Shown in pieces: positions 1 to 64,000 of a DNA stretch of 64,000 bases. The notes under the pieces are model-generated. The model saw only the letters and a list, made by a program, of their open reading frames with translations. It ran no database searches and was not told the origin of the DNA. This DNA comes from Verrucomicrobiota bacterium (GTDB lineage Bacteria; Verrucomicrobiota; Lentisphaeria; JABSQK01; JAJFLO01): assembly GCA_021772635.1 (NCBI GenBank), contig JAJFLP010000109.1:7317-71316 (forward strand), given 5' to 3'. How positions within the stretch are numbered: position 1 is the first letter of the stretch; every line of letters begins with the position of its first letter. The translations under genes were made by a program, and so were the position numbers.

Positions 1-438
1 CTACCGGGCCCCAACTCGGCTCGGTTTGACAGATTCGCATCCCTTCAAAGTCACCGGGATTTCGAAACCTGTCTTTCAAGGTGATAAAACCATACGGACT
101 CTCTTGAAAAATAGTTGCGATAATGACGACAGGAATTCCTCTATCCCGATAAATTAAGAGGTCCGGCCCGGTGACCGCGAACTGGGCACGGTTCTTCGCA
201 AGTTCTTCGCCTACATCCAATAACTGGCCATCTGCTGTAACTCTCGAGCGGATTGTTACATCAAGATCGGCGGCAGCGTAGTATCCGTTCCACAAGGCAG
301 CGTAATAACCCGCGAATTGAAATTCATGGTCCCACTTCAACTGCAAAGTGACCTTATCTGCACCATGGCAAACCGGTAGGCCACCCCATACTCCGATCAG
401 TGCAGCGGTAATGAGTATTGTCTTTCTCAGTTGATTCA
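1..438 (-). CDS. NMT1/SsuA-like (NitT/TauT family) periplasmic substrate-binding protein, N-terminal part; gene continues beyond window start
   Basis: Reverse-strand translation from ATG at 438 gives MNQLRKTILITAALIGVWG... (signal peptide) then KVTLQLKWDHEFQFAGYYAALWNGYY, typical of the SsuA/NMT1 SBP fold. It runs to the window edge with no stop, which is why it is absent from the ORF track. Confidence 0.45.
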
Positions 439-502
439 TATCTTACTCTGTTTCTGCTGTCGGTCCGTTATCGACGCGAGCGATATGCGAATATCCGGAT
501 GG

Positions 503-1294
503 TCACAGCCGCCATACAACAAGGGCTTGAATTACGCTTTCATCAGTTCCTTTTTCGCCGAGTTTATTTAACCAAAGTTGCCATTCCACGCCGACATACA
601 GTTGGTCAGGTGTGTCGAATAAGGTTTTGCCCAGATCGTATCGAAACTGTGGTTGCGCGAGCAACCACTCGCTCACCTCCGCGCCGAATTCGTTATCACG
701 TTGACCTATATATTCCACATGCCCTTCGATACTGAAACGATGCCCCCTGATAGTGAGAGGGAAAGCCCAGTTGACGTCTATCATGTAGCTGTCGTCCTCC
801 GCTGGCGCGCCACCCGATTTTACCCCTCCACTGTCATCTAAATAAGCAGTGATATCCGTGTTCAGGAACGCGAATCCCGGCAACTTCCAACTCAACCGAA
901 TGCCGGGCAAATACTTCCGAACATTCCCGTCGCCGGCTATATTCAAGCCTGCAATTATGCCCAGACCATTAATCAGCCCGAATTCGGTGGATCGATTGAA
1001 TAATTTTCCAAGGCTGAAATTAACGTATAACTCGCCATAGTAATCTGAATCATTGAATCCATCGGTTTTGGAATCATTCAGGAAATCGATGAAAAAGAAG
1101 TTTTCGCCATACTTCCATCCGCTTGCGTGCTGAAATGTTAGTACATCTGTCGCGACATCTCCACCGCCCGCGAAGTTTGGCACGTCCAGGTTCCCGCGTT
1201 GGTAATGCAATTCTGTATTGCTCCATTCAGCGGCGGCTAGATCATTAGTGAGCGCAATCAGAAACACAAATAATAGCCGGACGAAATTCGACAT
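503..1294 (-). CDS. Tsx-like outer-membrane channel (nucleoside-specific channel family), beta-barrel
   Basis: Start taken at MSNFVRLLFVFLIALTNDLAAA (signal peptide), with GGAGG 8 nt upstream. Alternating aromatic/hydrophilic strands; the pattern WKYGENFFFIDFL...YGELYVNFSLGKL resembles E. coli Tsx. The track ORF start at 1414 is read-through of upstream repeat sequence. Confidence 0.5.
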   Translation of the reverse strand: MSNFVRLLFVFLIALTNDLAAAEWSNTELHYQRGNLDVPNFAGGGDVATDVLTFQHASGWKYGENFFFIDFLNDSKTDGFNDSDYYGELYVNFSLGKLFNRSTEFGLINGLGIIAGLNIAGDGNVRKYLPGIRLSWKLPGFAFLNTDITAYLDDSGGVKSGGAPAEDDSYMIDVNWAFPLTIRGHRFSIEGHVEYIGQRDNEFGAEVSEWLLAQPQFRYDLGKTLFDTPDQLYVGVEWQLWLNKLGEKGTDESVIQALVVWRL

Positions 1295-1509
1295 ATTTCC
1301 TCCATTATACTGCAAGCAGTACAATTTTTGGACAACCTTGAGTTTATCAGCCATGTGATTTTGAACGGTATTTCGAAAACTCGAAGGCGATGGGTATAGA
1401 ATGATTTTTCTCATAATTCTCCGCCAGTGGCAGAGGACACAGAGAGGTTCGACTGGTCCGTCGTTTTATGTGTTGACGAAAATGGCGCGAAGATTATTTT
1501 CGCCCTTCT

Positions 1510-1620
1510 TAATCCCACCAGTGGGTTTAATTTTCCGTTCTGCTGTCCAGTACTTACGTAGTAAATCTCTAAGAGTCTTTCATACCTCGCGGGCTTGCCC
1601 CGAGGCAGTTGATTCACAGT
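1510..1620. repeat. Composite dispersed repeat, family A (CCCACCAGTGGG palindrome + GCTGTCCAG + ACCTCGYGGGCTTG module)
   Basis: Near-identical copies at 38468-38575. The CCCACCAGTGGG module recurs at 7445-7535, 23116-23165, 23328-23412 and 24375-24460. The CGTAGCAATG...ACCTCGYGGGCTTG module recurs at 32520-32595 and 61445-61505. Confidence 0.6.
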
Positions 1621-1760
1621 TATTTGACGATGGAACGGGACTGGGCTTGGCGGTTGTCCATGGGATTGTCACGAATCACCATGGAGAAATCACTATCGAA
1701 AGTGAAGTCGGAAGAGGAACCGTATTTCACGTGTCCCTACCGGCAGCAGTTTCGGCGTTA
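1611..1760 (+). pseudogene. Remnant of a histidine-kinase HATPase_c C-terminus (G2 box onwards), truncated at the 5' end by repeat sequence
   Basis: Frame translates to [44 protein letters not shown], the last ~45 aa of a sensor kinase. No upstream kinase domains are present. The upstream part of the track ORF is repeat-derived. Confidence 0.4.
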
Positions 1761-1902
1761 AAGAACCCGATTGAGGCGGTTGAACCCACGCAGTGGGGTT
1801 TCATTCCCCGCGGTTTACCGCGATATCAAAACTATTTCAAAAGCCGATACCCCGTCTGCTCTGCGGCGGGGTAGTGCATTCGAGTCGGGTAGAGAGATCC
1901 AA

Positions 1903-2958
1903 TCAGATGTTATTCGTGAGAGAAGTAACTTGTTCTTTGGATCCCATTACCAAGAGGATATCGCCCGATTCGAATTTGACTTCATCGTCTGGATTAAATA
2001 AGTACTCGCCGTTTGTTCGTTTTATGCCGAGTACCAATAACCCGGTTTTATCTTTAATTCCCGCGCTCGCAACGGTTTCGCCTAAAAGCGAGCTTCTGCT
2101 TCCTAAACGAACTTCATTAAAACGTATTGTACTCGTGGAATCTTTTATCATCGCGTCTAAGAACTGAACAACATCCGGGCGAATCACGATAGATGCCATT
2201 CTCATACCGCCGATTGCGTTTGGGGAAACAACATCATCCGCACCCGCCTTAAGTAGCTTTCCGGCGTTCTCCGACTCGATATTTCGAGCGACGATGTGTA
2301 ATTCTGGGTTAAGTGACCTTGCGCTGAGGACGACGTATGTATTGTCTTTATCGTCGCTTAACGCAGTTATAAGTGCGCGTGCCTTGTCGATCCCCGCGTC
2401 CCTTAAAGCCTCGTCCTTCGTCGCATCATCCTGAACATATGCTATATCTCCGATCTCAAGGGCGAGTTCCATTTCATCGGGATCTTTCTCGATCAGGACA
2501 AACGGAGTGGACGTATTATGAAATTCCCTTGCTATACACAGCCCGTTGTGACCTGCGCCGCAAAGAATTACGTGACCAGACATTTTCGAAATTCTTTTAT
2601 CCATATTCTTACCTGCGAATAAATGCCGAAACTCACCTTCAACAACAAAAGCGGCTATACACGAAACCCCATAACCGACGATGCCGAATGAAGAGATGAT
2701 CAAAAAGATGGTAAACAGCCTCCCGTTCGCGGAAAGTTCGTGCGTTTCTCCGTAACCTACGGTCGCCAGCGTTATAACCGTCATATAAAACGAGTCAAAT
2801 AACGCCCAATCTTCAATTATATGGTATCCCAATGTTCCAATCCCAGTAGCCGCCAGCAGTAAAAAAAATGCTTTAAGCACGCGAACACGCGCTTCATAGT
2901 GATGGCTCTCGAATTTGCGACTGACCCTTGTTTTCGAAGCGAATCTTGTTTCGTCCAT
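1903..2958 (-). CDS. Two-TM potassium channel with cytoplasmic RCK/TrkA-N and TrkA-C domains (MthK/Kch-like)
   Basis: TVGYGE selectivity filter flanked by two hydrophobic helices. GxGxxG Rossmann motif (ILCGAGHNG) of TrkA-N, then a TrkA-C-like tail. Confidence 0.75.
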   Translation of the reverse strand: MDETRFASKTRVSRKFESHHYEARVRVLKAFFLLLAATGIGTLGYHIIEDWALFDSFYMTVITLATVGYGETHELSANGRLFTIFLIISSFGIVGYGVSCIAAFVVEGEFRHLFAGKNMDKRISKMSGHVILCGAGHNGLCIAREFHNTSTPFVLIEKDPDEMELALEIGDIAYVQDDATKDEALRDAGIDKARALITALSDDKDNTYVVLSARSLNPELHIVARNIESENAGKLLKAGADDVVSPNAIGGMRMASIVIRPDVVQFLDAMIKDSTSTIRFNEVRLGSRSSLLGETVASAGIKDKTGLLVLGIKRTNGEYLFNPDDEVKFESGDILLVMGSKEQVTSLTNNI

Positions 2959-3147
2959 AACGACTCACTGGTTTTGTTATTGTTGCGTTCAGGAGGTTAT
3001 CGTCGCTTAACGAAAAACATGCTACGAAAATAGTGATTGGAACGCTATACTCTCCATGAATAACGCTCAGAAGCAAAAAAATCAATGAGTTACGAAGGTT
3101 GTATGGCTGAAGAAATATTGAAATGTCGGCTGGATCTCTTAGTCTAG

Positions 3148-3240
3148 TCCTAGAATAAGCGAACATTCCGATCCGTAATCTTACTCTTACTCGTAATCGT
3201 AAACTTTCTGGTTTTTCGTGAGGTGAGATCTGGCAAGGGA
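3148..3240. repeat. ~90-bp dispersed repeat (CACCTCGAARAACCAGAAMGATTACGATTACGAG...AATGTTCGCTTATTT), copy 1 (reverse orientation)
   Basis: Matches 15036-15125 and 34350-34437 by eye over ~85 bp. ORFs 14797..15087 and 34273..34512 are translations of these repeats. Confidence 0.5.
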
Positions 3241-3303
3241 TTACGATTATGATTAGGAGTACGCTTACGAAGAAAAGCCAACGAAAATTTTGTTGGCTTT
3301 GGG

Positions 3304-3484
3304 TCTAGCCTGAATAATTCACCAGTATTCTGCTACGAGCCCTAATCTCTGCTCAAATAAACCGATTGGCTTGGCTTCACATCTTAGTGAATGAAAATTC
3401 ACTTTCACCGTGGCGCCTTCTCCAATCGTCTTATTATGAACGAGTTAAGTTCTCTCGCGACGAATCGCGTGAATTAATCAGGCG
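3304..3484. mobile_element. ~185-bp MITE-like element with ~18-bp terminal inverted repeats (CTAGCCTGAATAATTCAC ... GTGAATTAATCAGGC), copy 1
   Basis: Near-identical full copies at 38575-38758 and 54414-54595, with a partial inverted fragment at 25780-25830. Carries an internal GTGAATGAAAATTCAC palindrome. No coding capacity. Confidence 0.5.
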
Positions 3485-3567
3485 TAGTCCCGTGACCGCG
3501 GGATCGTAGGTTCTTTGTAACTCATTTAGACATGCTCGCAGTAGAAGCTTTATGCATAGAGCACAGG

Positions 3568-6500
3568 CTAGACCGTCGCCGCTGACTCAGGTTTTTGGTT
3601 GTTCGCGGGCTGACGGTAGAGGGCGCGAATATCTTCTAGAATCAGATAATTTACCGGTACAAGAAACAGTGTTATCAGTGTCGCGAACAATACCCCGAAT
3701 CCAAGCGACACGGCCATTGGAATAAGAAATTGAGCTTGTGTGCTTTTTTCGAGAATCAACGGTGTAAGCCCGGCGAACGTTGTCAGAGATGTCAGTAGAA
3801 TCGGTCGAAAGCGAGCTGTCCCTGCGATCCGTACGGCATCGGAAATCGGGGTGCCTTCGTTTCTACGCTTATTGACATAATCGACGAGCACGAGACTGTC
3901 ATTTACAACGACGCCGACTAACGCGAGAATACCGAATAGACTCATCATACTCAGTGACATGTCCATAAGCATATGCCCCAGTATGGCCCCTGAAATGCCG
4001 AATGGAATTACGCTCATGACGATCAAAGGCTGTAAGTAGGACCGGAATGGGATTGCCAGCAGGGCGTAGATAGCGAAGAGCACAAGTAACAATCCACTTT
4101 TCAGAGATCCGGTCGACTCTCTTACATCTTTCGCTTCGCCCTCAAGAGAAAAGCGAATGCTTGGGTACTTCCCTAGAATCTTGCCGATGTTCTCGACCAG
4201 GTCTTTCTGTAAATCAGCCATATTCACTTTTTTCTTGTCAACATCTGCAATTATATTAGTCGTCCTGTTTCTATTGACGCGCGAGATTTCAGCATATCCG
4301 CGGCCCATTTCCACATCAGCGACATTCTCGAACGGCACTTCGACGCCTGTCTTTGTCCGTATTTTCATGGAATCGATAGTGCTTATCGATTTTCGTTCGT
4401 TTTCCGGGTATCGAATCATTACCCGGACATCGTCACGGCCTCTTTGAATTCTCTGGGCTTCCTCGCCGAAAAACGCCTGCCGCACTTGACGCCCGAGGTC
4501 TGCAGAGTTTAGTCCCAGCAACTCGGCTTCGGGTTTGATCGTTAGTCTGATCTCCGCTTTTCCGCCTTCGAAACTGTCACTGATATCGAACACCCCCTGA
4601 TAGGAGCCTAAGAATGTTTTTATTTCATCGGCTGCCGACTCCAGAGCTTTGAAATTCGTCCCGGATAGTTGGATGTCAATCGCCTCGCTACGGTGCCCGA
4701 TTTCAGCGCGGATACTGAGTTTCGATTCGCCGGGTAGCGGGCCGATGAGATCACGCCATTCGTTCGATATTTCACGTACTGATGCGTCAATTGTGCGTTC
4801 TTCCGGCGGGACAATTTGCATTCGGACGCGCCCGAGATGTGATTTTCCACCGCGGCCTCCCGACGAGCCGGCTGAGGACAGAATTCCGGAAACAACGCTG
4901 ACGTTCGTAGTTGGATCTACGTATTTGTCGCGAATAACGCCCGCTACTTCAGTGATCCGTTGCACGTAGGAGTTTGTGACGTCGAAGTCAGTTCCTAAAG
5001 GCATTTCCAGAGTCACCGTTATGACCTCGTGTTCGACCCGCGGGAAAGGCGTCCACCCGATTCTCCCGCCAAGCGCCATGCTGAGTAGTATCGCGAGAAT
5101 TCCGAGAAAGATGGCGAGAGTCACATATCGCCAGTTCAATGCATGATGTAGCGCTGGCCGGTAGAATCGGATGATGAAAGTTTCCAAGCCAGTCGCGAAC
5201 CTGCTTTGAAAACGAAGCAAAAAGTTTTCTTTAGTTTCGTCACGTGGTCGCATATGTTTGAGGTGCGACGGTAGGATAAGTTTAGACTCTATCAGGGAAA
5301 ACAGGAGCACTGGTATTACGACCAGCGGAATAGATTGAAATATCGGGCCACGTCGGCCGCCGAGCATCAGTAGCGGGATAAACGCAACCACGGTCGTGAG
5401 AACCCCGAATATGACGGGAACGGCTACTTCGAGACTTCCGTTGATCGCTGCTTCTTCCCCCGACTTGGATTTTTTCAAATGCGCGAAAATATTCTCGCCA
5501 GTTACGATGGCGTCATCCACTACGATACCGAGGACGAGAATAAACGCGAAAAGGCTGATTATATTGATGGTCACACCCAAAAATGGTAGCAACGCGAGGG
5601 CGCCGAGGAACGAAACCGGGATTCCTATACATACCCAGATTGCGACGGTCAACCGGAGGAACATGGCTAATAGCAAGAATACGAGTATCCCCCCCTGCGC
5701 TGCGCTTCTAACCAGGGTCTTTAATCGGCTTTTGACGATCTTCGAACGATCTCGCCAGTAGTGGAGTTTTATCCCCGCGGGGAGCGCGTTCTGTGTCTCA
5801 TGTATGTACTCTTTTATCTTGTTCGCGACCGTGATAGCGTTTTGCTCTCCGACCCGGTATACGTCCAGTATCGCAGCCGGCTCGCCATTGAATCGCGTGA
5901 TCATCGGGGTCTCCTCGAAGTCGTCTCTGACCAGGGCGATGTCGCCAATCCTGAGGTCGGTTCCATCTTTTCTTGAGATTATCGGGATATTGTCAAAGTC
6001 CTGTTTCGTGTACGCCTGACTCAGTGTTCGGAGAAGGATTTCGCCTCCTTTGGTTTTTATAGCGCCGGCTGGCAAATCCAAAGAAGAATTGCGAATTGCG
6101 GTAGATACTTCGGCGAAGGTTAAGTTGTATTCTTGCAGCGTCTCCTCAGAAAGTTCTATCGAAATTTCATATGGCCGGACCCCGGTTAGCTCCACTTGTG
6201 TGATTCCGGGTATGCTAAGAATATCGTCACGAACACGTTCGGCTATGATTCGGAGATCCTTCTCAGAAGCGTCGCCGGCGACAATAAGAGAAATTACTTC
6301 ATGGCGTCTTTGCTCAATTGTATAGACGGGTCTCTCAATTTCGTCCGGGAAAGTTGTGATCGCGTCGACCCGGTTTTTTATGTCATCGAGAAGGTCCCGC
6401 GGTTCATAACCATTCTCAATTTCAAGGCTTACTGTTCCGATACTTTCCGCCGCAGTAGATCTGATCTCCTTGATCCCCTGTACATCCTGAATCGCTTCTT

Positions 6501-6711
6501 CGATTCGGACGACAACAGACTCCTCCACCTCTGCAGGTGTTGCACCACGAAATGGCACGCGCACAGTGATCACGTCCAGTTCGATGGTCGGGAACACTTC
6601 GAGTATAAGACCACCGTTAATTGCGTATAAACCGGCAACGATGATTGCGATCATCAGTAGATTCGCTGCTACGCCGTTCTTAGCAAACCATTTTATTACA
6701 TTGTTAACCAT
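3568..6711 (-). CDS. RND multidrug efflux permease (HAE1/AcrB family)
   Basis: 1047 aa with 12-TM topology, two large periplasmic loops and AcrB-like N-terminus MVNNVIKWFAKNGVAANLLM. Last gene of a TetR-OMF-MFP-RND operon. Confidence 0.9.
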   Translation of the reverse strand: MVNNVIKWFAKNGVAANLLMIAIIVAGLYAINGGLILEVFPTIELDVITVRVPFRGATPAEVEESVVVRIEEAIQDVQGIKEIRSTAAESIGTVSLEIENGYEPRDLLDDIKNRVDAITTFPDEIERPVYTIEQRRHEVISLIVAGDASEKDLRIIAERVRDDILSIPGITQVELTGVRPYEISIELSEETLQEYNLTFAEVSTAIRNSSLDLPAGAIKTKGGEILLRTLSQAYTKQDFDNIPIISRKDGTDLRIGDIALVRDDFEETPMITRFNGEPAAILDVYRVGEQNAITVANKIKEYIHETQNALPAGIKLHYWRDRSKIVKSRLKTLVRSAAQGGILVFLLLAMFLRLTVAIWVCIGIPVSFLGALALLPFLGVTINIISLFAFILVLGIVVDDAIVTGENIFAHLKKSKSGEEAAINGSLEVAVPVIFGVLTTVVAFIPLLMLGGRRGPIFQSIPLVVIPVLLFSLIESKLILPSHLKHMRPRDETKENFLLRFQSRFATGLETFIIRFYRPALHHALNWRYVTLAIFLGILAILLSMALGGRIGWTPFPRVEHEVITVTLEMPLGTDFDVTNSYVQRITEVAGVIRDKYVDPTTNVSVVSGILSSAGSSGGRGGKSHLGRVRMQIVPPEERTIDASVREISNEWRDLIGPLPGESKLSIRAEIGHRSEAIDIQLSGTNFKALESAADEIKTFLGSYQGVFDISDSFEGGKAEIRLTIKPEAELLGLNSADLGRQVRQAFFGEEAQRIQRGRDDVRVMIRYPENERKSISTIDSMKIRTKTGVEVPFENVADVEMGRGYAEISRVNRNRTTNIIADVDKKKVNMADLQKDLVENIGKILGKYPSIRFSLEGEAKDVRESTGSLKSGLLLVLFAIYALLAIPFRSYLQPLIVMSVIPFGISGAILGHMLMDMSLSMMSLFGILALVGVVVNDSLVLVDYVNKRRNEGTPISDAVRIAGTARFRPILLTSLTTFAGLTPLILEKSTQAQFLIPMAVSLGFGVLFATLITLFLVPVNYLILEDIRALYRQPANNQKPESAATV

Positions 6712-6889
6712 AAGAAATTATAGGATTGACGATTTTCGATTGACATTGCATTGCTCGCACGTACCGGGCCCGTCTCATACTCCCAGGAGTATTCGGCTGC
6801 CGATTTTCGATTGAAAAATACCCTTCGATCTGTACTGATTCCGATGTTTGGGAGAACGAAGTGACGGCCTAAACGCTTACATCTTTCCG

Positions 6890-7270
6890 GATCGACGCTA
6901 CAGATTGCACAGGCGTTAGAGTTCGCGCTTTAGCGCGTCTTACCCCCTAGTTCCTAACCAAAATGTCCCCAGTGTCTAGGAAACTAGGCAACGCACGTTC
7001 CCGGGCCGAGTCCTCTTAAACCTTATCGGATCTTTGTTTTTGTATTAACAGACTCAGCGGAGCGCGTCGGTCGACGCTCCTCTGAAACTTCGTCATTTTG
7101 ACACACTAAAGTGTGAACTCCAACGAGCACTTCAGCATACCAGCGAATTCGTGTTACAGTGATCGCTGTTGGAGTTCGCGCTTTAGCGTGTCGTATCTAA
7201 AGTTTCCTATTATATTAACAGAGTCAGCGTCACCGGCTCGGTCGACGCTCCTACGAAACTTAAACGGTTT
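6890..7270. repeat. Intergenic block of REP/REPIN copies (GTTGGAGTTCRCGCTTYAGCGTG cores, one inverted doublet at 7103-7195) interleaved with a second ~55-bp direct repeat (TTAACAGASTCAGCG...GACGCTCCTMYGAAACTT at 7037-7095 and 7213-7265)
   Basis: Same core as the arrays flanking the RAYT gene at 18.1-19.4 kb. The inverted pair at 7103-7195 is separated by ~45 bp. Confidence 0.5.
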
Positions 7271-7444
7271 TGAGGCTGTTAATCGCGTTCGATTCGGATC
7301 GATCGTGCGGCTTTTGGAGTTCAAGCTTCAGCGCTATTTGTTGATTGGCAGAGGCAATCCTGCATGCGGGATTGAACTCCAAAATTCTGGCGAATTCGAA
7401 GTTTCTACCTATAATACTCACAGGCATCGCCTGTGGTCCAAGCT

Positions 7445-7535
7445 CCTTGAAACTTGGCGGAAATCTTCAATATTGAGAGCCCGTTTCGTATTGTAAAATG
7501 TGGGTTAAAAAGGAAACCCACTGGTGGGCTCCTCT
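7445..7535. repeat. Repeat family A sub-module (CTTGAAACTTGGCGGAAATCTTC...TGTAAAATGTGGGTTAAAAAGGAAACCCACTGGTGGGCT)
   Basis: Three near-identical copies at 7445-7535, 23328-23412 and 24375-24460. Contains the CCCACTGGTGGG palindrome. Confidence 0.55.
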
Positions 7536-7536
7536 A

Positions 7537-8952
7537 CTACTCCCGTATTGCCTCGGCTTTCTCGGAAATATCGGCTTCAGGCGTGCCGTCGCCCGCGATT
7601 TCCACGAACATACCTTCCTTCGCGAAAGTCAGCGCGGTTGTGCATAAACGGTCCCCATCCTTAATTCCGCCTTTGACTGCCGCGCTCGTTTCATCTTTCC
7701 AGATAATCTGAATCGCCTGTTCTTCCAGCTGTCGATTCTCATTAATCAACCAGATCGTTTTTCCATCGCGTATCGATGTGATCGGCACAAGAACGATATT
7801 TTCTAGCGTTTTTCCGTAAATTTCAGCATGTACAAATAACCCCACCTTTAATGGAGCACCTGTCGTTCCTGCCTTTAAGTACGGATCTTCCACCTGAGCG
7901 ATAACAAAATGCTGCCGACTCGCAGAATCGATCTCACTTTCTGATCGCATAATTTTACCTTCCCATTTATGTATCTCGCTACCGGCCGCACCCATTAAAA
8001 TCACTCTAGGAAAAGGGTTGGTTCGGGATTCAATTTGACTTGCAAAAGTCTCCGGCAGGTCAATGAACGCGATTTGGCTGTTGGCTAGTGGTAATCGAAC
8101 CTCGGCGACCTCAACGGAATAGATTTCAGCCAGAATCGTGCCGGGTGCAACGTATTGGCCTATATCGACACGCTTTGTGACGATCCTGCCATCGTAGGGG
8201 GCTTTGACCGAACATCGCGCCAGGTCAAGCTTTGCTTTGGAGAGGTCGGCTTCGGCCGCGCGGACCGACGCCTCCGCCGCGTCAATCAAAGGCCCAATCA
8301 GGGTTAATTCGCGTTGGCGTACTTCCATCTCCGCCTTCGCAGCATCCAGAGCAGCTTGAGCGGCAGCGAGTTGGGGTTTACGTAGAACAAGTGTTCCCGC
8401 AGTGCGGCCGGCTCCCAGTTTCTGCCAATCAGTACGGGCCTGCTCAGTGGATGCCAGTTCTTCTTCTAATTTTAATTTGCTCTGCTGTACGTTGTTCTCA
8501 GCACTCTTAATTACGGCAGAAAAATTTTCCGTTCTCACCTTTTCCTGCGCAAGATTGAGTATAGCCTCACTGACTCGTGATCTTGCCTTCTCAACCCCGA
8601 TCTCGAAGTCGCGCGTATCGATACGCATCAGCTCTGCACCATTTTCAAAGAAGCTTCCGACCTTCAAATTTGGCGATACGCTTGTGACGACGCCTGATAC
8701 TTCCGCCACAAGTGTACTCTTCGTGTGTGGCTGAACGACACCTTGTGCCTTGACCGTTACCTGGAAGTCCGTGCGAATGGCCGTCATGGCATCGACAACA
8801 ATCACAGGTTTAGGCTTTAACTGGCGAGGCGGTTTCTTAGCGCCTGTAGCAATTTTATGCGCGACTTTCGCACTGAGCAATATAATAATAATCGGAATAA
8901 TAAATTGAAGAAATCGACGCATTTTCGACGCATTCCTTAGGTTTGACCACAA
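7537..8952 (-). CDS. RND efflux periplasmic adaptor (membrane fusion protein, HlyD family)
   Basis: N-terminal anchor helix, long Ala/Glu-rich coiled-coil hairpin, lipoyl and beta-barrel segments. Alternative start at MRRFLQF (8922). Confidence 0.85.
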   Translation of the reverse strand: MWSNLRNASKMRRFLQFIIPIIIILLSAKVAHKIATGAKKPPRQLKPKPVIVVDAMTAIRTDFQVTVKAQGVVQPHTKSTLVAEVSGVVTSVSPNLKVGSFFENGAELMRIDTRDFEIGVEKARSRVSEAILNLAQEKVRTENFSAVIKSAENNVQQSKLKLEEELASTEQARTDWQKLGAGRTAGTLVLRKPQLAAAQAALDAAKAEMEVRQRELTLIGPLIDAAEASVRAAEADLSKAKLDLARCSVKAPYDGRIVTKRVDIGQYVAPGTILAEIYSVEVAEVRLPLANSQIAFIDLPETFASQIESRTNPFPRVILMGAAGSEIHKWEGKIMRSESEIDSASRQHFVIAQVEDPYLKAGTTGAPLKVGLFVHAEIYGKTLENIVLVPITSIRDGKTIWLINENRQLEEQAIQIIWKDETSAAVKGGIKDGDRLCTTALTFAKEGMFVEIAGDGTPEADISEKAEAIRE

Positions 8953-8970
8953 TTTCGTTTCGAACGGGGT

Positions 8971-10389
8971 TTAGTTACTGTTTGGTTCAGCGTTTGTCTG
9001 AAACTCTCCGCCCATCGCCAAGTAAAGATCGAGTCGATTTTGCAGTCGTTTCAGTTTGGTTTCGAGCAGGAGGCGTTCAGCCCCGAATTCAGACCGTTGC
9101 GATAATAGGAGCGTGGTAACGTCCGTAAGCCCTCTTACGTAGCGGTCAATAGCCAGCTGATATGCCTTGGTAGATTCGTCTAAAACGGAAGTCACCAGGT
9201 GTTCCTTTTCTCCAAGGAATCGTTCTGCGGCAGTTGCGGTTTCTAAATCCCGGCAAGCCTCCAGTACGAGCTGTGCAAGATTAGCAACCTCTTCTTTCTC
9301 CCGGGCTTTCGTTTCGTCGATCCAGGCGAGTCGGCGGCCACCTTCGAAAATCACCTGCGAAATATCACCACTTAGGGACCAGATATTTCGATTTCGATTG
9401 AAGATATCTTTGAAGTTACCCCCGCTCGTTCCACCCGTTGCGGCAAGTTTTATGCCTGGCAGCAATGCTTTTCTCCGTTCCCTAACCCGCAGGGTAGCCG
9501 CATCAATTTTTCTGAGGGCAGCGTGGATATCGGGACGCCGCTCTAACATTTCCGCCGGTAATCCGGTCGGAATTTCTTGTTTGAGAGTGGGCAATGTCTG
9601 CGAAGCCTTCAATTCTGCCGAGGGGTACCTGCCTACCAGGACTTCCAATGACCGAATCGCTGAATCCGAATTCACACGCCGCTGTGCGACGCGTTGTCGG
9701 GCGTTCGCCAGGTCGACCTTTGCGAGTCTGAGATCCAGCGCATCGCGGATCCCGTTCTCAAACTGTTCAGCGATAATATCGTGTGTCTGCAGGAAACTTG
9801 CACGTTCACGTTCAGACAGTTCAAGTTGCAGACGAGCTTCGATCGCATTGAACCATGCTTTTGCGGTATTTATCGCAAGAGATAGACGCAAGGACTGGTA
9901 CAATCCGCCCTCCGCTGCGGTCTCCATCTGTGCCGCGCGAGACCGGGCACGGATCTTTCCCCAGGCGTCGAGTTCCCAATCAAATCTAAGTCCAGCGTCA
10001 TAGCTCGAAGTTCTTGGATTACTGATCTGAAATCCGCTGGAGGAAGTTCGTTTTGTACGAGACGCCCCTACGTCAGCGCTCAATGTCGGGTAACGATCGG
10101 CACCGGCGTTCTTCGCGACCGCTATCGAGGCTTCCAAACTTGCGGCCGCCGCGTGTAAATCATAGTTATTCGCTAATGCTTCGATTATTAAAGATGCCAA
10201 TTGATCATCGTCAAAGTCGTTGACCCACCCCTGTTGTATCGACGACGGTTTGACGATAGGCGTCTCTGGCGGTCTATCCGGGATTTTTCGCCAGACATCG
10301 ATCTTCGGGGCTGGATGTCGGAAAACCGTGCAGCCAGTCAACGAGACGCAGACGACTATCCAAACCGCTTTTGGAATGATTTTGTTCAC
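8971..10389 (-). CDS. Efflux outer-membrane factor lipoprotein (NodT/OprM family)
   Basis: Lipobox VSLTGC. Two TolC-type repeat halves with coiled-coil Ala/Leu/Arg-rich segments. Sits between the TetR and MFP genes. Confidence 0.85.
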   Translation of the reverse strand: MNKIIPKAVWIVVCVSLTGCTVFRHPAPKIDVWRKIPDRPPETPIVKPSSIQQGWVNDFDDDQLASLIIEALANNYDLHAAAASLEASIAVAKNAGADRYPTLSADVGASRTKRTSSSGFQISNPRTSSYDAGLRFDWELDAWGKIRARSRAAQMETAAEGGLYQSLRLSLAINTAKAWFNAIEARLQLELSERERASFLQTHDIIAEQFENGIRDALDLRLAKVDLANARQRVAQRRVNSDSAIRSLEVLVGRYPSAELKASQTLPTLKQEIPTGLPAEMLERRPDIHAALRKIDAATLRVRERRKALLPGIKLAATGGTSGGNFKDIFNRNRNIWSLSGDISQVIFEGGRRLAWIDETKAREKEEVANLAQLVLEACRDLETATAAERFLGEKEHLVTSVLDESTKAYQLAIDRYVRGLTDVTTLLLSQRSEFGAERLLLETKLKRLQNRLDLYLAMGGEFQTNAEPNSN

Positions 10390-10393
10390 TCTA

Positions 10394-11008
10394 TCAGCTT
10401 TCCTGCGTTTTTATGCCGTTCAACACGAACCAGATCAGTTGATCGATCATTGCTTCCGAATCTATTGGCACGCCTAGAAAAGTCTCGACGTTGTCCATTG
10501 TATGGAGAGTGCCGCACATTGAAGATATAAGAAACTGGAATCGCCATTGAACTTCCAATGGTGGTATATGCGGCAACGCCTTCTGAAAGGCGTCCCCAAA
10601 TACGCGGCGCGTGTCGCTAAATAGCTCTTTTTTCAGCCGTTCCTTCAGTTCCTGTTTTTCAGAGAACGCTCGTATAAGCATCTTAGGTGGCTGTGTGTTA
10701 TCACCGAGTCTCCCCGATAACGGCTCCAGAAAAGCACGGACAATCCCCTCAACCGTCGGATTCTCCGGAGCCCTCCCGGATATATGTCGCTGCAGTCGAT
10801 CGAATCGGTCTTTCTCAATCTCTGAAAACCTCCGTTTTAAAACCTCAATAAACAAGGATTCCTTGTCCCCAAAATAGTAATTAACCGCCGAAATATTCAC
10901 CCCAGCAGCCTCGATTATTCGGCGCACCGGTGTTGCGGAATACCCGTCAGCTGCGAACAGTTTTTCCGCAACGTCCAATATTTTTCCTCGAGTTTCTTTC
11001 ATATTCAC
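10394..11008 (-). CDS. TetR/AcrR-family transcriptional repressor
   Basis: N-terminal HTH ILDVAEKLFAADGYSATPVRRIIEAAGVNISAVNYYFGDKE. First gene of the efflux operon. Confidence 0.85.
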   Translation of the reverse strand: MNMKETRGKILDVAEKLFAADGYSATPVRRIIEAAGVNISAVNYYFGDKESLFIEVLKRRFSEIEKDRFDRLQRHISGRAPENPTVEGIVRAFLEPLSGRLGDNTQPPKMLIRAFSEKQELKERLKKELFSDTRRVFGDAFQKALPHIPPLEVQWRFQFLISSMCGTLHTMDNVETFLGVPIDSEAMIDQLIWFVLNGIKTQES

Positions 11009-11305
11009 CTAAAATAGTACTTAAACAAACATTTGTTTGAAATATATATCGAAGCAGGTCGGCGTCAATGATTTTTTTCGAAATGGACTCGGGGTGCAAT
11101 GAGAGAAGCGGAAGATTTGGGGAGGAAACAGACGTATCAGCTCGCTTATTTGTGTCAACAAATCTCACTAATCCAGCCGCCGCGTCTTATGGTGATGCGG
11201 TTACAACGCGACACATGTCAACTCCACTAACTTCATTGATACAGCCTGATCTCAATGTCATTAAGTTAACGAATTGTATATGTTCGGGGCTGTCTGAGTT
11301 CACGC

Positions 11306-12538
11306 TTAAGCGTTATCAAAACGTTGTACCACGAGTGTGGCGTTTGTACCGCCGAAACCGAAACTGTTCGACATTACCGTACTTAACTCAGCGTTATCAA
11401 TACGCTCGCGTACGATTTTTACACCATCGGCGCCGGGATCCAGTTCAGTGATGTGCGCGGAAGCGCAGACGAAGTTGTGCGCCATCATTAATAAGCAGTA
11501 AATCATTTCGTGAGCACCGGCGCCTCCCAGGGAGTGACCTGTTAGCGATTTGGTTGAACTGACATACGGCGAATCATCGCCGAAGACAGTTTTGATCGCC
11601 TCGAGTTCGCGTATGTCACCGATTGGCGTACTCGTCCCGTGAGTGTTGAGGTAATCAATTTTGCGGCCACTTTCCAAAGTTGACAGGGCTGTTCGCATAC
11701 ATCGAACTGCGCCTTCGCCGGATGGTTGCACCATGTCGAAGCCATCCGAAGTCGCACCATACCCCACGACCTCACCGTATATTTTCGCGCCGCGGTTGAC
11801 GGCGTGGTCGAGTTCCTCCAAAACGATCGTCCCGCCACCACCTGACGCGACAAAACCATCGCGGGTCACATCATAGGCGCGGGAGGCAGTTTCCGGTGTA
11901 TCATTGTACTTAGACGATAGAGCGCCCATCGCATCGAAGGGCAGGGTCGTAGTCCAGTGCAGCGATTCCCCGCCGCCAACAAACATTATGTCCTGTCGCC
12001 CGTCGCGAACTAGCTCGTACCCGTTGCCGATACAGTGTGCGCTGGTCGCACATGCCGAGCTTATTGTATAGCTGACGCCTAAAATCTTGAAACCGGTCCC
12101 CAAACATGCCGAATTTGTGCTCGACATTGTTCTCGGAACCATATACGGACCTACTTTACGAATCCCTCTGGACCGCAGAATATCGGCCATTTGAACGACG
12201 TGCTCAGTCGACGCCGCCCCGGAACCACAAATTAAACCTGTGCGCGCATTCGATACATTATCCGGCGGTAATCCTGAATCAGCGACTGCTTGCTGCATCG
12301 CGACGTAATTGAAGGCCGCACCATCGCTCATAAATCGTTTGATCTTCCGATCGATTAGCTCACTAACATCCAATTTTATGGATCCGTGAACGTTCGACCG
12401 AAACCCGAGTTCCGCGTATTCCTCGGAAAACTCGATTCCAGATTTGCCGTTTCGTAGCGACGTTAATACTTCTTCTTTGCTATTTCCGATGCTGCTAACA
12501 ATACCGAGCCCGGTTATCACTACTCGTCTCATTATCAT
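11306..12538 (-). CDS. fabB: 3-oxoacyl-ACP synthase I (KAS I)
   Basis: Thiolase fold with active-site Cys context [13 protein letters not shown] and His/His motifs ([22 protein letters not shown]). Lies immediately downstream of fabA, as in proteobacterial fabA-fabB operons. Confidence 0.8.
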
Positions 12539-12655
12539 AACCTTAAATAGTTTATCGTTTTGGTTCCTGGTGAATTACTACCCGACTTCCAAGCAGTAAT
12601 CATACGTATGTAATAAAAATTCGTGTAACGTCTATGTGGTATTACACTCGGAAGA

Positions 12656-13180
12656 TTATGCTTTGTGGTCAGTATTGTTTTCGACGAACAGGCCGACTTT
12701 AAGATCTCTCGCCTGGTATATCTCTTGTCCGTCAACCTTCATAATTCCGTCCGCAACACCTAAATACAGTTTCCGTTTCATCAACCGCTTAATGTGAACC
12801 TCGTATGTGACAAGGATGTTATCAGGGGTGACTTGTTCGCCGTACTTTACCATTCCGACCCCGAGGGCTCGACCGCGACCCGGCCCGCCAACCCACGCGA
12901 GATAAAAACCGATTAACTGCCACATCGCGTCAAGACCCAAACAACCAGGCATCACTGGGTCGTCCTGAAAATGGCAGTCAAAAAACCATAGCGTCGGAGT
13001 CACATCAAACTCCGCTACGACTATGCCTTTTCCGTGTTTGCCCCCCGTCGCGTTGATATTAATGATTCTGTCGAACATTAACAATGGCGGTAGAGGTAGC
13101 TGCGCGTTGCCGGGACCAAAAAGGTTTCCTCGACCGCATTCAATAAGATCTTCAAGTGTAAAACTATCTTTAGCTAACAT
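12656..13180 (-). CDS. fabA: 3-hydroxydecanoyl-ACP dehydratase/isomerase
   Basis: FabA signature [26 protein letters not shown]. 174 aa, collinear with E. coli FabA. Confidence 0.9.
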
Positions 13181-13234
13181 GAATCAATGACCTTAAGATC
13201 TGGGGTTGTGATCGAGATGAAATAAATACTGGTT

Positions 13235-13375
13235 CTATACCGAACGTCTTCATCCCGCATGCGGGACGAAATATTGTTTCCACCGCGGCGGATTTCGCTA
13301 GGCTCAACATAAATCTTAGGTAATGAAATCAAAGTCGTCCAAAAATTGTACTGCCTACAGTATATTTTAGAATAT
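13235..13375. repeat. ~110-bp dispersed repeat carrying a GTCCCGCATGCGGGAC hairpin, CCACCGCGGCGGATTTCGCTAGGCTCAACAT, and a TGCAAGCAG-family end
   Basis: Copies at 61640-61785 (same orientation) and 33885-33990 (inverted, partial). Track ORFs 13174..13407 and 61633..61866 are translations of this repeat (shared EPSEIRRGGNNISSRM). Confidence 0.55.
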
Positions 13376-13672
13376 AGAGATTCTATATTCAAATAAAACA
13401 TCGTCAATGAGAAAATTACGAAAACATGAACTCCCTACACGGTTCTCGGGAACTACTGCCGCGATGTCGCGATCATAGGTTACTGTCCTGACCAGATCAA
13501 TCGCTCGTGCCGATACCCTGTGTCGGTTGACTTTGAGCATGCCAACATTAACGTATTATACCCAACGTACTCAGGTTTTCGAAATATTGTTCGGAATCCC
13601 TTGGGTATTTGATCTAAAGCCGTCAAAAATTCAACTGCTCGCAGTTTAAAATCCGAATCTGGAGCTAACCCC

Positions 13673-14983
13673 ATGAGCAATAACGCGACGACCACAAGTA
13701 CCGATATCTTCGAGGACGCAATAAAGCGGCTTGATGATGCCTTCAGGTACGCGAATATAGACGAAGAAGCACTCGAATTACTTAAACATCCCAAAATAAT
13801 TATTCAAGTTGCGGTTCCCGTAAGGATGGATGACGGTACGCTTCGTGTTTTCGACGGATACCGCGTACGGCATGACGATACCCGCGGCCCGGGGAAGGGC
13901 GGTATAAGATTTCACCCCCAGGTCAATCTGAGCGAAGTCAAAGCGTTGGCGTTTTGGATGACGTGTAAGTGTGCCGTGGTCGGAATCCCTTACGGGGGGG
14001 CGAAAGGCGGAGTGATTGTTAATCCGAAGGAATTGTCGCGCCTCGAACTCGAGCGCTTGAGTCGCGGGTTCATTAGAGAGATCGCAGATTTTATCGGTCC
14101 CGAGAAAGACGTCCCCGCGCCCGATGTTTATACGAATGCAATGATAATGGGCTGGATGATGGACGAGTACTCGGACATCGTCCGGCAACGCACACCAGCC
14201 GTCATAACCGGTAAGCCAATACCGCTCGGCGGAAGTCTTGGCCGCGATGATGCGACTGGCCGAGGGGCCTATTATTGCCTGAAGGAACTTGAAATTAAAC
14301 GTGGCTGGAACCCTTCAGACATCCGGATTGCGGTTCAGGGATTCGGTAACGCCGGTCAACATGTTGCGCGTCTTCTTCATGATGACGGCTACAAAGTCGT
14401 AGCCGTCAGCGATTCGCGCGGCGGAATCTATAGCGAAGAAGGTTTTGACATACCCAGTTTAATTAAGATTAAGAATGAGAGCCTTCACCTCAAGGCCGTA
14501 TATTGTCACGAGTCAGTTTGCGAGGCGGTCAATGCTGAGTCAGTGACTAACGAAGCGCTATTGGAACTTGACGTGGATATATTGATACCAGCGGCGCTTG
14601 AGAATCAGATCACAGTTGAAAATGCCGATCGGATTAAGGCACCCGTTATCGTCGAAGTCGCGAACGGGCCGACGACGAGCGGTGCAGACCAGATATTAAA
14701 GTCGAAAAATACACTTATCATTCCGGACATCCTCGCAAATGCTGGTGGCGTGACTGTGAGTTATTTCGAGTGGGTCCAGAATAAGGCGGGATACTATTGG
14801 TCAGTCGAAGAAGTCCATTCGAAACTTCAAACGATCATGTCCCGGGAGTTCAATGCGGTGTACGATCTCATGGGGAAGCACGGAATCGACATGCGAACCG
14901 CGGGATACGCCCACGCACTTACCCGAATCGGGGCGGCTATAGCAGCCCAGGGAACCAAGAGTTACTTCACCGAAAAAAACTGA
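13673..14983 (+). CDS. gdhA: Glutamate dehydrogenase (Glu/Leu/Phe/Val dehydrogenase family)
   Basis: Catalytic GGAKGG motifs (KGGIRFHP; PYGGAKGGV) and NAD(P) Rossmann GFGNAGQ. SD GGAGC upstream. Confidence 0.88.
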
Positions 14984-15144
14984 TTCAAGGAGTGCATCCA
15001 GCGAAACCTTCGGCGGATTTTGTTCATAATCGTAATCCCTTTCCAAATTTCACCTCGAAGAACCAGAACGATTACGATTACGAGTAAGAGCAAGATTACG
15101 AATCGGAATGTTCGCTTATTTTAATCCTCGTTGTGGAACTATTT

Positions 15145-15816
15145 ATGGAGTTTTCCAACCCTGTCCAATACAATCGCCGATCGGCGATTTTCTTAATCCT
15201 CTGCATACTCATTTCCAGTGGGGTAACCGACACGCTAGCGGGCGAAGTATTAACTAAGCCGACCGAATGCTTAGTGTGTGGTCAGATGCATACCGCCGGG
15301 GATTTTCAGGTATCCTATAAGGGAATGGAGATCCCTCTGTGTTCAGAAGGATGCCAAACTCATTATGAGGAAGCGCGCGCGAACGGCGCTCTGGACCCCA
15401 TAACAGCGAAATTAGAACCGCGCTCCGCACTCTTTCAGGCTGACTCGAATTCAAATCCGGCGTTAAGACAACACTTTCTCTTTATCGCGTATTACGTCGT
15501 CATCGGTTTGATATTCGGTGGTGGTGCCGCCTACGTCGCCGTCCAGAAAGGCGCGGACGCATGGTCATGGTTTCTCGCTGGATTATGCCTGAATGTCCTC
15601 GGTTTTCTGCTAATTATGATGAAGCCGGCCGCGAAAGTACAATTCAGTTCGAAAGGGTTAAGTAAGGTGCCGGTTACACAAGATGAAAGTAGGTGTCCAA
15701 GCTGCGGGCATTCGAATCACCCCTCTGCAAAGAAGTGCAGCGAATGCGCAGTCGCTCTTACTCCGACCACAGTCTCGGAAGTTGAATCGTCCGGTATTCG
15801 AAAGGAACACGCATAA
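15145..15816 (+). CDS. Membrane protein with an N-terminal YHS/TRASH-type metal-binding motif, two TM helices and a C-terminal zinc ribbon
   Basis: C-x2-C-x19-C-x3-C (CLVCGQMHTAGDFQVSYKGMEIPLCSEGC) after a signal/anchor helix. Two hydrophobic helices, then CPSCGHSNHPSAKKCSEC. The track ORF starts at GTG 15133; ATG at 15145 is preferred. Confidence 0.5.
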   Translation: MEFSNPVQYNRRSAIFLILCILISSGVTDTLAGEVLTKPTECLVCGQMHTAGDFQVSYKGMEIPLCSEGCQTHYEEARANGALDPITAKLEPRSALFQADSNSNPALRQHFLFIAYYVVIGLIFGGGAAYVAVQKGADAWSWFLAGLCLNVLGFLLIMMKPAAKVQFSSKGLSKVPVTQDESRCPSCGHSNHPSAKKCSECAVALTPTTVSEVESSGIRKEHA

Positions 15817-18120
15817 ATGGGCATGGCGATCTTTGACAAGATAAAGAGTTCCGTTGATACAATCCTGGAACTCGGGAATATGCCGAGTCCGCGTCCGGAA
15901 TTGAAAGAGTACAACGAATCGAATGTGAAGAATATGTATATCATCGGCGATCTCGCAGGTGCGCCGGTGATAAAAATGGCGATGGAACAGGGATTTAATG
16001 TGATTCAGCACATTTCATCCTTACCCGACGCAAAGAGCAACTTAGCGGACGTTTACGACGTTATCATAATCGGTGCCGGCGCAAGCGGGTTAAACGCTGC
16101 ACTCGAAGCGACGGAAAGCGGTCTTTCTCATTTAGTCCTGGAAAAGGGGAAGATGGCAAACACGATCGAGAACTTCCCTGAGAAAAAGTGGGTTTATGCA
16201 GAGCCTGACACGCTCCCGCCTAAGGGAAAACTTTGGTTAGACGGAGCCCAGAAGGAAGATCTTATCCAGCGGTGGCAGCAGATCGTCGAAGATAACGGGC
16301 TTGACGTCCGTATTGACGAAGGAGTGGACGCTATATCGAAAAGCGCCAACGGCGATTTCGAAGTAAAGTCGGTAAAATCCACGTACAAAGCGAAGCGCGT
16401 AATTCTGGCAATCGGGCAGCGCGGGAATCCTCGTAAATTGGGGGTTACGGGCGAAGATCTTACATCCGTTTACCACCGGCTCTATTCCCCCCGGCATTAT
16501 CATGATGAGAATATTGTCGTCGTTGGCGGCGGCAATAGCGCAATCGAGGCCGCACTGACACTGTCCGAGCAGAACAAAGTGGTCCTATCGTATCGGGGGG
16601 ATCAGTTTTCGCGGATATTCAAGGATAACGAGCGAAAGCTAAATGAAGCGACCGAATCCGGTCGTATCCAAACGATTTTGAACTCTAACGTGAAAGAGTT
16701 TAAGGACGGCAGTTACACCCTGGAATCAACCGCGTCTGACGGAACCACTTCGAGCGAGGACCTCCCCTACGACCACGCGTTTGTTCTGGTCGGTGCCGAG
16801 CTACCGCTCAAGTTCCTGCGTTCCGCAGGTATTAGAATGGAGAATGAGTGGAACGGTAATTTCTGGTCTGCGATGGGCGTGACGGCGTTGTTGCTTGTTT
16901 TTCTTGCTCTATACGGACCGGATGCGAGAATGCAAAATCTCGCAGTATTGCCGAAATGGCTTGCGGGCATAGCTTCGATCGCGACGATCGGCGGGCTGGT
17001 AGTGATGGGCGTGAAAGGGAATCGTTACGCTTGGCTCGGATTTTCTTTTTTCGTTTGTTACGGGATTTACGGATGCAAGATGGGCTATGGCTCTGAATTC
17101 TGGCCATTTCGCGGATGGGGCTACGGATTGTTATCTTTCTTCGGCCGGCCGTGGACGTTTTGGTACACCGTCCTTTATACGGTTTTGATGACCGTATTCG
17201 GAATCAAGGCGATGAAGCGCTGGGGCATAGATAAGAAGGACAAATTCCAGATCGCCCGGTACATATCGCTAATCTCTTTCCAATGGTTCTTTTTCTTCAT
17301 TTTACCTGAGTTTCTCTTTCAGTGGGCGGTAGAATACCAGTGGATCGGCACCGGACTTTCCGCGGATCCTACTTTTACGGGGCAGCCATGGCGGGCTTAT
17401 GGAATTGTCTATGCCTGGCCGTTGTTCTTCTATACTTTTTTCTTCGATCCCCACACGATTTGGGTTATTTGGGGCGTGGTTCTCACATTTCTACTGATTC
17501 CGATTCTGGCTTTTTTCCATGGCAAACGGTACTGCTCCTGGATCTGTGGCTGCGGTGGGCTCGCGGAGACTTTGGGCGATCGCTGGCGGCATCTGGCACC
17601 CAAGGGCGTCAATGCCGTGAAGTGGGAGAAGATGAATAAGTATGTCTTGATAGCGGCCTTCGTGATCACCGGAGCTATGCTGTTGAAGGACGTATTCTCC
17701 TTTCTCCAGGAGCCCGCAAAAACGTCGGTAACAGTTTACAAGATTCTAGTCGATGTGTGGTTAGTCGGAATCCTTCCCGTAACATTATATCCGTTTCTCG
17801 GGGGTAAGGTATGGTGCCGGTATTGGTGTCCATTGGCGAAACTGATGGGGATTTACTCCAATGCGACTCGCGGGAAATTTAAAATCACCGCGAATGACAA
17901 ATGTATTGGCTGCTCCGAATGCACCAGGAATTGTCAGGTCGGTATCAACGTTATGGATTTCGCCCTGAAACAGAATGTGTTATCGAATCAAACAACCTCG
18001 TGTATCGGGTGCGGAATTTGCGTGTCAGCGTGTCCGATGGACGTTTTGAAGTTCGGCGATCCGGAGGAGAAAAGTTCGGAAGCCGCGGCATCGGCTTGCT
18101 GTGGTGGCGGGAATTGTTAG
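15817..18120 (+). CDS. Fusion protein: Cys-free FAD/NAD(P)H flavoprotein of the YpdA/Bdr (TrxR-like) type, apparently circularly permuted, joined to a NapH/MauN-type membrane polyferredoxin
   Basis: FAD GxGxxG (IIIGAGASGLNAALE, LVLEKG) and NAD(P) GxGxxA (VVVGGGNSAIEAALTL, LSYRG) motifs. The GD motif (NMYIIGDLAG) is N-terminal to them. There is no Cys in the first ~340 aa. The following region has 6 or more TM helices. It carries two R-x-[WY]-C-x3-C-[PG] motifs (RYCSWICGCGG, KVWCRYWCPLAKL). It also carries two CxxCxxCxxxCP 4Fe-4S motifs, and the protein ends with a Cys-rich tail. Confidence 0.6.
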   Translation: MGMAIFDKIKSSVDTILELGNMPSPRPELKEYNESNVKNMYIIGDLAGAPVIKMAMEQGFNVIQHISSLPDAKSNLADVYDVIIIGAGASGLNAALEATESGLSHLVLEKGKMANTIENFPEKKWVYAEPDTLPPKGKLWLDGAQKEDLIQRWQQIVEDNGLDVRIDEGVDAISKSANGDFEVKSVKSTYKAKRVILAIGQRGNPRKLGVTGEDLTSVYHRLYSPRHYHDENIVVVGGGNSAIEAALTLSEQNKVVLSYRGDQFSRIFKDNERKLNEATESGRIQTILNSNVKEFKDGSYTLESTASDGTTSSEDLPYDHAFVLVGAELPLKFLRSAGIRMENEWNGNFWSAMGVTALLLVFLALYGPDARMQNLAVLPKWLAGIASIATIGGLVVMGVKGNRYAWLGFSFFVCYGIYGCKMGYGSEFWPFRGWGYGLLSFFGRPWTFWYTVLYTVLMTVFGIKAMKRWGIDKKDKFQIARYISLISFQWFFFFILPEFLFQWAVEYQWIGTGLSADPTFTGQPWRAYGIVYAWPLFFYTFFFDPHTIWVIWGVVLTFLLIPILAFFHGKRYCSWICGCGGLAETLGDRWRHLAPKGVNAVKWEKMNKYVLIAAFVITGAMLLKDVFSFLQEPAKTSVTVYKILVDVWLVGILPVTLYPFLGGKVWCRYWCPLAKLMGIYSNATRGKFKITANDKCIGCSECTRNCQVGINVMDFALKQNVLSNQTTSCIGCGICVSACPMDVLKFGDPEEKSSEAAASACCGGGNC

Positions 18121-18149
18121 CGGAATTTTTGCACCCTATTCCGTTGCGA

Positions 18150-18545
18150 AACTCGCGACCTTGGGGTTATGAAATGCCGGTCGAAGCGCCCGTTGGAGTT
18201 CACGCTTCAGCGTGTGTTTTTGAGGAAATCCCATCGGTTGATCGATGACACATCCCGCGACCTTGGGGTTATGAAATGCCGGTCGAAGCGCCCGCTGGAG
18301 TTCACGCTTCAGCGTGTGTTTCCGAGGTAATCCCATCGATTGATCGATGACCCATCCCGCGACCTTGGGGTTATGAAATGCCGGTCGAAGCGCCCGTTGG
18401 AGTTCACGCTTCAGCGTGTGTTTTTCATATTCAAGTTTTTTTTAATGTAGACGCAAAGAGAAAAGACTCACACTAAAGTGCGAACTCCAACAGCGATATC
18501 GCCAATAGAAGCGCCCGTTGGAGTTCACGCTTTAGCGTGTGTTTT
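18150..18545. repeat. REP array upstream of the RAYT gene: ~2.5 tandem units of ~114 bp each ending in GCGCCCGTTGGAGTTCACGCTTCAGCGTGTGTTT, plus an inverted REP doublet (REPIN) at 18470-18545
   Basis: Direct reading: CGCGACCTTGGGGTTATGAAATGCCGGTCGAAGCGCCCGTTGGAGTTCACGCTTCAGCGTGTG occurs three times. The REPIN is ACTAAAGTGCGAACTCCAAC-N25-GTTGGAGTTCACGCTTTAGCGTG. Confidence 0.7.
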
Positions 18546-18578
18546 GAATTATTCGAAACGCTTTAGATCCGAGCAATT

Positions 18579-19184
18579 ATGTATAATTGGCGACAAATGT
18601 CTTCAAAACAACGTGAAGATGTGTTGCGGATGCGCAAAATCAACCGGGTGCCGTGGCATAGCCCGCCACACCGCGATGGCGACAGTACGCGCTTTCATAT
18701 AACGGCTGCTTGCTATCGACATCAGCCGGTTATCGGTTTTGATCGCGCTCGAATGTCGAATTTCGAATCGGTGCTGTTGGAAAAAGTTGACGCTTCTGCT
18801 GATAGGATCATGGCGTGGGTGGTACTACCGAACCACTATCATATCCTGATTCGAACCGATAATATCAAGAGTTTCTTGCATCAACTTGGCCGATTTCACG
18901 GGAGTATGTCATATAGCTGGAACGGCGAAGAGAACCGGCGTGGCCGTAAAGTATGGTGCAATGCGTTGGAGCATGCGATCAAGACTGATCGCCACTTTTG
19001 GGCGACCCTAAATTATATTCATCACAATCCCGTTCGGCACGGATATGTAGATAAATGGCAAGACTGGCCGTTCAGCAGCGCGCTGAAATATCTCGAGTCA
19101 GTCGGAAGGAAACGGGCAAAGGAGGTTTGGAAGGAATTTCCCATCCGTGAATACGGAAAGGATTGGGATCCACCGGGAATTTAG
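18579..19184 (+). CDS. REP-associated tyrosine transposase (RAYT; IS200/IS605-like HUH Y1 transposase)
   Basis: HUH motif LPNHYHILI and C-terminal helix FWATLNYIHHNPVRHGYV, as in TnpA_REP. Flanked on both sides by arrays of the same REP sequence. Confidence 0.8.
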   Translation: MYNWRQMSSKQREDVLRMRKINRVPWHSPPHRDGDSTRFHITAACYRHQPVIGFDRARMSNFESVLLEKVDASADRIMAWVVLPNHYHILIRTDNIKSFLHQLGRFHGSMSYSWNGEENRRGRKVWCNALEHAIKTDRHFWATLNYIHHNPVRHGYVDKWQDWPFSSALKYLESVGRKRAKEVWKEFPIREYGKDWDPPGI

Positions 19185-19204
19185 AATTCGCGTCCTGCTG
19201 CTAG

Positions 19205-19410
19205 TAGACGCAAAGAGAAAAGACTCACACTAAAGTGCGAACTCCAACAGCGATATCGCCAATAGAAGCGCCCGTTGGAGTTCACGCTTCAGCGTGTGTT
19301 TCCGAGGTAATCCCATCGATTGCCCGGTGGCACATCCCGCGACCTTGGGGTTCTGAAATGCCGGTCGAAGCGCCCGTTGGAGTTCACGCTTCAGCGTGTG
19401 TTTTCGAGGT
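19205..19410. repeat. REP array downstream of RAYT, comprising one REPIN doublet (19205-19295, matching 18456-18545) followed by two direct REP units
   Basis: AGACGCAAAGAGAAAAGACTCACACTAAAGTGCGAACTCCAACAGCGATATCGCCAATAGAAGCGCCCGTTGGAGTTCACGCTT is present on both sides of the RAYT gene in direct orientation. Confidence 0.7.
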
Positions 19411-19469
19411 ATACTGCTTGCAGCATAATTACGAAACCACGAGATTTAACCAGAACCTTTAGGAAAACT

Positions 19470-20246
19470 ATGAGAAAGTCGATATTCACTGCATTTAGCC
19501 TGGCGGCTATTTCTATACCGATTCTAACATCATCACTCTTCGCCTTCAATCAATCACACGCCCTGTTTGATGAGGTCCTTTCGACACACGTAAAGGACGG
19601 GAAAGTTGATTATAAGGCATTGACGGCGGACGCGGCTAAATTCCAGCAATATCTGGAGGCACTCGCCAGTGTAACGTCGGAGGAACTGGATTCCTGGAGT
19701 AAGGAACAAAAACTGGCATACTGGATCAATGCGTACAATGCGTATACTATCAAGGCAATCGTTGACGCCTATCCGGTTAAAAGCATTAAGAAAATCCCGG
19801 GAGTCTGGAAGAGAACGAAGCGGAAAGCGGGGGGCATAGAGATTACCTTAGACGACATAGAACACAAGGTGCTACGGGCAGAACTTAAGGAACCACGGAT
19901 TCATTTCGCGATCAATTGCGCGTCAATCGGTTGTCCCAGACTGAGCGATCGAGCGTATAAAGCAGAAGGGTTATACGAGCAACTGGATGCCAGCGCGAAA
20001 GCGATGTTCAAGAACCGGGAGCAGTTCCGAATTAACTATCAAAAGATGGAACTGCACCTGTCAAAAATATTAAAATGGTTCGGCGAAGATTTTAACGGGT
20101 ATTCCGGCGTAACGAATTACAGGAAAAATAACGGTATTATCTCGTTTATCGTTAACTACCTTCCGAAAGCCAAACAAAATTTCATCACTTCCAACGACCT
20201 AAAGATAAAATGGTTGGATTACGACTGGAATCTAAATGACTTATAA
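19470..20246 (+). CDS. DUF547-domain secreted/periplasmic protein
   Basis: Signal peptide MRKSIFTAFSLAAISIPILTSSLFA. DUF547 core YWINAYNAYTIKAIVDAYP...HFAINCASIGCPRL. SD AGGAAA upstream. The track ORF start at 19320 is REP read-through. Confidence 0.6.
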   Translation: MRKSIFTAFSLAAISIPILTSSLFAFNQSHALFDEVLSTHVKDGKVDYKALTADAAKFQQYLEALASVTSEELDSWSKEQKLAYWINAYNAYTIKAIVDAYPVKSIKKIPGVWKRTKRKAGGIEITLDDIEHKVLRAELKEPRIHFAINCASIGCPRLSDRAYKAEGLYEQLDASAKAMFKNREQFRINYQKMELHLSKILKWFGEDFNGYSGVTNYRKNNGIISFIVNYLPKAKQNFITSNDLKIKWLDYDWNLNDL

Positions 20247-20270
20247 CAGTAAAGGAGCCCGAACACGATT

Positions 20271-20621
20271 ATGAAACACTTAGAAAGTTTAAATGATCTT
20301 GATGATGCGATTGCCCAGTCGTCAGAAAAGCCGGTATTCTTATTCAAACACAGCACGCGCTGTCCCGTCAGCGTGGCAGCCGACCAGGAGTATCTAACCT
20401 TTGTTGACGATCACGCCGACAATGCCGACGTAATTTTTACCCATTTGGATCTGTTGCAGCATCGCGACGTGTCTGACGCCATAACCGAAAGATTATCGGT
20501 GCAACACCAATCGCCGCAGGCGATACTGGTTATCGACGGCGAAGCGAAGTGGCATAAATCTCACGGGAATATCAACCAGGCGTCGTTAACTGCAGCGTTA
20601 ACGGCGGATGCCGACGCATAA
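20271..20621 (+). CDS. ytxJ: YtxJ-family (bacilliredoxin BrxC-like) thioredoxin-fold monothiol protein
   Basis: 116 aa with KPVFLFKHSTRCPVS, matching the YtxJ T-C-P-x-S active-site motif. Thioredoxin-like secondary pattern. AAGGAG SD. Confidence 0.6.
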   Translation: MKHLESLNDLDDAIAQSSEKPVFLFKHSTRCPVSVAADQEYLTFVDDHADNADVIFTHLDLLQHRDVSDAITERLSVQHQSPQAILVIDGEAKWHKSHGNINQASLTAALTADADA

Positions 20622-20642
20622 CGACCTTAATACTAAAAAAAA

Positions 20643-20728
20643 CATCGAATATCGAACAAGGAATCTGGAATGACGAAGTAAAAAGATTTAGAATTCGACG
20701 TTCCTTGTTCGATATTCGATATTTTTTA
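20643..20728 (+). terminator. Rho-independent terminator with unusually long stem (21-bp arms, ~36-nt loop) followed by a T-run
   Basis: CATCGAATATCGAACAAGGAA ... TTCCTTGTTCGATATTCGATAT then TTTTTTAATTTT. Lies directly after the ytxJ stop. Confidence 0.5.
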
Positions 20729-20792
20729 ATTTTCGTTCAGTGTAGTTTTGTTTTGAAATTGAAAAACAATCTGCCAATATTATATTACCCAT

Positions 20793-21038
20793 ATGAAAAC
20801 AACAATCGATATTGCTAACAATATTATGGTCCGATCAAAGAAGCTTTCTCGGCGTCAGAAGGTCACCTTTAAGGCCTTGGTGGAAGAGGGCCTTGAGCTG
20901 GTCTTAGAAAAACGCACTGCGAAGGGAAAATACAAGGCGCAGCCAGTAACGTTTGCGGGAGCGGGTCTGAGCGGCGAGTATAAGAAAGCTTCATGGGAGA
21001 AAATCAGAGAATTGGCCTATGGAGATCGGGGCGGATGA
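20793..21038 (+). CDS. Type II antitoxin, VapB/RHH-like (MKTTIDIxD-type)
   Basis: 81 aa with N-terminus MKTTIDIANNIMVRSKKLSRRQ. Stop overlaps the next ATG in an ATGA 4-bp overlap. Confidence 0.6.
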   Translation: MKTTIDIANNIMVRSKKLSRRQKVTFKALVEEGLELVLEKRTAKGKYKAQPVTFAGAGLSGEYKKASWEKIRELAYGDRGG

Positions 21039-21475
21039 TCGCGGTGGATACGAATATACTCGTATATGCTCACCGGGAAGACTCAGAGTGGCACAAGGAG
21101 GCTTTGTCGGCATTGATTGAATTGTCTGAGGGAACCCAGCGTTGGGCGATTCCATGGCCATGTATTCATGAGTTCGTTGCGATCACTACGCATCCAGCGA
21201 TTTACTCACCACCGAGTCCTCTTGAGACTGCGCTAGCGGCGATCGATAATTGGCTGAATTCCCCCACCTGCCATCCGATTGCCGAAGGCCCCGATTACTT
21301 CTCATTATTGACGGATTTATCGAAATCGGCGAAGACAAAAGGGCCGATGATCCATGATATTCGGATCGCGGCGATTTGCTTGCACAATGGTGTCAAGGAA
21401 CTTTGGACTGCCGACCGGGACTTTTCGCGCTGCAAAGAGCTGAAGACGCTAAATCCTCTTATTGCCGCTATTTGA
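21035..21475 (+). CDS. PIN-domain toxin VapC
   Basis: Starts MIAVDTNILVYA (first acidic PIN residue); later catalytic acidic residues in DIRIAAICL and TADRDF. Track ORF start 20993 lies upstream of the coupled ATG. Confidence 0.8.
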   Translation: MIAVDTNILVYAHREDSEWHKEALSALIELSEGTQRWAIPWPCIHEFVAITTHPAIYSPPSPLETALAAIDNWLNSPTCHPIAEGPDYFSLLTDLSKSAKTKGPMIHDIRIAAICLHNGVKELWTADRDFSRCKELKTLNPLIAAI

Positions 21476-22978
21476 TCCATTCACGTATGCGGCCCATGGT
21501 TCGAAACTAACCGGAATCTTGAATCGAGGAAGGACTTCTTCTAATGCCTGGCGGATCTCATGCTCGGTAAGGGTTGCAGTTTTATTCACTTCAACGAAGG
21601 CTCTCGGTCGGAATCCGAACTCGCTATTGACCGCCGGTACTACCGCTGCCTTTTCGATTCCATCGATGGCCAGTAGCACTGTCTCTATTTCTTCCGGATA
21701 AATATTCTCGCCGCCGGATATGAACATTCTATCCTTGCGCCCGAGAATATGCAGATACTCCTCGTCATCGAGGTACCCAAGGTCACCGGTGTGATACCAC
21801 CCATCTTCGCTAACTACCGGTTCAACTTCGCCGTCGACAACGTAGCCCACGCACAATGTCTGTCCGTTTACCAGTATCTCACCGTCGTCAGCGATTTTGA
21901 TAGTCCGATACGTCAATATCTTACCCGCTGTTGATAGCCGCTCGACCGTATCGCCGATCTCCGTCGACGTAATTTGAGAACACATTTCGGTCGATCCGTA
22001 CGTTGTTGTTATCGGCAGTTTAATCGAGTGCGCGTCTGCAATCAGATTCCCGGGTATTATATCTCCACCGAGTAAAATGGTCTTGATACCGGGCAGGGTT
22101 TCTCCGCTGGCGCCGTGTGCCAGTAACCTTCTTAGTTGCGTCGGAACTAGAGAAAGCCGGGAGATCTTGAATTCGATCAAAGTTGAAAGACAGATTGGTG
22201 AATTTTCCGCGATCACACAGGTTGCGCCAGCCAGTATGCAGCGGTAAAGGATCGCTAAGCCGCCGATATGATAGATTGGTAGCGAAAGCAGCCATCGATC
22301 ACCTGGCACTAACCGACTGTTTTGGTTCGATCCTAACGCGCTGTGCCAATGGTTTCCGAAACTGTGTTGTACGGCTTTAGGAGCGCCAGTCGAACCTGAC
22401 GTAAGGAGTATAGTTGCCAGCTGATCGCTATCAATGGCAATCTCGTCCTCAGCCTGCTCGGTGTGCTCTGCAGCATCATTCTCGTCTACAATCGAATCGA
22501 TTTGAGTGACGGGACATGGTAAGTTGGAGTCGTTGTGCCGACTGGCATGATTTCGGCTTGTTATACTGCAGGCAGTATGTTTTTCGGAAGACTTTAAAGT
22601 CTCACCTAAGGGATTTCGAACGATAATTCGAAAACTCGAAGACGATGAGTATACAAGCAACCCGCATTTCAGTCGACTTGAGACATCAATGAGAACGGAG
22701 GTTGGTTCTCGTACGCTTATCGGGCATGCAATCGCGCCCAATCGAATGATTGATAGGAGAGCGATACATGCATCCGCTGAATTCGGCAGGTAAACAGCCA
22801 CTCTATCTCTGATTCGCACGCCGCACGCCGCTAGCTTTCGCGACGACGACGACACGACGGCGTCTAGCTCCCTATAACTGTATGAACGTCCCCCCGCTAC
22901 TAACGCGGTTGCTGATGGCTGACGTATTGCATTATGTCGTAGTGGACAGAGGATATTGTTTTCAAGAGACTTAAGCAT
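21449..22978 (-). CDS. AMP-binding adenylate-forming ligase (MenE/acyl-CoA synthetase-like); N-terminus uncertain
   Basis: TSGSTGAPKAV (A3), YGSTE (A5), YHTGDLGYLDDEEYLHILGRKDRMFISGGENIYPEEIE (A7-A8). The first ~69 aa of the track ORF are a translation of repeat family A, so start is taken at MLKSLENN. An in-frame TGCAAGCAG-family repeat lies at 22565-22590. Confidence 0.65.
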   Translation of the reverse strand: MLKSLENNILCPLRHNAIRQPSATALVAGGRSYSYRELDAVVSSSSRKLAACGVRIRDRVAVYLPNSADACIALLSIIRLGAIACPISVREPTSVLIDVSSRLKCGLLVYSSSSSFRIIVRNPLGETLKSSEKHTACSITSRNHASRHNDSNLPCPVTQIDSIVDENDAAEHTEQAEDEIAIDSDQLATILLTSGSTGAPKAVQHSFGNHWHSALGSNQNSRLVPGDRWLLSLPIYHIGGLAILYRCILAGATCVIAENSPICLSTLIEFKISRLSLVPTQLRRLLAHGASGETLPGIKTILLGGDIIPGNLIADAHSIKLPITTTYGSTEMCSQITSTEIGDTVERLSTAGKILTYRTIKIADDGEILVNGQTLCVGYVVDGEVEPVVSEDGWYHTGDLGYLDDEEYLHILGRKDRMFISGGENIYPEEIETVLLAIDGIEKAAVVPAVNSEFGFRPRAFVEVNKTATLTEHEIRQALEEVLPRFKIPVSFEPWAAYVNGSNSGNKRI

Positions 22979-23220
22979 GAGCGATGAATAATAGTTATTT
23001 GTTCGTACTGCTTCCAGTATAGTATACCGTACTCCATCGGGTTTATCGCCTCTTGAACGCATGGACCGCGAAAGATATAGTAGCGCCAAAATAATCGCGT
23101 TGGGTTCACCGTTTAATCCCACCAGTGGGTTTAATTCCCCGTTCTGCTGTCCAGCACGAACCCGCCTGTGCGGGAACCCCTTCAACCTCTAAATCTTGAG
23201 TAATTTGACTGAGATTTTCA

Positions 23221-23294
23221 CCATGAAGGACATGAAGAGCATGAAGTAAAGACTTTATATATTTTCCCCTTCATGCTCTTCATGTCCTTCATGG
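23221..23294. repeat. Unique perfect 26-bp inverted repeat with 22-nt AT-rich loop
   Basis: CCATGAAGGACATGAAGAGCATGAAG-TAAAGACTTTATATATTTTCC-CTTCATGCTCTTCATGTCCTTCATGG. The left arm reads ATG AAG GAC ATG AAG AGC ATG AAG TAA. Confidence 0.6.
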
Positions 23295-23415
23295 TTGTAA
23301 AGCATTATTCGGTTGGCAGATCGCTCTTACGAAACTTGGCGGAAATCTCCGATACTGTGAGCCCGTTTCGTATTGTAAAATGTGGGTTAAAAAGGAAACC
23401 GACTGGTCGGCTTTT

Positions 23416-23919
23416 ATGAAACAAGTTGAACGTCTTAACCTTGTCGCGCTCATCATACTGATATTCGGCTTCAGCCAAATGATCGGATACGTATTGGACA
23501 TCCCGCCGCTTCGAGGCATCGGCGCGGCGTCGACGATCGCGCCATTTCCGAGGGTATTCTCCGATGCGGACGGCATCGAGACGTTCGCCTTGAATTTTAT
23601 TCTGGAATACCGTGATTCAGGCGGCAATCCGAAAAGACTCGGAATTACTCCGGAGATTTACTCCAGACTGGAGGGGCCGTATAACCGTCGTAACGTGTAC
23701 GGTGCGGCCCTGTCATACGGCCCCACTCCTCGATTTCCCCAGCGCCTATTCAATCAGGTGTTCGAGTACGCTTTCGTCGAGCCTGGTCCTTTACGGGCAG
23801 AATTCGGAATCCCCCAAGGTGCAACAGATTTCCAGTTACTTGTGACTTCAAAGACCAAAGGACGACCGGATCACTGGCGTTTACCGAAAGAACCCACCAG
23901 TGGGAATCCTCTCAACTGA
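23416..23919 (+). CDS. Hypothetical protein with one N-terminal TM anchor; no recognisable domain
   Basis: Start taken at MKQVERLNLVALIILIFGF because upstream residues of the track ORF are repeat-derived. The C-terminal residues (PTSGNPLN) also run into a repeat copy. Low confidence that this is a real gene. Confidence 0.3.
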   Translation: MKQVERLNLVALIILIFGFSQMIGYVLDIPPLRGIGAASTIAPFPRVFSDADGIETFALNFILEYRDSGGNPKRLGITPEIYSRLEGPYNRRNVYGAALSYGPTPRFPQRLFNQVFEYAFVEPGPLRAEFGIPQGATDFQLLVTSKTKGRPDHWRLPKEPTSGNPLN

Positions 23920-24002
23920 TTCAGGGTACGTGGAGCCTTTTTTAACTTACATTTCACGAGGAACAATTGCCTGAGTCGGCTCGGTGTCGTCGGTTAATAC
24001 CA

Positions 24003-24158
24003 AATGTCACTAAGTTAAGGAAATGAGGCGAGTTCAGGACGCATGTTGGAGTTCACGCTTCAGCGTGGTCCTTAAATTCCTAAAAAGAAACACCACGCTG
24101 AAGCGTGAACTCCAACGGCCCCGAACACATACAAATCCTTAACTTAGTGACATTGCGG
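24003..24158. mobile_element. REP-derived MITE: inverted REP doublet (GTTGGAGTTCACGCTTCAGCGTGG / CCACGCTGAAGCGTGAACTCCAAC) framed by ~25-bp terminal inverted repeats (TGTCACTAAGTTAAGGA...)
   Basis: Whole element is a ~155-bp imperfect palindrome. Second copy at 26868-27018; truncated copy at 11240-11320 abutting the fabB stop. Confidence 0.55.
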
Positions 24159-24511
24159 TTAATGCATAACGATATCCTTTTCAGGTTTATTGTTTCTAGC
24201 AAATTCCGATAGAATAAGATCGAAAATCGTCCCGTATCAACGGGATCCCGCCTTATGCGGGGCAAACCTGTCCGGCGAACCTATACCGCAAGCGGTACAA
24301 TTTTTGGAGGACTTGCAAGTAACCGCGTATAGGATGCCGAACGATATATTTTAGCCACCCGGGCGACGCCTCCCTTGAAACTTGGCGGAAATCTTCGACA
24401 TTGAGAGCCCGTTTCGCATTGTAAAATGTGGGTTAAAAAGAAAACCCACTGGTGGGCTGGTCGAAAACTCAAAGGCGTTTAGTATAAAAAAGTGAAGACG
24501 GATCGAAATTA

Positions 24512-25786
24512 ATGAAACTAACCGCTACCAAAGATATATCACCATACCAATTCGCTGTTTTCCGAATCATTTTCGGCCTGTATCTCACGGTTCACTTCGC
24601 CAATTTACTACCGTACGGAACAGAGTTATTCAGTTATGACGGTGTTATCTCAGACCCGCGCTTGAATCCCTTACACGGGATCTTCCTGAATCCGTTGGTT
24701 TCCTTCGGTAGCCCGTTCTCGATAAAATGGTTCCTGGGTATTTCAATATTACTCTCCACGCTGTTCACTCTCGGTATTTGCCGACGCCCGGTGTCCTTGA
24801 TGTTGTGGTTCGTATGGGCATGCCTGTTCAATCGTAATAATTTGATAAGCAATCCGGGGATCCCGTATGTCGGACTAATCCTCGTGATGTGCGCGGTGAT
24901 ACCGTCCGGCGACGAGCTGAGTATAAATCCGTTCACCAGACGCCGGAACCGAGGCACTGACGATAAATGGTTTTTCCCCGGGTACGTCTATTGGGGCGCA
25001 TGGATTCTGCTGGCTGCCGGATACACCTTCAGCGGTATTATTAAACTGCAAAGTCCGAGTTGGGAAAACGGCGAAGCGATTCGCATGCTCCTCGAGAATC
25101 CGTTAGCGCGTCCGAGCTTCCTGAGGGACTTGTTCCTGGAATCTCCTGAGATTCTCCTGAAAGCTATGACGTGGGGGGCGCTCGGCATTGAGATTGTTTT
25201 TGTATTCGCCAGTTTTCATCGGTTAACTCGATTGTGGGCGTGGCTGCTCATGATTGGTATGCATCTCGGGATCGTCATGCTCGTTGACTTCGCTGATCTG
25301 ACCTTGGGTATGTTGATGATTCACTTTTTCGTCCTCGACCCCGACTGGTTCAGGAGTCCCCGCAAATTGGCAGGTAAGAAAAACATCGTTTTCTTCGATG
25401 GCGTCTGCCATTTCTGCAATAAGACCATCAAATTCCTCGTGAAGGAAGATCGTAGCCGGATGCTGTATTACTCGTCGCTTCAGGGAGAAACGTTTCAGTC
25501 GCTTGGCAACGGTGAACTCGACCCGAACTGGCTGAAAAGCATCGTTTTTTTTGAAGCCGCCGGGGAGACGGACCAACGAATGCACACGGGCTCCTCGGCA
25601 GTCGCCCGATTACTTATATGCATGGGCGGATTCTGGCAGATCGTGGGCAGGTTTCTGTGGGCAATACCCGGTCCGGTTCGCGATTTCGGATACGAGTTCA
25701 TCGCGTCCCGTCGTTACAAATGGTTCGGTAAATACGACGAGGTCTGCGCGATCCCCGATCCCAGTGAGCGCGAGCGGTTTATTTGA
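24512..25786 (+). CDS. HTTM (vitamin-K-dependent gamma-carboxylase-like) membrane domain fused to a DCC/DUF393 thiol-disulfide oxidoreductase domain
   Basis: N-terminal ~280 aa polytopic domain typical of HTTM. C-terminal VFFDGVCHFCNKTIKFL (CxxC) and YKWFGKYDE typical of DUF393. Confidence 0.6.
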   Translation: MKLTATKDISPYQFAVFRIIFGLYLTVHFANLLPYGTELFSYDGVISDPRLNPLHGIFLNPLVSFGSPFSIKWFLGISILLSTLFTLGICRRPVSLMLWFVWACLFNRNNLISNPGIPYVGLILVMCAVIPSGDELSINPFTRRRNRGTDDKWFFPGYVYWGAWILLAAGYTFSGIIKLQSPSWENGEAIRMLLENPLARPSFLRDLFLESPEILLKAMTWGALGIEIVFVFASFHRLTRLWAWLLMIGMHLGIVMLVDFADLTLGMLMIHFFVLDPDWFRSPRKLAGKKNIVFFDGVCHFCNKTIKFLVKEDRSRMLYYSSLQGETFQSLGNGELDPNWLKSIVFFEAAGETDQRMHTGSSAVARLLICMGGFWQIVGRFLWAIPGPVRDFGYEFIASRRYKWFGKYDEVCAIPDPSERERFI

Positions 25787-25875
25787 GCAGAGATTAGGGC
25801 CCGCAGCAGAATACTGGCGAATTATTCAGGTTAAACCCTTGAATGTATGATAATCTGATTATATGATATATTATT

Positions 25876-26148
25876 ATGGAAAAAACAATTACAGTTACGG
25901 ATGCAGCGAGAAATTTCGCTGATATCATTAATCGCACCTATTATTCGCACGCAACTACAACACTCCTCAAATCTGGAGAGCCGGTGGCAAGAATTGTTCC
26001 GGTCGCACCGGCTAAATGTCTTGCACGTGATTTGTCTCGTTATTTAGCAGAAATTCCACATCTGACCAAAAAAGAAGCGTCAGATTTCGAACGCGATTTG
26101 GCTATATCCTCCGGCAATCTAGCGACGACGGCAAGTAAATGGGATTAG
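25876..26148 (+). CDS. Phd/YefM-type antitoxin
   Basis: 90 aa with MEKTITVTDAARNFADIIN...GEPVARIVPV. Overlaps downstream PIN gene by 10 bp. Confidence 0.6.
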   Translation: MEKTITVTDAARNFADIINRTYYSHATTTLLKSGEPVARIVPVAPAKCLARDLSRYLAEIPHLTKKEASDFERDLAISSGNLATTASKWD

Positions 26149-26558
26149 TACTGGATACTTCGATCATTATTGGTGCCGAGAGGAAAAAACTGGACTTACT
26201 ACGTTTACTGCAAGAGCAACCGGTCACGGAAACCGTCATGATTTCAGTCGTCACGGCCTCAGAGTTATTACATGGTTGTGAGCGAGCTTCTGATAAGACT
26301 ATTCGAAAGAAACGTGCTGCTTTTGTGGAAGCAATCCTGGAGCAGATTCCCATTATCGAATTCAAACTGGAAGAAGCACGTCGACACGCGGAACTATGGG
26401 CGAAGTTGGAGAGCAGAGGTATTCGGATTGGGGCATACGATATGATAATAGCCGCCACATGTTTGAGTGCTAACGCGAAATTGGCAACGTTAAACCGTGC
26501 AGAATTTTCTCGCGTGGATGGCCTCAATCTCATGAAGACCGACCCCTACCTTCTTTAA
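26139..26558 (+). CDS. PIN-domain toxin VapC
   Basis: MGLVLDTSIIIG...YDMIIAATCL...TLNRAEF pattern of PIN acidic residues. Confidence 0.8.
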   Translation: MGLVLDTSIIIGAERKKLDLLRLLQEQPVTETVMISVVTASELLHGCERASDKTIRKKRAAFVEAILEQIPIIEFKLEEARRHAELWAKLESRGIRIGAYDMIIAATCLSANAKLATLNRAEFSRVDGLNLMKTDPYLL

Positions 26559-26867
26559 ATTGGGAGGAGAGTCGACATCGAAAGCCTCTCTTATTGATAG
26601 GCCACGCCAAGTAGGCAAGGCCTTTATCGTGCGACAGTTAGAGAACGACTGGGCTTCTGCGGGTTGGATAACTTTATTCTATACGGAAAGTCACGGAGTT
26701 TTCGACCAGGCGTTCTACTGGTAAGCAGAATGCCGGTTGAAAATATACCGTTCGGAGTCTCTTACGCAATCATTTTGAAGTCGTCTCTCTCCGCACGAGC
26801 GGAGTCTCTGTCATCTGAATCGTATTCTCGGAGTCCGCTTATGCGGGACGGGTAATATCAATGTCAC

Positions 26868-27018
26868 TAAGTTTAGGATTTGTATGTGTTCGGGGCCGTT
26901 GGAGTTCACGCTTCAGCGTGGTATTTCTTTTTAGAAACCTAAGAACCACGCTGAGGTGTGAACTCCAACATGCGCCCTGAACTCACCTCATTTCCTTAAC
27001 TTAGTGACATTGCGGGTA
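26868..27018. mobile_element. REP-derived MITE, copy 2 (see 24003-24158)
   Basis: CAATGTCACTAAGTT...GTTGGAGTTCACGCTTCAGCGTGG...CCACGCTGAGGTGTGAACTCCAAC...AACTTAGTGACATTG. Confidence 0.55.
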
Positions 27019-27049
27019 ATCCGGACTAAAAATTGTACCGCTTGCGGTA

Positions 27050-30000
27050 TCATTTTCCGGGCGCGTCGATCGCATTTCGTACGGCGGGCAATAGCTCAGC
27101 GCTGCCGTACGGCTTTGCCAGCAGTTGGACGATACCTGCGCCTTCGGCCTTCGCCCGAATGTCGTCTGTCGCAAGCCCGGTAGCGGCGATTATTTTGACT
27201 TTAGCATTAAGCTTCCGCAGTGCGTGAGACAGTGTTATACCGTCCATGCCGGGCATCGTTATATCAACGACGACCACCGCGATTTCAGCCATTCGACTCT
27301 CGTATATTTCCAATGCCGTAGCCCCGTCTCCCGCCGACACAACCGCATAACCCAGGTCTGTGAGTAAATCGTCGATGATCTCAAGAACGAACGGCTCGTC
27401 ATCCACTATCATTATCAGTTCTCCGCTGCTCGTCGATGATGCGGTTTGCGGAACGGGAGGAATTACCAGCCCGGCGTCCAGGGTAATGGGGAGAAAGACC
27501 TTAAAAGTGGAGCCAGCGTCGGGTTCCGAGTAAACGTTGATGAATCCACCCCGGTTTCGGGCAATGCCGATGCAGGTGGATAGCCCGAGACCGGTCCCCT
27601 GGCCAACGTCTTTGGTCGTAAAAAACGGATCGAAAATCTTGTCGCGCACGGCTGCGGAAATACCAACCCCGGTATCACGTACTTCAAGGATCAAATATTG
27701 TCCGGGATCTGCCCGCTTCTCAGTCTTACAATAGGAGGCGTCCAAATAGACTGTGCTGGCACCCACGAAAAGTGTGCCGCCTTCCGGCATGGCGTCGCGA
27801 GCGTTTATACACAAGTTCAACATAATCTGATGGAACTGGGACGGATCGAAGATGATTGCCGGCAGGTCTGGTCCGATCTCTGTATCGATCCTGATGGTGC
27901 TGGGGAACGTCTCACGCAAGAGGAGAAGTACATCGTCAAGGGCCTCATTCGGCGACAAGGAGATTCTTTTACTGGGCCGATCTCCTGAATAAGTCAGAAC
28001 CTTCTGGACGATCTCTTTACCTCGCTCGGTATTCGTACGAATAACGGTTGTCAGTTTTCGAGCCCGTGCGCTGAATTGCTCTTTTTCCATCAGTTCAGTT
28101 GCCACTAATATTGGCAGAAGAATGTTATTCAGGTCGTGGGCGATGCCCCCGGCTAAGACTCCCAGGCTATCCAGTCGCTGGGCATGAAGGAATTGGGCTT
28201 CGAGGTGCTTTTTATCAGTTATATCAGTCGAGATGGCGAGAATGCGAACTGGTTGGGCGTCGGCATCACGCAGTTGCGTCAGGCGCGTAAAGATTATTAT
28301 ATCAGCGCCGTCGCTCCGCGTAGCAGAGAATTCGCCGGTCCACTGTCCGAATTCTATTGTGGCTTCGACCGCCGGTTCCAGTTCTTCCGGCTCTATCCCC
28401 ATCAGAGTTGCCATGGATTGTCCCTTGGCGGACTCGGCGTTGGCGCCGAAGATGTCTGCCGCGCCGTGACTCCAATAGGTGACGTTTCGTTCGAGGTCGC
28501 AAACCGTGATTGCGTCGGTGGCCAGGTCCAGCAGGCTCGCCTGCTCGACCAGGCGCGCCTCGGCTTCCCGAGTGGCGGTGACGTCCCAGTTGACGCCGAT
28601 CATGTTTTGCGTGGTACCGTCGGGGCCCGGCAGCGTTACGGCATGCGCTTCGAGATAGCGGATGTCCCCGTCGGGGCGGACAATTCGAAACTCCGTGTGA
28701 AACTCCGACTGCCCGGCAATCGCATCCGCCACCTTGCCGCTGGCGAAAGCGAAGTCATCCGGATGCACGGCGCGCTCCCAGTCGTGGACAGTCCCTTCAC
28801 AGCTGGCGGGAGTCGTGCCGTAAAGTAAATGCATCTGCTCGTCCCAGATGAGTTTATTGTCGCTGACATTATAGTCCCACATGCCGATCATCGCCGATTC
28901 GCAGGCCAGTTGCAACCGCTGTGCGGACTCCTGACTTCGTGTAACGTCCTGCATCTGTGTAATGAAATACAGGGGCTCATTTTGATCATCCCGCACCAGA
29001 GAAATACTGAGAAGCACCCAAACTGTGCTGCCGTTCTGATGGATATAACGCTTTTCTATCTGGTAAGTTTGAATTTTACCGGTGAGCATCTGTCGGACGT
29101 ACTCCCGATTCCAGTCAAGATCATCAGGGTGCGTGATATCCTCATAGGAGCTGGCCAGCAGTTTCGATTCCGAATAACCGGTCAGTTCACATAGCGCCCG
29201 GTTCACTTCAATGAATCGGCCGTCGGGGGCGTTCACCGACATGCCGACTGCGGCAAACTCGAAGGCGCTGGTAAAACGGGCGGTACTCAATCGGAGTTCT
29301 TCATCTGTCCGTTGGCGTTCGGTAATATCAAGGATGACTGCCAGAAAAACACCGTGTTCTCCAAATGGGGTGAGTTGCAGATGCACCTCCACGGGATACC
29401 GGCTGCCGTCGGCACGTTGATGTAGGGTTTCGAACTGGACCAAGTCGCGTTCGCCCGCTAGCAGCGGCGCGATGAGGTCGCGAAAGGCAGTTTCTGAGAA
29501 CTCGGGTTTGATGTCGAACGGCGTCATCTGCAGCATGTCTTCCTCGGAATAGCCGAGGTTGTTCAATGCACTGGCATTAAGATACTCGAAGCGCAACGAT
29601 TGCGCATCGAAAACATAGATCTCGTTAAGGCTGCGCTTGAGAATTTCCAGAAGCCGCGATCGTTCCTCTTCAGCAGCTTCCTGTTTCGTAACATCATGGG
29701 CGATTCCCATCGTCCCTGTAACGTCTTCATGTCTGTCGCGTATCGGAACAAACGAGGATACGAAGATCTGACCCGAAGCCGCCTCGAATTGAAACTCTGA
29801 GGCCCGACCCGCCATCGCATCGTGCATCAATATTTCGATCCGTTCCCGGTCGTTTTCGGATACTTTATCCAGATAGGGCGATCCGGTAATATCGTCTATA
29901 GATGATACTCCCATCATCTCCAGTCCGGCGCGATTCATCGTTGTTATCTTTCCGTCCAGATCGATCTGATGAATACCGTACGGTGATGTTTCCACCAGTA

Positions 30001-31204
30001 GACGATAGCGTTCCTCGCTCGCGCGCAATGTCTCCTCGGCCTGCCGCCGTTCGGTGATATTCTGGATCGTTCCTTGAATGCGGCCGTCGGGTAATAACCG
30101 CGCGCTCAGTTCGCCGGTGAACGTTCCGCTGTCGCGTCCTTGAAACCGCCATTCGCCGTCGATCCTGTTAATACTGCTTAGGCGTGTAAGTTCATGCTCA
30201 AGCTCTTTCCAACTGTCCGGGACGACTATATCCCGAAGTCGGAGCGATAGCAGCTCATCCTGGCTATAGCCAAGAAGATCGCAGACGTGTTGGTTGACAT
30301 TCGTGAGGCGTCCGTCGGTAGTGGCGACAAAGATGCCTATTGTGGCGAGTTCGAATAGGGTCTGGTATTTTTCCCGTTCATGGTCCGCTTCCTGTTGGCG
30401 ACGGGCAACTTCGTCCGCCATCTCATTCAGAGCCTGTCCGATTTGGGCCAGTTCGTCATAGCCGGTAAGTTCGACACGCGCCATGCGATCGCCGGTGCCT
30501 ATGCGGCGGGCGACTGTCACCAGAGCTTCGACGCGCCGGGTTATCAGGTGGTGGCCTACCCAGGCGAGGCCGACCGACAACAGCGTCAGCAGCGCGCCGA
30601 ACCGCAAAACACCGCGTCCGATCAGGTGCTCCGCGGCACGCCATGAACGAGTCTGGTCGTGTACCACAATTAAGGCACCTACGCGGGTGGGCCGCAGCTG
30701 ACCCGGTTCTATACCTAAAATCAACGGATAGACGCCGATCAGTACCGCGTCGTCGATACTCGCGATAATCTCGCCGATACGCTGATCCTTGGCCCGTTTT
30801 ATCGCCGCGGGAATGTCTATGTCGTCTGTGATTAGCGGAATCGACTCGATTGTCTCGGCAAGGCTGTCACCGACCGAGACTTGGCGATGTGCTGCGAAGA
30901 CGACGTTATCCTCGTTCAGTGCGAAAGCACCCAGAATATTTGGGGAGGCGGCCAGGCCGACTAAGACCCGCGGAACCTGACGAGGCGCATCATGCGCGAA
31001 AAAGTATTCAATGGACTCTTGGAGCGCGTCCAAATCGCGCCGCAACTCCCCATAGGTTTGTGATTTTTCTTGCTCTTTCAGAAGAGATGACAGAACGATC
31101 CCACTCCACAGGGACATTATGGCTGTAAACAGAATCAGGGCCGCGGCTACCGTAAAACGAAGGGAAAAACCGAGACGATAGGGGAGGGATGTTTTCGCGG
31201 TCAT
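27050..31204 (-). CDS. Hybrid sensor histidine kinase (N-terminal TM + periplasmic region, HAMP, about five PAS/PAC, HisKA, HATPase_c, C-terminal receiver)
   Basis: 1384 aa. H-box IAHDLNNILLPI, G-boxes DTGVGI / GTGLGLS, receiver IVDDEPFV...DITMPGMDG...LAKP. Start ATG overlaps the upstream SBP stop (ATGA). Confidence 0.85.
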   Translation of the reverse strand: MTAKTSLPYRLGFSLRFTVAAALILFTAIMSLWSGIVLSSLLKEQEKSQTYGELRRDLDALQESIEYFFAHDAPRQVPRVLVGLAASPNILGAFALNEDNVVFAAHRQVSVGDSLAETIESIPLITDDIDIPAAIKRAKDQRIGEIIASIDDAVLIGVYPLILGIEPGQLRPTRVGALIVVHDQTRSWRAAEHLIGRGVLRFGALLTLLSVGLAWVGHHLITRRVEALVTVARRIGTGDRMARVELTGYDELAQIGQALNEMADEVARRQQEADHEREKYQTLFELATIGIFVATTDGRLTNVNQHVCDLLGYSQDELLSLRLRDIVVPDSWKELEHELTRLSSINRIDGEWRFQGRDSGTFTGELSARLLPDGRIQGTIQNITERRQAEETLRASEERYRLLVETSPYGIHQIDLDGKITTMNRAGLEMMGVSSIDDITGSPYLDKVSENDRERIEILMHDAMAGRASEFQFEAASGQIFVSSFVPIRDRHEDVTGTMGIAHDVTKQEAAEEERSRLLEILKRSLNEIYVFDAQSLRFEYLNASALNNLGYSEEDMLQMTPFDIKPEFSETAFRDLIAPLLAGERDLVQFETLHQRADGSRYPVEVHLQLTPFGEHGVFLAVILDITERQRTDEELRLSTARFTSAFEFAAVGMSVNAPDGRFIEVNRALCELTGYSESKLLASSYEDITHPDDLDWNREYVRQMLTGKIQTYQIEKRYIHQNGSTVWVLLSISLVRDDQNEPLYFITQMQDVTRSQESAQRLQLACESAMIGMWDYNVSDNKLIWDEQMHLLYGTTPASCEGTVHDWERAVHPDDFAFASGKVADAIAGQSEFHTEFRIVRPDGDIRYLEAHAVTLPGPDGTTQNMIGVNWDVTATREAEARLVEQASLLDLATDAITVCDLERNVTYWSHGAADIFGANAESAKGQSMATLMGIEPEELEPAVEATIEFGQWTGEFSATRSDGADIIIFTRLTQLRDADAQPVRILAISTDITDKKHLEAQFLHAQRLDSLGVLAGGIAHDLNNILLPILVATELMEKEQFSARARKLTTVIRTNTERGKEIVQKVLTYSGDRPSKRISLSPNEALDDVLLLLRETFPSTIRIDTEIGPDLPAIIFDPSQFHQIMLNLCINARDAMPEGGTLFVGASTVYLDASYCKTEKRADPGQYLILEVRDTGVGISAAVRDKIFDPFFTTKDVGQGTGLGLSTCIGIARNRGGFINVYSEPDAGSTFKVFLPITLDAGLVIPPVPQTASSTSSGELIMIVDDEPFVLEIIDDLLTDLGYAVVSAGDGATALEIYESRMAEIAVVVVDITMPGMDGITLSHALRKLNAKVKIIAATGLATDDIRAKAEGAGIVQLLAKPYGSAELLPAVRNAIDAPGK

Positions 31205-32181
31205 TTGCGTAATTTCCGGGAGGAGATCGCCTGCTCGAGGGGACGGGAATCGATCAATTGGCTGAAATTCAGCGGTTCACGGAGCAGACCGGAACCGCGC
31301 ATGGAACTTTCCAGCCGCTTTACTGCCGCGTGCAACAGCGGCTTGCCCGATATGAATTGCCGCTGGTTCTCAGAGGCGTCGCCGAGGACGAGGCCAGTGT
31401 AAGCCAGCCGGGCGGCATCCGGGGATAACGCTAACTGGCGTGCCAGTTGCGGCAAGAAATCGTCGGGACGCGTTCGAAAACCGTCCAGTACTTGAAACCA
31501 GGAGCGAATGAGGACGGCCAAATCCTCCTGGCGGCTGTCCACAAACTCCTGGCGTGTGATTAAGACGTCTACGATTTCGCCGGGGATCATGGAACTGTCC
31601 CACAGGAGCTGTGCTCCCTCCGCTAGCAGCAGGCTGCGCACCGGCTCGAATGTGACCACGGCATCCACTTCTCCCGCTCGAAATGCGCGCTGGTGATCGT
31701 CCACCGACACCGATACGGGGATCACGTCCTTTGGTACCATGCCATTCAGCTCAAGCGCCCGACCAAGGACAAAGGCACCCAGGGCAGTTGATTCGTAGCC
31801 GACTTTCCGGCCGCGGAGGTGCGCTATGGTTTCGATTCCGGGTCGGCCTAAGATTACGTCGCCACCGTTAGATACGTCCAAAACAAGAACGATCCGCAGG
31901 TCGGGCACATTCTGGGCGAGCAGCAGCACCTCGTCCAACGTCAAAGCGACGGCATCGATTACTCGATTGCGGAACGCGCGCGCACCTTGGGTCGCCGAAG
32001 AGAATTCGACGATCGAGACGTGATTGTGCCCCAGATAGCCTGATTCCGCGGCCAATTGCAGCGGCTCATATCCCGGCCACCGCATTTTGCCGATCCGCAG
32101 TGGCGACTTCGGTTCGGGTCCGCAACCCGGCATTAATAACAACGAGAGATAAACCAGGACAATGAAGCAGTGTCTGTGCAC
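31201..32181 (-). CDS. SsuA/NMT1-like periplasmic binding lipoprotein (probable sensory partner of the downstream kinase)
   Basis: Lipobox LLMPGCG. Fold-level similarity to the partial SBP at 1-438 (GYEPLQLAAESGYL vs FQFAGYYAALWNGYY). Translationally coupled to the kinase. Confidence 0.55.
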   Translation of the reverse strand: MHRHCFIVLVYLSLLLMPGCGPEPKSPLRIGKMRWPGYEPLQLAAESGYLGHNHVSIVEFSSATQGARAFRNRVIDAVALTLDEVLLLAQNVPDLRIVLVLDVSNGGDVILGRPGIETIAHLRGRKVGYESTALGAFVLGRALELNGMVPKDVIPVSVSVDDHQRAFRAGEVDAVVTFEPVRSLLLAEGAQLLWDSSMIPGEIVDVLITRQEFVDSRQEDLAVLIRSWFQVLDGFRTRPDDFLPQLARQLALSPDAARLAYTGLVLGDASENQRQFISGKPLLHAAVKRLESSMRGSGLLREPLNFSQLIDSRPLEQAISSRKLRK

Positions 32182-32234
32182 GATGTAAGCCTTCGTTCGT
32201 ACCTTAAATATTTCGCCGAACGGTCGCGAAAAGC

Positions 32235-32256
32235 GAATGGTGAATGGTGAATGGTG
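32235..32256. repeat. Heptanucleotide tandem repeat (GAATGGT)x3
   Basis: GCGAATGGTGAATGGTGAATGGTG, ~55 bp upstream of the SBP-kinase operon start. Confidence 0.6.
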
Positions 32257-32620
32257 CTAATTAAATTTATCCTGAACGAAGTAGAAATTCAAGGTGACGA
32301 CTTGGTATTTGAGTCGACTTTCAGACAATCCAAACTTTTTCAAAACCTCCTACACCGAGTCGAACCCAGTAGTATTCGGCATGCTTAATGCTCGCCTCGG
32401 GGTCGGTACTAAGTTTTTGATATTCATTCCCTCCGAATATCAAAAAATAGGCCTGACCCCAGTAGTGCCAAGAGCATAACCCATGCCGAACACAACTGGC
32501 TTGCAGTATAGCTAGGATTCGACGGCGTCGTAGCAATGTTTTATTTTGGTAAGTTCATATCTCGCGGGCTTGTTCCGGGGAGTTGATTTAGTTTAGAAAT
32601 GAACTACTTTATAACCACTG

Positions 32621-32920
32621 ATGGAGGAAAATATGACTAATATCACGGTAAGGAACATACCGGACGAGGTGATGAGTAAGATTAAAATCTTATCTGCAAA
32701 CGAAAGAAGAAGTCTCAATAATGAGATCCTGGTACTTTTAGAGACCGGTTTGGAAAAAACGCTGAATGAGGATGCGGGGCTGAAATTGCACGCGAATAAA
32801 GAGACGCAGCTAAACATCTGGGAGAAACTGTGCGGTCAGTGGGATGACACGCGAGACACACAGGAAATTCTGGCCGATATAAGGGATCGCCGGACTATAG
32901 GGCGACAGGTGACTCTATGA
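32621..32920 (+). CDS. Ribbon-helix-helix (Arc/FitA-like) antitoxin
   Basis: NITVRNIPDEVMSKIKILSANERRSLNNEILVLLE. ATGA overlap with the following PIN gene. Confidence 0.55.
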   Translation: MEENMTNITVRNIPDEVMSKIKILSANERRSLNNEILVLLETGLEKTLNEDAGLKLHANKETQLNIWEKLCGQWDDTRDTQEILADIRDRRTIGRQVTL

Positions 32921-33309
32921 TTTTGTGTGATACAGACGTTTGTATCGAATTACTACGGGGTAATCGCAATGTAATAGAGAGGCGAACCCGGGTTGCAGAA
33001 CGCATTTCTGTCTCGTTCGTAACAGTTGGCGAACTTTATTATGGCTCGGAGAAATCTGGTAATACGAGAAAGAATCAGATTCTAATCGAGGAATTCTTAT
33101 TGTCCGTCGGAATCATCAATTCGTCTAATTCCATAATGAGAAAGTTCGGCGAATTGAGGGCGAGGCTTGAGAGTCGCGGCAGCGGTCTTCCGGATGCGGA
33201 TATTATGATTGCGGCAACTTGCGTGGTCCAATGTGAGAAACTAATCACTGGGAACGTGAAGCATTTTGATCGAATAGATGGACTACGGATAGAAAACTGG
33301 CTTCGATAG
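32917..33309 (+). CDS. PIN-domain toxin VapC
   Basis: MILCDTDVCIELL...DADIMIAATCV...GNVKHF. Confidence 0.8.
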   Translation: MILCDTDVCIELLRGNRNVIERRTRVAERISVSFVTVGELYYGSEKSGNTRKNQILIEEFLLSVGIINSSNSIMRKFGELRARLESRGSGLPDADIMIAATCVVQCEKLITGNVKHFDRIDGLRIENWLR

Positions 33310-33546
33310 AAATTTTTCCCTGATCTTTTATCGAATCGAAATGTCGATCAATACAGATTGCGTATGTAGACCTCAAGGGCCTGGTGAATCGCCGGCGCGG
33401 CAGCGCTCGGGAATATTCTCAATATCGCCCCCTCTACACCGGGTCGAACCTAACGCTCTCCGTTGCCGTTCCGAAACCCTCGACCTGGCTACGGTTCGCG
33501 GGTGTAATGATCGTATTACTCGTTGAGAAGTGTCGAGCTGACAGAG

Positions 33547-33858
33547 TTATCGGAACGGGCGCTGTTTATACACTTCAACGTGGTTGCCGATATCAAGAAG
33601 GATTATTTCTTTTTCAGTAACCTTCAAAGTGAGGATGATTCGATAACTATGCGTGAGGGTAACTGCTTGCAAACCTTCCAATTTGCCACGGAGAGGATGC
33701 AGATCGAGATGCGGTTGAAACGGATCTTTGATAAGATCGTCCGCTATTTGTGAGAAATCGGATTTCAGATCTGGATGCTTACGGAAAAATTTTCTAGCCC
33801 GGCGTAGAAAGGAGTTCGGAGTGACGAGAGTAAACATGTGATGGTTGATGGGGTTCAA
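33547..33858 (-). CDS. RelE/ParE-superfamily toxin
   Basis: About 95-103 aa, basic; C-terminal HSYRIILTLKVTEKEIILLDIGNH resembles RelE/YoeB core strands. Possible internal start at MFTLVTP. Confidence 0.5.
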   Translation of the reverse strand: MNPINHHMFTLVTPNSFLRRARKFFRKHPDLKSDFSQIADDLIKDPFQPHLDLHPLRGKLEGLQAVTLTHSYRIILTLKVTEKEIILLDIGNHVEVYKQRPFR

Positions 33859-34015
33859 GGTTCAACGAGCGAAAGTCAAGAGATACTGCAAGCAGTACAG
33901 TTTCTTGCCAACTTTGAGTTCGTTACCTAAGATCTATGTTGAGCCTAGCGAAATCCGCCGCGGTGGAAATGATATCTCGAAAACCCGATGGAGTTGGGTA
34001 GAATGAAATTGTGTT

Positions 34016-34294
34016 CTATAAATCCTTCTCAATATCGGCAAGCAGTTCTTTGGCACTGTTATAATGCATAGTCCTCCCGGATTCTACATCTTCCAGAGCG
34101 GTCCTAATGCGGGTAATATGTGCTTCCTTCTCCGACTCAATGAGTTCCTCGTAACACGCTTCCGTCATTACAACATACTGCGGCAGATTCTTTTTAATTA
34201 TGTGCACAGGTCCGAGTTTTAGGCTTTTGTCAAGGGCAGAGATCCCCCTTCTTTTTATTTCCTGAGCGGATATTGTATTCATTTGGTACTCCAT
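34016..34294 (-). CDS. Phd/YefM-family antitoxin
   Basis: 92 aa; GPVHIIKKNLPQYVVMTEACYEELIE. Upstream of RelE-like gene but separated from it by a 158-bp repeat copy. Confidence 0.5.
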   Translation of the reverse strand: MEYQMNTISAQEIKRRGISALDKSLKLGPVHIIKKNLPQYVVMTEACYEELIESEKEAHITRIRTALEDVESGRTMHYNSAKELLADIEKDL

Positions 34295-34615
34295 TCGGTA
34301 TTGAAAATAATACTAAAACTAGTTCTGAAATAGGTTTATGTCAAGCAAATCGAAATCCCTTTCACAATTTCACCTCGAAAAACCAGAAAGATTACGATTA
34401 CGAGATACGAATGGGAATGTTCGCTTATTTTGGGCCTAGGAGTCTGTCGGGCTTTAGCCGAATCGACTGCGAAAATGCCAAATTTTCTCATTTTCTCCCG
34501 AAATTTCATTGAATATGTCCAATATTCGCCTTATTTCGGAAAAAAATGGGCTCAATTTATCTATTTTCTCGCTACGATCCCTAAAGTCCGACAGACTCCT
34601 AGACAAGTCTTAGTC

Positions 34616-35014
34616 TTAGTCACCCTGTTCGACTCCAATAGAGATTTTTCCCTTGTCTTTTATCAAATCGAAGTGTCGATCAACACAATAGATTGTTAGC
34701 TTGTTCACCGAAGCAACGGTCGCCACAAAGATATCGTCTCGCGGTACCGTCACACCGTTATCTCGCAGTTTTCTCTCTATACTCGCCGCTTTCTCCCAGT
34801 AATTCGGTTCGAAGACGATCCGTTCGCAAAATCCTAAAGATTCATGGATGAAAGCCGCCTCGCTCGGTCGGGCTCCCACCAATAGCTCGAACAATATCGG
34901 ACAGGTATAGACTGCTTTATCTTCCATTATGAACGCCGCGACTCGACGTTTAACGATCGGGTTTCCGGTCTTTCGAAAGAATTCGATCCAAGCCGAAGTA
35001 TCAATTAGAGTCAT
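34616..35014 (-). CDS. PIN-domain toxin VapC
   Basis: MTLIDTSAWIEFF...DDIFVATVA...VDRHF. Confidence 0.8.
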   Translation of the reverse strand: MTLIDTSAWIEFFRKTGNPIVKRRVAAFIMEDKAVYTCPILFELLVGARPSEAAFIHESLGFCERIVFEPNYWEKAASIERKLRDNGVTVPRDDIFVATVASVNKLTIYCVDRHFDLIKDKGKISIGVEQGD

Positions 35015-35219
35015 AATTACTCATTCCCTCAAGTTCGTCGTTAGTCATACCGTAGTCAGACTGGCCATTTAGTATTTTTTGGATCATCTCGTTCTTTCGA
35101 CGATCGCGTATATATATTTTTAGAGCTTCGTGAATTGCCGGCGATTTCTTGCGAAGCCCAGTTGATTCTTGAATTTTGGAAATCATTTTATCATCAATAT
35201 CTATTGTGATTCTCATCAT
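35001..35219 (-). CDS. VapB-type antitoxin (MxxTIDIDD family)
   Basis: MMRITIDIDDKMISKIQE; overlaps VapC by 14 bp. Confidence 0.6.
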   Translation of the reverse strand: MMRITIDIDDKMISKIQESTGLRKKSPAIHEALKIYIRDRRKNEMIQKILNGQSDYGMTNDELEGMSNYDSN

Positions 35220-35280
35220 AATTCCTTATTTTTATATGATAAAATATATTTTTAAAGATGTTTTTTCAAATCGCAAATCT

Positions 35281-35308
35281 GAACCCTGAACCCTGAACCC
35301 TGAACCCT
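35281..35308. repeat. Heptanucleotide tandem repeat (GAACCCT)x4
   Basis: GAACCCTGAACCCTGAACCCTGAACCCT, between helicase stop and vapBC promoter region. Confidence 0.65.
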
Positions 35309-35314
35309 GTCTCT

Positions 35315-37438
35315 TCATTCATCCCAGACGCCATAGTAGGCGCCCATTTCGTCAAAATACTCAAGCAGACGCGCGTAGAACGGATGCGTCGATATGGTCG
35401 AGCTATCTCCGATTACGATCAGCTTTCTCCTGGCGCGGGTGAGGGCGACGTTCATTCTTCGCGTATCCGCGAGAAACCCGATTTCGTTTTCTTTATTGGA
35501 CCGTACAAGTGAGATGATGATCGCCTCATTCTCGCGGCCCTGATACCCGTCAATGCTGGTGACCTCAATATCTTCCCGCGAAATATTTTCGCTTATTTGC
35601 CGAACTTGACCGGCGTATGGAGTGAGCACAGCAAGCTGCTCCGGCTCAACGCCCAGCTCCAATAATTGATCGACTTTTCTGATGACCAATTTCGCCTCAT
35701 TTACATTCAGAAAGCTAGTGCCGCCTCTCTCCTGTTCGTCGTTGTAACCCGCACCAGACGTGTCGATAAAGTGAACCGCTGTCGAGGTCAATTCCTCCTC
35801 CTGAATCCCGTCGAAATCCTTGAGTAACCGGTCCGATACCGAATCATCGGCAACCAGTGAGTTGTCGTAGAATTCGGCTGACGAAAACCCCATAATATCC
35901 TTATGCATTCGATACTGATCGATCAATAACTTCGAAATCTCGCCACCATGCCTCGCAACTAATTTTTCAAACAACGAGAGCCCGAATCCTCTCTTAATGG
36001 CTTCATTCGAAATTACTGTCGGCGGCAGCTGACAATGGTCGCCGGCCAGGATAATACGATCACTGCGGAGCACCGGAATCCATGCTGCCGGCTCGGTGCA
36101 TTGTCCGGCTTCATCGATAATTGCTGTATCGAACCTGCGCGCGCCGAGAAACTGGGCGTCCACGCCGTGAAGAGTACTGCAAATAATTGTTGCCGAGTCT
36201 AATATCGAATCAACCAGTTGCTGCTCGATTTTTTGTGCATCTGCTGCTATTTCACGAGCTTCGGATTGACATTCTTTCCATTCAGTTTTGCTCTTGCCTT
36301 TTTCCCGCATCCTATCGGCTTTACGAAATAGGGTGCTTGCACCCTTCCATAGTTTCTTTGCGAACCCGGCATCATCGTGTTTTTCGGCGAGTCCATCGAG
36401 GTTAAACTCGCGTAGGTGCGGAAGTATCCGAATCGGGTGGCCGAGTCTTACGACGTTCTCTCCTGCATCCAGGAGTTTTTCAAACAAATTGTCTACCGCG
36501 AGGTTACTCGGAGCGCAGGCCAACACCTTCTGCCCTCGCTTTACCATTTCGCGTATAATTTCGACTAAAACTGTCGTTTTCCCGGTTCCCGGCGGTCCAT
36601 GAATGATCGCAATATCCTGGGCTGTCAATGCAAATTTTACTGCGTCCGATTGTGTTTGATTCAATGAGGGACTGGAGACGAAGTGGTCATCCCCTTTAGA
36701 GAACTGCAACTGCGTTGCTCCGACGATAATATCACGGAGTTCTGCAAGTCGATTTCCGCTAGCACTCGCTACTCGCGTAACGGCCATCTGCTCCCGTTGA
36801 CTCGCGATATTATCGTCGGCTAAATCTAATCGAAAAACGGTATCATCCATACTTGGAGGAATGTCCTCCGTCAGGGCGATTTGCACTGACTCACGAGCCA
36901 CTCGACAGACGATTCCGGGACGTGAAACTTGCTGATTAATCTCAGTCAGAAGGACCGGGGATCCGACTCGGATTCGCGTAGGCGGTAGACGTTGTTGGTT
37001 CTTTGGTGCCAAGGTTAAATAGAGCTGACCGCCGAATCCGGTGTCGTCACCAGTGACGATGAGGTTAGTCAGGCTGCTACTCGAGGCGTCTCGATGGTTC
37101 TCCTGGGATTGCCGAAGATTAGCACTTGATAGCTTCGTACATTCCTCCGCCTCAATTTCCAGGAGCTTGAGCAGTTTTTCGAAGTAATCATTTCCGCCGT
37201 AATCGGTGTCGCTGGGGGAGTCCCAGGCTTCAATGGTACGGTTATCGAATTTCTGACCATGCACGAACTTGGTAACCCGCGGCCCCAGATTCGTTTCAAC
37301 ACCGATTCTCGCCAAGGACCCGGTAATTGCGATTCTCCCAACCGCCTTAGATTTGATATTGCCGTGTTCTACCAACCATTGTAGAACTCGGCCCTTGCTC
37401 GTTTTTCTCGGAACTGGATATAGATGAAGTATTGACAT
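35315..37438 (-). CDS. SF1B Upf1/IGHMBP2-like DNA/RNA helicase (AAA_11/AAA_12) with ~80-aa unique N-terminal extension
   Basis: Walker A GPPGTGKTT, DEAG (IIDEAGQ), motifs V/VI (TRARRKLIVIGD) and YFEKLLKLLEIEAEE typical of IGHMBP2-family N-domains. No nuclease domain detected. Confidence 0.8.
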   Translation of the reverse strand: MSILHLYPVPRKTSKGRVLQWLVEHGNIKSKAVGRIAITGSLARIGVETNLGPRVTKFVHGQKFDNRTIEAWDSPSDTDYGGNDYFEKLLKLLEIEAEECTKLSSANLRQSQENHRDASSSSLTNLIVTGDDTGFGGQLYLTLAPKNQQRLPPTRIRVGSPVLLTEINQQVSRPGIVCRVARESVQIALTEDIPPSMDDTVFRLDLADDNIASQREQMAVTRVASASGNRLAELRDIIVGATQLQFSKGDDHFVSSPSLNQTQSDAVKFALTAQDIAIIHGPPGTGKTTVLVEIIREMVKRGQKVLACAPSNLAVDNLFEKLLDAGENVVRLGHPIRILPHLREFNLDGLAEKHDDAGFAKKLWKGASTLFRKADRMREKGKSKTEWKECQSEAREIAADAQKIEQQLVDSILDSATIICSTLHGVDAQFLGARRFDTAIIDEAGQCTEPAAWIPVLRSDRIILAGDHCQLPPTVISNEAIKRGFGLSLFEKLVARHGGEISKLLIDQYRMHKDIMGFSSAEFYDNSLVADDSVSDRLLKDFDGIQEEELTSTAVHFIDTSGAGYNDEQERGGTSFLNVNEAKLVIRKVDQLLELGVEPEQLAVLTPYAGQVRQISENISREDIEVTSIDGYQGRENEAIIISLVRSNKENEIGFLADTRRMNVALTRARRKLIVIGDSSTISTHPFYARLLEYFDEMGAYYGVWDE

Positions 37439-37752
37439 TGTTTACGTAGTTCGTGTTTCGTATTGAATTACTGATGTTGTGAAATTGTATACCCACCGTC
37501 ATTGGGTTTTCGAATATACCGTCCGACATCCCTTAGGCACCGGATTCAAAGTCTTCCAAAAATTGTACTGCATGCAGTATACCATAATTCAATGGACTGC
37601 AAGCAGTACAATTTTTGGCCCACTTTGAATTCGGTGCCTACGGGATGTCGCAAACCCGAGGATGTTGGCTTTAGCCGAAATCCGTTTGCTTTGCTAAGCA
37701 ATCAATGTAAGTTCCTTCTCGCACTGGTACCGCTCATTTTTCAATTGTAAAT

Positions 37753-37808
37753 TCACGAATCACGCATCACGAAATACCTACCACGAACCACGAACCACGA
37801 ATCACGTA
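37753..37808. repeat. Degenerate heptanucleotide tandem repeat (CACGAAY)x~8 abutting the EF-hand gene start codon
   Basis: CACGAATCACGCATCACGAAATACCTACCACGAACCACGAACCACGAATCACGTAG then CCC ATG. Confidence 0.6.
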
Positions 37809-37812
37809 GCCC

Positions 37813-38448
37813 ATGCTCAGCGAAGTCCAGAAGATAAAATTCGAATATTTATTTAATCTCTATGACGCCAATAATAACGGTGTTGTCGAGTTCGCTGATT
37901 TTTCCGCATACGTCGGGCGATTTACTGAATTATACGAGTTGCCCGAGGATTCCGAGACCTTGAAACAGTTGAACAAGACCGCTGAAGCCTGGTGGGACGT
38001 GATCAAGGCAAATGCGGATTTAAACGATGACGGTGTTGTCACGATCGAGGAGTGGATGGGCTTCGCAGAGCGGTATGTCGAAACTCTGGAAACCTATCCG
38101 GATGGAGCGAAGTATCTGACCAAGTTCATAATTACAATATTTAACGTCGTTGACGAGAACAAGAATAACTTGATCAGCTCCAAAGAATACGCCAATTTTT
38201 TATTCGCATGGGGTGTTGACAAGGACGTCGATTTGGCGTTCCGAAAGCTTGACGCCGACGGCGACCATAGTTTGTCGGAAAAGGATATGATCGACTTGGT
38301 TTTTGAGTTCTACTTGAGCGATGACCCGCACGCGCCTGGCAATCATTTTTACGGAATGATCCCGAATGAAATCTTCGCGGAACCTCCCGAAGAAGAAGTC
38401 CCCACTGACAATACGATAACCCGTATATTTAAGTCGATTTTTAAGTAG
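37813..38448 (+). CDS. Four-EF-hand calcium-binding protein (calerythrin / sarcoplasmic Ca-binding-protein-like)
   Basis: Four 12-residue loops: DANNNGVVEFAD, DLNDDGVVTIEE, DENKNNLISSKE, DADGDHSLSEKD. No SD; start immediately follows the heptamer repeat. Confidence 0.75.
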   Translation: MLSEVQKIKFEYLFNLYDANNNGVVEFADFSAYVGRFTELYELPEDSETLKQLNKTAEAWWDVIKANADLNDDGVVTIEEWMGFAERYVETLETYPDGAKYLTKFIITIFNVVDENKNNLISSKEYANFLFAWGVDKDVDLAFRKLDADGDHSLSEKDMIDLVFEFYLSDDPHAPGNHFYGMIPNEIFAEPPEEEVPTDNTITRIFKSIFK

Positions 38449-38574
38449 TTCGAGAACGGTAATTTAATCCCACCAGTGGGTGTAATTCCCCGTTTTGCTG
38501 TCCAGCACGAACGTAGCAATGCTTCATCTTGAAAAGTTCGTACCTCGTGGGCTTGCTCCGACGTAATTGATTTT

Positions 38575-38758
38575 CTCTAGCCTGAATAATTCACCAGTAT
38601 TCTGCTACGAGCCCTAATCTCTGCTCAAATAAACCGATTGGCTTGACTTCACATCTTAGTGAATGAAAATTCACTTTCGCCGTGGCGCCTTCTCCAATCG
38701 TCTTATTATGAACGGGTTAAGTTCTCTCGCGACGAATCGCGTGAATTAATCAGGCTAG
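38575..38758. mobile_element. ~185-bp MITE-like element, copy 2 (see 3304-3484)
   Basis: Near-identical to copy 1 including both TIRs. Confidence 0.5.
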
Positions 38759-38949
38759 CACGCTGGAGACCGGCGTGGTTGCATATTTTGAGGCATCGAC
38801 TTAGACAGTGTTCGAAAATGGGGTAGAAAAACTCATTTCAGATTACTGTGTTACTTTGGTCCAGGGAACCTTATTCCTCAAAGGTAAAACCCCCGCGGCT
38901 CACCGAGCGTCGCTGCCCCTCCTGTATTTTCGGTACTCCGATTCAGTCT

Positions 38950-41900
38950 ATGTCAATTCGCCTAAAATTTACGATCGTATTAATTGCGTTATCGCTTACG
39001 CCACTCATCACCGTCGGATTCTTAACGTATTATCACAGCGAGGCTAGAATTCGCGAGAACATTGGCTCCGGATTACAGCAGGCGGCCGTTAGGACATTGA
39101 ATGAAGTGTACCGCAATTTATTCTATGTCTACCGGGATGTCGGTACATGGTCTAAATTGGAATTAATGGAGGATATTTTCGCCGACGACGTGGACGGCAA
39201 GATCACTTCTTTCCTTCTAAACCTGAAGAACGAATATGAATATTTTTCCAGCATCAATGTAATAAACCATGAAGGCGTCGTTGTCTCCTCTACGGATGCG
39301 GCAGCAGTTGGCAGTAATCTGAGTAAGAAGTCTGAGTTCGTCACGGTGATGCAGAAAGGCCGGCCATTTGTTAGTGACGTCGAGTTAAATAAATCGACTG
39401 GTGAATGGAATATCATATTTACGTTTCCGATTATGTCAAGATTTCAACCCGGTGAGATCGAAGGTGTGATATGCGCGAGCTTCGACGCCGCGAATCTGAA
39501 TATCAGTACCGGCCGTTACGACACAAAGAGTGACCCGTACCTGATTCGTTTTGTTCTCCTGAATCGCTCCGGTCTTATCATATCATCTACCGACAGGCAA
39601 AAAGATCGGGTCTTCCGATCCAATCTGGTACAACATGGCCTGCAATCGGCCAGGGATGCCAGCTTGCAGCGCGAAGGTTATACGATTGAAACTAACGAGT
39701 TAGAACAGGAGGTTCTGGTAGGATACGGGAGTCAGTCCGGATATCGACGATTCTTTGATCTGCAATGGACAGCATTGGCATCGCAGGAGACACGCATCGC
39801 TTTTGCGCCCGTTGCGGAAATGCGAGCGTTTATTATCGCCGTGGCCATGATAGTTATAGTTTTCGTGGCTTGGCTGTCAATTCGCCTTTCCAATAAGATC
39901 GCGAAGCCACTGGTGGAAGTGGCCATGGTCGCAAAAGAGGTTTCAGTCGGCAATCTCGAACTGAAAGTTGAACATAAGTCGCACGACGAACTGGGATTGC
40001 TTTCCGATTCATTTAATCAAATGATCGCTAAACTTAAGGATCAGCGGGCACAGTTGATCGCGCGAGACTACCTCGATTCGATTTTGGGGAACATGTCTGA
40101 TTCTCTAATCGTAACCGATACCAATGGAAAAATTCAGAGTGTCAATAAAGCCTTATTGGGCATGCTGGATTATACGGATGCTGATCTGATTGGATCTCCC
40201 ATAACGAAGGTTCTTACTATCGCTGCCGGCGCGACCGAAGCCGATCAAGGAATCGGCGACTTGCTCGGTGCAGGGAGCGTATCCCGGCGAGACCTGAACT
40301 ATTTAACTGCCGCGGGCGAAGCGATACCCGTGAGCTTCTCAGCCGACAAGTTATGCGGGAGCGACACCATAGAAGGCGGGTTTGTATGCATTGCTCGGGA
40401 CATAACGGTGCAGAAAGAAGTCGAGGCTATGTTGCTCGAGGCAAAAACGGCTGCCGAGAATGCGACTCAGACCAAGTCCGCGTTCTTAGCCAATATGAGC
40501 CATGAGATCAGGACGCCTCTGAACGGCGTAATCGGAATGGCGGGATTATTGGCACGGACATCACTTAATGATGAACAGGCAGAGTTCGTAAGTACCATTA
40601 AAACCAGCGGCGATGCCTTATTGACAGTAATCAACGATATCCTCGATTTTTCCAAGATGGAGGCGGGAAAACTGGATATAGAAAACCACCCGTTTGATAT
40701 CCGCGATTGTGTCGAGGAGGCCCTCGATCTCGTAGCGCCCGCGGTCAAGGAAAAAGACCTTGAGCTAGTATACCTGGTAGACGATAACGTTCCGGCCTCA
40801 ATCATGAGTGATATTACTCGATTGCGGCAGATTTTAGTCAACCTTTTGAACAACGCCATAAAATTCACTGCCAATGGAGAGATCGTGTTGCGGGTAGATG
40901 CGGTGCCGACGAAACCGGAAGTCACCGATTCAGATATCGGGGATACAGGCAAACACTTTCAACTGAAATTTTCTGTCGCCGACACCGGTATCGGAATTCC
41001 AGCGGACCGTCTGGACCGGTTGTTTAAGGCTTTTTCGCAGATTGACTCATCGACCACCCGCGAGTACGGCGGGACCGGTCTCGGGTTAACGATCAGCAAA
41101 CGTCTGGCGCAAATGTTAGGTGGAGACATGTGGGTCGAGAGCTTAGTTGATCACGGTTCGACATTTTACTTTACAATTGCCGCGGAAAAGGTGGCGAGCC
41201 GACCTCGGGTATACCTCCGCGGTAAGCAGCCGCAATTGGATGGCACTTCGGTATTGATCGTTGACGACAACGCCACGAACCGCAATATTTTGACTCGTCA
41301 ATGTGAGTCGTGGGGAATGGAACCAATAGTGACAGGTTCCACCCGAAAAGCTTTAGAGTGGGTAACGGCACGGACCCGGTTCAAGATAGCGCTGATCGAC
41401 ATGCAGATGCCCGAAATGGACGGGATAACGCTGGCCCGTAAAATTCGTGAATTTCCCGAGTTTAAAAAGCTGCCGATTATCATACTATCTTCCATCGGCA
41501 GTACCCCCAGCGAAATAGATCGCATTGGAATTGACTCTTTCATCAATAAACCCATAAAAACATCGCACCTTTTCAACACAATAGTAAAATTGATGGGAGG
41601 CGAGGGTGTCGCCGTACGGCAGGCCGACAAATACGATCAGGGCATCGACAGCAACCTCGCCGGCAAATTGCCGCTTCAAATTTTAATCGCTGAAGATAAT
41701 GTCGTTAATCAAAAGGTCGCGCAAAAGTATCTCGCGTGTCTGGGGTATACCGCAGATATTGTCGCTAACGGCTTAGAAGCCATTAATGCGATCGAGCGTC
41801 AGCCTTATGACCTCGTGTTTATGGATGTCCAGATGCCGGAGATGGATGGGTTCGAAGCAACTCGTATAATCGTGAAGAAATGGGATCGTATCGACCGGCC

Positions 41901-42435
41901 GAAAATTATAGCAATGACTGCGAATGCGATGAAGGGCGATCGAGAACGTTGCTTAGATGCGGGCATGGATGATTACATCAGTAAACCGGTTCAATTGTTT
42001 GAGATACAGGAAATCCTGCTGAAGTCAAAATCGTCCACTGTCGTGTCGAATGTTGTGAATGAGTCGAGTCTGGTGGAAACTCTTGTTAAGAGACAGTTCG
42101 CAATTCTTGCCGATTCGTTTCAAGAAGATCCATATGAATTTGTTGAATTGCTTCACCTTTTTGAAATGGAATCGCAGTCAATGTTAAACGCATTGGAAAA
42201 ACAAGCAATTGAATTGGATACGGGCGGGCTCCGAAAAACCGCGCATGAATACAAGGGTGTCGCGGCCAACCTCGGTGCTGGGAAGATCGTGAAACTCTGT
42301 GAGAAACTGGAAGCGATCGAGACAATAGAGGCCGGTGATGGTTTACGAGATACACTAAAAGGGCTCAGGACGGAAACGGATAAAATCATCGCGATTATTC
42401 ATGTCCAACAGGAAAAATATTCGACAAACGGCTAA
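38950..42435 (+). CDS. Hybrid sensor kinase / phosphorelay protein (TM, Cache-like periplasmic domain, HAMP, PAS, HisKA, HATPase_c, two receivers, C-terminal HPt)
   Basis: Start taken at MSIRLKFTIVLIALSL (34 codons into the track ORF). H-box MSHEIRTPLNGVIGM, G-boxes DTGIGI / GGTGLGLTIS, two D-x-x-MP-x-MDG receivers, HPt helix HEYKGVAANLGA. Confidence 0.85.
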   Translation: MSIRLKFTIVLIALSLTPLITVGFLTYYHSEARIRENIGSGLQQAAVRTLNEVYRNLFYVYRDVGTWSKLELMEDIFADDVDGKITSFLLNLKNEYEYFSSINVINHEGVVVSSTDAAAVGSNLSKKSEFVTVMQKGRPFVSDVELNKSTGEWNIIFTFPIMSRFQPGEIEGVICASFDAANLNISTGRYDTKSDPYLIRFVLLNRSGLIISSTDRQKDRVFRSNLVQHGLQSARDASLQREGYTIETNELEQEVLVGYGSQSGYRRFFDLQWTALASQETRIAFAPVAEMRAFIIAVAMIVIVFVAWLSIRLSNKIAKPLVEVAMVAKEVSVGNLELKVEHKSHDELGLLSDSFNQMIAKLKDQRAQLIARDYLDSILGNMSDSLIVTDTNGKIQSVNKALLGMLDYTDADLIGSPITKVLTIAAGATEADQGIGDLLGAGSVSRRDLNYLTAAGEAIPVSFSADKLCGSDTIEGGFVCIARDITVQKEVEAMLLEAKTAAENATQTKSAFLANMSHEIRTPLNGVIGMAGLLARTSLNDEQAEFVSTIKTSGDALLTVINDILDFSKMEAGKLDIENHPFDIRDCVEEALDLVAPAVKEKDLELVYLVDDNVPASIMSDITRLRQILVNLLNNAIKFTANGEIVLRVDAVPTKPEVTDSDIGDTGKHFQLKFSVADTGIGIPADRLDRLFKAFSQIDSSTTREYGGTGLGLTISKRLAQMLGGDMWVESLVDHGSTFYFTIAAEKVASRPRVYLRGKQPQLDGTSVLIVDDNATNRNILTRQCESWGMEPIVTGSTRKALEWVTARTRFKIALIDMQMPEMDGITLARKIREFPEFKKLPIIILSSIGSTPSEIDRIGIDSFINKPIKTSHLFNTIVKLMGGEGVAVRQADKYDQGIDSNLAGKLPLQILIAEDNVVNQKVAQKYLACLGYTADIVANGLEAINAIERQPYDLVFMDVQMPEMDGFEATRIIVKKWDRIDRPKIIAMTANAMKGDRERCLDAGMDDYISKPVQLFEIQEILLKSKSSTVVSNVVNESSLVETLVKRQFAILADSFQEDPYEFVELLHLFEMESQSMLNALEKQAIELDTGGLRKTAHEYKGVAANLGAGKIVKLCEKLEAIETIEAGDGLRDTLKGLRTETDKIIAIIHVQQEKYSTNG

Positions 42436-42629
42436 AGCTGTTTACTCTATACCACATCCAAATATTTTACTGCTTGCAGTATACACTGATTCCTTTCGCC
42501 CCTATGCCGGGCGAAACATTGTTCGGAATCTCTTGCCTACTTAATTTAATTTTTCTCTCGGTAAAAACGGAATCACGGCTATCTGGACCGAAATTCCGAT
42601 TGATTGCAGCTTAAGGTCGAACGAATAAA

Positions 42630-43889
42630 ATGAAAACTCTCACTCAATTCGTGCTCAAGTCGATCTTCCTGATTTCCGCAACCTTGACTGTTGCGGCTGA
42701 CGGAGACCTTGATTCTATGAAGGAACAAATTCGCCAGCTAAGGGCGGATAACGAGTCTCTCCACAACCACCTCGACAGGCAGCAAATACTCATTGATCAA
42801 TTGCTCGGTAAACTCAATAAGTTGGAAGACGATCAAGCACAACAGCGTATTGAACAGGAGATGCTGGCTGCGAATCAGACTGTTCCGGTCAGTGGATTTC
42901 CGGAACTGAAATTTAAGGGATTTAGCGACGTTAGCTATGAAGCTGAACTCGATTCGCCACGAAATAAAACGCACAACGACACGTTTTTCCTCGGTCAATT
43001 TGACCTCATGATCTCAAGCCAGATCAACGACAGAGTCTCTTTTCTAGGTGAAGTTGTCTTCGAATTCGACGACGAGAATACGGCTGTACTTGATCTTGAG
43101 CGCGTTGAATTGACCTACTCGGTTTCTGATTTACTGCACATCCGTATTGGACGTACGCACACCGCTCTTGGTCATTGGAACGAAACCTATCACCATGGAT
43201 CGTGGTTTCAGACGACCGTAAGCAGACCGATAATCTACGGGTTCGAGGACGAAGGCGGGGTATTACCTGTTCATTCGGTTGGCGTAGAACTGTTCGGTAA
43301 GAAAGAGTTGAAGCTTTTCGATATCGACTACAGTATCGGATTGTCGAACGGTCGCGGACCAATAACGGACTCGATTCAGAATATTTCCGACGGTAACGAC
43401 GAGAAGGCGATAAACTTAAAACTGACACTTGCCCCGGCGTTTGTGCCTGGACTCAAGTTTGGGGTGAGTGGCTACGCCGATAAAATACCTGCAGATATAA
43501 ATAACCCCGCTCGTAATGGTGAAATCGATGAGAAAATTCTCGGGGCACATCTGATTTATAACGGTGGCCGACTAGAGCTGCTCGCAGAGGTCTCTTATGT
43601 TGACCACGAAGACCAGGTCAGTCGTCGGCAATACGATACGGTCGGGTATTATGCACAGGCCGGGTACAGGTTTGAAAGGCTAACCCCGTATTATCGGTAC
43701 GATGCCGTCGAATTTAGTGACCGTGATCCATTTTTCGCGCCTACTGCCAACGACATATCCAAGCACACTGTTGGCATTCGCTGGGATATCTATACCTGGA
43801 ACGCTTTGAAACTTGAGTACAGCTACGCGGATAAGGACCGGAGTGATGATTCGCAAACTATTACCCTTCAATCAACGTTCACATTCTAG
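42630..43889 (+). CDS. Outer-membrane porin with N-terminal coiled-coil (OprO/P-like phosphate-selective porin family candidate)
   Basis: Signal peptide, ~60-aa heptad coiled coil (IRQLRADNESLHNHLDRQQILIDQLLGKLNKLEDD), beta-strand-rich body, C-terminal aromatic STFTF. Confidence 0.5.
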   Translation: MKTLTQFVLKSIFLISATLTVAADGDLDSMKEQIRQLRADNESLHNHLDRQQILIDQLLGKLNKLEDDQAQQRIEQEMLAANQTVPVSGFPELKFKGFSDVSYEAELDSPRNKTHNDTFFLGQFDLMISSQINDRVSFLGEVVFEFDDENTAVLDLERVELTYSVSDLLHIRIGRTHTALGHWNETYHHGSWFQTTVSRPIIYGFEDEGGVLPVHSVGVELFGKKELKLFDIDYSIGLSNGRGPITDSIQNISDGNDEKAINLKLTLAPAFVPGLKFGVSGYADKIPADINNPARNGEIDEKILGAHLIYNGGRLELLAEVSYVDHEDQVSRRQYDTVGYYAQAGYRFERLTPYYRYDAVEFSDRDPFFAPTANDISKHTVGIRWDIYTWNALKLEYSYADKDRSDDSQTITLQSTFTF

Positions 43890-43893
43890 ACCG

Positions 43894-44379
43894 ATGATCA
43901 ACGCACAAATTAATTTGTATTTAACCGTAATTTCCTGCTTCTTATTCCTTGGGGGGGCGGATCTGTACGCGAAGGATATTTCGGTTATCGTGAACAACAA
44001 AAACCAACTAAGCGATCTCTCAAGCCAGGATCTGATCAAGATCTTTAAGAGCGATAAACAATTTTGGAAGGATGGTAAGAAAATTTATCTTATTCTTCAC
44101 GAAGAAGGTAGCGACGAGAAGGCGGTCGTACTTAACTGTATTTACAGGATGGAAACAGACGAATTAAGGAAATTTTGGTTAGGAAAATTATATCGCGGGG
44201 CTATCGCGACCTTGCCAAAGACAGTAAGCTCTAACGAAGCAATAAAGCGTTTCATTTCCCGAGTGCCAAATGCAATTGGAGTGATCGATACAGCGGCTAT
44301 TGATGGCTCGGTAAAATCCCTTAGTATTGATGGCAAAAATCCCTCAGACGTCGGTTATCTGTTGGCGACCCATCCGTAG
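43894..44379 (+). CDS. Small PstS-like periplasmic binding-domain protein
   Basis: 161 aa with signal peptide. DISVIVNNKNQLSDLSSQDLIKIF and GVIDTAAIDGSVKSL resemble the two lobes of PBP-like type 2 domains. Start 5 nt after the porin stop. Confidence 0.4.
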   Translation: MINAQINLYLTVISCFLFLGGADLYAKDISVIVNNKNQLSDLSSQDLIKIFKSDKQFWKDGKKIYLILHEEGSDEKAVVLNCIYRMETDELRKFWLGKLYRGAIATLPKTVSSNEAIKRFISRVPNAIGVIDTAAIDGSVKSLSIDGKNPSDVGYLLATHP

Positions 44380-44745
44380 CTATCGCCGGCAAAGATTACA
44401 GGGTTCTTCCCATTCGCGTCGTTCGAAGTCATCACCTTCGCTCTCACCATCGAATTATCGACGGCCTCCGCTTTTTTATCCAAATCGGAGTTTAGTGACG
44501 AGCAGGTCTTTCGTCTTGGAGCCTGAATCCGCAGGTCTGGAATGCCGCGTCCCTGGAAAATGGGGCCTCGGTATCTCGAGTCGTTACGACCACATCTGTC
44601 CCGATGTCGACAGTAAAATCGCCGACTTTGAACTTGACGGGATCAGTGCACAGTTGTACTTAAATCTTGGATTTTGAGTAAGAAATATCAACCGCAGAGG
44701 ATCAGTTGAAAAATAGAAGCCATAAAAATTAGGACCATAATCGTT

Positions 44746-45699
44746 ATGCGCGGCGGCGCGATTGGAGATTTCGTCTTTACGCTTCCGGCGATTGACGCTC
44801 TTCGACAACACTTCCCGCATGCAAAATTAAGAATTATCGGTTCACCGTCGATAGCTGCGCTTGCGAAACCCGATCAGATCGTAGATCATAACAGCGCCGC
44901 TGTTTCGGGTCTCTATTGTGGAGACAGCGATTTCCCCGAAAACACCCGTGATTTATTCGCGGACGCCGACTTGGTGATCGCTTACGCCGTCGATCCCGAC
45001 GGTGAGCTCACCGACAATCTTTGCACGCTATGTAACTGTGCGGTCTCAGTTCATGATCCGCGCATTTCGGACGGTAGCGTTATTCATATCTGCGACCATT
45101 TACTCTCTCCTATTCATGAACTCGGTATACCCGTCGCTAATCGTGATCCCCGTATTGATCAAAACTTCGGGGTCACACCTGGAAACTTCGGGGTCACACC
45201 TACGCTATTGACAGATCCGACTAGCGACTTTGTCAATAGCGTAGGTGTGACCCCGAAGTTTCCCAAGTTTATAGTGATCCACCCGGGCAGTGGGGGGCGA
45301 CACAAGTGTTGGCCGATCGAAAATTTCGTCGCGCTTTTCAGGGAGATTGAAGCCGTAGGATATCGGGTGGTTTTCGCGAGTGGACCGGCAGAAGAATCGT
45401 CGGTCAACGATTTAAGAAGGATTCTGCCAGATGACTCTACCATTTTACGACCAACCGGTATATTAGAGCTTACCGCACTAGTCGCGAGCGCCGACTTGTT
45501 CATAGGCAACGACTCTGGTCCGGGCCAGATCGCCGCGGCCGTCGGGATACGAACCTTGTTGCTTTTCGGCCCGACGGATCCAAGGATATGGGCACCACGC
45601 CACGGGCATGCGCATTATCTGCAAGCTAAATCGGGTGAAGTCGGCGATATCTCGGTTATCGAGACGCAACGACGCGTGCTTCAAATCTTAGCGGAATAG
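44746..45699 (+). CDS. Glycosyltransferase family 9 (LPS heptosyltransferase-like) carrying an in-frame palindromic insertion
   Basis: MRGGAIGDFVFTLPAIDALR N-terminus and C-terminal GNDSGPGQIAAAVG, typical of GT9. Residues NFGVTPGNFGVTPTLLTDPTSDFVNSVGVTPKFPKF are encoded by a ~100-bp imperfect palindrome. Confidence 0.65.
   Translation: MRGGAIGDFVFTLPAIDALRQHFPHAKLRIIGSPSIAALAKPDQIVDHNSAAVSGLYCGDSDFPENTRDLFADADLVIAYAVDPDGELTDNLCTLCNCAVSVHDPRISDGSVIHICDHLLSPIHELGIPVANRDPRIDQNFGVTPGNFGVTPTLLTDPTSDFVNSVGVTPKFPKFIVIHPGSGGRHKCWPIENFVALFREIEAVGYRVVFASGPAEESSVNDLRRILPDDSTILRPTGILELTALVASADLFIGNDSGPGQIAAAVGIRTLLLFGPTDPRIWAPRHGHAHYLQAKSGEVGDISVIETQRRVLQILAE
45161..45262. repeat. ~30-bp-arm palindrome plus 22-bp direct duplication embedded in-frame in the GT9 gene
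   Basis: AACTTCGGGGTCACACCTACGCTATTGACA ... TGTCAATAGCGTAGGTGTGACCCCGAAGTT, preceded by a partial direct copy AAAACTTCGGGGTCACACCTGG. Confidence 0.6.
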
Positions 45700-45889
45700 G
45701 TGTATACGGTTAGCCATTCGCATCCGGTTCCAATGTCTTAAATTGTATAACTCTACTAACTCCAGTCAGGTTTTCGCGTGAGCGATCCCGCATGCGGGAC
45801 AACCCGACACACGTCGACAAGTTCTCGAAAATCTTTGCCTACGGTGATAAGAGATCGTCGAAAATTCGACTGCTTGCAGTCTATTCCCT

Positions 45890-47614
45890 ATGCTTGATAA
45901 GCTTCGCAAATACATTGCCCCTATTTTGAGATTCGAGAACGGGTTCATTATCTGTTTTGGGGTCCTCTTTCTCTTTCTTTCGATTTATACCATCCCGAAC
46001 TATGGATTTACGTGGGACGCCACCGAATTCGTTTTGGGGGACAAGAACTTTTATTTTCTGAAGGAGCTTAATACCAGGTATCTCAATTTTACGGAAGATA
46101 ATATCGATATTTACAAACGCGATGATCACCCCGATTTTCACCGACATTGCAAGTTCTTTATGGAACGCGGATCTATCAGCTGGCCGATCGGAACGACAGC
46201 GTCAAGTTTTACGAAATTTATATTCTTCACGAAACTCGGGATTATGGATCCGATCGACGCTCATTTTCTGTCGGTTCCGCTATTTGTCGCCGCGCTCCTG
46301 GGCGTTCTATATTATTTTGTCCTAAAGAACTTCGGGATCTGGCAAGCAGTGATAGCGGTGGTTACGCTCGTGAGTTACCCCCGATTCTGGGCACACCTGC
46401 ATAATAACACAAAGGATGTGCCAAGTTGTTTCATGTTTTCGCTCGTCATTATCTTATTTTACTATGCGACGGTAAGGGATAATTATCGATGGTATCTGGC
46501 TACCGCGTTTGCCTGGGGGACCGCGCTGGCAACCAAGGCCAACGCCTACTTTCTGCCGTTCGTGTTGATCCCGTATTTTGCATACGTGTTATACTCGCGG
46601 CATCGCAACCGGGAGCGGTTGATGTCGCGCAGTGCGCTGATAGCATTATTGCTATTTCCGGTTATCGGAATCGCGACGATGTTTTTGCTTTGGCCCTATT
46701 TGGTAACTGATTTCCCGCGGCACCTGTTTATTCATCTACAGTACCTCGCGACTCGCGGGCTGGAGGGAGAGAATTCCTGGAACCTGATCCCGGTTGCATA
46801 TGCGATAACGACCATGCCGATTCCGGTTCTCGTCCTCACAATTCTCGGGTTTACGAGGATCTGCTTGACCACAATTCGAAGTAAGTGCATGGATCCGCTG
46901 CATTTGTTGTTGATGCTGTGGATCGTCGTGCCTCTGCTGAGAGTATCGATCCCGAGGGCCCGCGATTTCGATGGTATCCGACATTGGTTGGAGATTTTTC
47001 CGGCGGTGTCGGTTCTCGCCGGTATTGGCGGCGCCTACCTCATGACGGAACTCGCTATGGCCATCCGGTCTCGTTTGCCGGGGTTTCATTTACTGTTAGC
47101 ACGGACCCTGAACGTATACGTCGTACGATTATCGGTAGTGGCGCTTTACTTTTTTCCAATTACAGCGTGGAATTTTAATAACCATCCTTATGAGATCACA
47201 TTCTTTAACCGGTTAATAGGAGGTCTCGGAGGGGCACAGGAGAGAAACCTCCCAGAGGCGACTGATTACTGGGGATCGTCGTATCGTACGGGGATGCGGT
47301 GGCTAAATGAAAACGCCGAACCGGGGGCTATGCTGATGGTGGGGGTCGGCGAGCATATCGTTCACACGGTCGAAGAAATCTGGCTGCGCGACGATATCGT
47401 GAATATCCGATTACTGAAGGACCCGTATACTAATGATGTACGTCCAGAAGTAACGGACGCCGTTGCTGCTCATCCCCGGGAGGTCTTCCTGATGTATGTT
47501 ACCAGGACGGATCATTACACACCGTATGTAAAAATTTTGGACGCTAAATCGACGCCGGTCTTCGAGATCGCAGTGGACGGCGGCGTGATCTTGAAGATCT
47601 TGAAGATTAAGTGA
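45890..47614 (+). CDS. GT39/GT83-type polytopic glycosyltransferase (ArnT/PMT-like)
   Basis: 574 aa with about 11 TM helices, N-terminal loop with conserved DxxEF-like motif (TWDATEF) and a large C-terminal periplasmic domain. Confidence 0.6.
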   Translation: MLDKLRKYIAPILRFENGFIICFGVLFLFLSIYTIPNYGFTWDATEFVLGDKNFYFLKELNTRYLNFTEDNIDIYKRDDHPDFHRHCKFFMERGSISWPIGTTASSFTKFIFFTKLGIMDPIDAHFLSVPLFVAALLGVLYYFVLKNFGIWQAVIAVVTLVSYPRFWAHLHNNTKDVPSCFMFSLVIILFYYATVRDNYRWYLATAFAWGTALATKANAYFLPFVLIPYFAYVLYSRHRNRERLMSRSALIALLLFPVIGIATMFLLWPYLVTDFPRHLFIHLQYLATRGLEGENSWNLIPVAYAITTMPIPVLVLTILGFTRICLTTIRSKCMDPLHLLLMLWIVVPLLRVSIPRARDFDGIRHWLEIFPAVSVLAGIGGAYLMTELAMAIRSRLPGFHLLLARTLNVYVVRLSVVALYFFPITAWNFNNHPYEITFFNRLIGGLGGAQERNLPEATDYWGSSYRTGMRWLNENAEPGAMLMVGVGEHIVHTVEEIWLRDDIVNIRLLKDPYTNDVRPEVTDAVAAHPREVFLMYVTRTDHYTPYVKILDAKSTPVFEIAVDGGVILKILKIK

Positions 47615-47923
47615 AGAGATTTGCGATTTTAGAATTGCGATTTTCGATTGAAAATTCAGAAACAAAGATCGGATGCCCTACAATTCGGCCACGCCAACGT
47701 ATACCCAATGAGTCGGGATTTCGAAATGTTGTTCGGAATCCCTTGAGTGGTTAATCTAAAACCTGCCAAAAATTCAATTGCTTGCAGTTTATACCGCAAG
47801 CGGTACAATTTTTGGACGACATCAAAATGGTTGAGTAAGAGACTCCGGACGAGTTTTCGTCCCGCATGCGGGACCGAGATTGTTGGTATAATTAGGCGAA
47901 AGATTGCAAAAGTGATAAGCCCA

Positions 47924-48310
47924 TTAGCGCAGTGTTTGGACGCCGTATTCCGAAAATCGGTCGTCAGCCGTAATAATGGTTAGATTTCGTTGCATCGCTG
48001 TCGCAATTATAAATCGGTCACATGGATCTTTGTGGATATACGGTAACTTTGTAGATGAAATTGCGATTTTTGAATCTACAGGAATTTCGGTAAGATCATG
48101 AAACTCCAATACTTCGATATACCACTTATCCGGATCACAGGGTAATCCAATTCCGCCCTTCGCGTATTTATGCGCAATTTCGAACGCTGAAATTGAGGAA
48201 ACAAATACTATCTGCGCATTGTCGACTAGTTGTAGCGTATCCTTCGTCAATTTTCCTCCCCCGCGTGACAACCAAATCAGTGAACAGGTGTCTAGAAGGA
48301 AATTATTCAA
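47924..48310 (-). CDS. PIN-domain toxin VapC
   Basis: MNNFLLDTCSLIWL...DRFIIATAM...TADDRF. Confidence 0.75.
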   Translation of the reverse strand: MNNFLLDTCSLIWLSRGGGKLTKDTLQLVDNAQIVFVSSISAFEIAHKYAKGGIGLPCDPDKWYIEVLEFHDLTEIPVDSKIAISSTKLPYIHKDPCDRFIIATAMQRNLTIITADDRFSEYGVQTLR

Positions 48311-48542
48311 GTTCCCACTCCTCGTCCGTCATTGGTTCCGTTAAATCACAGTGAATTTTTACTTGACTCAGAAACGGATCTTTATTGACACGGCTTCGTT
48401 TCTTGTGGGGGATGAGATCAGCGATGGCTTTGCCGTTTCGACATATTACGTAAGTCTCGTTTCCTGACTCTACCTTGCTCAGTATCGATGACAAATTGGT
48501 CTTTGCTTGATGAATGTTGATGGGCAGCATGACGGCCTCCAT
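48303..48542 (-). CDS. Phd/YefM-type antitoxin
   Basis: LPINIHQAKTNLSSILSKVESGNETYVICRNGKAIADLIP; overlaps VapC by 8 bp. Confidence 0.55.
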   Translation of the reverse strand: MEAVMLPINIHQAKTNLSSILSKVESGNETYVICRNGKAIADLIPHKKRSRVNKDPFLSQVKIHCDLTEPMTDEEWELE

Positions 48543-48610
48543 AATAATGGGTTTAATAGACTTAGTTTACTTAGTTTAATATGGTTATCAAGCGCGACGG
48601 GTAGAACTCT

Positions 48611-51004
48611 TTAATCGAAATCAAGAACAACCTTTCCGTCGACGATTTTTAGCGCTGCCGTAAAGGCATTCCCGCTTTTGGATTTGAACCCTTTTAGAGT
48701 TGCAGTTCGACCTTTCGCAAGGAGCGTTTTCGCGTGTGATTTGGTAATACTTTTACCCGCTGTTTTTCGCCAAATCGTAAACGCGCAGCCTTGTTTCCAA
48801 TTGGAACATCTGAATGATTTTTTTTGAGGAACGACCTGACTCTTGCATAGCGGGCAGGTTCCAACCGGGCTATCGCCGGCTTTATGCGAAGTAGTAGAAT
48901 TTCGGGGTTTCGACGATGTCCGTGTCTCCGCGGGTTCAGCCGGAATCTCCATTACTTGTCCACTCGCGGACAAGTATAACAAGACTTCCATCCCGCGCGT
49001 TTGATCAAGTATAACACGATCCAGGAGTCGCCGGAGTTGTAATAGTTCGCGGATTTGTTGACCGCTTAGCAAATACCCTTTATAATCTGGCCAGATTACA
49101 AATTTGCAGCCACCTTTCCAGCCTGAGCATCCGTATCCTTTCTTCCCTTTTATGACGTCGTCGCCGCATAGCGGACATGCTCCGAACTTGGATTCATCGA
49201 CATTTACCCGGCCGCTGCTGACGATGATCTGGTTCGTAAACTGTTTTATCTCATCCATGAACCGTTCCGGAGCGAGTACACCACTCTCTATTTTCTTCAG
49301 CTTCTGCTCCCACTCGCCGGTCATTTCAGGCGATCTAAGAATGTTTTCCCCCAGCAACGAAATCAGACGGCGACCTGTGGTCGTGGCCGTTAGTGTTTTT
49401 CGATTGCGTTCTATATATTGGCGCGCGATCAGTAACTCGATCGTAGCGGCGCGGGTCGCTGGTGTACCGAGTCCTTTCTCCTTCAGTGCTTCGCGTAACG
49501 CTTCTTCCTCCACAAATCTTCCGGCGGTTTCCATTGACGCCAGAAGTGTATTCTCTGTATAATGCTTTGGCGGTTTCGTTTCACATTCCTTGAGAAACGG
49601 TTCGTGTGGGCCAGTTTCGTTAACGACGAAGTTCGGCAATATTTGTTCATTCGGTTCCACGGTTCCAGCCCGCGATGAAGCCAAAGCCGTTTCTGTTTGC
49701 GGTTTCACCGGCCTTGAAGGGTATAATGACGTCCATCCGGCAGACTCAATCACGGTCCCCTTAGCCTGGAACGGGACAGCGTTACTGACGCCATTAACTG
49801 TCGTGATTTTCTTAACACAGGGCGGATAGAATGCGGCGATTAGGCGCGTGAGGATCGCGTCGAAGACCTTCATCATGGATGGATCCACAGCCGCGGGAAA
49901 CTTTCCTGTTGGGATAATTGCGTGATGATCGGTTACTTTCCGGTCATTCAGTATTCTCGGGGAAAACGACAAATGCTGTAGGTCTAACATGCCTATCTCT
50001 TCGGATTTAACCGATTGCAGACCGCCGAGAACTTTAGGGACCACTGATTTCATATCACTGCTTAGGTACCGTGAATCCGTTCGCGGGTACGTGATTAACT
50101 TTTTTTCATAGAGACTTTGTGCTGTTTTAAGTGTGGACGCCGCCGAATAGCCGTAACGGCGGTTCATATCGCGTTGTAAATCAGTGAGATCGTAAAGTAG
50201 TGGCGGTTTAGACACCTCTTCTTTAGCCGAAATTGCGGCGATCTTAAACGGCTTGGCAACAACCTTTTTCAACAGCTGATCCGCGTCTTTCTGTTCGTAG
50301 AACCGATCGCCGGTGAACTTGAATCGGACTTTTCTATAGAGCGTGGAGAGGTCCCAGAATTTTCTCGCGTTGAACCCCCGGATTTCGTCATCGCGTGTTA
50401 CGATCATGCAAAGTACGGGGGTTTGAACTCGACCTACGCTCCATAATTGGCGGTGTTTCCCGAATCGAATGGTATAACATCGTGTCGCGTTTAGCCCCAC
50501 AACCCAATCAGCCTGACTCCGACATCGAGCGGCTTCGTAGAGATTGTCGAAGTCAGCTCCGGGCCGTAGCGTATCGAACGCTTTCCTGATTGCTTCCGTG
50601 GTCAACGAACTTAGCCATAGTCGAAAGAACGGTTTTTGCTCTACGCCGCTGAGCTTTTGTATGTATCTGAAGATCAGTTCGCCTTCACGCCCGGCGTCTG
50701 TGGCGCAGATCAACTGGGTAGCTGAACGGAATAGATTTTTTATTATGCGAAACTGTTTTCTGGAATTTTTATTATTAATAACCTTGAGGTCAAACGTTCT
50801 CGGATAAAAAGGTAAGGAATCCAGGCTCCAACGCTTTAAATTGGTGTCATAGTCCTCAAAGTCATGGAGCGTGACCAAATGCCCGTAGGCCCATGTTATT
50901 TGGTGGTCATTCCCTTCGTAGTACCCGTCATGTTTCTTGTGAGCGTGCAGAAACGCTGCTATATCGCGCGCAACTGACGGTTTTTCGGTCAAAATAACTT
51001 TCAT
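48611..51004 (-). CDS. topB: DNA topoisomerase III
   Basis: TOPRIM N-terminus MKVILTEKPSVARDIAAFL, active-site Tyr region, and two C-terminal C4 zinc ribbons (CPLCG...C). Confidence 0.85.
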   Translation of the reverse strand: MKVILTEKPSVARDIAAFLHAHKKHDGYYEGNDHQITWAYGHLVTLHDFEDYDTNLKRWSLDSLPFYPRTFDLKVINNKNSRKQFRIIKNLFRSATQLICATDAGREGELIFRYIQKLSGVEQKPFFRLWLSSLTTEAIRKAFDTLRPGADFDNLYEAARCRSQADWVVGLNATRCYTIRFGKHRQLWSVGRVQTPVLCMIVTRDDEIRGFNARKFWDLSTLYRKVRFKFTGDRFYEQKDADQLLKKVVAKPFKIAAISAKEEVSKPPLLYDLTDLQRDMNRRYGYSAASTLKTAQSLYEKKLITYPRTDSRYLSSDMKSVVPKVLGGLQSVKSEEIGMLDLQHLSFSPRILNDRKVTDHHAIIPTGKFPAAVDPSMMKVFDAILTRLIAAFYPPCVKKITTVNGVSNAVPFQAKGTVIESAGWTSLYPSRPVKPQTETALASSRAGTVEPNEQILPNFVVNETGPHEPFLKECETKPPKHYTENTLLASMETAGRFVEEEALREALKEKGLGTPATRAATIELLIARQYIERNRKTLTATTTGRRLISLLGENILRSPEMTGEWEQKLKKIESGVLAPERFMDEIKQFTNQIIVSSGRVNVDESKFGACPLCGDDVIKGKKGYGCSGWKGGCKFVIWPDYKGYLLSGQQIRELLQLRRLLDRVILDQTRGMEVLLYLSASGQVMEIPAEPAETRTSSKPRNSTTSHKAGDSPVGTCPLCKSQVVPQKKSFRCSNWKQGCAFTIWRKTAGKSITKSHAKTLLAKGRTATLKGFKSKSGNAFTAALKIVDGKVVLDFD

Positions 51005-51236
51005 AATAGTCTGCGATCCGTGGTGTGTAGGGATGATCGGCGTGTTGTTAACTTGCAGTCTAACTTAATACCGATTCCGGACAAGTCAGTGCCACGTTAG
51101 CGCGTATTTGATTTTTGCCTTAGACAGTATAGATTTTTTGCCGCGATCTAATCGACGAAATAATGGAATTCGGCGATATATCTGGGGGGCGGAACTGTGT
51201 TTTTTCGACCTGGTGTCGAATCATAGAGGGAAGTTG

Positions 51237-52160
51237 ATGGACAAACCACCATATGTTTTATTGGCTCAGCTGGAGAACCAGCTTATCCGGAAAAAGATAT
51301 CCCTGGAAGATTACAAAGATCAGAAGTTTGAGATTCTTCTACAGATAAAGGCTGCCGGCGAAACAATCATTCCACCGACGTTTCGAGACAAGCACAGTCG
51401 AGAAATCACCGACTCTCAAAGGTCCCCGTTTTGCTATATCCCATCCAGCCCATTTATCTTTGGTGAAGAGGACGCGTACGGCGAGGTTGGTTTTGGTATT
51501 TACATGGGGAAATATCCGGTGACAGTTCGCGAATTCTTGAACTTCGTGGAAGAGTCCGGATGGGATTATCCGGAAGAAGACGAAGAGAGAATGTGGGAAC
51601 TTTGTCCCGAAGAGCGGTGCCCGGTTAGTAACGTTAGCTGGCTTGATGCGAAACAATATTGCCGGTGGCTGAGAGAGAAAACTGGCGAGTACTACAGTTT
51701 ACCGAACGAAGAAGAGTGGGAATACGCTTCGAGAGGTATCGATGGTCGTATGTATCCTTGGGGCAACCAGCCGCCCGCCGCTGATTCCGGCTGTTTTCAG
51801 GGGTTCCACGAGTACCACAGCACGGTGCCTGTGGGGAGTTATCCGGGTAACGCGAGTCCTTTCGGCTGTCTGGATATGGTGGGGAACGTGTGGGAGTGGT
51901 GCGTGGATGAGTTCGACGAGCCCGAAGAATGCCGGATACTGCGCGGTGGATCCTGGTGCGACACGGCCGACTCCGCAACCTGTATTTCACGGATCAGCAG
52001 CCAACCATTGGACCTACGCGTCGATTTCGGCGGGTTTCGGGTACTTTATCTCACGGAGAAAATGTTCGCGGAATACCTTGAGACAACGGAAGATAGCGGG
52101 GAAGCCGAAGTTGAGAGCACCGGGTTGAAAAAAATCGCTGACGCCCCACTAGAGGAGTAG
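51237..52160 (+). CDS. FGE-sulfatase-domain (SUMF1-fold) protein with non-canonical Cys spacing
   Basis: YRWLREKTGEYYSLPNEEEWEYASRG, GNVWEWC, RGGSW motifs of the FGE fold. The Cys pair is C-x7-C (WCDTADSATC) rather than the C-x4-C of true FGEs. Start taken at MDKPPYVLL with GAGGGAAG SD. Confidence 0.65.
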   Translation: MDKPPYVLLAQLENQLIRKKISLEDYKDQKFEILLQIKAAGETIIPPTFRDKHSREITDSQRSPFCYIPSSPFIFGEEDAYGEVGFGIYMGKYPVTVREFLNFVEESGWDYPEEDEERMWELCPEERCPVSNVSWLDAKQYCRWLREKTGEYYSLPNEEEWEYASRGIDGRMYPWGNQPPAADSGCFQGFHEYHSTVPVGSYPGNASPFGCLDMVGNVWEWCVDEFDEPEECRILRGGSWCDTADSATCISRISSQPLDLRVDFGGFRVLYLTEKMFAEYLETTEDSGEAEVESTGLKKIADAPLEE

Positions 52161-52239
52161 GCTTCGGACGATATTATTTACCTGGGATGGTTCCTGTCGG
52201 ACAGCAGAGGGACTAACCCAAAACTCACTCTGCGTCTGG

Positions 52240-54216
52240 CTAATCGTCCGCAAACCCTTCTTCTCCTCCATTCGCTGCATTCGACGTCAACGTAGCTCCC
52301 GGTTTCTCCTGCAGGTGTTGAAGAATCTGTTCAAATATCGCGATCGTGTCTTCTGGCATCAGGCAGCTGCTAAACTCTTCGGGTTGGTAAGGTTCTATCG
52401 CTTCCAGATCTGCCGGATTCTCGCCCTGGGGCTCCAGTCCGTGACTAACGACAAACTCATGCGGGTTCGCGAACAGCGAAATGTTCGGGGTGTCCTCGAA
52501 TTGTGCCTCAACATTCAATTCTACCCGCAGATACGCTAAGAACTGGCAATACAACGTAATATCCGGTATGTACAGGCGATCTTCGTCGAAAGCGCTGATT
52601 AACCCGGATTCATTGACTTTTGCGATGGTTTCGGCTACCCGTTCGATCGCGATAGACAAGTTCACGGCTATTTCACGAATCGTTTTCTCTACGTCCAATG
52701 TGATAGAGTATCGCGTATTCTCGGCATCGCGAGCCGGGCGGCCCCAACAGAGATAGGTAGTTAGAAGTTGGGACAGAACATGGTATGCGCAATTGGTGTT
52801 TATGAGCGGGTGCACGTTTGCGTTTGTCGCCCGGAGTCGATCGACGAGTGCTGTCACCACATTTCCCATCCACGGCGGCAGTTTGTCCAGTCCGCGTCTG
52901 ACTAGGTCCTCGGTTATGACGACCACCTGCGTTTCCGTAATCGCCCGTACCGAGGCGGACCGGGGCGCGTCAGAGATCATCGCCATTTCTCCGATACAAT
53001 CGCCGTCTCTTAAATTAATCAGGGGTACAGGGTTCCCGTCAACTATCTTAAAGACTTCCACTTCACCGGTGATGATCACGTAGGCTTGATTGCCTAGGTC
53101 ACCTTCTTCCATCAGGAGATCACCGGGCTTGAAAAAAAGTTGTTCTGACGCGGTCCGTCCCTCGAGCAGATCATCGATGTCCTCATTCAGTTCATTGACC
53201 GTTTGGTACCGGTCATCCCGGTCGTATGCCATCGCCCTCATGATAATGCGGCAGAGCTCGGCCGGTAAACCCCGCTGCGGCGCGCGATCCTGCGGATGCT
53301 CGAAATCCCCGGTTTGCGCGGCCTCGACGATATCGACGACGTCGTCGCCGCAGTAAGGAGCCGTTAACGTAGCCATCGCGTACAAGGTTGCCCCAAGCAG
53401 AAAAATATCGCTTCGCTGATCCACTGATTCCGCATCGCCCTGCGCCATTTCCGGCGGCATGAACGCCGGTGTTCCTTTGATGTCTCCGTATCGGGTGGCG
53501 GTGCGATCACTTATCGTTTCAGCTAGCGGATCGATTTCTGCGACCTGAGACTCAGAAAGGTCAATTTCAGGTTCGGGATCGCCTAGCCGACGAGCCAAAC
53601 CCCAGTCGACGACGAGCACCTCGCCGTAGTTCCCGATCATAATATTTTCTGGTTTAAGATCCCGATGAATAATGTCTTTGGAATGTGCGTACGCCATGGC
53701 ATCACAAACCTTTCGGAAAATAGTAAGAAGTGAATAGATGGAGTACTTTTCGTGGTAGTTCTCCACCGAGTCTCGAATCTTCTTTAGTATGCTGTTCAGC
53801 GCCTCTCCCTCGATATATTTCATCGAGAAATACAACTTCTCTTCCTTCTCCAATACCCCTAGATCGTGGACAGGAATAATATTCGGATGTTCGAGCTGAC
53901 CTGTAATGCGCGCCTCGTCGATGAAGTTGATAAACATCTGACGACTTTCCATGATGTGCGGCAGCATTACCTTCATCACGGTCATGCGCTTTAGATCACG
54001 ATCGAAAACGCGGAGTATCGCGCCCATTGCACCCTGAGCGATTTGTTCCCTGACGATGTATTTCTCGCTGGCGCTGTTACGGAGTATGAGCTTCCTACAT
54101 GCCTGGGTAGGATCGAAATCCTCCTCGATTGGAAAGATGGACTCTACGACTTGACTAGATGTTTTGGGTTCCACATCATCGTTAATCATAGATTGATTGA
54201 GCTCATCCGTACTCAT
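52240..54216 (-). CDS. Hanks-type Ser/Thr protein kinase fused to a cyclic-nucleotide-binding domain
   Basis: Kinase subdomains GAMGAILRV, HRDLKPENIMI, DWGLAR, GTPAFMPPE. cNMP-binding FFKPGDLLMEEGDLGNQAYVIITGEVEV...GEMAMI...RSASVRA. ~200-aa unassigned C-terminus. Confidence 0.8.
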   Translation of the reverse strand: MSTDELNQSMINDDVEPKTSSQVVESIFPIEEDFDPTQACRKLILRNSASEKYIVREQIAQGAMGAILRVFDRDLKRMTVMKVMLPHIMESRQMFINFIDEARITGQLEHPNIIPVHDLGVLEKEEKLYFSMKYIEGEALNSILKKIRDSVENYHEKYSIYSLLTIFRKVCDAMAYAHSKDIIHRDLKPENIMIGNYGEVLVVDWGLARRLGDPEPEIDLSESQVAEIDPLAETISDRTATRYGDIKGTPAFMPPEMAQGDAESVDQRSDIFLLGATLYAMATLTAPYCGDDVVDIVEAAQTGDFEHPQDRAPQRGLPAELCRIIMRAMAYDRDDRYQTVNELNEDIDDLLEGRTASEQLFFKPGDLLMEEGDLGNQAYVIITGEVEVFKIVDGNPVPLINLRDGDCIGEMAMISDAPRSASVRAITETQVVVITEDLVRRGLDKLPPWMGNVVTALVDRLRATNANVHPLINTNCAYHVLSQLLTTYLCWGRPARDAENTRYSITLDVEKTIREIAVNLSIAIERVAETIAKVNESGLISAFDEDRLYIPDITLYCQFLAYLRVELNVEAQFEDTPNISLFANPHEFVVSHGLEPQGENPADLEAIEPYQPEEFSSCLMPEDTIAIFEQILQHLQEKPGATLTSNAANGGEEGFADD

Positions 54217-54413
54217 TTATTTCTCCTGTAACCGATCGCTGACGGTGTCGTGCTGGCCAGTCGAAAGGTAGCCGCCGTTGGGCGATGGGCAACGTTCTGC
54301 TTTCTTGGTAACTGAAAACTGCAGTCATTCTGGAGTTTCCAGGGTAGAATCCGATTCGAGAGGAGGGTTGAACCTGTATTCCGGCTAACCAGGTAGACAT
54401 TGCCACCGGTAAT

Positions 54414-54595
54414 CTAGCCTGAATAATTCACCAGTATTCTGCTACGAACTCTAATCTCTGCTCAAATAAGCCGATTAGCTCAACTTTACATCTCAGTGAA
54501 TGAATATTCACTTTCGCCGTCAAGTTTTCTCTAATCGATTTATTATGAGCGAGTTAAGCGTTCTCGCGACGAATCGCATGAATTAATCAGGCTAG
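54414..54595. mobile_element. ~185-bp MITE-like element, copy 3 (more diverged)
   Basis: Same TIRs (CTAGCCTGAATAATTCAC / ATGAATTAATCAGGCTAG) and internal GTGAATGAATATTCAC palindrome. Confidence 0.5.
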
Positions 54596-54784
54596 TGAGT
54601 CGGTGGCAGGAGATGCCTAAAATCATTCGTTTCGCCGGGCCTACTCGCAGGCCAACTACCATTTTACTTCGGTGGCATCACTTGATCCATAGCTGCACGG
54701 GTATATTGTAACGATCACTCGGCGCGCGTCAATCGCCTCATGCCGGGGGGAAGGGCTAATCCTAAATCAAAATGGGAGGCACGT

Positions 54785-55171
54785 ATGTTGAAGTTAACAA
54801 GATCATTGGTTGCTTTTGCGATCGCATTTGCGATTGCGGGAACCGCAAACCTCGCATTTGCCCACTGTGGAAGTTGCGGAGTAGGCGGGAAGCACAAGGA
54901 AAAGAAGGAGCACAAACATGAGCACGGTCACGATCACGCCAAGAAAAAAACAGCATGCGTGAAATGCTCTCATGAGAAGGCGTGTTCCGTAGACGACTGC
55001 CAGGATGCCGCGCACCAGGCAGAATGCACCTGCAAGAAAAAGAAAGCCGATTGCGCCAAGTGTGCTCACGCAAAAGCTTGCGCCGCTGAGGCCGCGAGTT
55101 GCGATGACCCCGCGCATGCAGCGGACTGTGTTTGTCCTAAGGACAAAAAGAAAAAGGGAAAGAAAGAATAG
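54785..55171 (+). CDS. Secreted Cys/His/Lys-rich tandem-repeat protein (putative periplasmic metal-binding protein)
   Basis: Signal peptide MLKLTRSLVAFAIAFAIAGTANLAFA. Mature ~100 aa with 14 Cys and 10 or more His in two ~32-aa repeats (ACVKCSHEKAC...CTCKKKK / ADCAKCAHAKAC...CVCPKDKKKK). GGAGG SD. Confidence 0.5.
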   Translation: MLKLTRSLVAFAIAFAIAGTANLAFAHCGSCGVGGKHKEKKEHKHEHGHDHAKKKTACVKCSHEKACSVDDCQDAAHQAECTCKKKKADCAKCAHAKACAAEAASCDDPAHAADCVCPKDKKKKGKKE

Positions 55172-55226
55172 GACTCACTATCATGCTGATCGCGACCGTT
55201 GTTTGCGATCAACTCTGATTTAACTA

Positions 55227-55270
55227 AATGACCTGACGTATCTAATTTGTGCGTCAGGTCATTTTTTTTG
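55227..55270 (+). terminator. Rho-independent terminator
   Basis: AATGACCTGACG-N13-CGTCAGGTCATT followed by TTTTTTTT. Confidence 0.6.
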
Positions 55271-55331
55271 TGCGAATAATTACAAAGTTACTTTGGCTGC
55301 ATTGCGGTCATAATCCGCCGCCAGTCAAAGG

Positions 55332-56702
55332 TTAATATCCGCGGCGCGGCGCGTAGACTTTCTTTCGTGCTTTCGTCGGTCTGTGATTACGCTGTTGCTT
55401 CGGCGCAGGGCGTGCATCCACACCGGTTGCGGTACGAGCGCTTTCGCAGTGATATGGATGACTGGTATCGACCGGCACGGATTTACGGAGCAATTTCTCG
55501 ATGTTACGCAGGTAATCGCGATCCTCAGCAGCACAGAAGGAGAACGCCATACCATCCAATCCCGCCCTTGCTGTACGCCCGATACGGTGCACGTATGTTT
55601 CCGGTTCGTTGGGTAGATCGTAGTTGATTACATGCGAAATGTTGTCGATATCAAGACCGCGCGCGGCTATATCTGTTGCGACAAGTATCCGAACGTCACC
55701 GGACTTGAAATCAGCTAACGCTTGTGTTCGTGCGTTTTGGCTCTTGTTGCCATGAATAGCGACGGCGCTGACGCCGGACGCCTTGAGTTTCGCGACGACC
55801 TTATTCGCGGCGTGTTTCATTCTGGTAAATACAATCACTCTGTCCAACTTAGCATCCTCAAGTAGCGATTTTAGCAACGCATCCTTTGACTGTTTCGGAA
55901 CAAACAAAACCCTCTGCTCGATTCGCTCAACTGCCGGTTCATCTGGTGCGATCGTAATATGAACGGCTTTAGATACAAGTGTGTTCGCCAATGTGACAAC
56001 CTCTCGCGACATGGTCGCAGAAAAAAAGAGTGATTGGCGTTTAGCAGGCAGTTTGGCGATTATTTTTCGAATGTCATGAATAAACCCCATATCAAGCATG
56101 CGATCTGCTTCATCAAGAACAAACACTTCTATGTTATCGAGGTGAATATGACGTTGTTGCATCAGGTCGAGTAGTCGCCCGGGTGTGGCGACTATAATAT
56201 CAAGGCCTCGGCGTAACTTGCTTACTTGTGGATTCTGACTAACACCGCCGAAAATAACCGTGTGGGCGATACGTAAATGGCGGCCATAGATGCCGACACT
56301 ATCACCGATTTGCCCCGCTAACTCACGCGTTGGTGCTAATACTAACACTCGCGGTCTCCCCGGCACGGATTTACGTTTGTTCTCGGTGAGATATTGCAGA
56401 ATCGGCAACGTGAATGCAGCGGTTTTTCCGGTCCCGGTTTGAGCACACCCAAGCAGGTCACATCCTTCAACTAGGTGCGGTATGGCTTGCGCCTGGATCG
56501 GGGTTGGTGAACTATAGCCGTTATCGGATACCGCCCGCTGAAGTTGCGGGAGGAGGGTACTGAATACACCGTTTGGAGGGGGGGGGGTGACGTCGAATTG
56601 TTGCGATTCTGGCTTGTGTTTCTCAAGTGTCGAGACTTCCCCACCGTTTTTCGAATCTTCGGTACAATTCGCTGTTGAGATGTTAAAATGATTCTTATTC
56701 AT
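55332..56702 (-). CDS. DEAD-box ATP-dependent RNA helicase (RhlE-like)
   Basis: Q-motif, [18 protein letters not shown] ([10 protein letters not shown]), [11 protein letters not shown]. Contains a C10 tract at codons for TPPPP. Confidence 0.85.
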
Positions 56703-56838
56703 AAAAAGTTTCCTTAGATTTTTAAAATATGCACAGATAACCAGCGTTGTCCTTGCATTGATTGATTATCATAAAGCTTTACGTTTTCTCTAGTTTCTTC
56801 GGAGATTCTATCGCGAAAGCTCTCGCGTATCACCTCTG

Positions 56839-57135
56839 CTAAATCGTATCGCACCACTGGATTTCATTTTCGGCGCGACTGCCGCGATTCTCGTTGCGGG
56901 GACGAACTTCATTTACTGAAATAGTTCTGCCGTTTAGCTCGTTATCGTTCAGATGGTCGAGGGCGTCCTGAGCCTCTTTCTTAGAAGCCATTTCAACGAA
57001 ACCGAAGCCTTTTGAACTCCCCGTATCTTTGTCCTTGATTAGTGTAGCCGACTGAACTTCCCCGAACACTTCAAAAGCCGTTTTTAGGTCATTGTCGGTT
57101 GTATCATACGAAGGGTTTCCTACGTATATATTCAT
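56839..57135 (-). CDS. RRM-type RNA-binding protein
   Basis: RNP-2 NIYVGNPSY and RNP-1 KGFGFVEM; Gly/Arg-rich tail. Confidence 0.75.
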   Translation of the reverse strand: MNIYVGNPSYDTTDNDLKTAFEVFGEVQSATLIKDKDTGSSKGFGFVEMASKKEAQDALDHLNDNELNGRTISVNEVRPRNENRGSRAENEIQWCDTI

Positions 57136-57625
57136 TCTACTTCCTTCTTTTAACCCCGGCTATGACATTTATATTCACGCCCCGAATTCCATAGCTTAAA
57201 ACCTGAGGGGGAGACTGTCCCGTCTGTGTTCCAGGTCTTCAGAGGGGAATGCGTGCTTCTCTAAATCTGGAATTCGAACACGAGCACCGGCGGATGTAAG
57301 CTGCGGGCAGTCTAGAACCGGGGATTCTAAAGATACAGTGAACACTCTCGCTTCAACAATTGAAGTCGATTAGATCACTAAAGGAAGTCAATGCAGGTAG
57401 GATAAGAGGCGGGTAGGACTCAATACTGATGACTGCGTTTTTTATCCAGACCGTCACTATTGTCCGGAAACACAAATCCCTTAACGGTGGTACTATGCGG
57501 TCAGGAAGCATTAATACTAGCCGGTATACACAATTATTCCGAATCTTACTATGCGAAACGTAACTTGATATGGCGTCACTCACCAGACGGCTACCGATTT
57601 GTCTTGGTCTAAAACTCTTGACACC

Positions 57626-58213
57626 TTATTTTCTCAACAGCCCGCCGATCCCTTTTAATGCTCCTGAAACGGCCTCATTTTCCAACATCTTCTGTGTCTC
57701 GACCTTCAGATCGTTAAGCTGCTTCTGTTGCTCCGGCGTCAGGGTGAGCTGGGCGACTTGATTTATGATTGTAAGCGCGTCCCTATACTTCTGTTGGGTT
57801 ACCAGTGCCTTCGCCTGCTCGATGAGATTTTGTGCTTTCGCAACCCCTTCCTGTGCCTTGTCATTCGCGTCGGCTGTTGCGCTCGAAACAGCTTCCTGCA
57901 CCTTCTCCTTAGCTTCTAATGTCGTATTCGAAACCGCTTTCTGCGCTGCTTCCACTACGGCATCGGCTTGTTTTTGGGTATCCGCGACGACCGTCTCTGC
58001 TGCCTGCTTGACGTCGGCCACAATCTTTCCCTGTGTCTGTTGTACCTCCGACACGACGGAGCTCGCCGCTTGTCGGGCATTGGCAGTCGCGCTCTCTGTA
58101 GACGCCTGACCAACGTTTTCCTGCGTTGCCGCGCTTTCCTTCTTTCCGCAACCACTGAGGCAGACGGCGGCGCTGAGGCAAACTGTCCATGTACATTTCA
58201 ATAATGATTTCAT
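57626..58213 (-). CDS. Lipoprotein with Ala/Gln/Lys-rich amphipathic repeat region (apolipoprotein/LEA-like)
   Basis: Lipobox LSGCG. Repeated motif in AVVEAAQKAV...KVQEAVSSA...AQEGVAKAQ. Confidence 0.45.
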   Translation of the reverse strand: MKSLLKCTWTVCLSAAVCLSGCGKKESAATQENVGQASTESATANARQAASSVVSEVQQTQGKIVADVKQAAETVVADTQKQADAVVEAAQKAVSNTTLEAKEKVQEAVSSATADANDKAQEGVAKAQNLIEQAKALVTQQKYRDALTIINQVAQLTLTPEQQKQLNDLKVETQKMLENEAVSGALKGIGGLLRK

Positions 58214-59109
58214 TTGGATGATCCTTCCGGTGGGTGTTGGTTTCTGATAGAGTTTATCGGTTGGTCGGCGAAAATCTGCTGATCACGCGTAACAACTCCG
58301 CATTGTATACCATCGTCATCGAGTTTTCGAAATATCGTTTGGAATGGCATTCGCTGGCACAATTGAGTCGTCCGAATATTCAACTGCTTGCAGTTTAGAC
58401 TGGATGTGGTACGGAGTCAAGGGAGTCGATCGATGTCTTCGGTAACACCGATGTGGAAACATAAGTGTGACGACGACCATAGTACGTAAACGGAATATGG
58501 TTTGATGTCACTCATGACTCAAGAGGGTGACGAATTCTGGTCGCCCTAAGTTTGTAACGGAGGCTGGACCGTCGCCGCCCGAGTGGCTATGACGGTTAAA
58601 ATTAACGCCAGCGATTCCGCCCAGCGGGATTATGAGTTTCGTCAAGGCGAAATACACAACCTGTTAAAAACAGCTATTTATACCTGCTAAAGCACAGATT
58701 ATAACTGTTGCATCGCTCTTTGTTTTCCGCCATACATCGGCATGCCAAGCCCCGAATGGCCACAAACTTATTATAGGCAGTATTGTGACATTATCAAGAT
58801 GAACGCTAACGTCGAGCAATTAGGAGCGGCTTACGAAATCAAACTGCACGCAGTATAATTTTTGGTCCGTATGGACTCCGCTCGTGCGGAGATAGCTTCG
58901 AATTTATCAGCCAAGAAATTCCGAACGATATTCTTTAACCGGTATCATGTCGCACTATCCGCTTTCGCGAGAGCGCCATAGCTTCAGCGGAGGCACTAGC
59001 CGACCCGGGGCAACGGCGGAAGTTACACGGACGACGCCTGGTCGAAAACTCTATGATTATCGGTATACATCAAAGCTTTTCGGTCTTCATGGAGTGATGC
59101 GACGGCATG

Positions 59110-59988
59110 TTACCCTGGAACCAAGCTCCAATCATAGTCTTTGTTCTCTCGTGACAGTCCCGCCGCGATTGCCACATCGAGGGTTAGTACGGCTGTACAA
59201 AAACGAAACGACTGGAGATATGTTCCTGTGCAATCGGGCGTCATATCATCTTCAAGACTACGGCGAACCATATCTGCATAGTTAACATTTGAACATGGCC
59301 GGACGAAAGCCTGGCTGTCCAAAAGTTCGCCTACCAACGTCATACCATGCGACGGCACAGCGAATTCGGAGTCAACAAACTCGGACGCCATTGCGGCCAA
59401 AGTTTCGTCTGTAAACTTGACAATCTTACATGTGTCAAGCCGCGACACACCTTTTAAGATATAAGCGATGTGATCCGGCCCGAAAGGAACGATTGCCAGA
59501 TCCGGACCGATTTTCGACATTCCCATAATCCAATCTGCTAGACCTTTAATTTCCCTGAACGGATCTTGTGCGCATCCATCGAGCAAATGCATATGTCTCT
59601 CATTCAATCCAATCGGTTTTATTATTCTGGAGTAAATATAATTCGAAAAGGAATGAATCGAATCCTTAGGAATATTCAAGCGCTCATCAAGTTGAGAGAT
59701 GTAAGCAATGCGGCGAAATCCGTGCAATAGATCAGCGTTTGAATTCAGAACCTCAACGAGTGATGCCCATATTTCCTTCGGTGTATTTCCAGTTGCGGCC
59801 ATCATAATAAAATCCCGGTCTCTTGACAGATCAAAAAGAAACCGCGGCATGATATACTCGTCTACAACAATGCGATCCATATCCTTCTTATTACTTACAA
59901 TCCGTGCGCGGTAGCGGAATGCACGCATCATTTTCTCTTTCCAAACCGTTGAATCTAATCCATCCGTACTAAAATTGGGCCAGTCCAT
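59110..59988 (-). CDS. Glucosamine-6-phosphate deaminase / 6-phosphogluconolactonase-superfamily protein (divergent)
   Basis: Pattern matches NagB fold: MMAATGNTPKEIWASLVE (substrate-binding loop), LDERLNIP...HLLDG, IVPFGPDHIAYI (cf. GGVGNDGHIAFNEP). Confidence 0.4.
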   Translation of the reverse strand: MDWPNFSTDGLDSTVWKEKMMRAFRYRARIVSNKKDMDRIVVDEYIMPRFLFDLSRDRDFIMMAATGNTPKEIWASLVEVLNSNADLLHGFRRIAYISQLDERLNIPKDSIHSFSNYIYSRIIKPIGLNERHMHLLDGCAQDPFREIKGLADWIMGMSKIGPDLAIVPFGPDHIAYILKGVSRLDTCKIVKFTDETLAAMASEFVDSEFAVPSHGMTLVGELLDSQAFVRPCSNVNYADMVRRSLEDDMTPDCTGTYLQSFRFCTAVLTLDVAIAAGLSRENKDYDWSLVPG

Positions 59989-60369
59989 CTAGAACTCCTT
60001 TTCCTAATTTATACCGAACGCCTTCTAGTTTTTAAAAATCGTTCGATATTTCTTACGTACTTGGTTTGATGTTATCCGAAAATTGTACTGCTTAATTCTT
60101 AATCCCGATTCAGAATGTCCGAGACTCTTCCCGCATGAGCGTGGATCCCGTCGATACGGGACGCTTATCCGGTCCGCACGAGCGGACTCCGAGAATATGG
60201 AGAGATCGCGGGCAGTATATCGAACAGGCTCCGTCTATCGCAACCGATTCCGAAGTACGGCTCGCAGGTAGGATGACAACCGTAATTACTACTTGCGGAT
60301 TTCCTTGTTGTATCACAACTACATCTGCAATACACCTGGTCTAAACGAACGGGTGTCATGTCATTCACA

Positions 60370-61446
60370 CTAAGAAAGCGTATGATCTGCCATTTTGTAA
60401 TCTTCCTTGCGAATAGAATGTCTCGTTAGCAATGTATTTATCTGTCGCGTTGAAACTCCAGCACTTTTAGCTGTCTCCTTGATAACACCGTGATGCATGG
60501 TCAACAAAGCCGACAAATACTCTCGCTCAATTCGCTTAATCGCGTGTTCACGGACTTCACGCAGACTCATATTGCTTAGATTTACGGAATCGAAACCGTC
60601 GCCTTCTCCCTGCTGCAGATACGGTAGCAGATCAAATCGTATATTCGTCAATCCGAGGGTTGACGAGTGCCCGAGAATGTAAGCGCGTTCTATTATGTTC
60701 TCCATTTCACGGACGTTCCCCGGCCAGTTATGAGATTTAAAAGCGGCGTAAATGTCCTGGTTAATTTTTGGTATTTTCTTGTTGTATACGGTATCGAATC
60801 GATCAAGAAATGAATCGATCAGCATTGCGATATCTTCTTTTCGATCGCGCAATGCGGGGATTTCAATCGGAAATACGTTAAGTCGATAGAACAGGTCGGT
60901 TCGGAATTGTTTCGTGGCACATAAAGCCGGTAGATCATCGTTGGTAGCCGCGATGATGCGCACGTCGGTTCGAATGAGCTGATCCTCGCCTACTCTTTGT
61001 ATAACGCGGTCTTGGAGTACCTGAAGGAGTTTGATCTGAGTAATTAGTGGAAGCGTTCCGATTTCGTCCAGAAAGATTGTGCCTCCAGATGCTACTTGGA
61101 ATTTGCCAAGTTTATCCCGAATTGCGCCTGTATAAGCACCCTTCACATGGCCAAATAACTCACTTTCCATTAGAGAATCAGGTATAGCACTGCAATGGAC
61201 TGAAACGAAGGGCTTGTTGCGTCGCTCGCTGAGACGATGAATCAGTCTCGCAAAAATTCCTTTCCCAGTACCAGTCTCGCCGGTCAGTAATACTGTCGCG
61301 TTAGTTCCTGATACCGACTCGATCTGTCTATATACCCCAGTCATTTTCGGGCTATTGGTCTCCGTTGCCAGAACATTATCCGGCACCCAAAGAAACTCTG
61401 GCATGATATCGGGACTGTTTGATTCATTCATGAGATTCGGCGGCAT
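60370..61446 (-). CDS. Sigma-54-dependent transcriptional activator lacking an N-terminal sensory domain (PspF/HrpR-like)
   Basis: AAA+ sigma-54 interaction domain ([28 protein letters not shown]-like GAYTGA) and C-terminal Fis-type HTH. Only ~35 aa precede the AAA+ core. Confidence 0.85.
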
Positions 61447-61811
61447 CGTAGCAATGTTTCATTTTGGGCAGTTTATACCTCGTGGGCTTGCCTCAAGGTA
61501 ATTGAATTACATCACACAACTTCAGTAGTAAAAACGGAATTTTCACTTCTTCTTCACAACGGAATGAGAAGTTAAAGTTCCGGTAATTATGTGCTTGTCA
61601 AGTTATTGTCGATATCTTTGCCCAGCGTATTACTAATTATACCGAACGTCTTCATCCAGCATGCGGGACGAAATATTGTTTCCACCGCGGCGGATTTCGC
61701 TAGGCTCAACATAGATCATCTTAGGTAATGAATTCAATGTCGTCCCAAAATCGTACTGCTTGCAATATAACGATGCAAAAATCGTCCCCTTGATATAAAA
61801 ATAACCATGAT

Positions 61812-61827
61812 TGGCACAGGCAATGCT
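61812..61827 (+). promoter_or_regulatory. Candidate sigma-54 (-24/-12) promoter
   Basis: TGGCACAGGCAATGCT vs consensus TGGCACG-N4-TTGCW, with GG and GC correctly spaced. 69 bp upstream of the 61896 ATG and divergent from the activator gene. Confidence 0.45.
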
Positions 61828-61895
61828 ATGCCCGGCTGGACGCACGTCGTCACGTATCGAATTCAAGGTTTCACATTTAACACGGGAGAAGAAGT

Positions 61896-62249
61896 ATGAA
61901 TTCTAGAAGTAAGTTTGCACGCACCGCTATTATGTCTATACCTATAATATTTCTTTGCACAGTGGTTTCGTTATTTCCGCCAAGTACCAGGGCTGAGAAT
62001 TCAGTGGATGGGACCGCAATTAAAGGTATGATTGAAGCGTTAGTTGATCTTGATAATGGTAGCGAGATAATCGGCATAAGTGTTTGGGACGATGAACGGG
62101 GACATGATTACTTGATTGAAGAGGACGAACGGGAGCTTGAGTTAAGAAAACACGTTAACAAAATTGTCAAGATTGTTGGGGCAGTGAAATCCCATGAATC
62201 CAACCTGTATTCGACGATCACCATTACTTCTTTTGAAGTATTAAAATGA
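61896..62249 (+). CDS. Small secreted hypothetical protein
   Basis: Signal peptide MNSRSKFARTAIMSIPIIFLCTVVSLFPPSTRA; GGAGAAG SD. No domain recognised. Confidence 0.4.
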   Translation: MNSRSKFARTAIMSIPIIFLCTVVSLFPPSTRAENSVDGTAIKGMIEALVDLDNGSEIIGISVWDDERGHDYLIEEDERELELRKHVNKIVKIVGAVKSHESNLYSTITITSFEVLK

Positions 62250-62297
62250 CAATGAACACATTCCTGTCCTCAAAACGAAATCATTCAATGCCTTACT

Positions 62298-63227
62298 ATG
62301 AGTATTAAGAAAATAGTACTAGGATTCGATTTCTTCGACTCAACTAAGCACGCTGTCGATACGGTGACTTATTTGGCTAAACATTGTGGGAGTGAAGTCA
62401 TTCCGGTTCATGCAGTCGATCATATTCCGTACCATTATGGATTAAATTATTGGCACCGGGTGTATGATGAACTCTATCCCCGTATGACGAAGTCAATCGA
62501 AACGGTTTCGTCGAACGGAGTTGCAGTGAGGCCACCCGAAATTAAGGAAGGGCGTCCATATGATGTTTTGTTAACGTCAGCGACCGAGTACGGTGCGGAC
62601 TTGATTGTTGTGGGAGAATGCCGAAACAGTTTCATGGGCCGAGTATTTGGGCCGACTGCGAACAAATTGGTCCGAAATGCAAAGCAACCCGTACTAGCCA
62701 TCAGATCGGGTGAGTTTCCTGTTGAAATTAAACGAATTCTTTGTGCGGTCGATCTCTCGGTTGCGTCCCGGTCCGTCCTCTCACTGGGACGATATTTAGC
62801 GGAGCATCTAGACGCGAACCTTGATATTGTGCATGTCGCGCCGGAAGTTCGGCGATATCCTGGTTTAAGCAATTTGGATTTTCCCGTTATGCCGATGGAC
62901 GTCGACGGCGAGCTCAAGGATGACATGCTGGAACAACTGGCGGCCTGCAATGGGAGTGTAAAACTCAGATTAGAATCGATTTTTGATGATTATTTAAAAG
63001 GCTTCGATTTATCAGGGATTAGATATAGTACGTGGTTTCGGCAGGGCGTTCCGCACATCGAGATCCTGAAGATGGTTCGAGCGGGAAGCTACGATCTATT
63101 GCTAATCGGCCGAAAAGGCCAGAACAATATGCCGAGTGTTCTGATTGGTAATACAACGGAAAGAATCTTGGATGAATCTTTGTGTTCTGTGATCGTTGTG
63201 CCTCATGAAGATCCAGGAGAGTGTTGA
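62298..63227 (+). CDS. Tandem universal stress protein (two UspA domains)
   Basis: Two ~145-aa halves, each ending in a G-x2-G-x9-G(S/T)-type ATP-binding tail (VVGECRNSFMGRVFGPTANKL; LIGRKGQNNMPSVLIGNTTERI). Confidence 0.75.
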   Translation: MSIKKIVLGFDFFDSTKHAVDTVTYLAKHCGSEVIPVHAVDHIPYHYGLNYWHRVYDELYPRMTKSIETVSSNGVAVRPPEIKEGRPYDVLLTSATEYGADLIVVGECRNSFMGRVFGPTANKLVRNAKQPVLAIRSGEFPVEIKRILCAVDLSVASRSVLSLGRYLAEHLDANLDIVHVAPEVRRYPGLSNLDFPVMPMDVDGELKDDMLEQLAACNGSVKLRLESIFDDYLKGFDLSGIRYSTWFRQGVPHIEILKMVRAGSYDLLLIGRKGQNNMPSVLIGNTTERILDESLCSVIVVPHEDPGEC

Positions 63228-63376
63228 CCACGGTCAGAACCTAATTTATCCGGTGCGCCGATAGGAGTTGGCCTATGATTGTGAGTTGAATATAACGTTA
63301 TCGCATGTCCAACTTATGGATTTATATGAAGATTCCCCTAAACTCAAGAGACTAAATACGACAAAGAGGACTAACA

Positions 63377-63712
63377 ATGACGAATATTTCGCTGTGTACA
63401 ATTCTCAAAAGGATTTACGTATTCATTACGGTGATTGCAATGAGCGTTGGAAATTATGGATTTGGTTATTCCGGCGCGGAACATATTGATACCAAGCAAT
63501 CTAATTGCTTGGTTGATGACGACAGCGATTCCGGCGATAATTCGGACGACTGGAATAGTGATGACTTCTGGAGCGGTGATGATGACTCCGAAGACGACAA
63601 CGACGGGGATGTAACGGAACCAGACGGCGACGAAGATAACGCAGACAACGCCACACCTGAAATTGATGACGGCACTGACAATGATGAAGACGACGACAGT
63701 GACGGAGAGTAA
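63377..63712 (+). CDS. Secreted Asp-rich low-complexity protein (possible Ca2+/cation-binding or intrinsically disordered protein)
   Basis: Signal/anchor helix then ~75 aa with >50% Asp/Glu/Ser/Asn/Gly (DDDSDSGDNSDDWNSDDFWSGDDDSEDDNDGD...). Confidence 0.4.
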   Translation: MTNISLCTILKRIYVFITVIAMSVGNYGFGYSGAEHIDTKQSNCLVDDDSDSGDNSDDWNSDDFWSGDDDSEDDNDGDVTEPDGDEDNADNATPEIDDGTDNDEDDDSDGE

Positions 63713-63885
63713 ATTGCGTTAGACTGCAAGCAGTCGAATTTTCGACGATCTCTTGTCTTGCGGGCAAGGATTTTAGCGAACTTATCGAAAATCTGACTGG
63801 AGTTAGTATACATTTAATCCTCACCCACGAGCGGGCGAAAGCATCGGAGATTCGGCGCCGATCTTTCGTTCGTTACTAATATTGA

Positions 63886-63918
63886 CCGAACGTATGTATA
63901 CCTGCGTTCGGTCTTTTT
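63886..63918 (+). terminator. Rho-independent terminator
   Basis: GACCGAACG-N12-CGTTCGGTC followed by TTTTTTTT. Confidence 0.45.
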
Positions 63919-64000
63919 TTTGCTAAAAACTCGGCCGCGAAACCCTCGGCTATTGTGGTAGGAACTCAATTTTTAGAACTTTTCTCAATCGTGGACGCAT

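What the first reader, a model, noticed from the sequence alone, without database searches (positions are those of the whole stretch)
15145..18120. YHS-motif membrane protein plus a circularly permuted, Cys-free YpdA/Bdr-like flavoprotein fused to a NapH-type membrane polyferredoxin
The N-terminal ~340 aa of the 767-aa protein carry the FAD and NAD(P)H Rossmann motifs of the YpdA/Bdr (TrxR-like) family. The match is closest to the Cys-free YpdA-type bacillithiol-disulfide reductases: IIIGAGASGLNAALE...LVLEKG vs IIIGGGPCGLSAAIE...LIIEKG, IVVVGGGNSAIEAALTL...LSYRG vs VVIIGGKNSAIDAAMEL...VLYRG, and not a single Cys. The terminal GD motif (NMYIIGDLAGAP) lies before the first GxGxxG rather than at the C-terminus, which implies a circular permutation. 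This soluble-type flavoprotein is fused directly to a polytopic domain. That domain has two R-x-W/Y-C-x3-C-P/G loops and two CxxCxxCxxxCP clusters, as in NapH/MauN/CcoG-type quinol-linked ferredoxins. Immediately upstream and contiguous is a membrane protein with a YHS/TRASH metal motif (C-x2-C-x19-C-x3-C) and a Zn ribbon. Such a pathway would carry electrons from NAD(P)H through FAD and membrane Fe-S clusters, possibly to or from a low-molecular-weight thiol or metal. I do not recognise it as a described system.
Basis: partly seen in the sequence, partly recalled or inferred. Interest (0 to 1): 0.72.

Follow-up and report, generated by a model that had tools for sequence, protein, structure and literature searches.

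The report
Permuted NADPH flavoprotein fused to membrane ferredoxin
Two back-to-back genes encode a widespread but undescribed membrane redox machine, in which an NAD(P)H-using flavoprotein with its sequence order rearranged is fused to an iron-sulfur membrane protein; this suggests what feeds electrons into a class of membrane proteins whose donor has been unknown.

Summary
Window 15145-15816 (+) encodes a 223-aa membrane protein with a TRASH/YHS-like Cys motif, a TM hairpin and an invariant C4 zinc ribbon. Its TAA stop abuts the ATG of a 767-aa ORF (15817-18120).

The 767-aa protein has three parts:
- A Cys-free FAD/NAD(P)H domain. Its closest relative by sequence and predicted fold is YpdA/Bdr.
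- Eight TM helices, ending in a NapH-type core with two cytoplasmic CX3C(P) loops.
- A 2x[4Fe-4S] domain.

The circular permutation is real at sequence level. The body matches Pfam Pyr_redox_2 positions 1-252/291. The N-terminal residues ~25-70 match positions 255-291, the GD segment.

The fusion is not a frameshift. More than 1100 homologues of ~750-780 aa exist, from 338 species genomes in over ten phyla. Relatives at 30-58% identity keep the same layout. The partner gene lies directly upstream in 79 of 83 informative loci.

Neither half reaches the curated cut-off of YpdA or NapH, and I found no paper describing the family.

Most likely mechanism: NAD(P)H → FAD → [4Fe-4S]x2 → Cys loops → a membrane or extracytoplasmic acceptor. 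The acceptor is unresolved. The bacillithiol link is weak (ytxJ only here). DUF547, TIGR04282/04283 and pentose-phosphate genes recur nearby.

The parts
15145..15816 (+). Partner gene: a 223-aa small membrane subunit. A GTG at 15133 is an alternative start that would give 227 aa.
   Evidence: ORF. The database protein P0271 starts at the ATG. A homologue lies on the same strand directly upstream of the fusion in 79 of 85 loci, with a median gap of 20 bp.
15184..15240 (+). N-terminal hydrophobic segment of the partner, either a signal peptide or a membrane anchor
   Evidence: Hydropathy. AF2 predicts helix 11-25 in the 223-aa numbering. Homologues have signal-peptide-like N-termini.
15262..15432 (+). 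TRASH/YHS-like domain of the partner: C-x2-C-x20-C-x3-C followed by the conserved PRSALF motif
   Evidence: Pfam YHS E 0.0085, below threshold. Homologue P0281 carries a precomputed PF04945 hit. The four-Cys motif is kept in 17 of 24 aligned relatives, including all of the closest ones. Acidobacteria-type homologues keep only the first CxxC/S. AF2 pLDDT is 85-96 with a beta-hairpin plus helix. Foldseek gave no significant match.
15457..15621 (+). Two hydrophobic helices of the partner (TM hairpin)
   Evidence: AF2 helices 105-134 and 139-159. The topology is not resolved by charge counts.
15688..15753 (+). C-terminal C4 zinc ribbon of the partner (CPSCG...C..C)
   Evidence: All four Cys are invariant in 77 homologues. 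Pfam DZR and Zn_ribbon hits are sub-threshold. AF2 pLDDT is 94.
15817..18120 (+). Fusion gene, 767 aa: permuted flavodomain, 8 TM helices and a 2x[4Fe-4S] domain
   Evidence: 1148 homologues; the best 120 are 748-788 aa; 338 species genomes.
15892..16026 (+). Relocated FAD-binding GD segment (residues 26-70): beta strand, GD motif, then a helix
   Evidence: Invariant residues are R26, P27, G44, D45, G48, A49, P50, K53, A55, M56 and G59. A profile of this region hits the GD site of solved flavoproteins. It matches Pfam PF07992 positions 255-291 of 291. AF2 predicts strand 40-42 and helix 52-68; block-mean pLDDT is 91 for residues 31-40 and 92 for 61-70, but 69-73 for residues 41-60, which hold the GD motif. 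The segment is kept in relatives at 30-58% identity.
16054..16851 (+). Body of the YpdA/TrxR-fold flavodomain (residues 80-345): FAD GxGxxG at 16072-16089 and NAD(P)H GGGNSAIEAA at 16525-16554
   Evidence: Pyr_redox_3 E 1.7e-42. TIGR04018 161 bits covering profile 1-264 of 316. Best PDB sequence hit is YpdA 7a7b, E 1.1e-28. Foldseek top hits are 7a7b, 7apr and 7a76, E about 3e-18.
16861..17799 (+). Membrane domain: eight predicted TM helices (residues 349-661). The first five belong to no known family and are very rich in aromatic residues.
   Evidence: Hydropathy, AF2 helices and charge bias of the loops. No family matches residues 346-557.
17524..17586 (+). First cytoplasmic Cys loop, KRYCSWICGCGGLAETLGDRW (C573, C577, C579)
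   Evidence: Invariant in 35 homologues and conserved across the wider superfamily. Pfam Fer4_5 PF12801. The loop carries a net charge of +4.0.
17806..17841 (+). Second cytoplasmic Cys loop, KVWCRYWCPLAK (C667, C671)
   Evidence: The loop carries a net charge of +5.7.
17893..18054 (+). 2x[4Fe-4S] ferredoxin domain (CIGCSECTRNC and CIGCGICVSACP)
   Evidence: Pfam Fer4_21, Fer4_9 and Fer4_7. The NapH/MauN model extends through it. PDB ferredoxin-type hits.
19470..20246 (+). DUF547 gene with a signal peptide; a possible third member of the unit, separated here by an inserted REP/RAYT element
   Evidence: PF04784 E 2.5e-28. DUF547 lies directly downstream of the fusion in L005, L006 and L023. It lies within ~6 kb in L009, L029, L033 and L081, and in the cluster of a distant relative, L090.

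Best explanation
The two genes encode a conserved two-subunit membrane reductase that carries its own NAD(P)H input module.

Shown by sequence, profiles and models:
- The 767-aa protein has a cytoplasmic FAD + NAD(P)H domain of the YpdA/TrxR fold, with no redox cysteines.
- Its FAD-binding GD strand-helix segment has moved from the C-terminal to the N-terminal end (a circular permutation). This leaves the end of the flavodomain free to run straight into TM helix 1.
- Eight TM helices follow. The last ones are NapH-like and place two conserved Cys loops (C-x3-C-G-C and C-x3-C-P) on the cytoplasmic face.
- A cytoplasmic 2x[4Fe-4S] domain ends the chain.

Inferred mechanism:
- NAD(P)H reduces FAD by hydride transfer. 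NADPH is probably preferred, because of the conserved SYR-x5-R after the second Rossmann strand.
- FAD then passes single electrons to the two [4Fe-4S] clusters, as TrxR-type ferredoxin-NADP+ reductases do with ferredoxin.
- The clusters pass the electrons to the Cys-loop site at the membrane surface. This site may be a third cluster or a substrate/metal site.
- From there the electrons go to an acceptor in or beyond the membrane.

The 223-aa partner is translationally coupled. It has a TRASH/YHS-like domain, a TM hairpin and a zinc ribbon. It is inferred to be a structural or acceptor-docking subunit.

My favoured acceptor is an extracytoplasmic or membrane-bound partner process. This follows the precedent of all characterised NapH-like proteins. 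Candidates are the secreted DUF547 protein and the TIGR04282/04283-type cluster that recur nearby. The identity of the acceptor is not shown.
For: Domain content and order.

YpdA is the closest relative by sequence (7a7b, E 1.1e-28) and by predicted fold. TrxR-type FNRs come next (3ab1 and 2zbw).

Permutation. AF2 predicts the expected strand and helix in the N-terminal segment, at pLDDT about 70-92.

Topology:
- There are eight long helices between the flavodomain and the Fe-S domain, an even number.
- The Cys loops are strongly positive, at +4.0 and +5.7.
- All cofactor sites are therefore cytoplasmic, as in NapH.

Conservation:
- 1148 homologues.
- 338 species genomes across Verrucomicrobia, Lentisphaerae, Acidobacteriota, Planctomycetota, KSB1, Calditrichia, Bacteroidota and other phyla.
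- 159 cluster representatives at E <= 1e-30. The 9 long distant relatives scanned against Pfam all carry the flavodomain, and most long relatives show the N-terminal GD segment, at 30-58% identity; some relatives lack the flavodomain.
- C573, C577, C579, C667, C671 and both ferredoxin motifs are conserved throughout.

Partner: present in 79 of 85 loci, always on the same strand and upstream, with the stop codon abutting the start codon.

Literature precedent:
- NapH-like proteins act as modular electron conduits serving extracytoplasmic enzymes, and other such conduits are fused to NAD-binding domains (PMC8238504).
- CcoG has two [4Fe-4S] clusters and an unknown physiological donor (PMC7558416).

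Neighbours consistent with an NADPH demand and an extracytoplasmic pathway:
- 6PGD, G6PD, PGI and glucokinase.
- Secreted DUF547 in 9 loci.
- TIGR04283/04282 glycosyltransferases in L068, L090 and L092.
- A radical-SAM/ArsM fusion in three Scalindua loci.
Against: - Nothing was tested biochemically. Cofactor binding is inferred from motifs alone.
- No conserved His or Cys lies in the TM helices or periplasmic loops, so there is no obvious cofactor path across the membrane.
- The AF2 model of the membrane and Fe-S part has low confidence (pLDDT below 50 for most of residues 521-767).
- The partner's topology is ambiguous.
- About 70 of 85 loci have none of the suggestive neighbours within about 6 kb.
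- One close relative, L001, has only a 53-aa remnant of the partner next to the fusion. An intact copy lies elsewhere on the same contig.
- The distant relative looked at in Leptospira ellisii has no partner upstream.
Confidence: 0.55

Rival explanations
1. A new type of NAD(P)H:menaquinone oxidoreductase. The electrons end in the quinone pool, which is reduced at the NapH-like membrane core. The partner is only a stabilising subunit.
For: The C-terminal membrane core is homologous to NapH, annotated as a quinol dehydrogenase subunit. All cofactor sites face the cytoplasm, and no transmembrane cofactor ligands are conserved. The membrane part is very rich in aromatic residues, as a lipid or quinone pocket might be. 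menE lies 3 kb away in the window.
Against: The match to NapH is far below the family cut-off (72 bits against 213). A quinone site has not been mapped in any NapH-like protein. A simple quinone reductase would not need a tightly coupled partner with a signal-peptide-led domain. The menE proximity is not conserved.
Confidence: 0.2
2. A self-sufficient metal reductase of the CcoG type. The Cys loops bind Cu(II) or another metal or metalloid, which is reduced with NAD(P)H-derived electrons. The TRASH/YHS-like partner handles the metal.
For: CcoG, a protein of this membrane-ferredoxin class by my own recollection, reduces Cu(II) with two [4Fe-4S] clusters and two Cu sites, and its donor is unknown (PMC7558416); no CcoG model appeared among the hits listed. 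An extra invariant Cys lies in the first loop (C-x3-C-G-C). The partner in this window's clade has a complete four-Cys TRASH motif. Arsenite methyltransferase fusions lie near the family in Scalindua.
Against: The second Cys pair of the partner's motif is lost in most of the family, while the fusion stays about 60% identical. No copper ATPase, chaperone or cbb3 assembly gene appears among the recurrent neighbours in 85 loci. No CcoG model appeared among the NCBIfam hits listed.
Confidence: 0.12
3. A membrane-anchored disulfide reductase for bacillithiol or another low-molecular-weight thiol. The flavodomain would act like YpdA, with the Fe-S and membrane part as an alternative electron source or sensor.
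For: YpdA is the best sequence and fold match. The aromatic residue that stacks on FAD is kept (Phe51 in YpdA, the invariant Tyr127 here). Cys14 of YpdA is not conserved outside Firmicutes either. A bona fide ytxJ/brxC (TIGR04019, 111 bits against a cut-off of 77) lies 2.1 kb downstream in the window.
Against: The score is less than half the YpdA cut-off. The gating Tyr128 is replaced by an invariant Arg202 within the family-specific GQRGNPR motif. ytxJ is found next to the unit only in this window, out of 86 loci. No bsh gene appeared among 10 other window ORFs tested. A soluble reaction gives no reason for an obligatory membrane polyferredoxin.
Confidence: 0.08

Closest known systems
YpdA/Bdr bacillithiol-disulfide reductase (TIGR04018; PDB 7A7B, 7APR, 7A76)
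   Same: It shares the two-dinucleotide-binding-domain fold and both Rossmann motifs. It has no redox-active Cys pair. An aromatic residue stacks on FAD. It is the best sequence and fold match.
   Different: YpdA is a soluble tetramer of about 326 aa with the GD segment at its C-terminal end. Here that segment is N-terminal, and the domain is fused to a membrane Fe-S protein. The score is 161 bits against a cut-off of 340. Tyr128 is replaced by Arg and Cys14 by Ser.
NapH/MauN/NosR/CcoG-type membrane polyferredoxins (TIGR02163, PF12801)
   Same: Both have TM helices followed by two cytoplasmic C-x3-C-P-type loops and a C-terminal 2x[4Fe-4S] domain. Members of this class serve as electron conduits for membrane or periplasmic processes (PMC8238504, PMC7558416).
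   Different: The score is 72 bits against a cut-off of 213. There are five extra TM helices that belong to no known family. The first loop reads C-x3-C-G-C. No nap, nos, mau or cco genes lie nearby. There is no FMN-binding or Ig-like domain. Uniquely, an NAD(P)H flavoprotein is fused on.
TrxR-type ferredoxin-NADP+ reductases (for example PDB 3AB1, 2ZBW, 3LZW)
   Same: These are Cys-free TrxR-fold flavoproteins that exchange electrons between NADP(H) and Fe-S proteins. They are the best functional analogy for the FAD-to-[4Fe-4S] step, and they rank second in sequence and fold searches.
   Different: They are soluble homodimers with normal sequence order and a C-terminal sub-domain that covers the flavin, and they act on free ferredoxin or flavodoxin. 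Sequence similarity is weaker (E about 4e-12).
Transmembrane electron-transfer proteins fused to NAD-binding domains (MsrQ-like, PepSY-like and NQR/RNF-like systems; Meheust et al. 2021, PMC8238504)
   Same: The design logic is the same: a cytosolic NAD(P)H-binding module is fused to a membrane electron conduit that serves extracytosolic chemistry.
   Different: Those systems use an FNR-type PF00175 domain with haem or flavinylated carriers. Here the input is a permuted TrxR-fold domain and the carrier is Fe-S. No ApbE or FMN-binding gene is conserved nearby.
YHS/TRASH metal-binding domains (PF04945; TRASH of ZMYM5, PDB 2DAS)
   Same: The C-x2-C...C-x3-C pattern with a beta-hairpin plus helix is present in the partner of this clade.
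   Different: The score is below the Pfam threshold. The ligand set is incomplete in most homologues. The domain sits in a small membrane protein together with a zinc ribbon. The structural matches are not significant.

Membership tests
YpdA/Bdr (TIGR04018) | Whole-protein score above NCBIfam's curated cut-off (339.9 bits) | tested here: not met
   The score is 161.1 bits for the full protein, 164.1 for residues 1-345, and 166.6 for a manually re-permuted sequence.
YpdA/Bdr (TIGR04018) | tDBDF fold with an FAD GxGxxG motif and an NADPH GxGxxA/G motif | tested here: met
   GAGASG lies at 86-91 and GGGNSA at 237-242. Pyr_redox_3 E 1.7e-42. Foldseek's top hits are YpdA structures.
YpdA/Bdr (TIGR04018) | Canonical segment order, with the GD strand-helix at the C-terminal end (profile positions about 265-316) | tested here: not met
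   The profile match stops at 264 of 316 and TM helix 1 starts at residue 349. The GD segment lies at residues 26-70.
YpdA/Bdr (TIGR04018) | Residues highlighted in the crystal structures: Cys14, Phe51 and Tyr128 (S. aureus numbering) | tested here: not met
   Using the alignment, Cys14 corresponds to Ser90 (Ala or Ser across the family), Phe51 to the invariant Tyr127, and Tyr128 to the invariant Arg202. Only the stacking aromatic is retained.
YpdA/Bdr (TIGR04018) | NADPH-dependent reduction of bacillithiol disulfide | not testable with these tools
   This needs an enzyme assay.
NapH/MauN (TIGR02163; NapH PRK09477) | Whole-protein score above the curated cut-off (213 and 234 bits) | tested here: not met
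   The scores are 70-72 bits and 55-59 bits, covering profile positions 67-253 of 255.
NapH/MauN (TIGR02163; NapH PRK09477) | Two C-x3-C-P loops on the cytoplasmic side plus two C-terminal CxxCxxCxxxCP motifs | tested here: met
   C573-x3-C577-G-C579 (a variant with G in place of P) and C667-x3-C671-P. Ferredoxin motifs start at 696 and 729. The loops are positively charged. Two PF12801 stretches are found.
NapH/MauN (TIGR02163; NapH PRK09477) | Four-TM protein encoded alongside napG/napA or mau genes | tested here: not met
   Eight helices are predicted. No nap or mau gene appears among the recurrent neighbours in 85 loci.
CcoG/FixG cupric reductase | Match to the family model, a C-terminal Ig-like periplasmic domain, and ccoGHIS context | tested here: not met
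   No CcoG model appears among the NCBIfam hits listed. The protein ends right after the ferredoxin domain. No cco genes are nearby.
TrxR-type ferredoxin-NADP+ reductase | Soluble homodimer with normal order and a C-terminal flavin-covering sub-domain; closest relatives are FNRs | tested here: not met
   FNRs are the second tier of matches (3ab1 at E 4.3e-12 against YpdA at 1.1e-28). The C-terminal sub-domain is absent.
YHS/TRASH domain (PF04945), for the partner | Score above Pfam's gathering threshold (30.3 bits) and a conserved Cys ligand set | tested here: inconclusive
   The window protein scores 16.5 bits, E 0.0085. Seven other homologues give no YHS hit. P0281 has a precomputed PF04945 hit. 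All four Cys are kept in 17 of 24 aligned relatives, including all of the closest ones, but only the first pair is kept family-wide. Foldseek E values exceed 1.

The most novel reading that the evidence does not exclude
The family is the missing electron-input solution for NapH/NosR/CcoG-type membrane ferredoxins. It would be a self-contained, NADPH-driven reductase whose permuted flavodomain evolved so that it could be fused in front of the membrane domain. It would power an extracytoplasmic or membrane-bound pathway built from the secreted DUF547 protein and the TIGR04282/TIGR04283/radical-SAM/ArsM-type (arsenosugar-like) genes. This would make it a new redox arm of organo-arsenical or related glycolipid metabolism across many uncultured phyla.
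Probability: 0.15. Interest if true: 0.8.

Novelty: new variant of a known kind. Interest (0 to 1): 0.62.

Why it matters
The physiological electron donors of NapH-like membrane ferredoxins are unknown or only guessed. The literature I read says this of CcoG and of many 'NapH-like' systems (PMC7558416, PMC8238504); I believe it also applies to NosR. A natural fusion of such a membrane module to an NAD(P)H flavoprotein is a Rosetta-stone hint that a TrxR/FNR-type flavoprotein can feed these modules. It also yields a single polypeptide on which that idea can be tested directly.

The fusion also appears to be an undescribed circular permutation of the two-dinucleotide-binding-domain fold. It shows how a domain whose two chain ends both lie in the FAD domain can be rewired to allow a C-terminal fusion.

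The family is large. One subfamily alone covers 338 species genomes, and there are 159 cluster representatives at E <= 1e-30. The best 80 genome matches are all metagenome-assembled genomes from soil, sediment and water, spanning Acidobacteriota, Verrucomicrobia, Planctomycetota including anammox Scalindua, KSB1 and Calditrichia. A conserved redox enzyme there is currently annotated only as 'NAD(P)-binding domain-containing protein'.

Tried and rejected
1. I re-permuted the sequence by hand (residues 79-345 followed by 1-78) and scored it against TIGR04018 and the PDB. The gain was only 164.1 to 166.6 bits, and the alignment did not extend through the GD segment. The linker is about 20 residues longer than in YpdA, so this test was uninformative. 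I replaced it with profile searches of the isolated N-terminal segment.

2. Frameshift or gene-pair artefact. Rejected: full-length homologues of constant length and an invariant junction.

3. I searched for a third universally conserved neighbour by all-against-all clustering of the ORFs of 85 loci. Nothing besides the partner exceeds about 10% of loci. ORFs lying in the gaps between partner and fusion are unrelated insertions.

4. Conserved ytxJ linkage. Rejected: it occurs only in the window.

5. bsh genes in the window. None was found among the 10 ORFs scanned; only menE, efflux, helicase and regulator genes turned up.

6. An RNA element upstream or downstream. I found only spurious miRNA-model hits on the REP hairpins.

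7. Foldseek of the partner model. Nothing was significant.

I redid it with database homologues.

9. The afdb50 library was unavailable.

10. Literature searches on the YpdA-NapH fusion, on permutation of TrxR-fold proteins, on DUF547 and on ArsS clusters found no description of this family.

11. G587-D588 in the first Cys loop as an alternative GD motif. Rejected: it sits inside the region matched by the NapH-type model (residues 558-746), it is conserved across the superfamily, and the profile evidence places the GD segment at the N-terminus.

Full report
1. WHAT IS IN THE SEQUENCE

Two ORFs lie on the + strand at the stated coordinates.

The first runs from 15133 (GTG) or 15145 (ATG) to 15816. 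The identical database protein P0271 starts at the ATG and is 223 aa.

The second runs from 15817 to 18120 and is 767 aa. The first gene's TAA stop (15814-15816) is followed at once by the second gene's ATG, with AAAGGAA about 10 nt upstream. This is the layout of translationally coupled genes.

A glutamate dehydrogenase gene lies upstream (13673-14983).

Downstream come the following:
- arrays of a 102-nt-period palindromic repeat flanking an IS200/RAYT-like gene (18579-19184);
- a DUF547 gene (probable start 19470, end 20246);
- a ytxJ/brxC gene 25 bp after DUF547 (20271-20621; TIGR04019, 111 bits against a cut-off of 77).

2. THE 767-AA PROTEIN

- There is no Cys in residues 1-413.
- GAGASG lies at 86-91 and GGGNSAIEAA at 237-246.
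- MYIIGDLAGAP lies at 40-50.
- KRYCSWICGCG is at 570-580 and VWCRYWCP at 665-672.
- CxxCxxCxxxC motifs start at 696 and 729.

Family matches:
- Pfam places Pyr_redox_3 on residues 83-342 (E 1.7e-42), 4Fe-4S dicluster domains on 693-746, and two Fer4_5 stretches.
- For the N-half, NCBIfam's best family is YpdA (TIGR04018). It scores 161 bits at E 2.8e-47, on residues 81-344, covering profile positions 1-264 of 316.
- For the C-half the best family is NapH/MauN (TIGR02163). It scores 70 bits at E 1.6e-19, on residues 558-746.
- Both scores are far below the curated cut-offs of 340 and 213 bits.
- Residues 346-557 match no family.

Solved structures:
- YpdA/Bdr of S. aureus (7a7b, E 1.1e-28) and of B. 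cereus (7a76) come first.
- Thioredoxin reductases and TrxR-type ferredoxin-NADP+ reductases follow.

Predicted structure:
- An AlphaFold2 model built from 35 homologues has a confident flavodomain, with most 10-residue blocks at pLDDT 80-93.
- The C-terminal membrane and Fe-S part is poorly modelled, with pLDDT below 50 for most of 521-767.
- Foldseek of the model again ranks YpdA first (E about 3e-18, about 276 aligned columns). FNRs 3ab1 and 2zbw and the TrxRs follow.

3. THE CIRCULAR PERMUTATION

In this fold the FAD domain is completed by a segment that follows the NAD(P)H domain. That segment is a strand ending in the 'GD' motif, followed by a long helix.

Here every profile stops just before it:
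- Pyr_redox_2 stops at position 252 of 291.
- TIGR04018 stops at 264 of 316.
- The TrxR model stops at 251 of 300.
- TM helix 1 begins at residue 349, so there is no room for a C-terminal GD segment.

The missing piece is at the N-terminus:
- HMMER already gave a sub-threshold second alignment, KEYNESNVKNMYIIGDLAG (30-48) against KETYETNIENCYIAGVIAA of YpdA (277-295).
- A profile built from the first about 79 residues of 24 family members was searched against all PDB sequences. Its best hits fall on the GD-motif segments of dihydrolipoamide dehydrogenases (1lvl residues 288-330, E 1.9e-4; three more below 0.005).
- Weaker hits are thioredoxin-glutathione reductase, CoA-disulfide reductase, glutathione reductase, monodehydroascorbate reductase and TrxR.
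- By my count from the molecule names, 46 of the 54 listed hits are members of this flavoprotein superfamily. They are matched at that site in the five printed alignments and at consistent chain coordinates in the rest.
- Isolated N-terminal pieces of 6 of 8 members match Pfam Pyr_redox_2 at profile positions 255-291 of 291 (E 1e-3 to 0.2). Across all 24 members, 14 match that family.

The body therefore covers positions 1-252 and the N-terminal piece covers 255-291. The two halves fit like a jigsaw.

The segment is the most conserved part of the N-terminus. R26, P27, G44, D45, G48, A49, P50, K53, A55, M56 and G59 are invariant. AF2 predicts strand 40-42 and helix 52-68, with 10-residue block means of about 70-92.

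A hand-made re-permuted sequence raised the YpdA score only from 164.1 to 166.6 bits, because the linker is longer than in YpdA. I regard that test as uninformative.

What is not shown is a coordinate-level superposition. The tools do not return coordinates.

4. THE FUSION IS NOT AN ARTEFACT AND NOT RARE

- The word-indexed protein search found 1148 homologues. The best 120 are all 748-788 aa at 60-78% identity. Their names are 'NAD(P)-binding domain-containing protein', 'thioredoxin reductase/polyferredoxin' or, wrongly, 'NosR/NirI regulator'.
- In 35 aligned homologues the junction (E342, E344, W345, G347), both Cys loops and both ferredoxin motifs are invariant. The window protein's C-terminal tail ACCGGGNC is not conserved.
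- A scan of one genome per species found the protein in 338 genomes. The best 80 are all metagenome-assembled genomes. They come from Verrucomicrobia (closest, 75% identity), Lentisphaerales, Elusimicrobia, many Acidobacteriota/Terriglobia/Bryobacterales, Planctomycetota including Scalindua, KSB1, Calditrichia, Cytophagia/Chitinophagales, Dadabacteria, Myxococcota, Spirochaetia and Eisenbacteria.
- An exhaustive HMMER search with the membrane half (residues 346-767) gave 2483 cluster representatives at E <= 1e-3 and 159 at E <= 1e-30.
- Nine long distant relatives were scanned against Pfam. All nine again carry a Pyr_redox_3/2 domain; in eight its match ends at profile position about 251-256 of 291, in one at 190.
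- Most long relatives carry an N-terminal 'hhhhG[DE]xxGxPhhK' segment before the first GxGxxG. A subset has a different N-terminus and lacks the flavodomain.
- The 38 relatives selected for carrying that segment share only 30-58% identity with the window protein.
- One such relative is WP_100746172.1 of the cultured Leptospira ellisii.

The permuted-flavodomain-plus-membrane-ferredoxin layout therefore defines a large, old superfamily. A few relatives lack the flavodomain.

5. TOPOLOGY

AF2 and hydropathy give eight long helices between residues 349 and 661. This is an even number, so the N-terminal flavodomain and the C-terminal Fe-S domain lie on the same side of the membrane. The flavodomain has no signal peptide and uses NAD(P)H. 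That side is therefore the cytoplasm.

The loops that carry the Cys motifs are strongly positive (net +4.0 and +5.7 over 35 sequences). The predicted outer loops are near neutral.

Two predicted outer loops (422-445 and 507-528) are highly conserved and rich in aromatic residues. No His or Cys is conserved in the TM helices or outer loops, so no haem-type or thiol-type path across the membrane is evident.

6. THE PARTNER

An iterated HMM built from the window protein finds a homologue in 79 of 85 loci. It is always on the same strand and always upstream, with a median gap of 20 bp. Two of the six loci without a hit have too little upstream DNA to judge.

One of the remaining four, L001, is the closest relative. 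It keeps a 53-aa remnant of the zinc-ribbon end. An intact copy (P0273) lies 6.9 Mb away on the same contig.

Features conserved across 77 distinct homologues:
- a signal-peptide-like N-terminus;
- a small domain with the pattern C-x-V-[CS]-G ... G-R-R-x-P ... F ... PRGALF;
- two hydrophobic helices;
- an invariant C4 zinc ribbon followed by SEV.

The full C-x2-C-x20-C-x3-C motif, with H after it, is kept in 17 of 24 aligned relatives, including all of the closest ones. One of these has a precomputed YHS hit. The window protein's own YHS hit is sub-threshold, and seven more distant homologues give none.

AF2 models the small domain (a beta-hairpin plus helices) and the ribbon at pLDDT 85-96. 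Foldseek finds nothing significant. The best-ranked hits, all at E about 1.5-3.4, include RanBP-type zinc ribbons. They also include toluene and phenol hydroxylase subunits and the ZMYM5 TRASH domain.

Which side of the membrane each soluble part faces is unresolved. The N-terminus looks like a signal peptide. The segment after the second helix is positive, at +2.4. One variant (L002) has a single TM helix followed by RKRRRE.

7. CONTEXT BEYOND THE PAIR

No third gene is conserved in more than about 10% of loci. Several minority associations recur in unrelated lineages.

(a) DUF547, a protein with a signal peptide:
- It lies directly downstream of the fusion in L005 (Verrucomicrobia), L006 (Lentisphaerales) and L023 (Planctomycetota).
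- It lies downstream in the window after the REP/RAYT insertion.
- It lies within about 6 kb in L009, L029, L033 and L081.
- It lies in the same one-strand cluster as a distant relative in L090.

(b) Glycosyltransferases named 'arsenosugar biosynthesis' by NCBIfam, TIGR04283 and TIGR04282:
- TIGR04283 scores 219.8 bits (cut-off 182) in L092. It is borderline or sub-threshold in L090 and L068, where it is fused to an MptA_B-type membrane domain.
- TIGR04282 scores 155.8 bits (cut-off 134) in L090.
- These genes sit beside two distant relatives and one close one.

(c) Other genes of that neighbourhood type:
- In three Scalindua loci, a radical-SAM/SPASM plus arsenite-methyltransferase fusion lies just upstream of the partner.
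- In L009, a DedA-like protein, a PRK06370 flavoprotein and DUF547 follow the fusion.

(d) NADPH-generating sugar-phosphate genes:
- PGI, 6PGD and G6PD lie beside the unlinked partner copy in L087.
- 6PGD lies beside the relative in L094/L095.
- Glucokinase and/or PGI lie within about 6 kb of the fusion in 14 mostly Acidobacterial loci.

ytxJ is adjacent only in this window. None of ten further window ORFs is a bsh gene. menE lies at 21449-23185.

8. HOW IT MOST LIKELY WORKS

Shown:
- a cytoplasmic FAD/NAD(P)H domain without redox cysteines;
- two ferredoxin-type cluster motifs;
- two conserved Cys loops at the cytoplasmic membrane face;
- an obligate small partner.

Inferred:
- NAD(P)H reduces FAD. 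NADPH is likely preferred, given the conserved SYR-x5-R after the second Rossmann strand, where YpdA has LYRG and TrxR has HRR.
- FAD hands single electrons to the [4Fe-4S] pair. This is the chemistry of TrxR-type ferredoxin-NADP+ reductases, the second-closest relatives.
- The clusters reduce the Cys-loop site.
- The electrons leave to an acceptor in or beyond the membrane.

Choice of acceptor:
- The literature I read describes NapH-like proteins as serving extracytoplasmic or membrane processes, and other conduit families are known fused to NAD-binding domains (PMC8238504). CcoG's physiological donor is explicitly unknown (PMC7558416). By my own recollection CcoG belongs to the same membrane-ferredoxin class; no CcoG model appeared among the hits listed.
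- I therefore favour electron supply to an extracytoplasmic or membrane-bound process over plain quinone reduction.
- The lack of any visible trans-membrane cofactor path keeps quinone reduction a serious rival (0.2).
- A CcoG-like metal reductase (0.12) and a YpdA-like thiol-disulfide reductase (0.08) are not excluded.

Against the thiol-disulfide idea:
- the sub-cut-off score;
- the invariant Arg202 in place of YpdA's gating Tyr128;
- the non-conserved ytxJ linkage.

In its favour:
- the retained stacking aromatic (Phe51 in YpdA, Tyr127 here);
- the fact that Cys14 is not universal even among YpdAs.

9. COMPARISON WITH WHAT IS KNOWN, AND NOVELTY

The protein works like a TrxR-type FNR welded to a NapH/CcoG-type membrane ferredoxin. 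It is a member of neither YpdA nor NapH by their curated thresholds or their defining layouts (see the membership table).

Six literature searches and three papers read turned up no description of this fusion, of a permuted TrxR-fold flavoprotein, or of the partner family. Database names are generic.

I rate it a new variant of a known kind, made of known modules and known chemistry. The arrangement is undescribed and widespread, and the acceptor is open.

10. VERDICT

The functional hints (thiol or metal) are unproven, and the thiol one is weak.

Interest is 0.62. The finding would surprise flavoenzyme and respiratory-chain specialists moderately. It also makes the question of what donates electrons to NapH-like membrane ferredoxins experimentally approachable.

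Noticed in passing
window 18074-18545 and 19204-19411, flanking 18579-19184: Arrays of a palindromic repeat with a 102-nt period (core GGAGTTCACGCTTCAGCGTGT, 7 copies; a 154-nt unit, 4 copies) flank a 201-aa ORF with a weak IS200/Y1-transposase match. This looks like a REP/RAYT-type element inserted between the fusion gene and DUF547. Relatives L005 and L006 have DUF547 directly after the fusion.
   Followed up: partly
window 19470-20246 and 20271-20621: A DUF547 gene with a signal peptide and a conserved INCAS-GCP motif is followed 25 bp later by a bona fide ytxJ/brxC monothiol bacilliredoxin gene. DUF547 recurs near the family in 9 loci across several phyla. ytxJ does not recur.
   Followed up: yes
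L090:134-6917; L092:292-9003; L068:2786-8286: TIGR04283 and TIGR04282 ('arsenosugar biosynthesis') glycosyltransferases sit in the same clusters as two distant relatives and one close relative of the fusion. They are accompanied by MptA_B-type membrane glycosyltransferase parts in all three clusters, and by DUF1499, YdjY and DUF547 in L090.
   Followed up: partly
L029:1981-4515, L020:2629-5211, L033:2702-5284: In three Scalindua (anammox) loci, an 844-860-aa fusion of a radical-SAM/SPASM domain with an arsenite-methyltransferase domain lies just upstream of the partner-fusion pair. DUF547 lies further upstream in L029 and L033.
   Followed up: partly
L087:1113-6687; L094:4237-9139; Acidobacterial loci such as L030, L055, L059, L061, L064, L065: NADPH-generating or glucose-6-phosphate genes (PGI, 6PGD, G6PD, glucokinase) lie next to the partner or the fusion in several lineages. 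This hints at co-regulation with NADPH supply.
   Followed up: partly
L001:7808-7969 and L087:6001-6687 (same 8.78-Mb contig): In the closest relative, the partner gene next to the fusion has decayed to a 53-aa zinc-ribbon remnant that overlaps the end of the GDH gene. An intact partner copy sits 6.9 Mb away beside the pentose-phosphate genes.
   Followed up: yes
window 18097-18117 (residues 761-767): The window protein ends in a Cys-rich tail (ACCGGGNC). It is absent from the 34 homologues whose sequences I read.
   Followed up: partly
L048:5484-5876 and L067:5247-5832: In two loci, a small membrane protein with the motif MT.DMRFVG.F.II...C.G lies between the partner and the fusion.
   Followed up: no
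L009:8298-11421: Directly after the fusion come a DedA/TVP38-like membrane protein, a PRK06370-type flavoprotein disulfide oxidoreductase (773 bits) and DUF547. This suggests that DUF547 associates with pyridine-nucleotide flavoproteins more generally.
   Followed up: no
window 20793-21475: Two small overlapping ORFs (81 aa and 160 aa; the second contains DTNILVYAHRED) look like a VapB/VapC-type toxin-antitoxin pair. This is judged by eye only and was not tested with any tool.
   Followed up: no
window 21449-23185 (-): An o-succinylbenzoate-CoA ligase gene (menE; TIGR01923, 374 bits against a cut-off of 330) shows that the organism makes menaquinone.
   Followed up: no

Follow-up and report, generated by a model that had tools for sequence, protein, structure and literature searches.

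A probable REPtron in a PVC-group chromosome: a RAYT gene between REP hairpins, and REPINs nested in IS4-type MITE-like shells

RAYTs and REPINs are the main model of long-lived, vertically inherited, "domesticated" bacterial mobile DNA, and to our knowledge nearly all of the detailed work on them concerns Proteobacteria. In the E. coli REPtron, the gene of TnpA_REP (YafM; structure 4ER8) lies in single copy between REPs/BIMEs and without tnpB, and each REP is a 5' tag followed by a hairpin. The enzyme displays an HUH/Y1 fold in which H59/H61, Y115, N119 and H123 provide the HUH motif, the nucleophile and metal ligands, and the AG of the tag pairs with the CT cleavage site (PMC3479197). Quentin et al. 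(2018) described a TnpA_Y1 subclass 2.8 with NHYH, W[YH] and YIHYNP motifs, a length of ~199 aa and a proline-rich N-terminus, which in their sample was confined to Cyanobacteria (PMC6006769). The REPs of subclasses 2.8/2.7 consist of a tetranucleotide, 1-2 nt, a 5-6-bp stem and a TTTA/TTCA loop, e.g. GTAGTAAGCACTTTAGTGCT and GTAGTTCATTCTTTAGAATG, and further GTAGTAAGCAC-TTTA-GTGCT, GTAGTGAGGAC-TTCA-GTCCTC and GTAGTTCATTC-TTTA-GAATG (PMC6006769 supplement). The group 2/3 RAYTs of Pseudomonas and Enterobacteria stand between inverted doublets, and doublet hairpins of 55-75 bp are dispersed in these genomes (Bertels & Rainey 2011; Bertels et al. 2017; PMC3116915, PMC5581495). Besides, Di Nocera et al. 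(2013; PMC3733652) reported that Rhodopirellula baltica and Opitutus terrae have GTAG-type REPs and tyrosine transposases, so that REPtrons of the PVC group are not new in principle.

The stretch of DNA that we analysed (64 kb; hereafter the window) is ordinary chromosome with an efflux operon, fabA/fabF-like genes and genes for glutamate dehydrogenase, histidine kinases and a topoisomerase III; the closest relatives of the latter are 57% identical, and the named ones belong to Planctomycetaceae or Planctomycetota, by which the host would probably be a planctomycete of a deep branch. The forward strand of the window carries at 18579-19184 an ORF of 201 aa, which displays the HUH motif H86-Y87-H88 within HYHILI (residues 86-91), the catalytic Y146 together with N150 and H154 within NYIHHNPVRHGYV (residues 145-157), and an N-terminal PWHSPPH. 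HYHILI and NYIHHNPVRHGYV had led a sequence-only reading of the window to propose a REP-associated tyrosine transposase, and the ORF, the motifs, the family profile and the fold all agree with that proposal. The protein scores 83.3 bits against NCBIfam NF047646 (REP_Tyr_transpos, equivalog; cut-off 80, E 1.5e-23), while its 17.3 bits against the IS200-type Pfam profile PF01797 (Y1_Tnp) stay under the gathering score of 23. By sequence it matches a single PDB entry, that of E. coli TnpA_REP (4ER8, E 6.5e-7), and the same structure is the top Foldseek match of the AlphaFold (AF2) model (pLDDT 85.7; 4er8_A, E 3.7e-9, TM 0.65); IS608/ISDra2 TnpA come next, four to five orders behind (E about 1e-4 to 2e-4). 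In the alignment with 4ER8, residues H86/H88, Y146, N150 and H154 fall on E. coli H59/H61, Y115, N119 and H123. The class-2 Y---NP signature is present (Y146-IHH-N150-P151, plus H154), and across 28 aligned family members LPNHYH, Y146, N150, H154 and the N-terminal PWHSPPH are all invariant. The gene is found once in the window by tblastn, and its protein cluster at 90% is a singleton known from one contig, with the nearest relatives at 62-65% identity. There is no tnpB beside it, the neighbours encoding a FAD/4Fe-4S (Pyr_redox) oxidoreductase and a DUF547 protein. Family profile, sequence and fold matches, Y---NP signature, single copy in the window and lack of tnpB, together with the REPs on both sides, support the assignment of the protein to the RAYTs and not to the IS200 TnpA of a complete, tnpB-bearing IS, which the sequence-only reading had named as the outcome that would speak against it.

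Several traits of the E. coli REPtron recur here, namely the HUH/Y1 fold with its H-u-H, Tyr, Asn and His residues, a gene placed between REPs, the single copy (here: in the window), the lack of tnpB, and REPs built of a 5' tag and a hairpin. In contrast, the two proteins are 22% identical over the fold alignment, and the RAYT described here has ~35 extra N-terminal residues, including PWHSPPH. From E. coli W94/Q95, E100, H101 and R104, only the E and the H are kept, the R being replaced by K. The REP stems of E. coli are imperfect and longer than the 5 bp found here, with GTAG at the hairpin foot where the window has the tag GTTGGAGTT. The TnpA of IS200/IS605 belongs to the same HUH/Y1 superfamily, and these elements also have subterminal same-strand hairpins at both ends; differences lie in the signature (Y----Q there, Y---NP here), in the fold match (E about 1e-4 vs 4e-9), and in the locus itself, which is without tnpB, shows no multiple copies in the window and encodes a protein below the Y1_Tnp cut-off. 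As in Pseudomonas and Enterobacteria, the gene stands between inverted doublets and further doublet hairpins are dispersed, although the group 2/3 RAYTs belong to another subclass and the dispersed doublets of the window are nested in IS4-type MITE shells.

Judged on described features, the RAYT is closest to the little-sampled subclass 2.8. It shares NHYH, a length of about 199-201 aa, the proline-rich N-terminus and Y-I-H-x-N-P, and the REPs of subclasses 2.8/2.7 have the tag-stem spacing, the 5-bp stem and the TTYA loop seen here. It departs from the subclass by WC in place of W[YH] (several relatives have WY), by YIHHNP in place of YIHYNP, and by a tag that reads GGAG/GTTG and not GT[AG]G; moreover, it occurs in a probable planctomycete, with relatives in Verrucomicrobiota and Acidobacteriota. 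We infer that the GGAG of GTTGGAGTT stands in the register of GTAG, with the AG kept.

Upstream of the gene, Tandem Repeats Finder reports a forward-strand array of 2.6 copies of a 102-bp unit (18154-18423, 95% identity), each unit with one forward REP, GTTGGAGTTCACGCTTCAGCGTG (18192-18214, 18294-18316 and 18396-18418), followed by a T-rich tail. The sequence-only reading had described ~2.5 tandem units of 114 bp, correctly as to the array but not as to the unit length. It had also seen the inverted doublet that follows, whose REPs lie at 18469-18491 (-) and 18517-18539 (+), 25 nt apart, within a 98-bp segment (18447-18544, +; z = -5.2 when folded as ssDNA). This segment recurs downstream of the gene in the same orientation (19204-19301, +), 97/98 identical and with the same REP pair at 19226-19248 (-) and 19274-19296 (+). 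The downstream doublet, formerly called a mirror, thus duplicates the upstream doublet in direct orientation, and the REPIN-bearing direct repeat proposed for both sides of the gene exists, with an extent of 98 bp and one mismatch instead of ~90 bp. The distance between doublet and gene is 40 nt on the upstream side and 42 nt on the downstream side. The array then continues on the forward strand for one full unit (19274-19398, from the REP at 19274 to that at 19376-19398), where two further units had been counted.

The 102-bp array is interrupted by an 878-bp module on the forward strand (18419-19296) made of spacer, doublet, RAYT gene and doublet, and both boundaries of the module coincide exactly with REP 3' ends. 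When 18418 is joined to 19297, a 102-bp unit reappears that matches its neighbours at 95 of 102 positions, vs 44/102 for the real continuation after 18418; the module therefore sits inside a REP array. Such an arrangement fits either REP-to-REP recombination or duplication around a resident gene, or a past movement of the module.

In the REP, the 9-nt single-stranded 5' tag GTTGGAGTT precedes a hairpin in which the two 5-bp arms of the stem enclose a TTYA loop. As a single hairpin it is energetically unremarkable (-4.9 kcal/mol, z -0.95) and its reality thus rests on covariation and not on energy; in REP doublets the folding is strong (z -5 to -14). GT[T/A]GGAGTT occurs at 269 sites in 940 kb of fetched DNA, and in 216 of these a perfect 5-bp stem follows at fixed spacing, as compared to a chance level of 0.7%. 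At least 10 stem variants are found among the 216 paired sites, and double-sided changes affect four of the five stem pairs, with 0/500 shuffles as good. The pair counts come from an alignment that had been pre-selected for full pairing and is 100% paired by construction, so that only the compensatory-change counts and the 216/269 are informative. The hairpin is supported because stems differ among relatives through compensatory changes.

Eight loci encoding proteins 48-62% identical to the RAYT were fetched, including a pair of paralogues with 60% mutual identity from a single 8.78-Mb genome, a Verrucomicrobia MAG locus and a locus whose protein bears the label Blastocatellia. At all nine loci (the window and the eight relatives) the gene is accompanied by REPs of the same design, about 10-600 nt away. 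In the repeats of the relatives the tag is 9-10 nt long and a TTYA loop again lies between complementary 5-bp arms, and the tag variants at RAYT loci, besides GTTGGAGTT, are GTAGGAGTT (at the paralogue locus L118), GTTGGTGTT, TTTGGAGTT and TT[C/T]GGTGTA. The stems vary freely yet remain complementary (CACGC/GCGTG, CATGC/GCATG, CACGG/CCGTG, CAAGC/GCTTG, CAGCC/GGCTG, CACGA/TCGTG, CCTGC/GCAGG and CCGAC/GTCGG), fixed positions being limited to the tag, the closing C:G pair and the loop. No conserved cleavage dinucleotide was found 5' of the tag across 176 REP copies, and the motif GGAGTTCACGC was not found in print in the literature searched. Tandem arrays with 93-105-bp units are present at two of the relatives' loci (L117 and L123).

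Within the window, the REP 23-mer has 12 matches at up to three mismatches (0 in 100 shuffles), while a covariance model built from REP variants detects 15 copies at E<1e-4, plus three to four degenerate ones. The 15 strong copies are confined to the interval from 6.9 to 27 kb and are all intergenic, several of them at gene 3' ends or within an operon gap, in agreement with the placement that the sequence-only reading had thought worth checking. The scattered copies it had listed are real as well. One group, at 6915-7383, is a BIME-like cluster with REPs at 6915 (+), 7102 (-) and 7168 (+) and degenerate ones at 7313 (+) and 7355 (-), and it lies in the 825 nt that separate the AcrB-type gene of the efflux operon from its membrane-fusion gene; the others lie at 11292-11314, 24045-24116 and 26898-26969.

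These last three are part of larger elements. At 24002-24155, a MITE-like shell of 154 bp with 19-nt TIRs CAATGTCACTAAGTTAAGG encloses the 72-bp REPIN 24045-24116; it is flanked by 8-bp direct repeats CGGTTAAT at 23991-23998 and 24156-24163, and it folds as ssDNA at -50 kcal/mol (z = -13.9). The same 154-bp element lies in opposite orientation at 26859-27012 around the REPIN 26898-26969, flanked by the 8-bp direct repeats CGGGTAAT at 26849-26856 and 27013-27020, and shell and REPIN fold with a z of -9.8. A truncated shell on the forward strand (11253-11314), reduced to a TIR, an arm and the degenerate REP 11292-11314, abuts the 3' end of a fabF-like gene. Both inner 72-bp segments have the make-up of a REPIN, i.e. 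two inverted REPs, a short spacer and a long hairpin, and the arms between them and the TIRs are not mutually complementary.

TIRs and target-site duplications (TSDs) are the signature of DDE transposition, and HUH/Y1 (IS200/IS605) elements make neither. The TIR of the shells occurs five times in the window vs 0 expected, and four contigs carrying the terminal sequence were found in a metagenome scan. One of these (L127) holds a complete 1.87-kb IS bounded on either side by this TIR and by an 11-bp TSD; its transposase belongs to the IS4 family (NF033592, 234 bits vs cut-off 115). On the three others, MITEs of ~145 bp that share these ends occupy three distinct sites; a 9-bp TSD flanks one of them, and their interior is a canonical GTAG REP doublet, unlike the REP of the window. 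The 24- and 27-kb elements thus look like IS4-type MITEs, having the TIRs of the L127 IS, flanking 8-bp direct repeats and no transposase inside. Given these IS4-type TIRs and the TSD-like repeats, the last move of the three shell copies was probably made by an IS4-type DDE enzyme and not by the RAYT, with the REPIN as a passenger; since a REP is present in all three, shell and REPIN were copied together. We lean slightly towards the wider claim that an IS4-family DDE transposase spread the two 154-bp elements and the 11.25-kb half copy via their TIRs, the RAYT not being their cause. The leaning is no stronger because CGGTTAAT and CGGGTAAT are nearly identical and 2-3 extra nt separate the left repeat from the TIR, so that the 8-mers could belong to the element itself or reflect a target preference and not be a clean TSD. 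Also on the other side, no IS4 transposase lies within the 64-kb window, and among the matches listed from other genomes 54 plain REPINs of the same family (convergent doublets of 55-105 bp that end at GTTGG tags, with little outer symmetry) are without such a shell. The earlier suggestion that the RAYT explains the scattered REPs accordingly holds in part, and not for the copies at 24, 27 and 11.25 kb, whose DDE-type hallmarks count against the REPtron reading.

Another point against it is the 878-bp module, which looks inserted in the array and also fits movement as a unit. Taken further, the module (doublet, gene and doublet, about 0.76-0.88 kb) would be an autonomous IS200-like element inserted 3' of a REP in an older array, and not a domesticated gene. 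In line with this, its direct-repeat flanks carry same-strand hairpins like the LE and RE of IS200/IS605, and its removal restores the 102-bp array. Similar direct repeats bracket the gene in the relatives at a spacing of 704-812 bp, the one at L118 taking in the last ~135 nt of the ORF, and two paralogues coexist in one genome. RAYT identity is also independent of phylum, relatives labelled Verrucomicrobia and Blastocatellia being 55-56% identical. REP-to-REP recombination, however, can also yield direct repeats, the protein fails the Y1_Tnp profile and no tnpB is found at the locus, and the protein is near-absent from plasmids and phages (three weak matches in 72,556 plasmids and one weak match in 50,697 phage records, partial). 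With a single copy in the window, a one-member 90% cluster and a nearest relative only about 65% identical, current autonomy of the module is unlikely, and we consider the whole explanation improbable. Still less credible, in our view, is that the hairpins are host regulatory elements (terminators or mRNA stabilisers) under selection and the RAYT gene an inactive relic. Terminator-like sites are frequent at the locus (16 vs 1.7 expected) and all of them are REPs with T-rich tails, which read TGTTTT in the forward REPs; these REPs resemble intrinsic terminators and may insulate the RAYT gene from the upstream gene. The intergenic position of the REPs and their occurrence at gene 3' ends or in an operon gap point the same way. 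A relic, on the other hand, would hardly have kept a full-length ORF with every family-invariant and active-site residue, nor a gene-REP association at 9/9 loci across phyla, and the 9-nt 5' tag is conserved without a terminator role.

We therefore read the locus as an intact REPtron, a chromosomal HUH/Y1 RAYT gene with complete active-site residues bracketed by its cognate REPs, with a probability of about 0.85. Inverted REP pairs form REPIN hairpins and, by analogy with E. coli TnpA_REP, the RAYT would bind the folded REP in ssDNA. It may read the 5' tag, whose invariant AG is placed 2 nt before the stem, in the register of the 2.7/2.8 GTAG; that the tag is not the canonical GTAG counts against the reading. 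It would then cleave and rejoin ssDNA via a 5'-phosphotyrosine on Y146, an activity that could generate, amplify or maintain REP doublets and the ~100-bp tandem arrays, near the gene and elsewhere.

As a REPtron the locus is well made but ordinary, and its additions, a clade-wide tag/loop code and REPINs nested in IS4-type MITEs, are modest. Within the PVC group it is a clean and intact case, and it would extend a small, little-studied RAYT subclass previously sampled only in Cyanobacteria. The short, defined REP, a 9-nt tag and a 5-bp hairpin with natural compensatory variants, suits biochemistry of tag and hairpin reading, and the REPIN-in-MITE copies caution against crediting every REP copy to a RAYT. 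More tentatively, and as less likely than not, we suggest a clade with a frozen recognition code, the 9-nt 5' tag TTGG[A/T]GT[T/A] with a C:G closing pair and a TTYA loop, kept across phyla, whose REPINs here would also have been captured by MITEs. If so, the code would cover Planctomycetota, Verrucomicrobiota and Acidobacteriota, with only the inner stem pairs drifting, compensatorily, and two unrelated systems, HUH and DDE, would spread the same hairpins. The second, metagenomic MITE family, with the same TIR and another REP doublet, would make REPIN capture recurrent and not accidental.

Finally, we scanned one genome per species (596 Gb) for GTTGGAGTTCRCRCTTYAGYGYG and obtained at least 116 stretches of 8 kb. 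The exact 23-mer occurs in at least ~60 assemblies, as compared to ~0.5 chance matches calculated from 596 Gb; among the matches listed, ~23 assemblies are labelled Planctomycetota, ~30 Verrucomicrobiota, one Lentisphaeria and a few others, possibly mis-binned. We had considered the identical 23-mer in two phyla as striking conservation or horizontal transfer, and now regard it as less remarkable, since the stems vary outside the closing pair while tag and loop stay the same, three to four variable pairs lead to shared stems, and the scan itself selected the stem. Among the matches listed, a RAYT is present in 1/116 of the REP-bearing 8-kb stretches, which indicates that REP copies are dispersed away from the gene.

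The REPINs distant from the RAYT gene are enclosed by MITE shells, two of them full copies with 19-nt TIRs (24002-24155 and 26859-27012) and a third that is not full (11253-11314). Both full copies are bracketed by 8-bp direct repeats, and a complete IS of the IS4 family, carried on a metagenome contig (L127), has ends that match the shell TIRs. MITEs sharing the shell TIR were also found in a second metagenome, with a different interior REP doublet (GTAG-type). Elsewhere in the window, an RND efflux operon on the minus strand (OEP-MFP-AcrB), with a TetR-family gene immediately upstream of OEP, has an 825-nt gap (6712-7536) that separates its membrane-fusion gene from its AcrB-type gene and is filled by a BIME-like cluster of three good and two degenerate REPs. 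The same gap contains a second direct repeat of about 60 nt (7024-7090 and 7194-7261).

Next to the RAYT genes of two relatives we observed REP-containing tandem arrays, at 3624-4214 in L117 and at 3080-3394 and 2299-2454 in L123, with units of 78-105 bp that each include a REP and resemble the 102-bp array of the window. Such arrays adjoining RAYT genes seem to be recurrent within the RAYT clade. At a further relative, L118, the final ~135 nt of the RAYT ORF and the beginning of the downstream flank recur directly upstream of the gene (2659-2800 versus 3470-3612, 96-97% identical, 812 bp spacing), and the downstream REP doublet is also repeated, with lower identity (82%). The pattern resembles what would be left behind if the RAYT module had undergone a partial tandem duplication.

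Among the matches listed, the exact REP 23-mer occurs once in each of four loci (L013, L077, L014 and L081) whose MAGs are labelled Bifidobacteriaceae, Acidobacteriaceae and Solirubrobacteraceae. These may be mis-binned PVC contigs, or they may be genuine REPs beyond the PVC group. The RAYT clade itself extends to Acidobacteriota, since the locus L122 is labelled Blastocatellia.

Downstream of the window RAYT, at 1.6 kb (20793-21475), a 160-aa PIN-domain ORF (Pfam PIN, 30.6 bits) is overlapped by an 81-aa ORF, and the two look like a VapBC-type toxin-antitoxin pair; PemK and PIN genes also lie just upstream of the L117 RAYT. Finally, the window contains three perfect or near-perfect short tandem repeats, at 35279-35309 (CTGAACC, 4.4 copies), 37753-37806 (TCACGAA, 7.7 copies) and 45162-45201 (a 21-bp unit, 1.9 copies).
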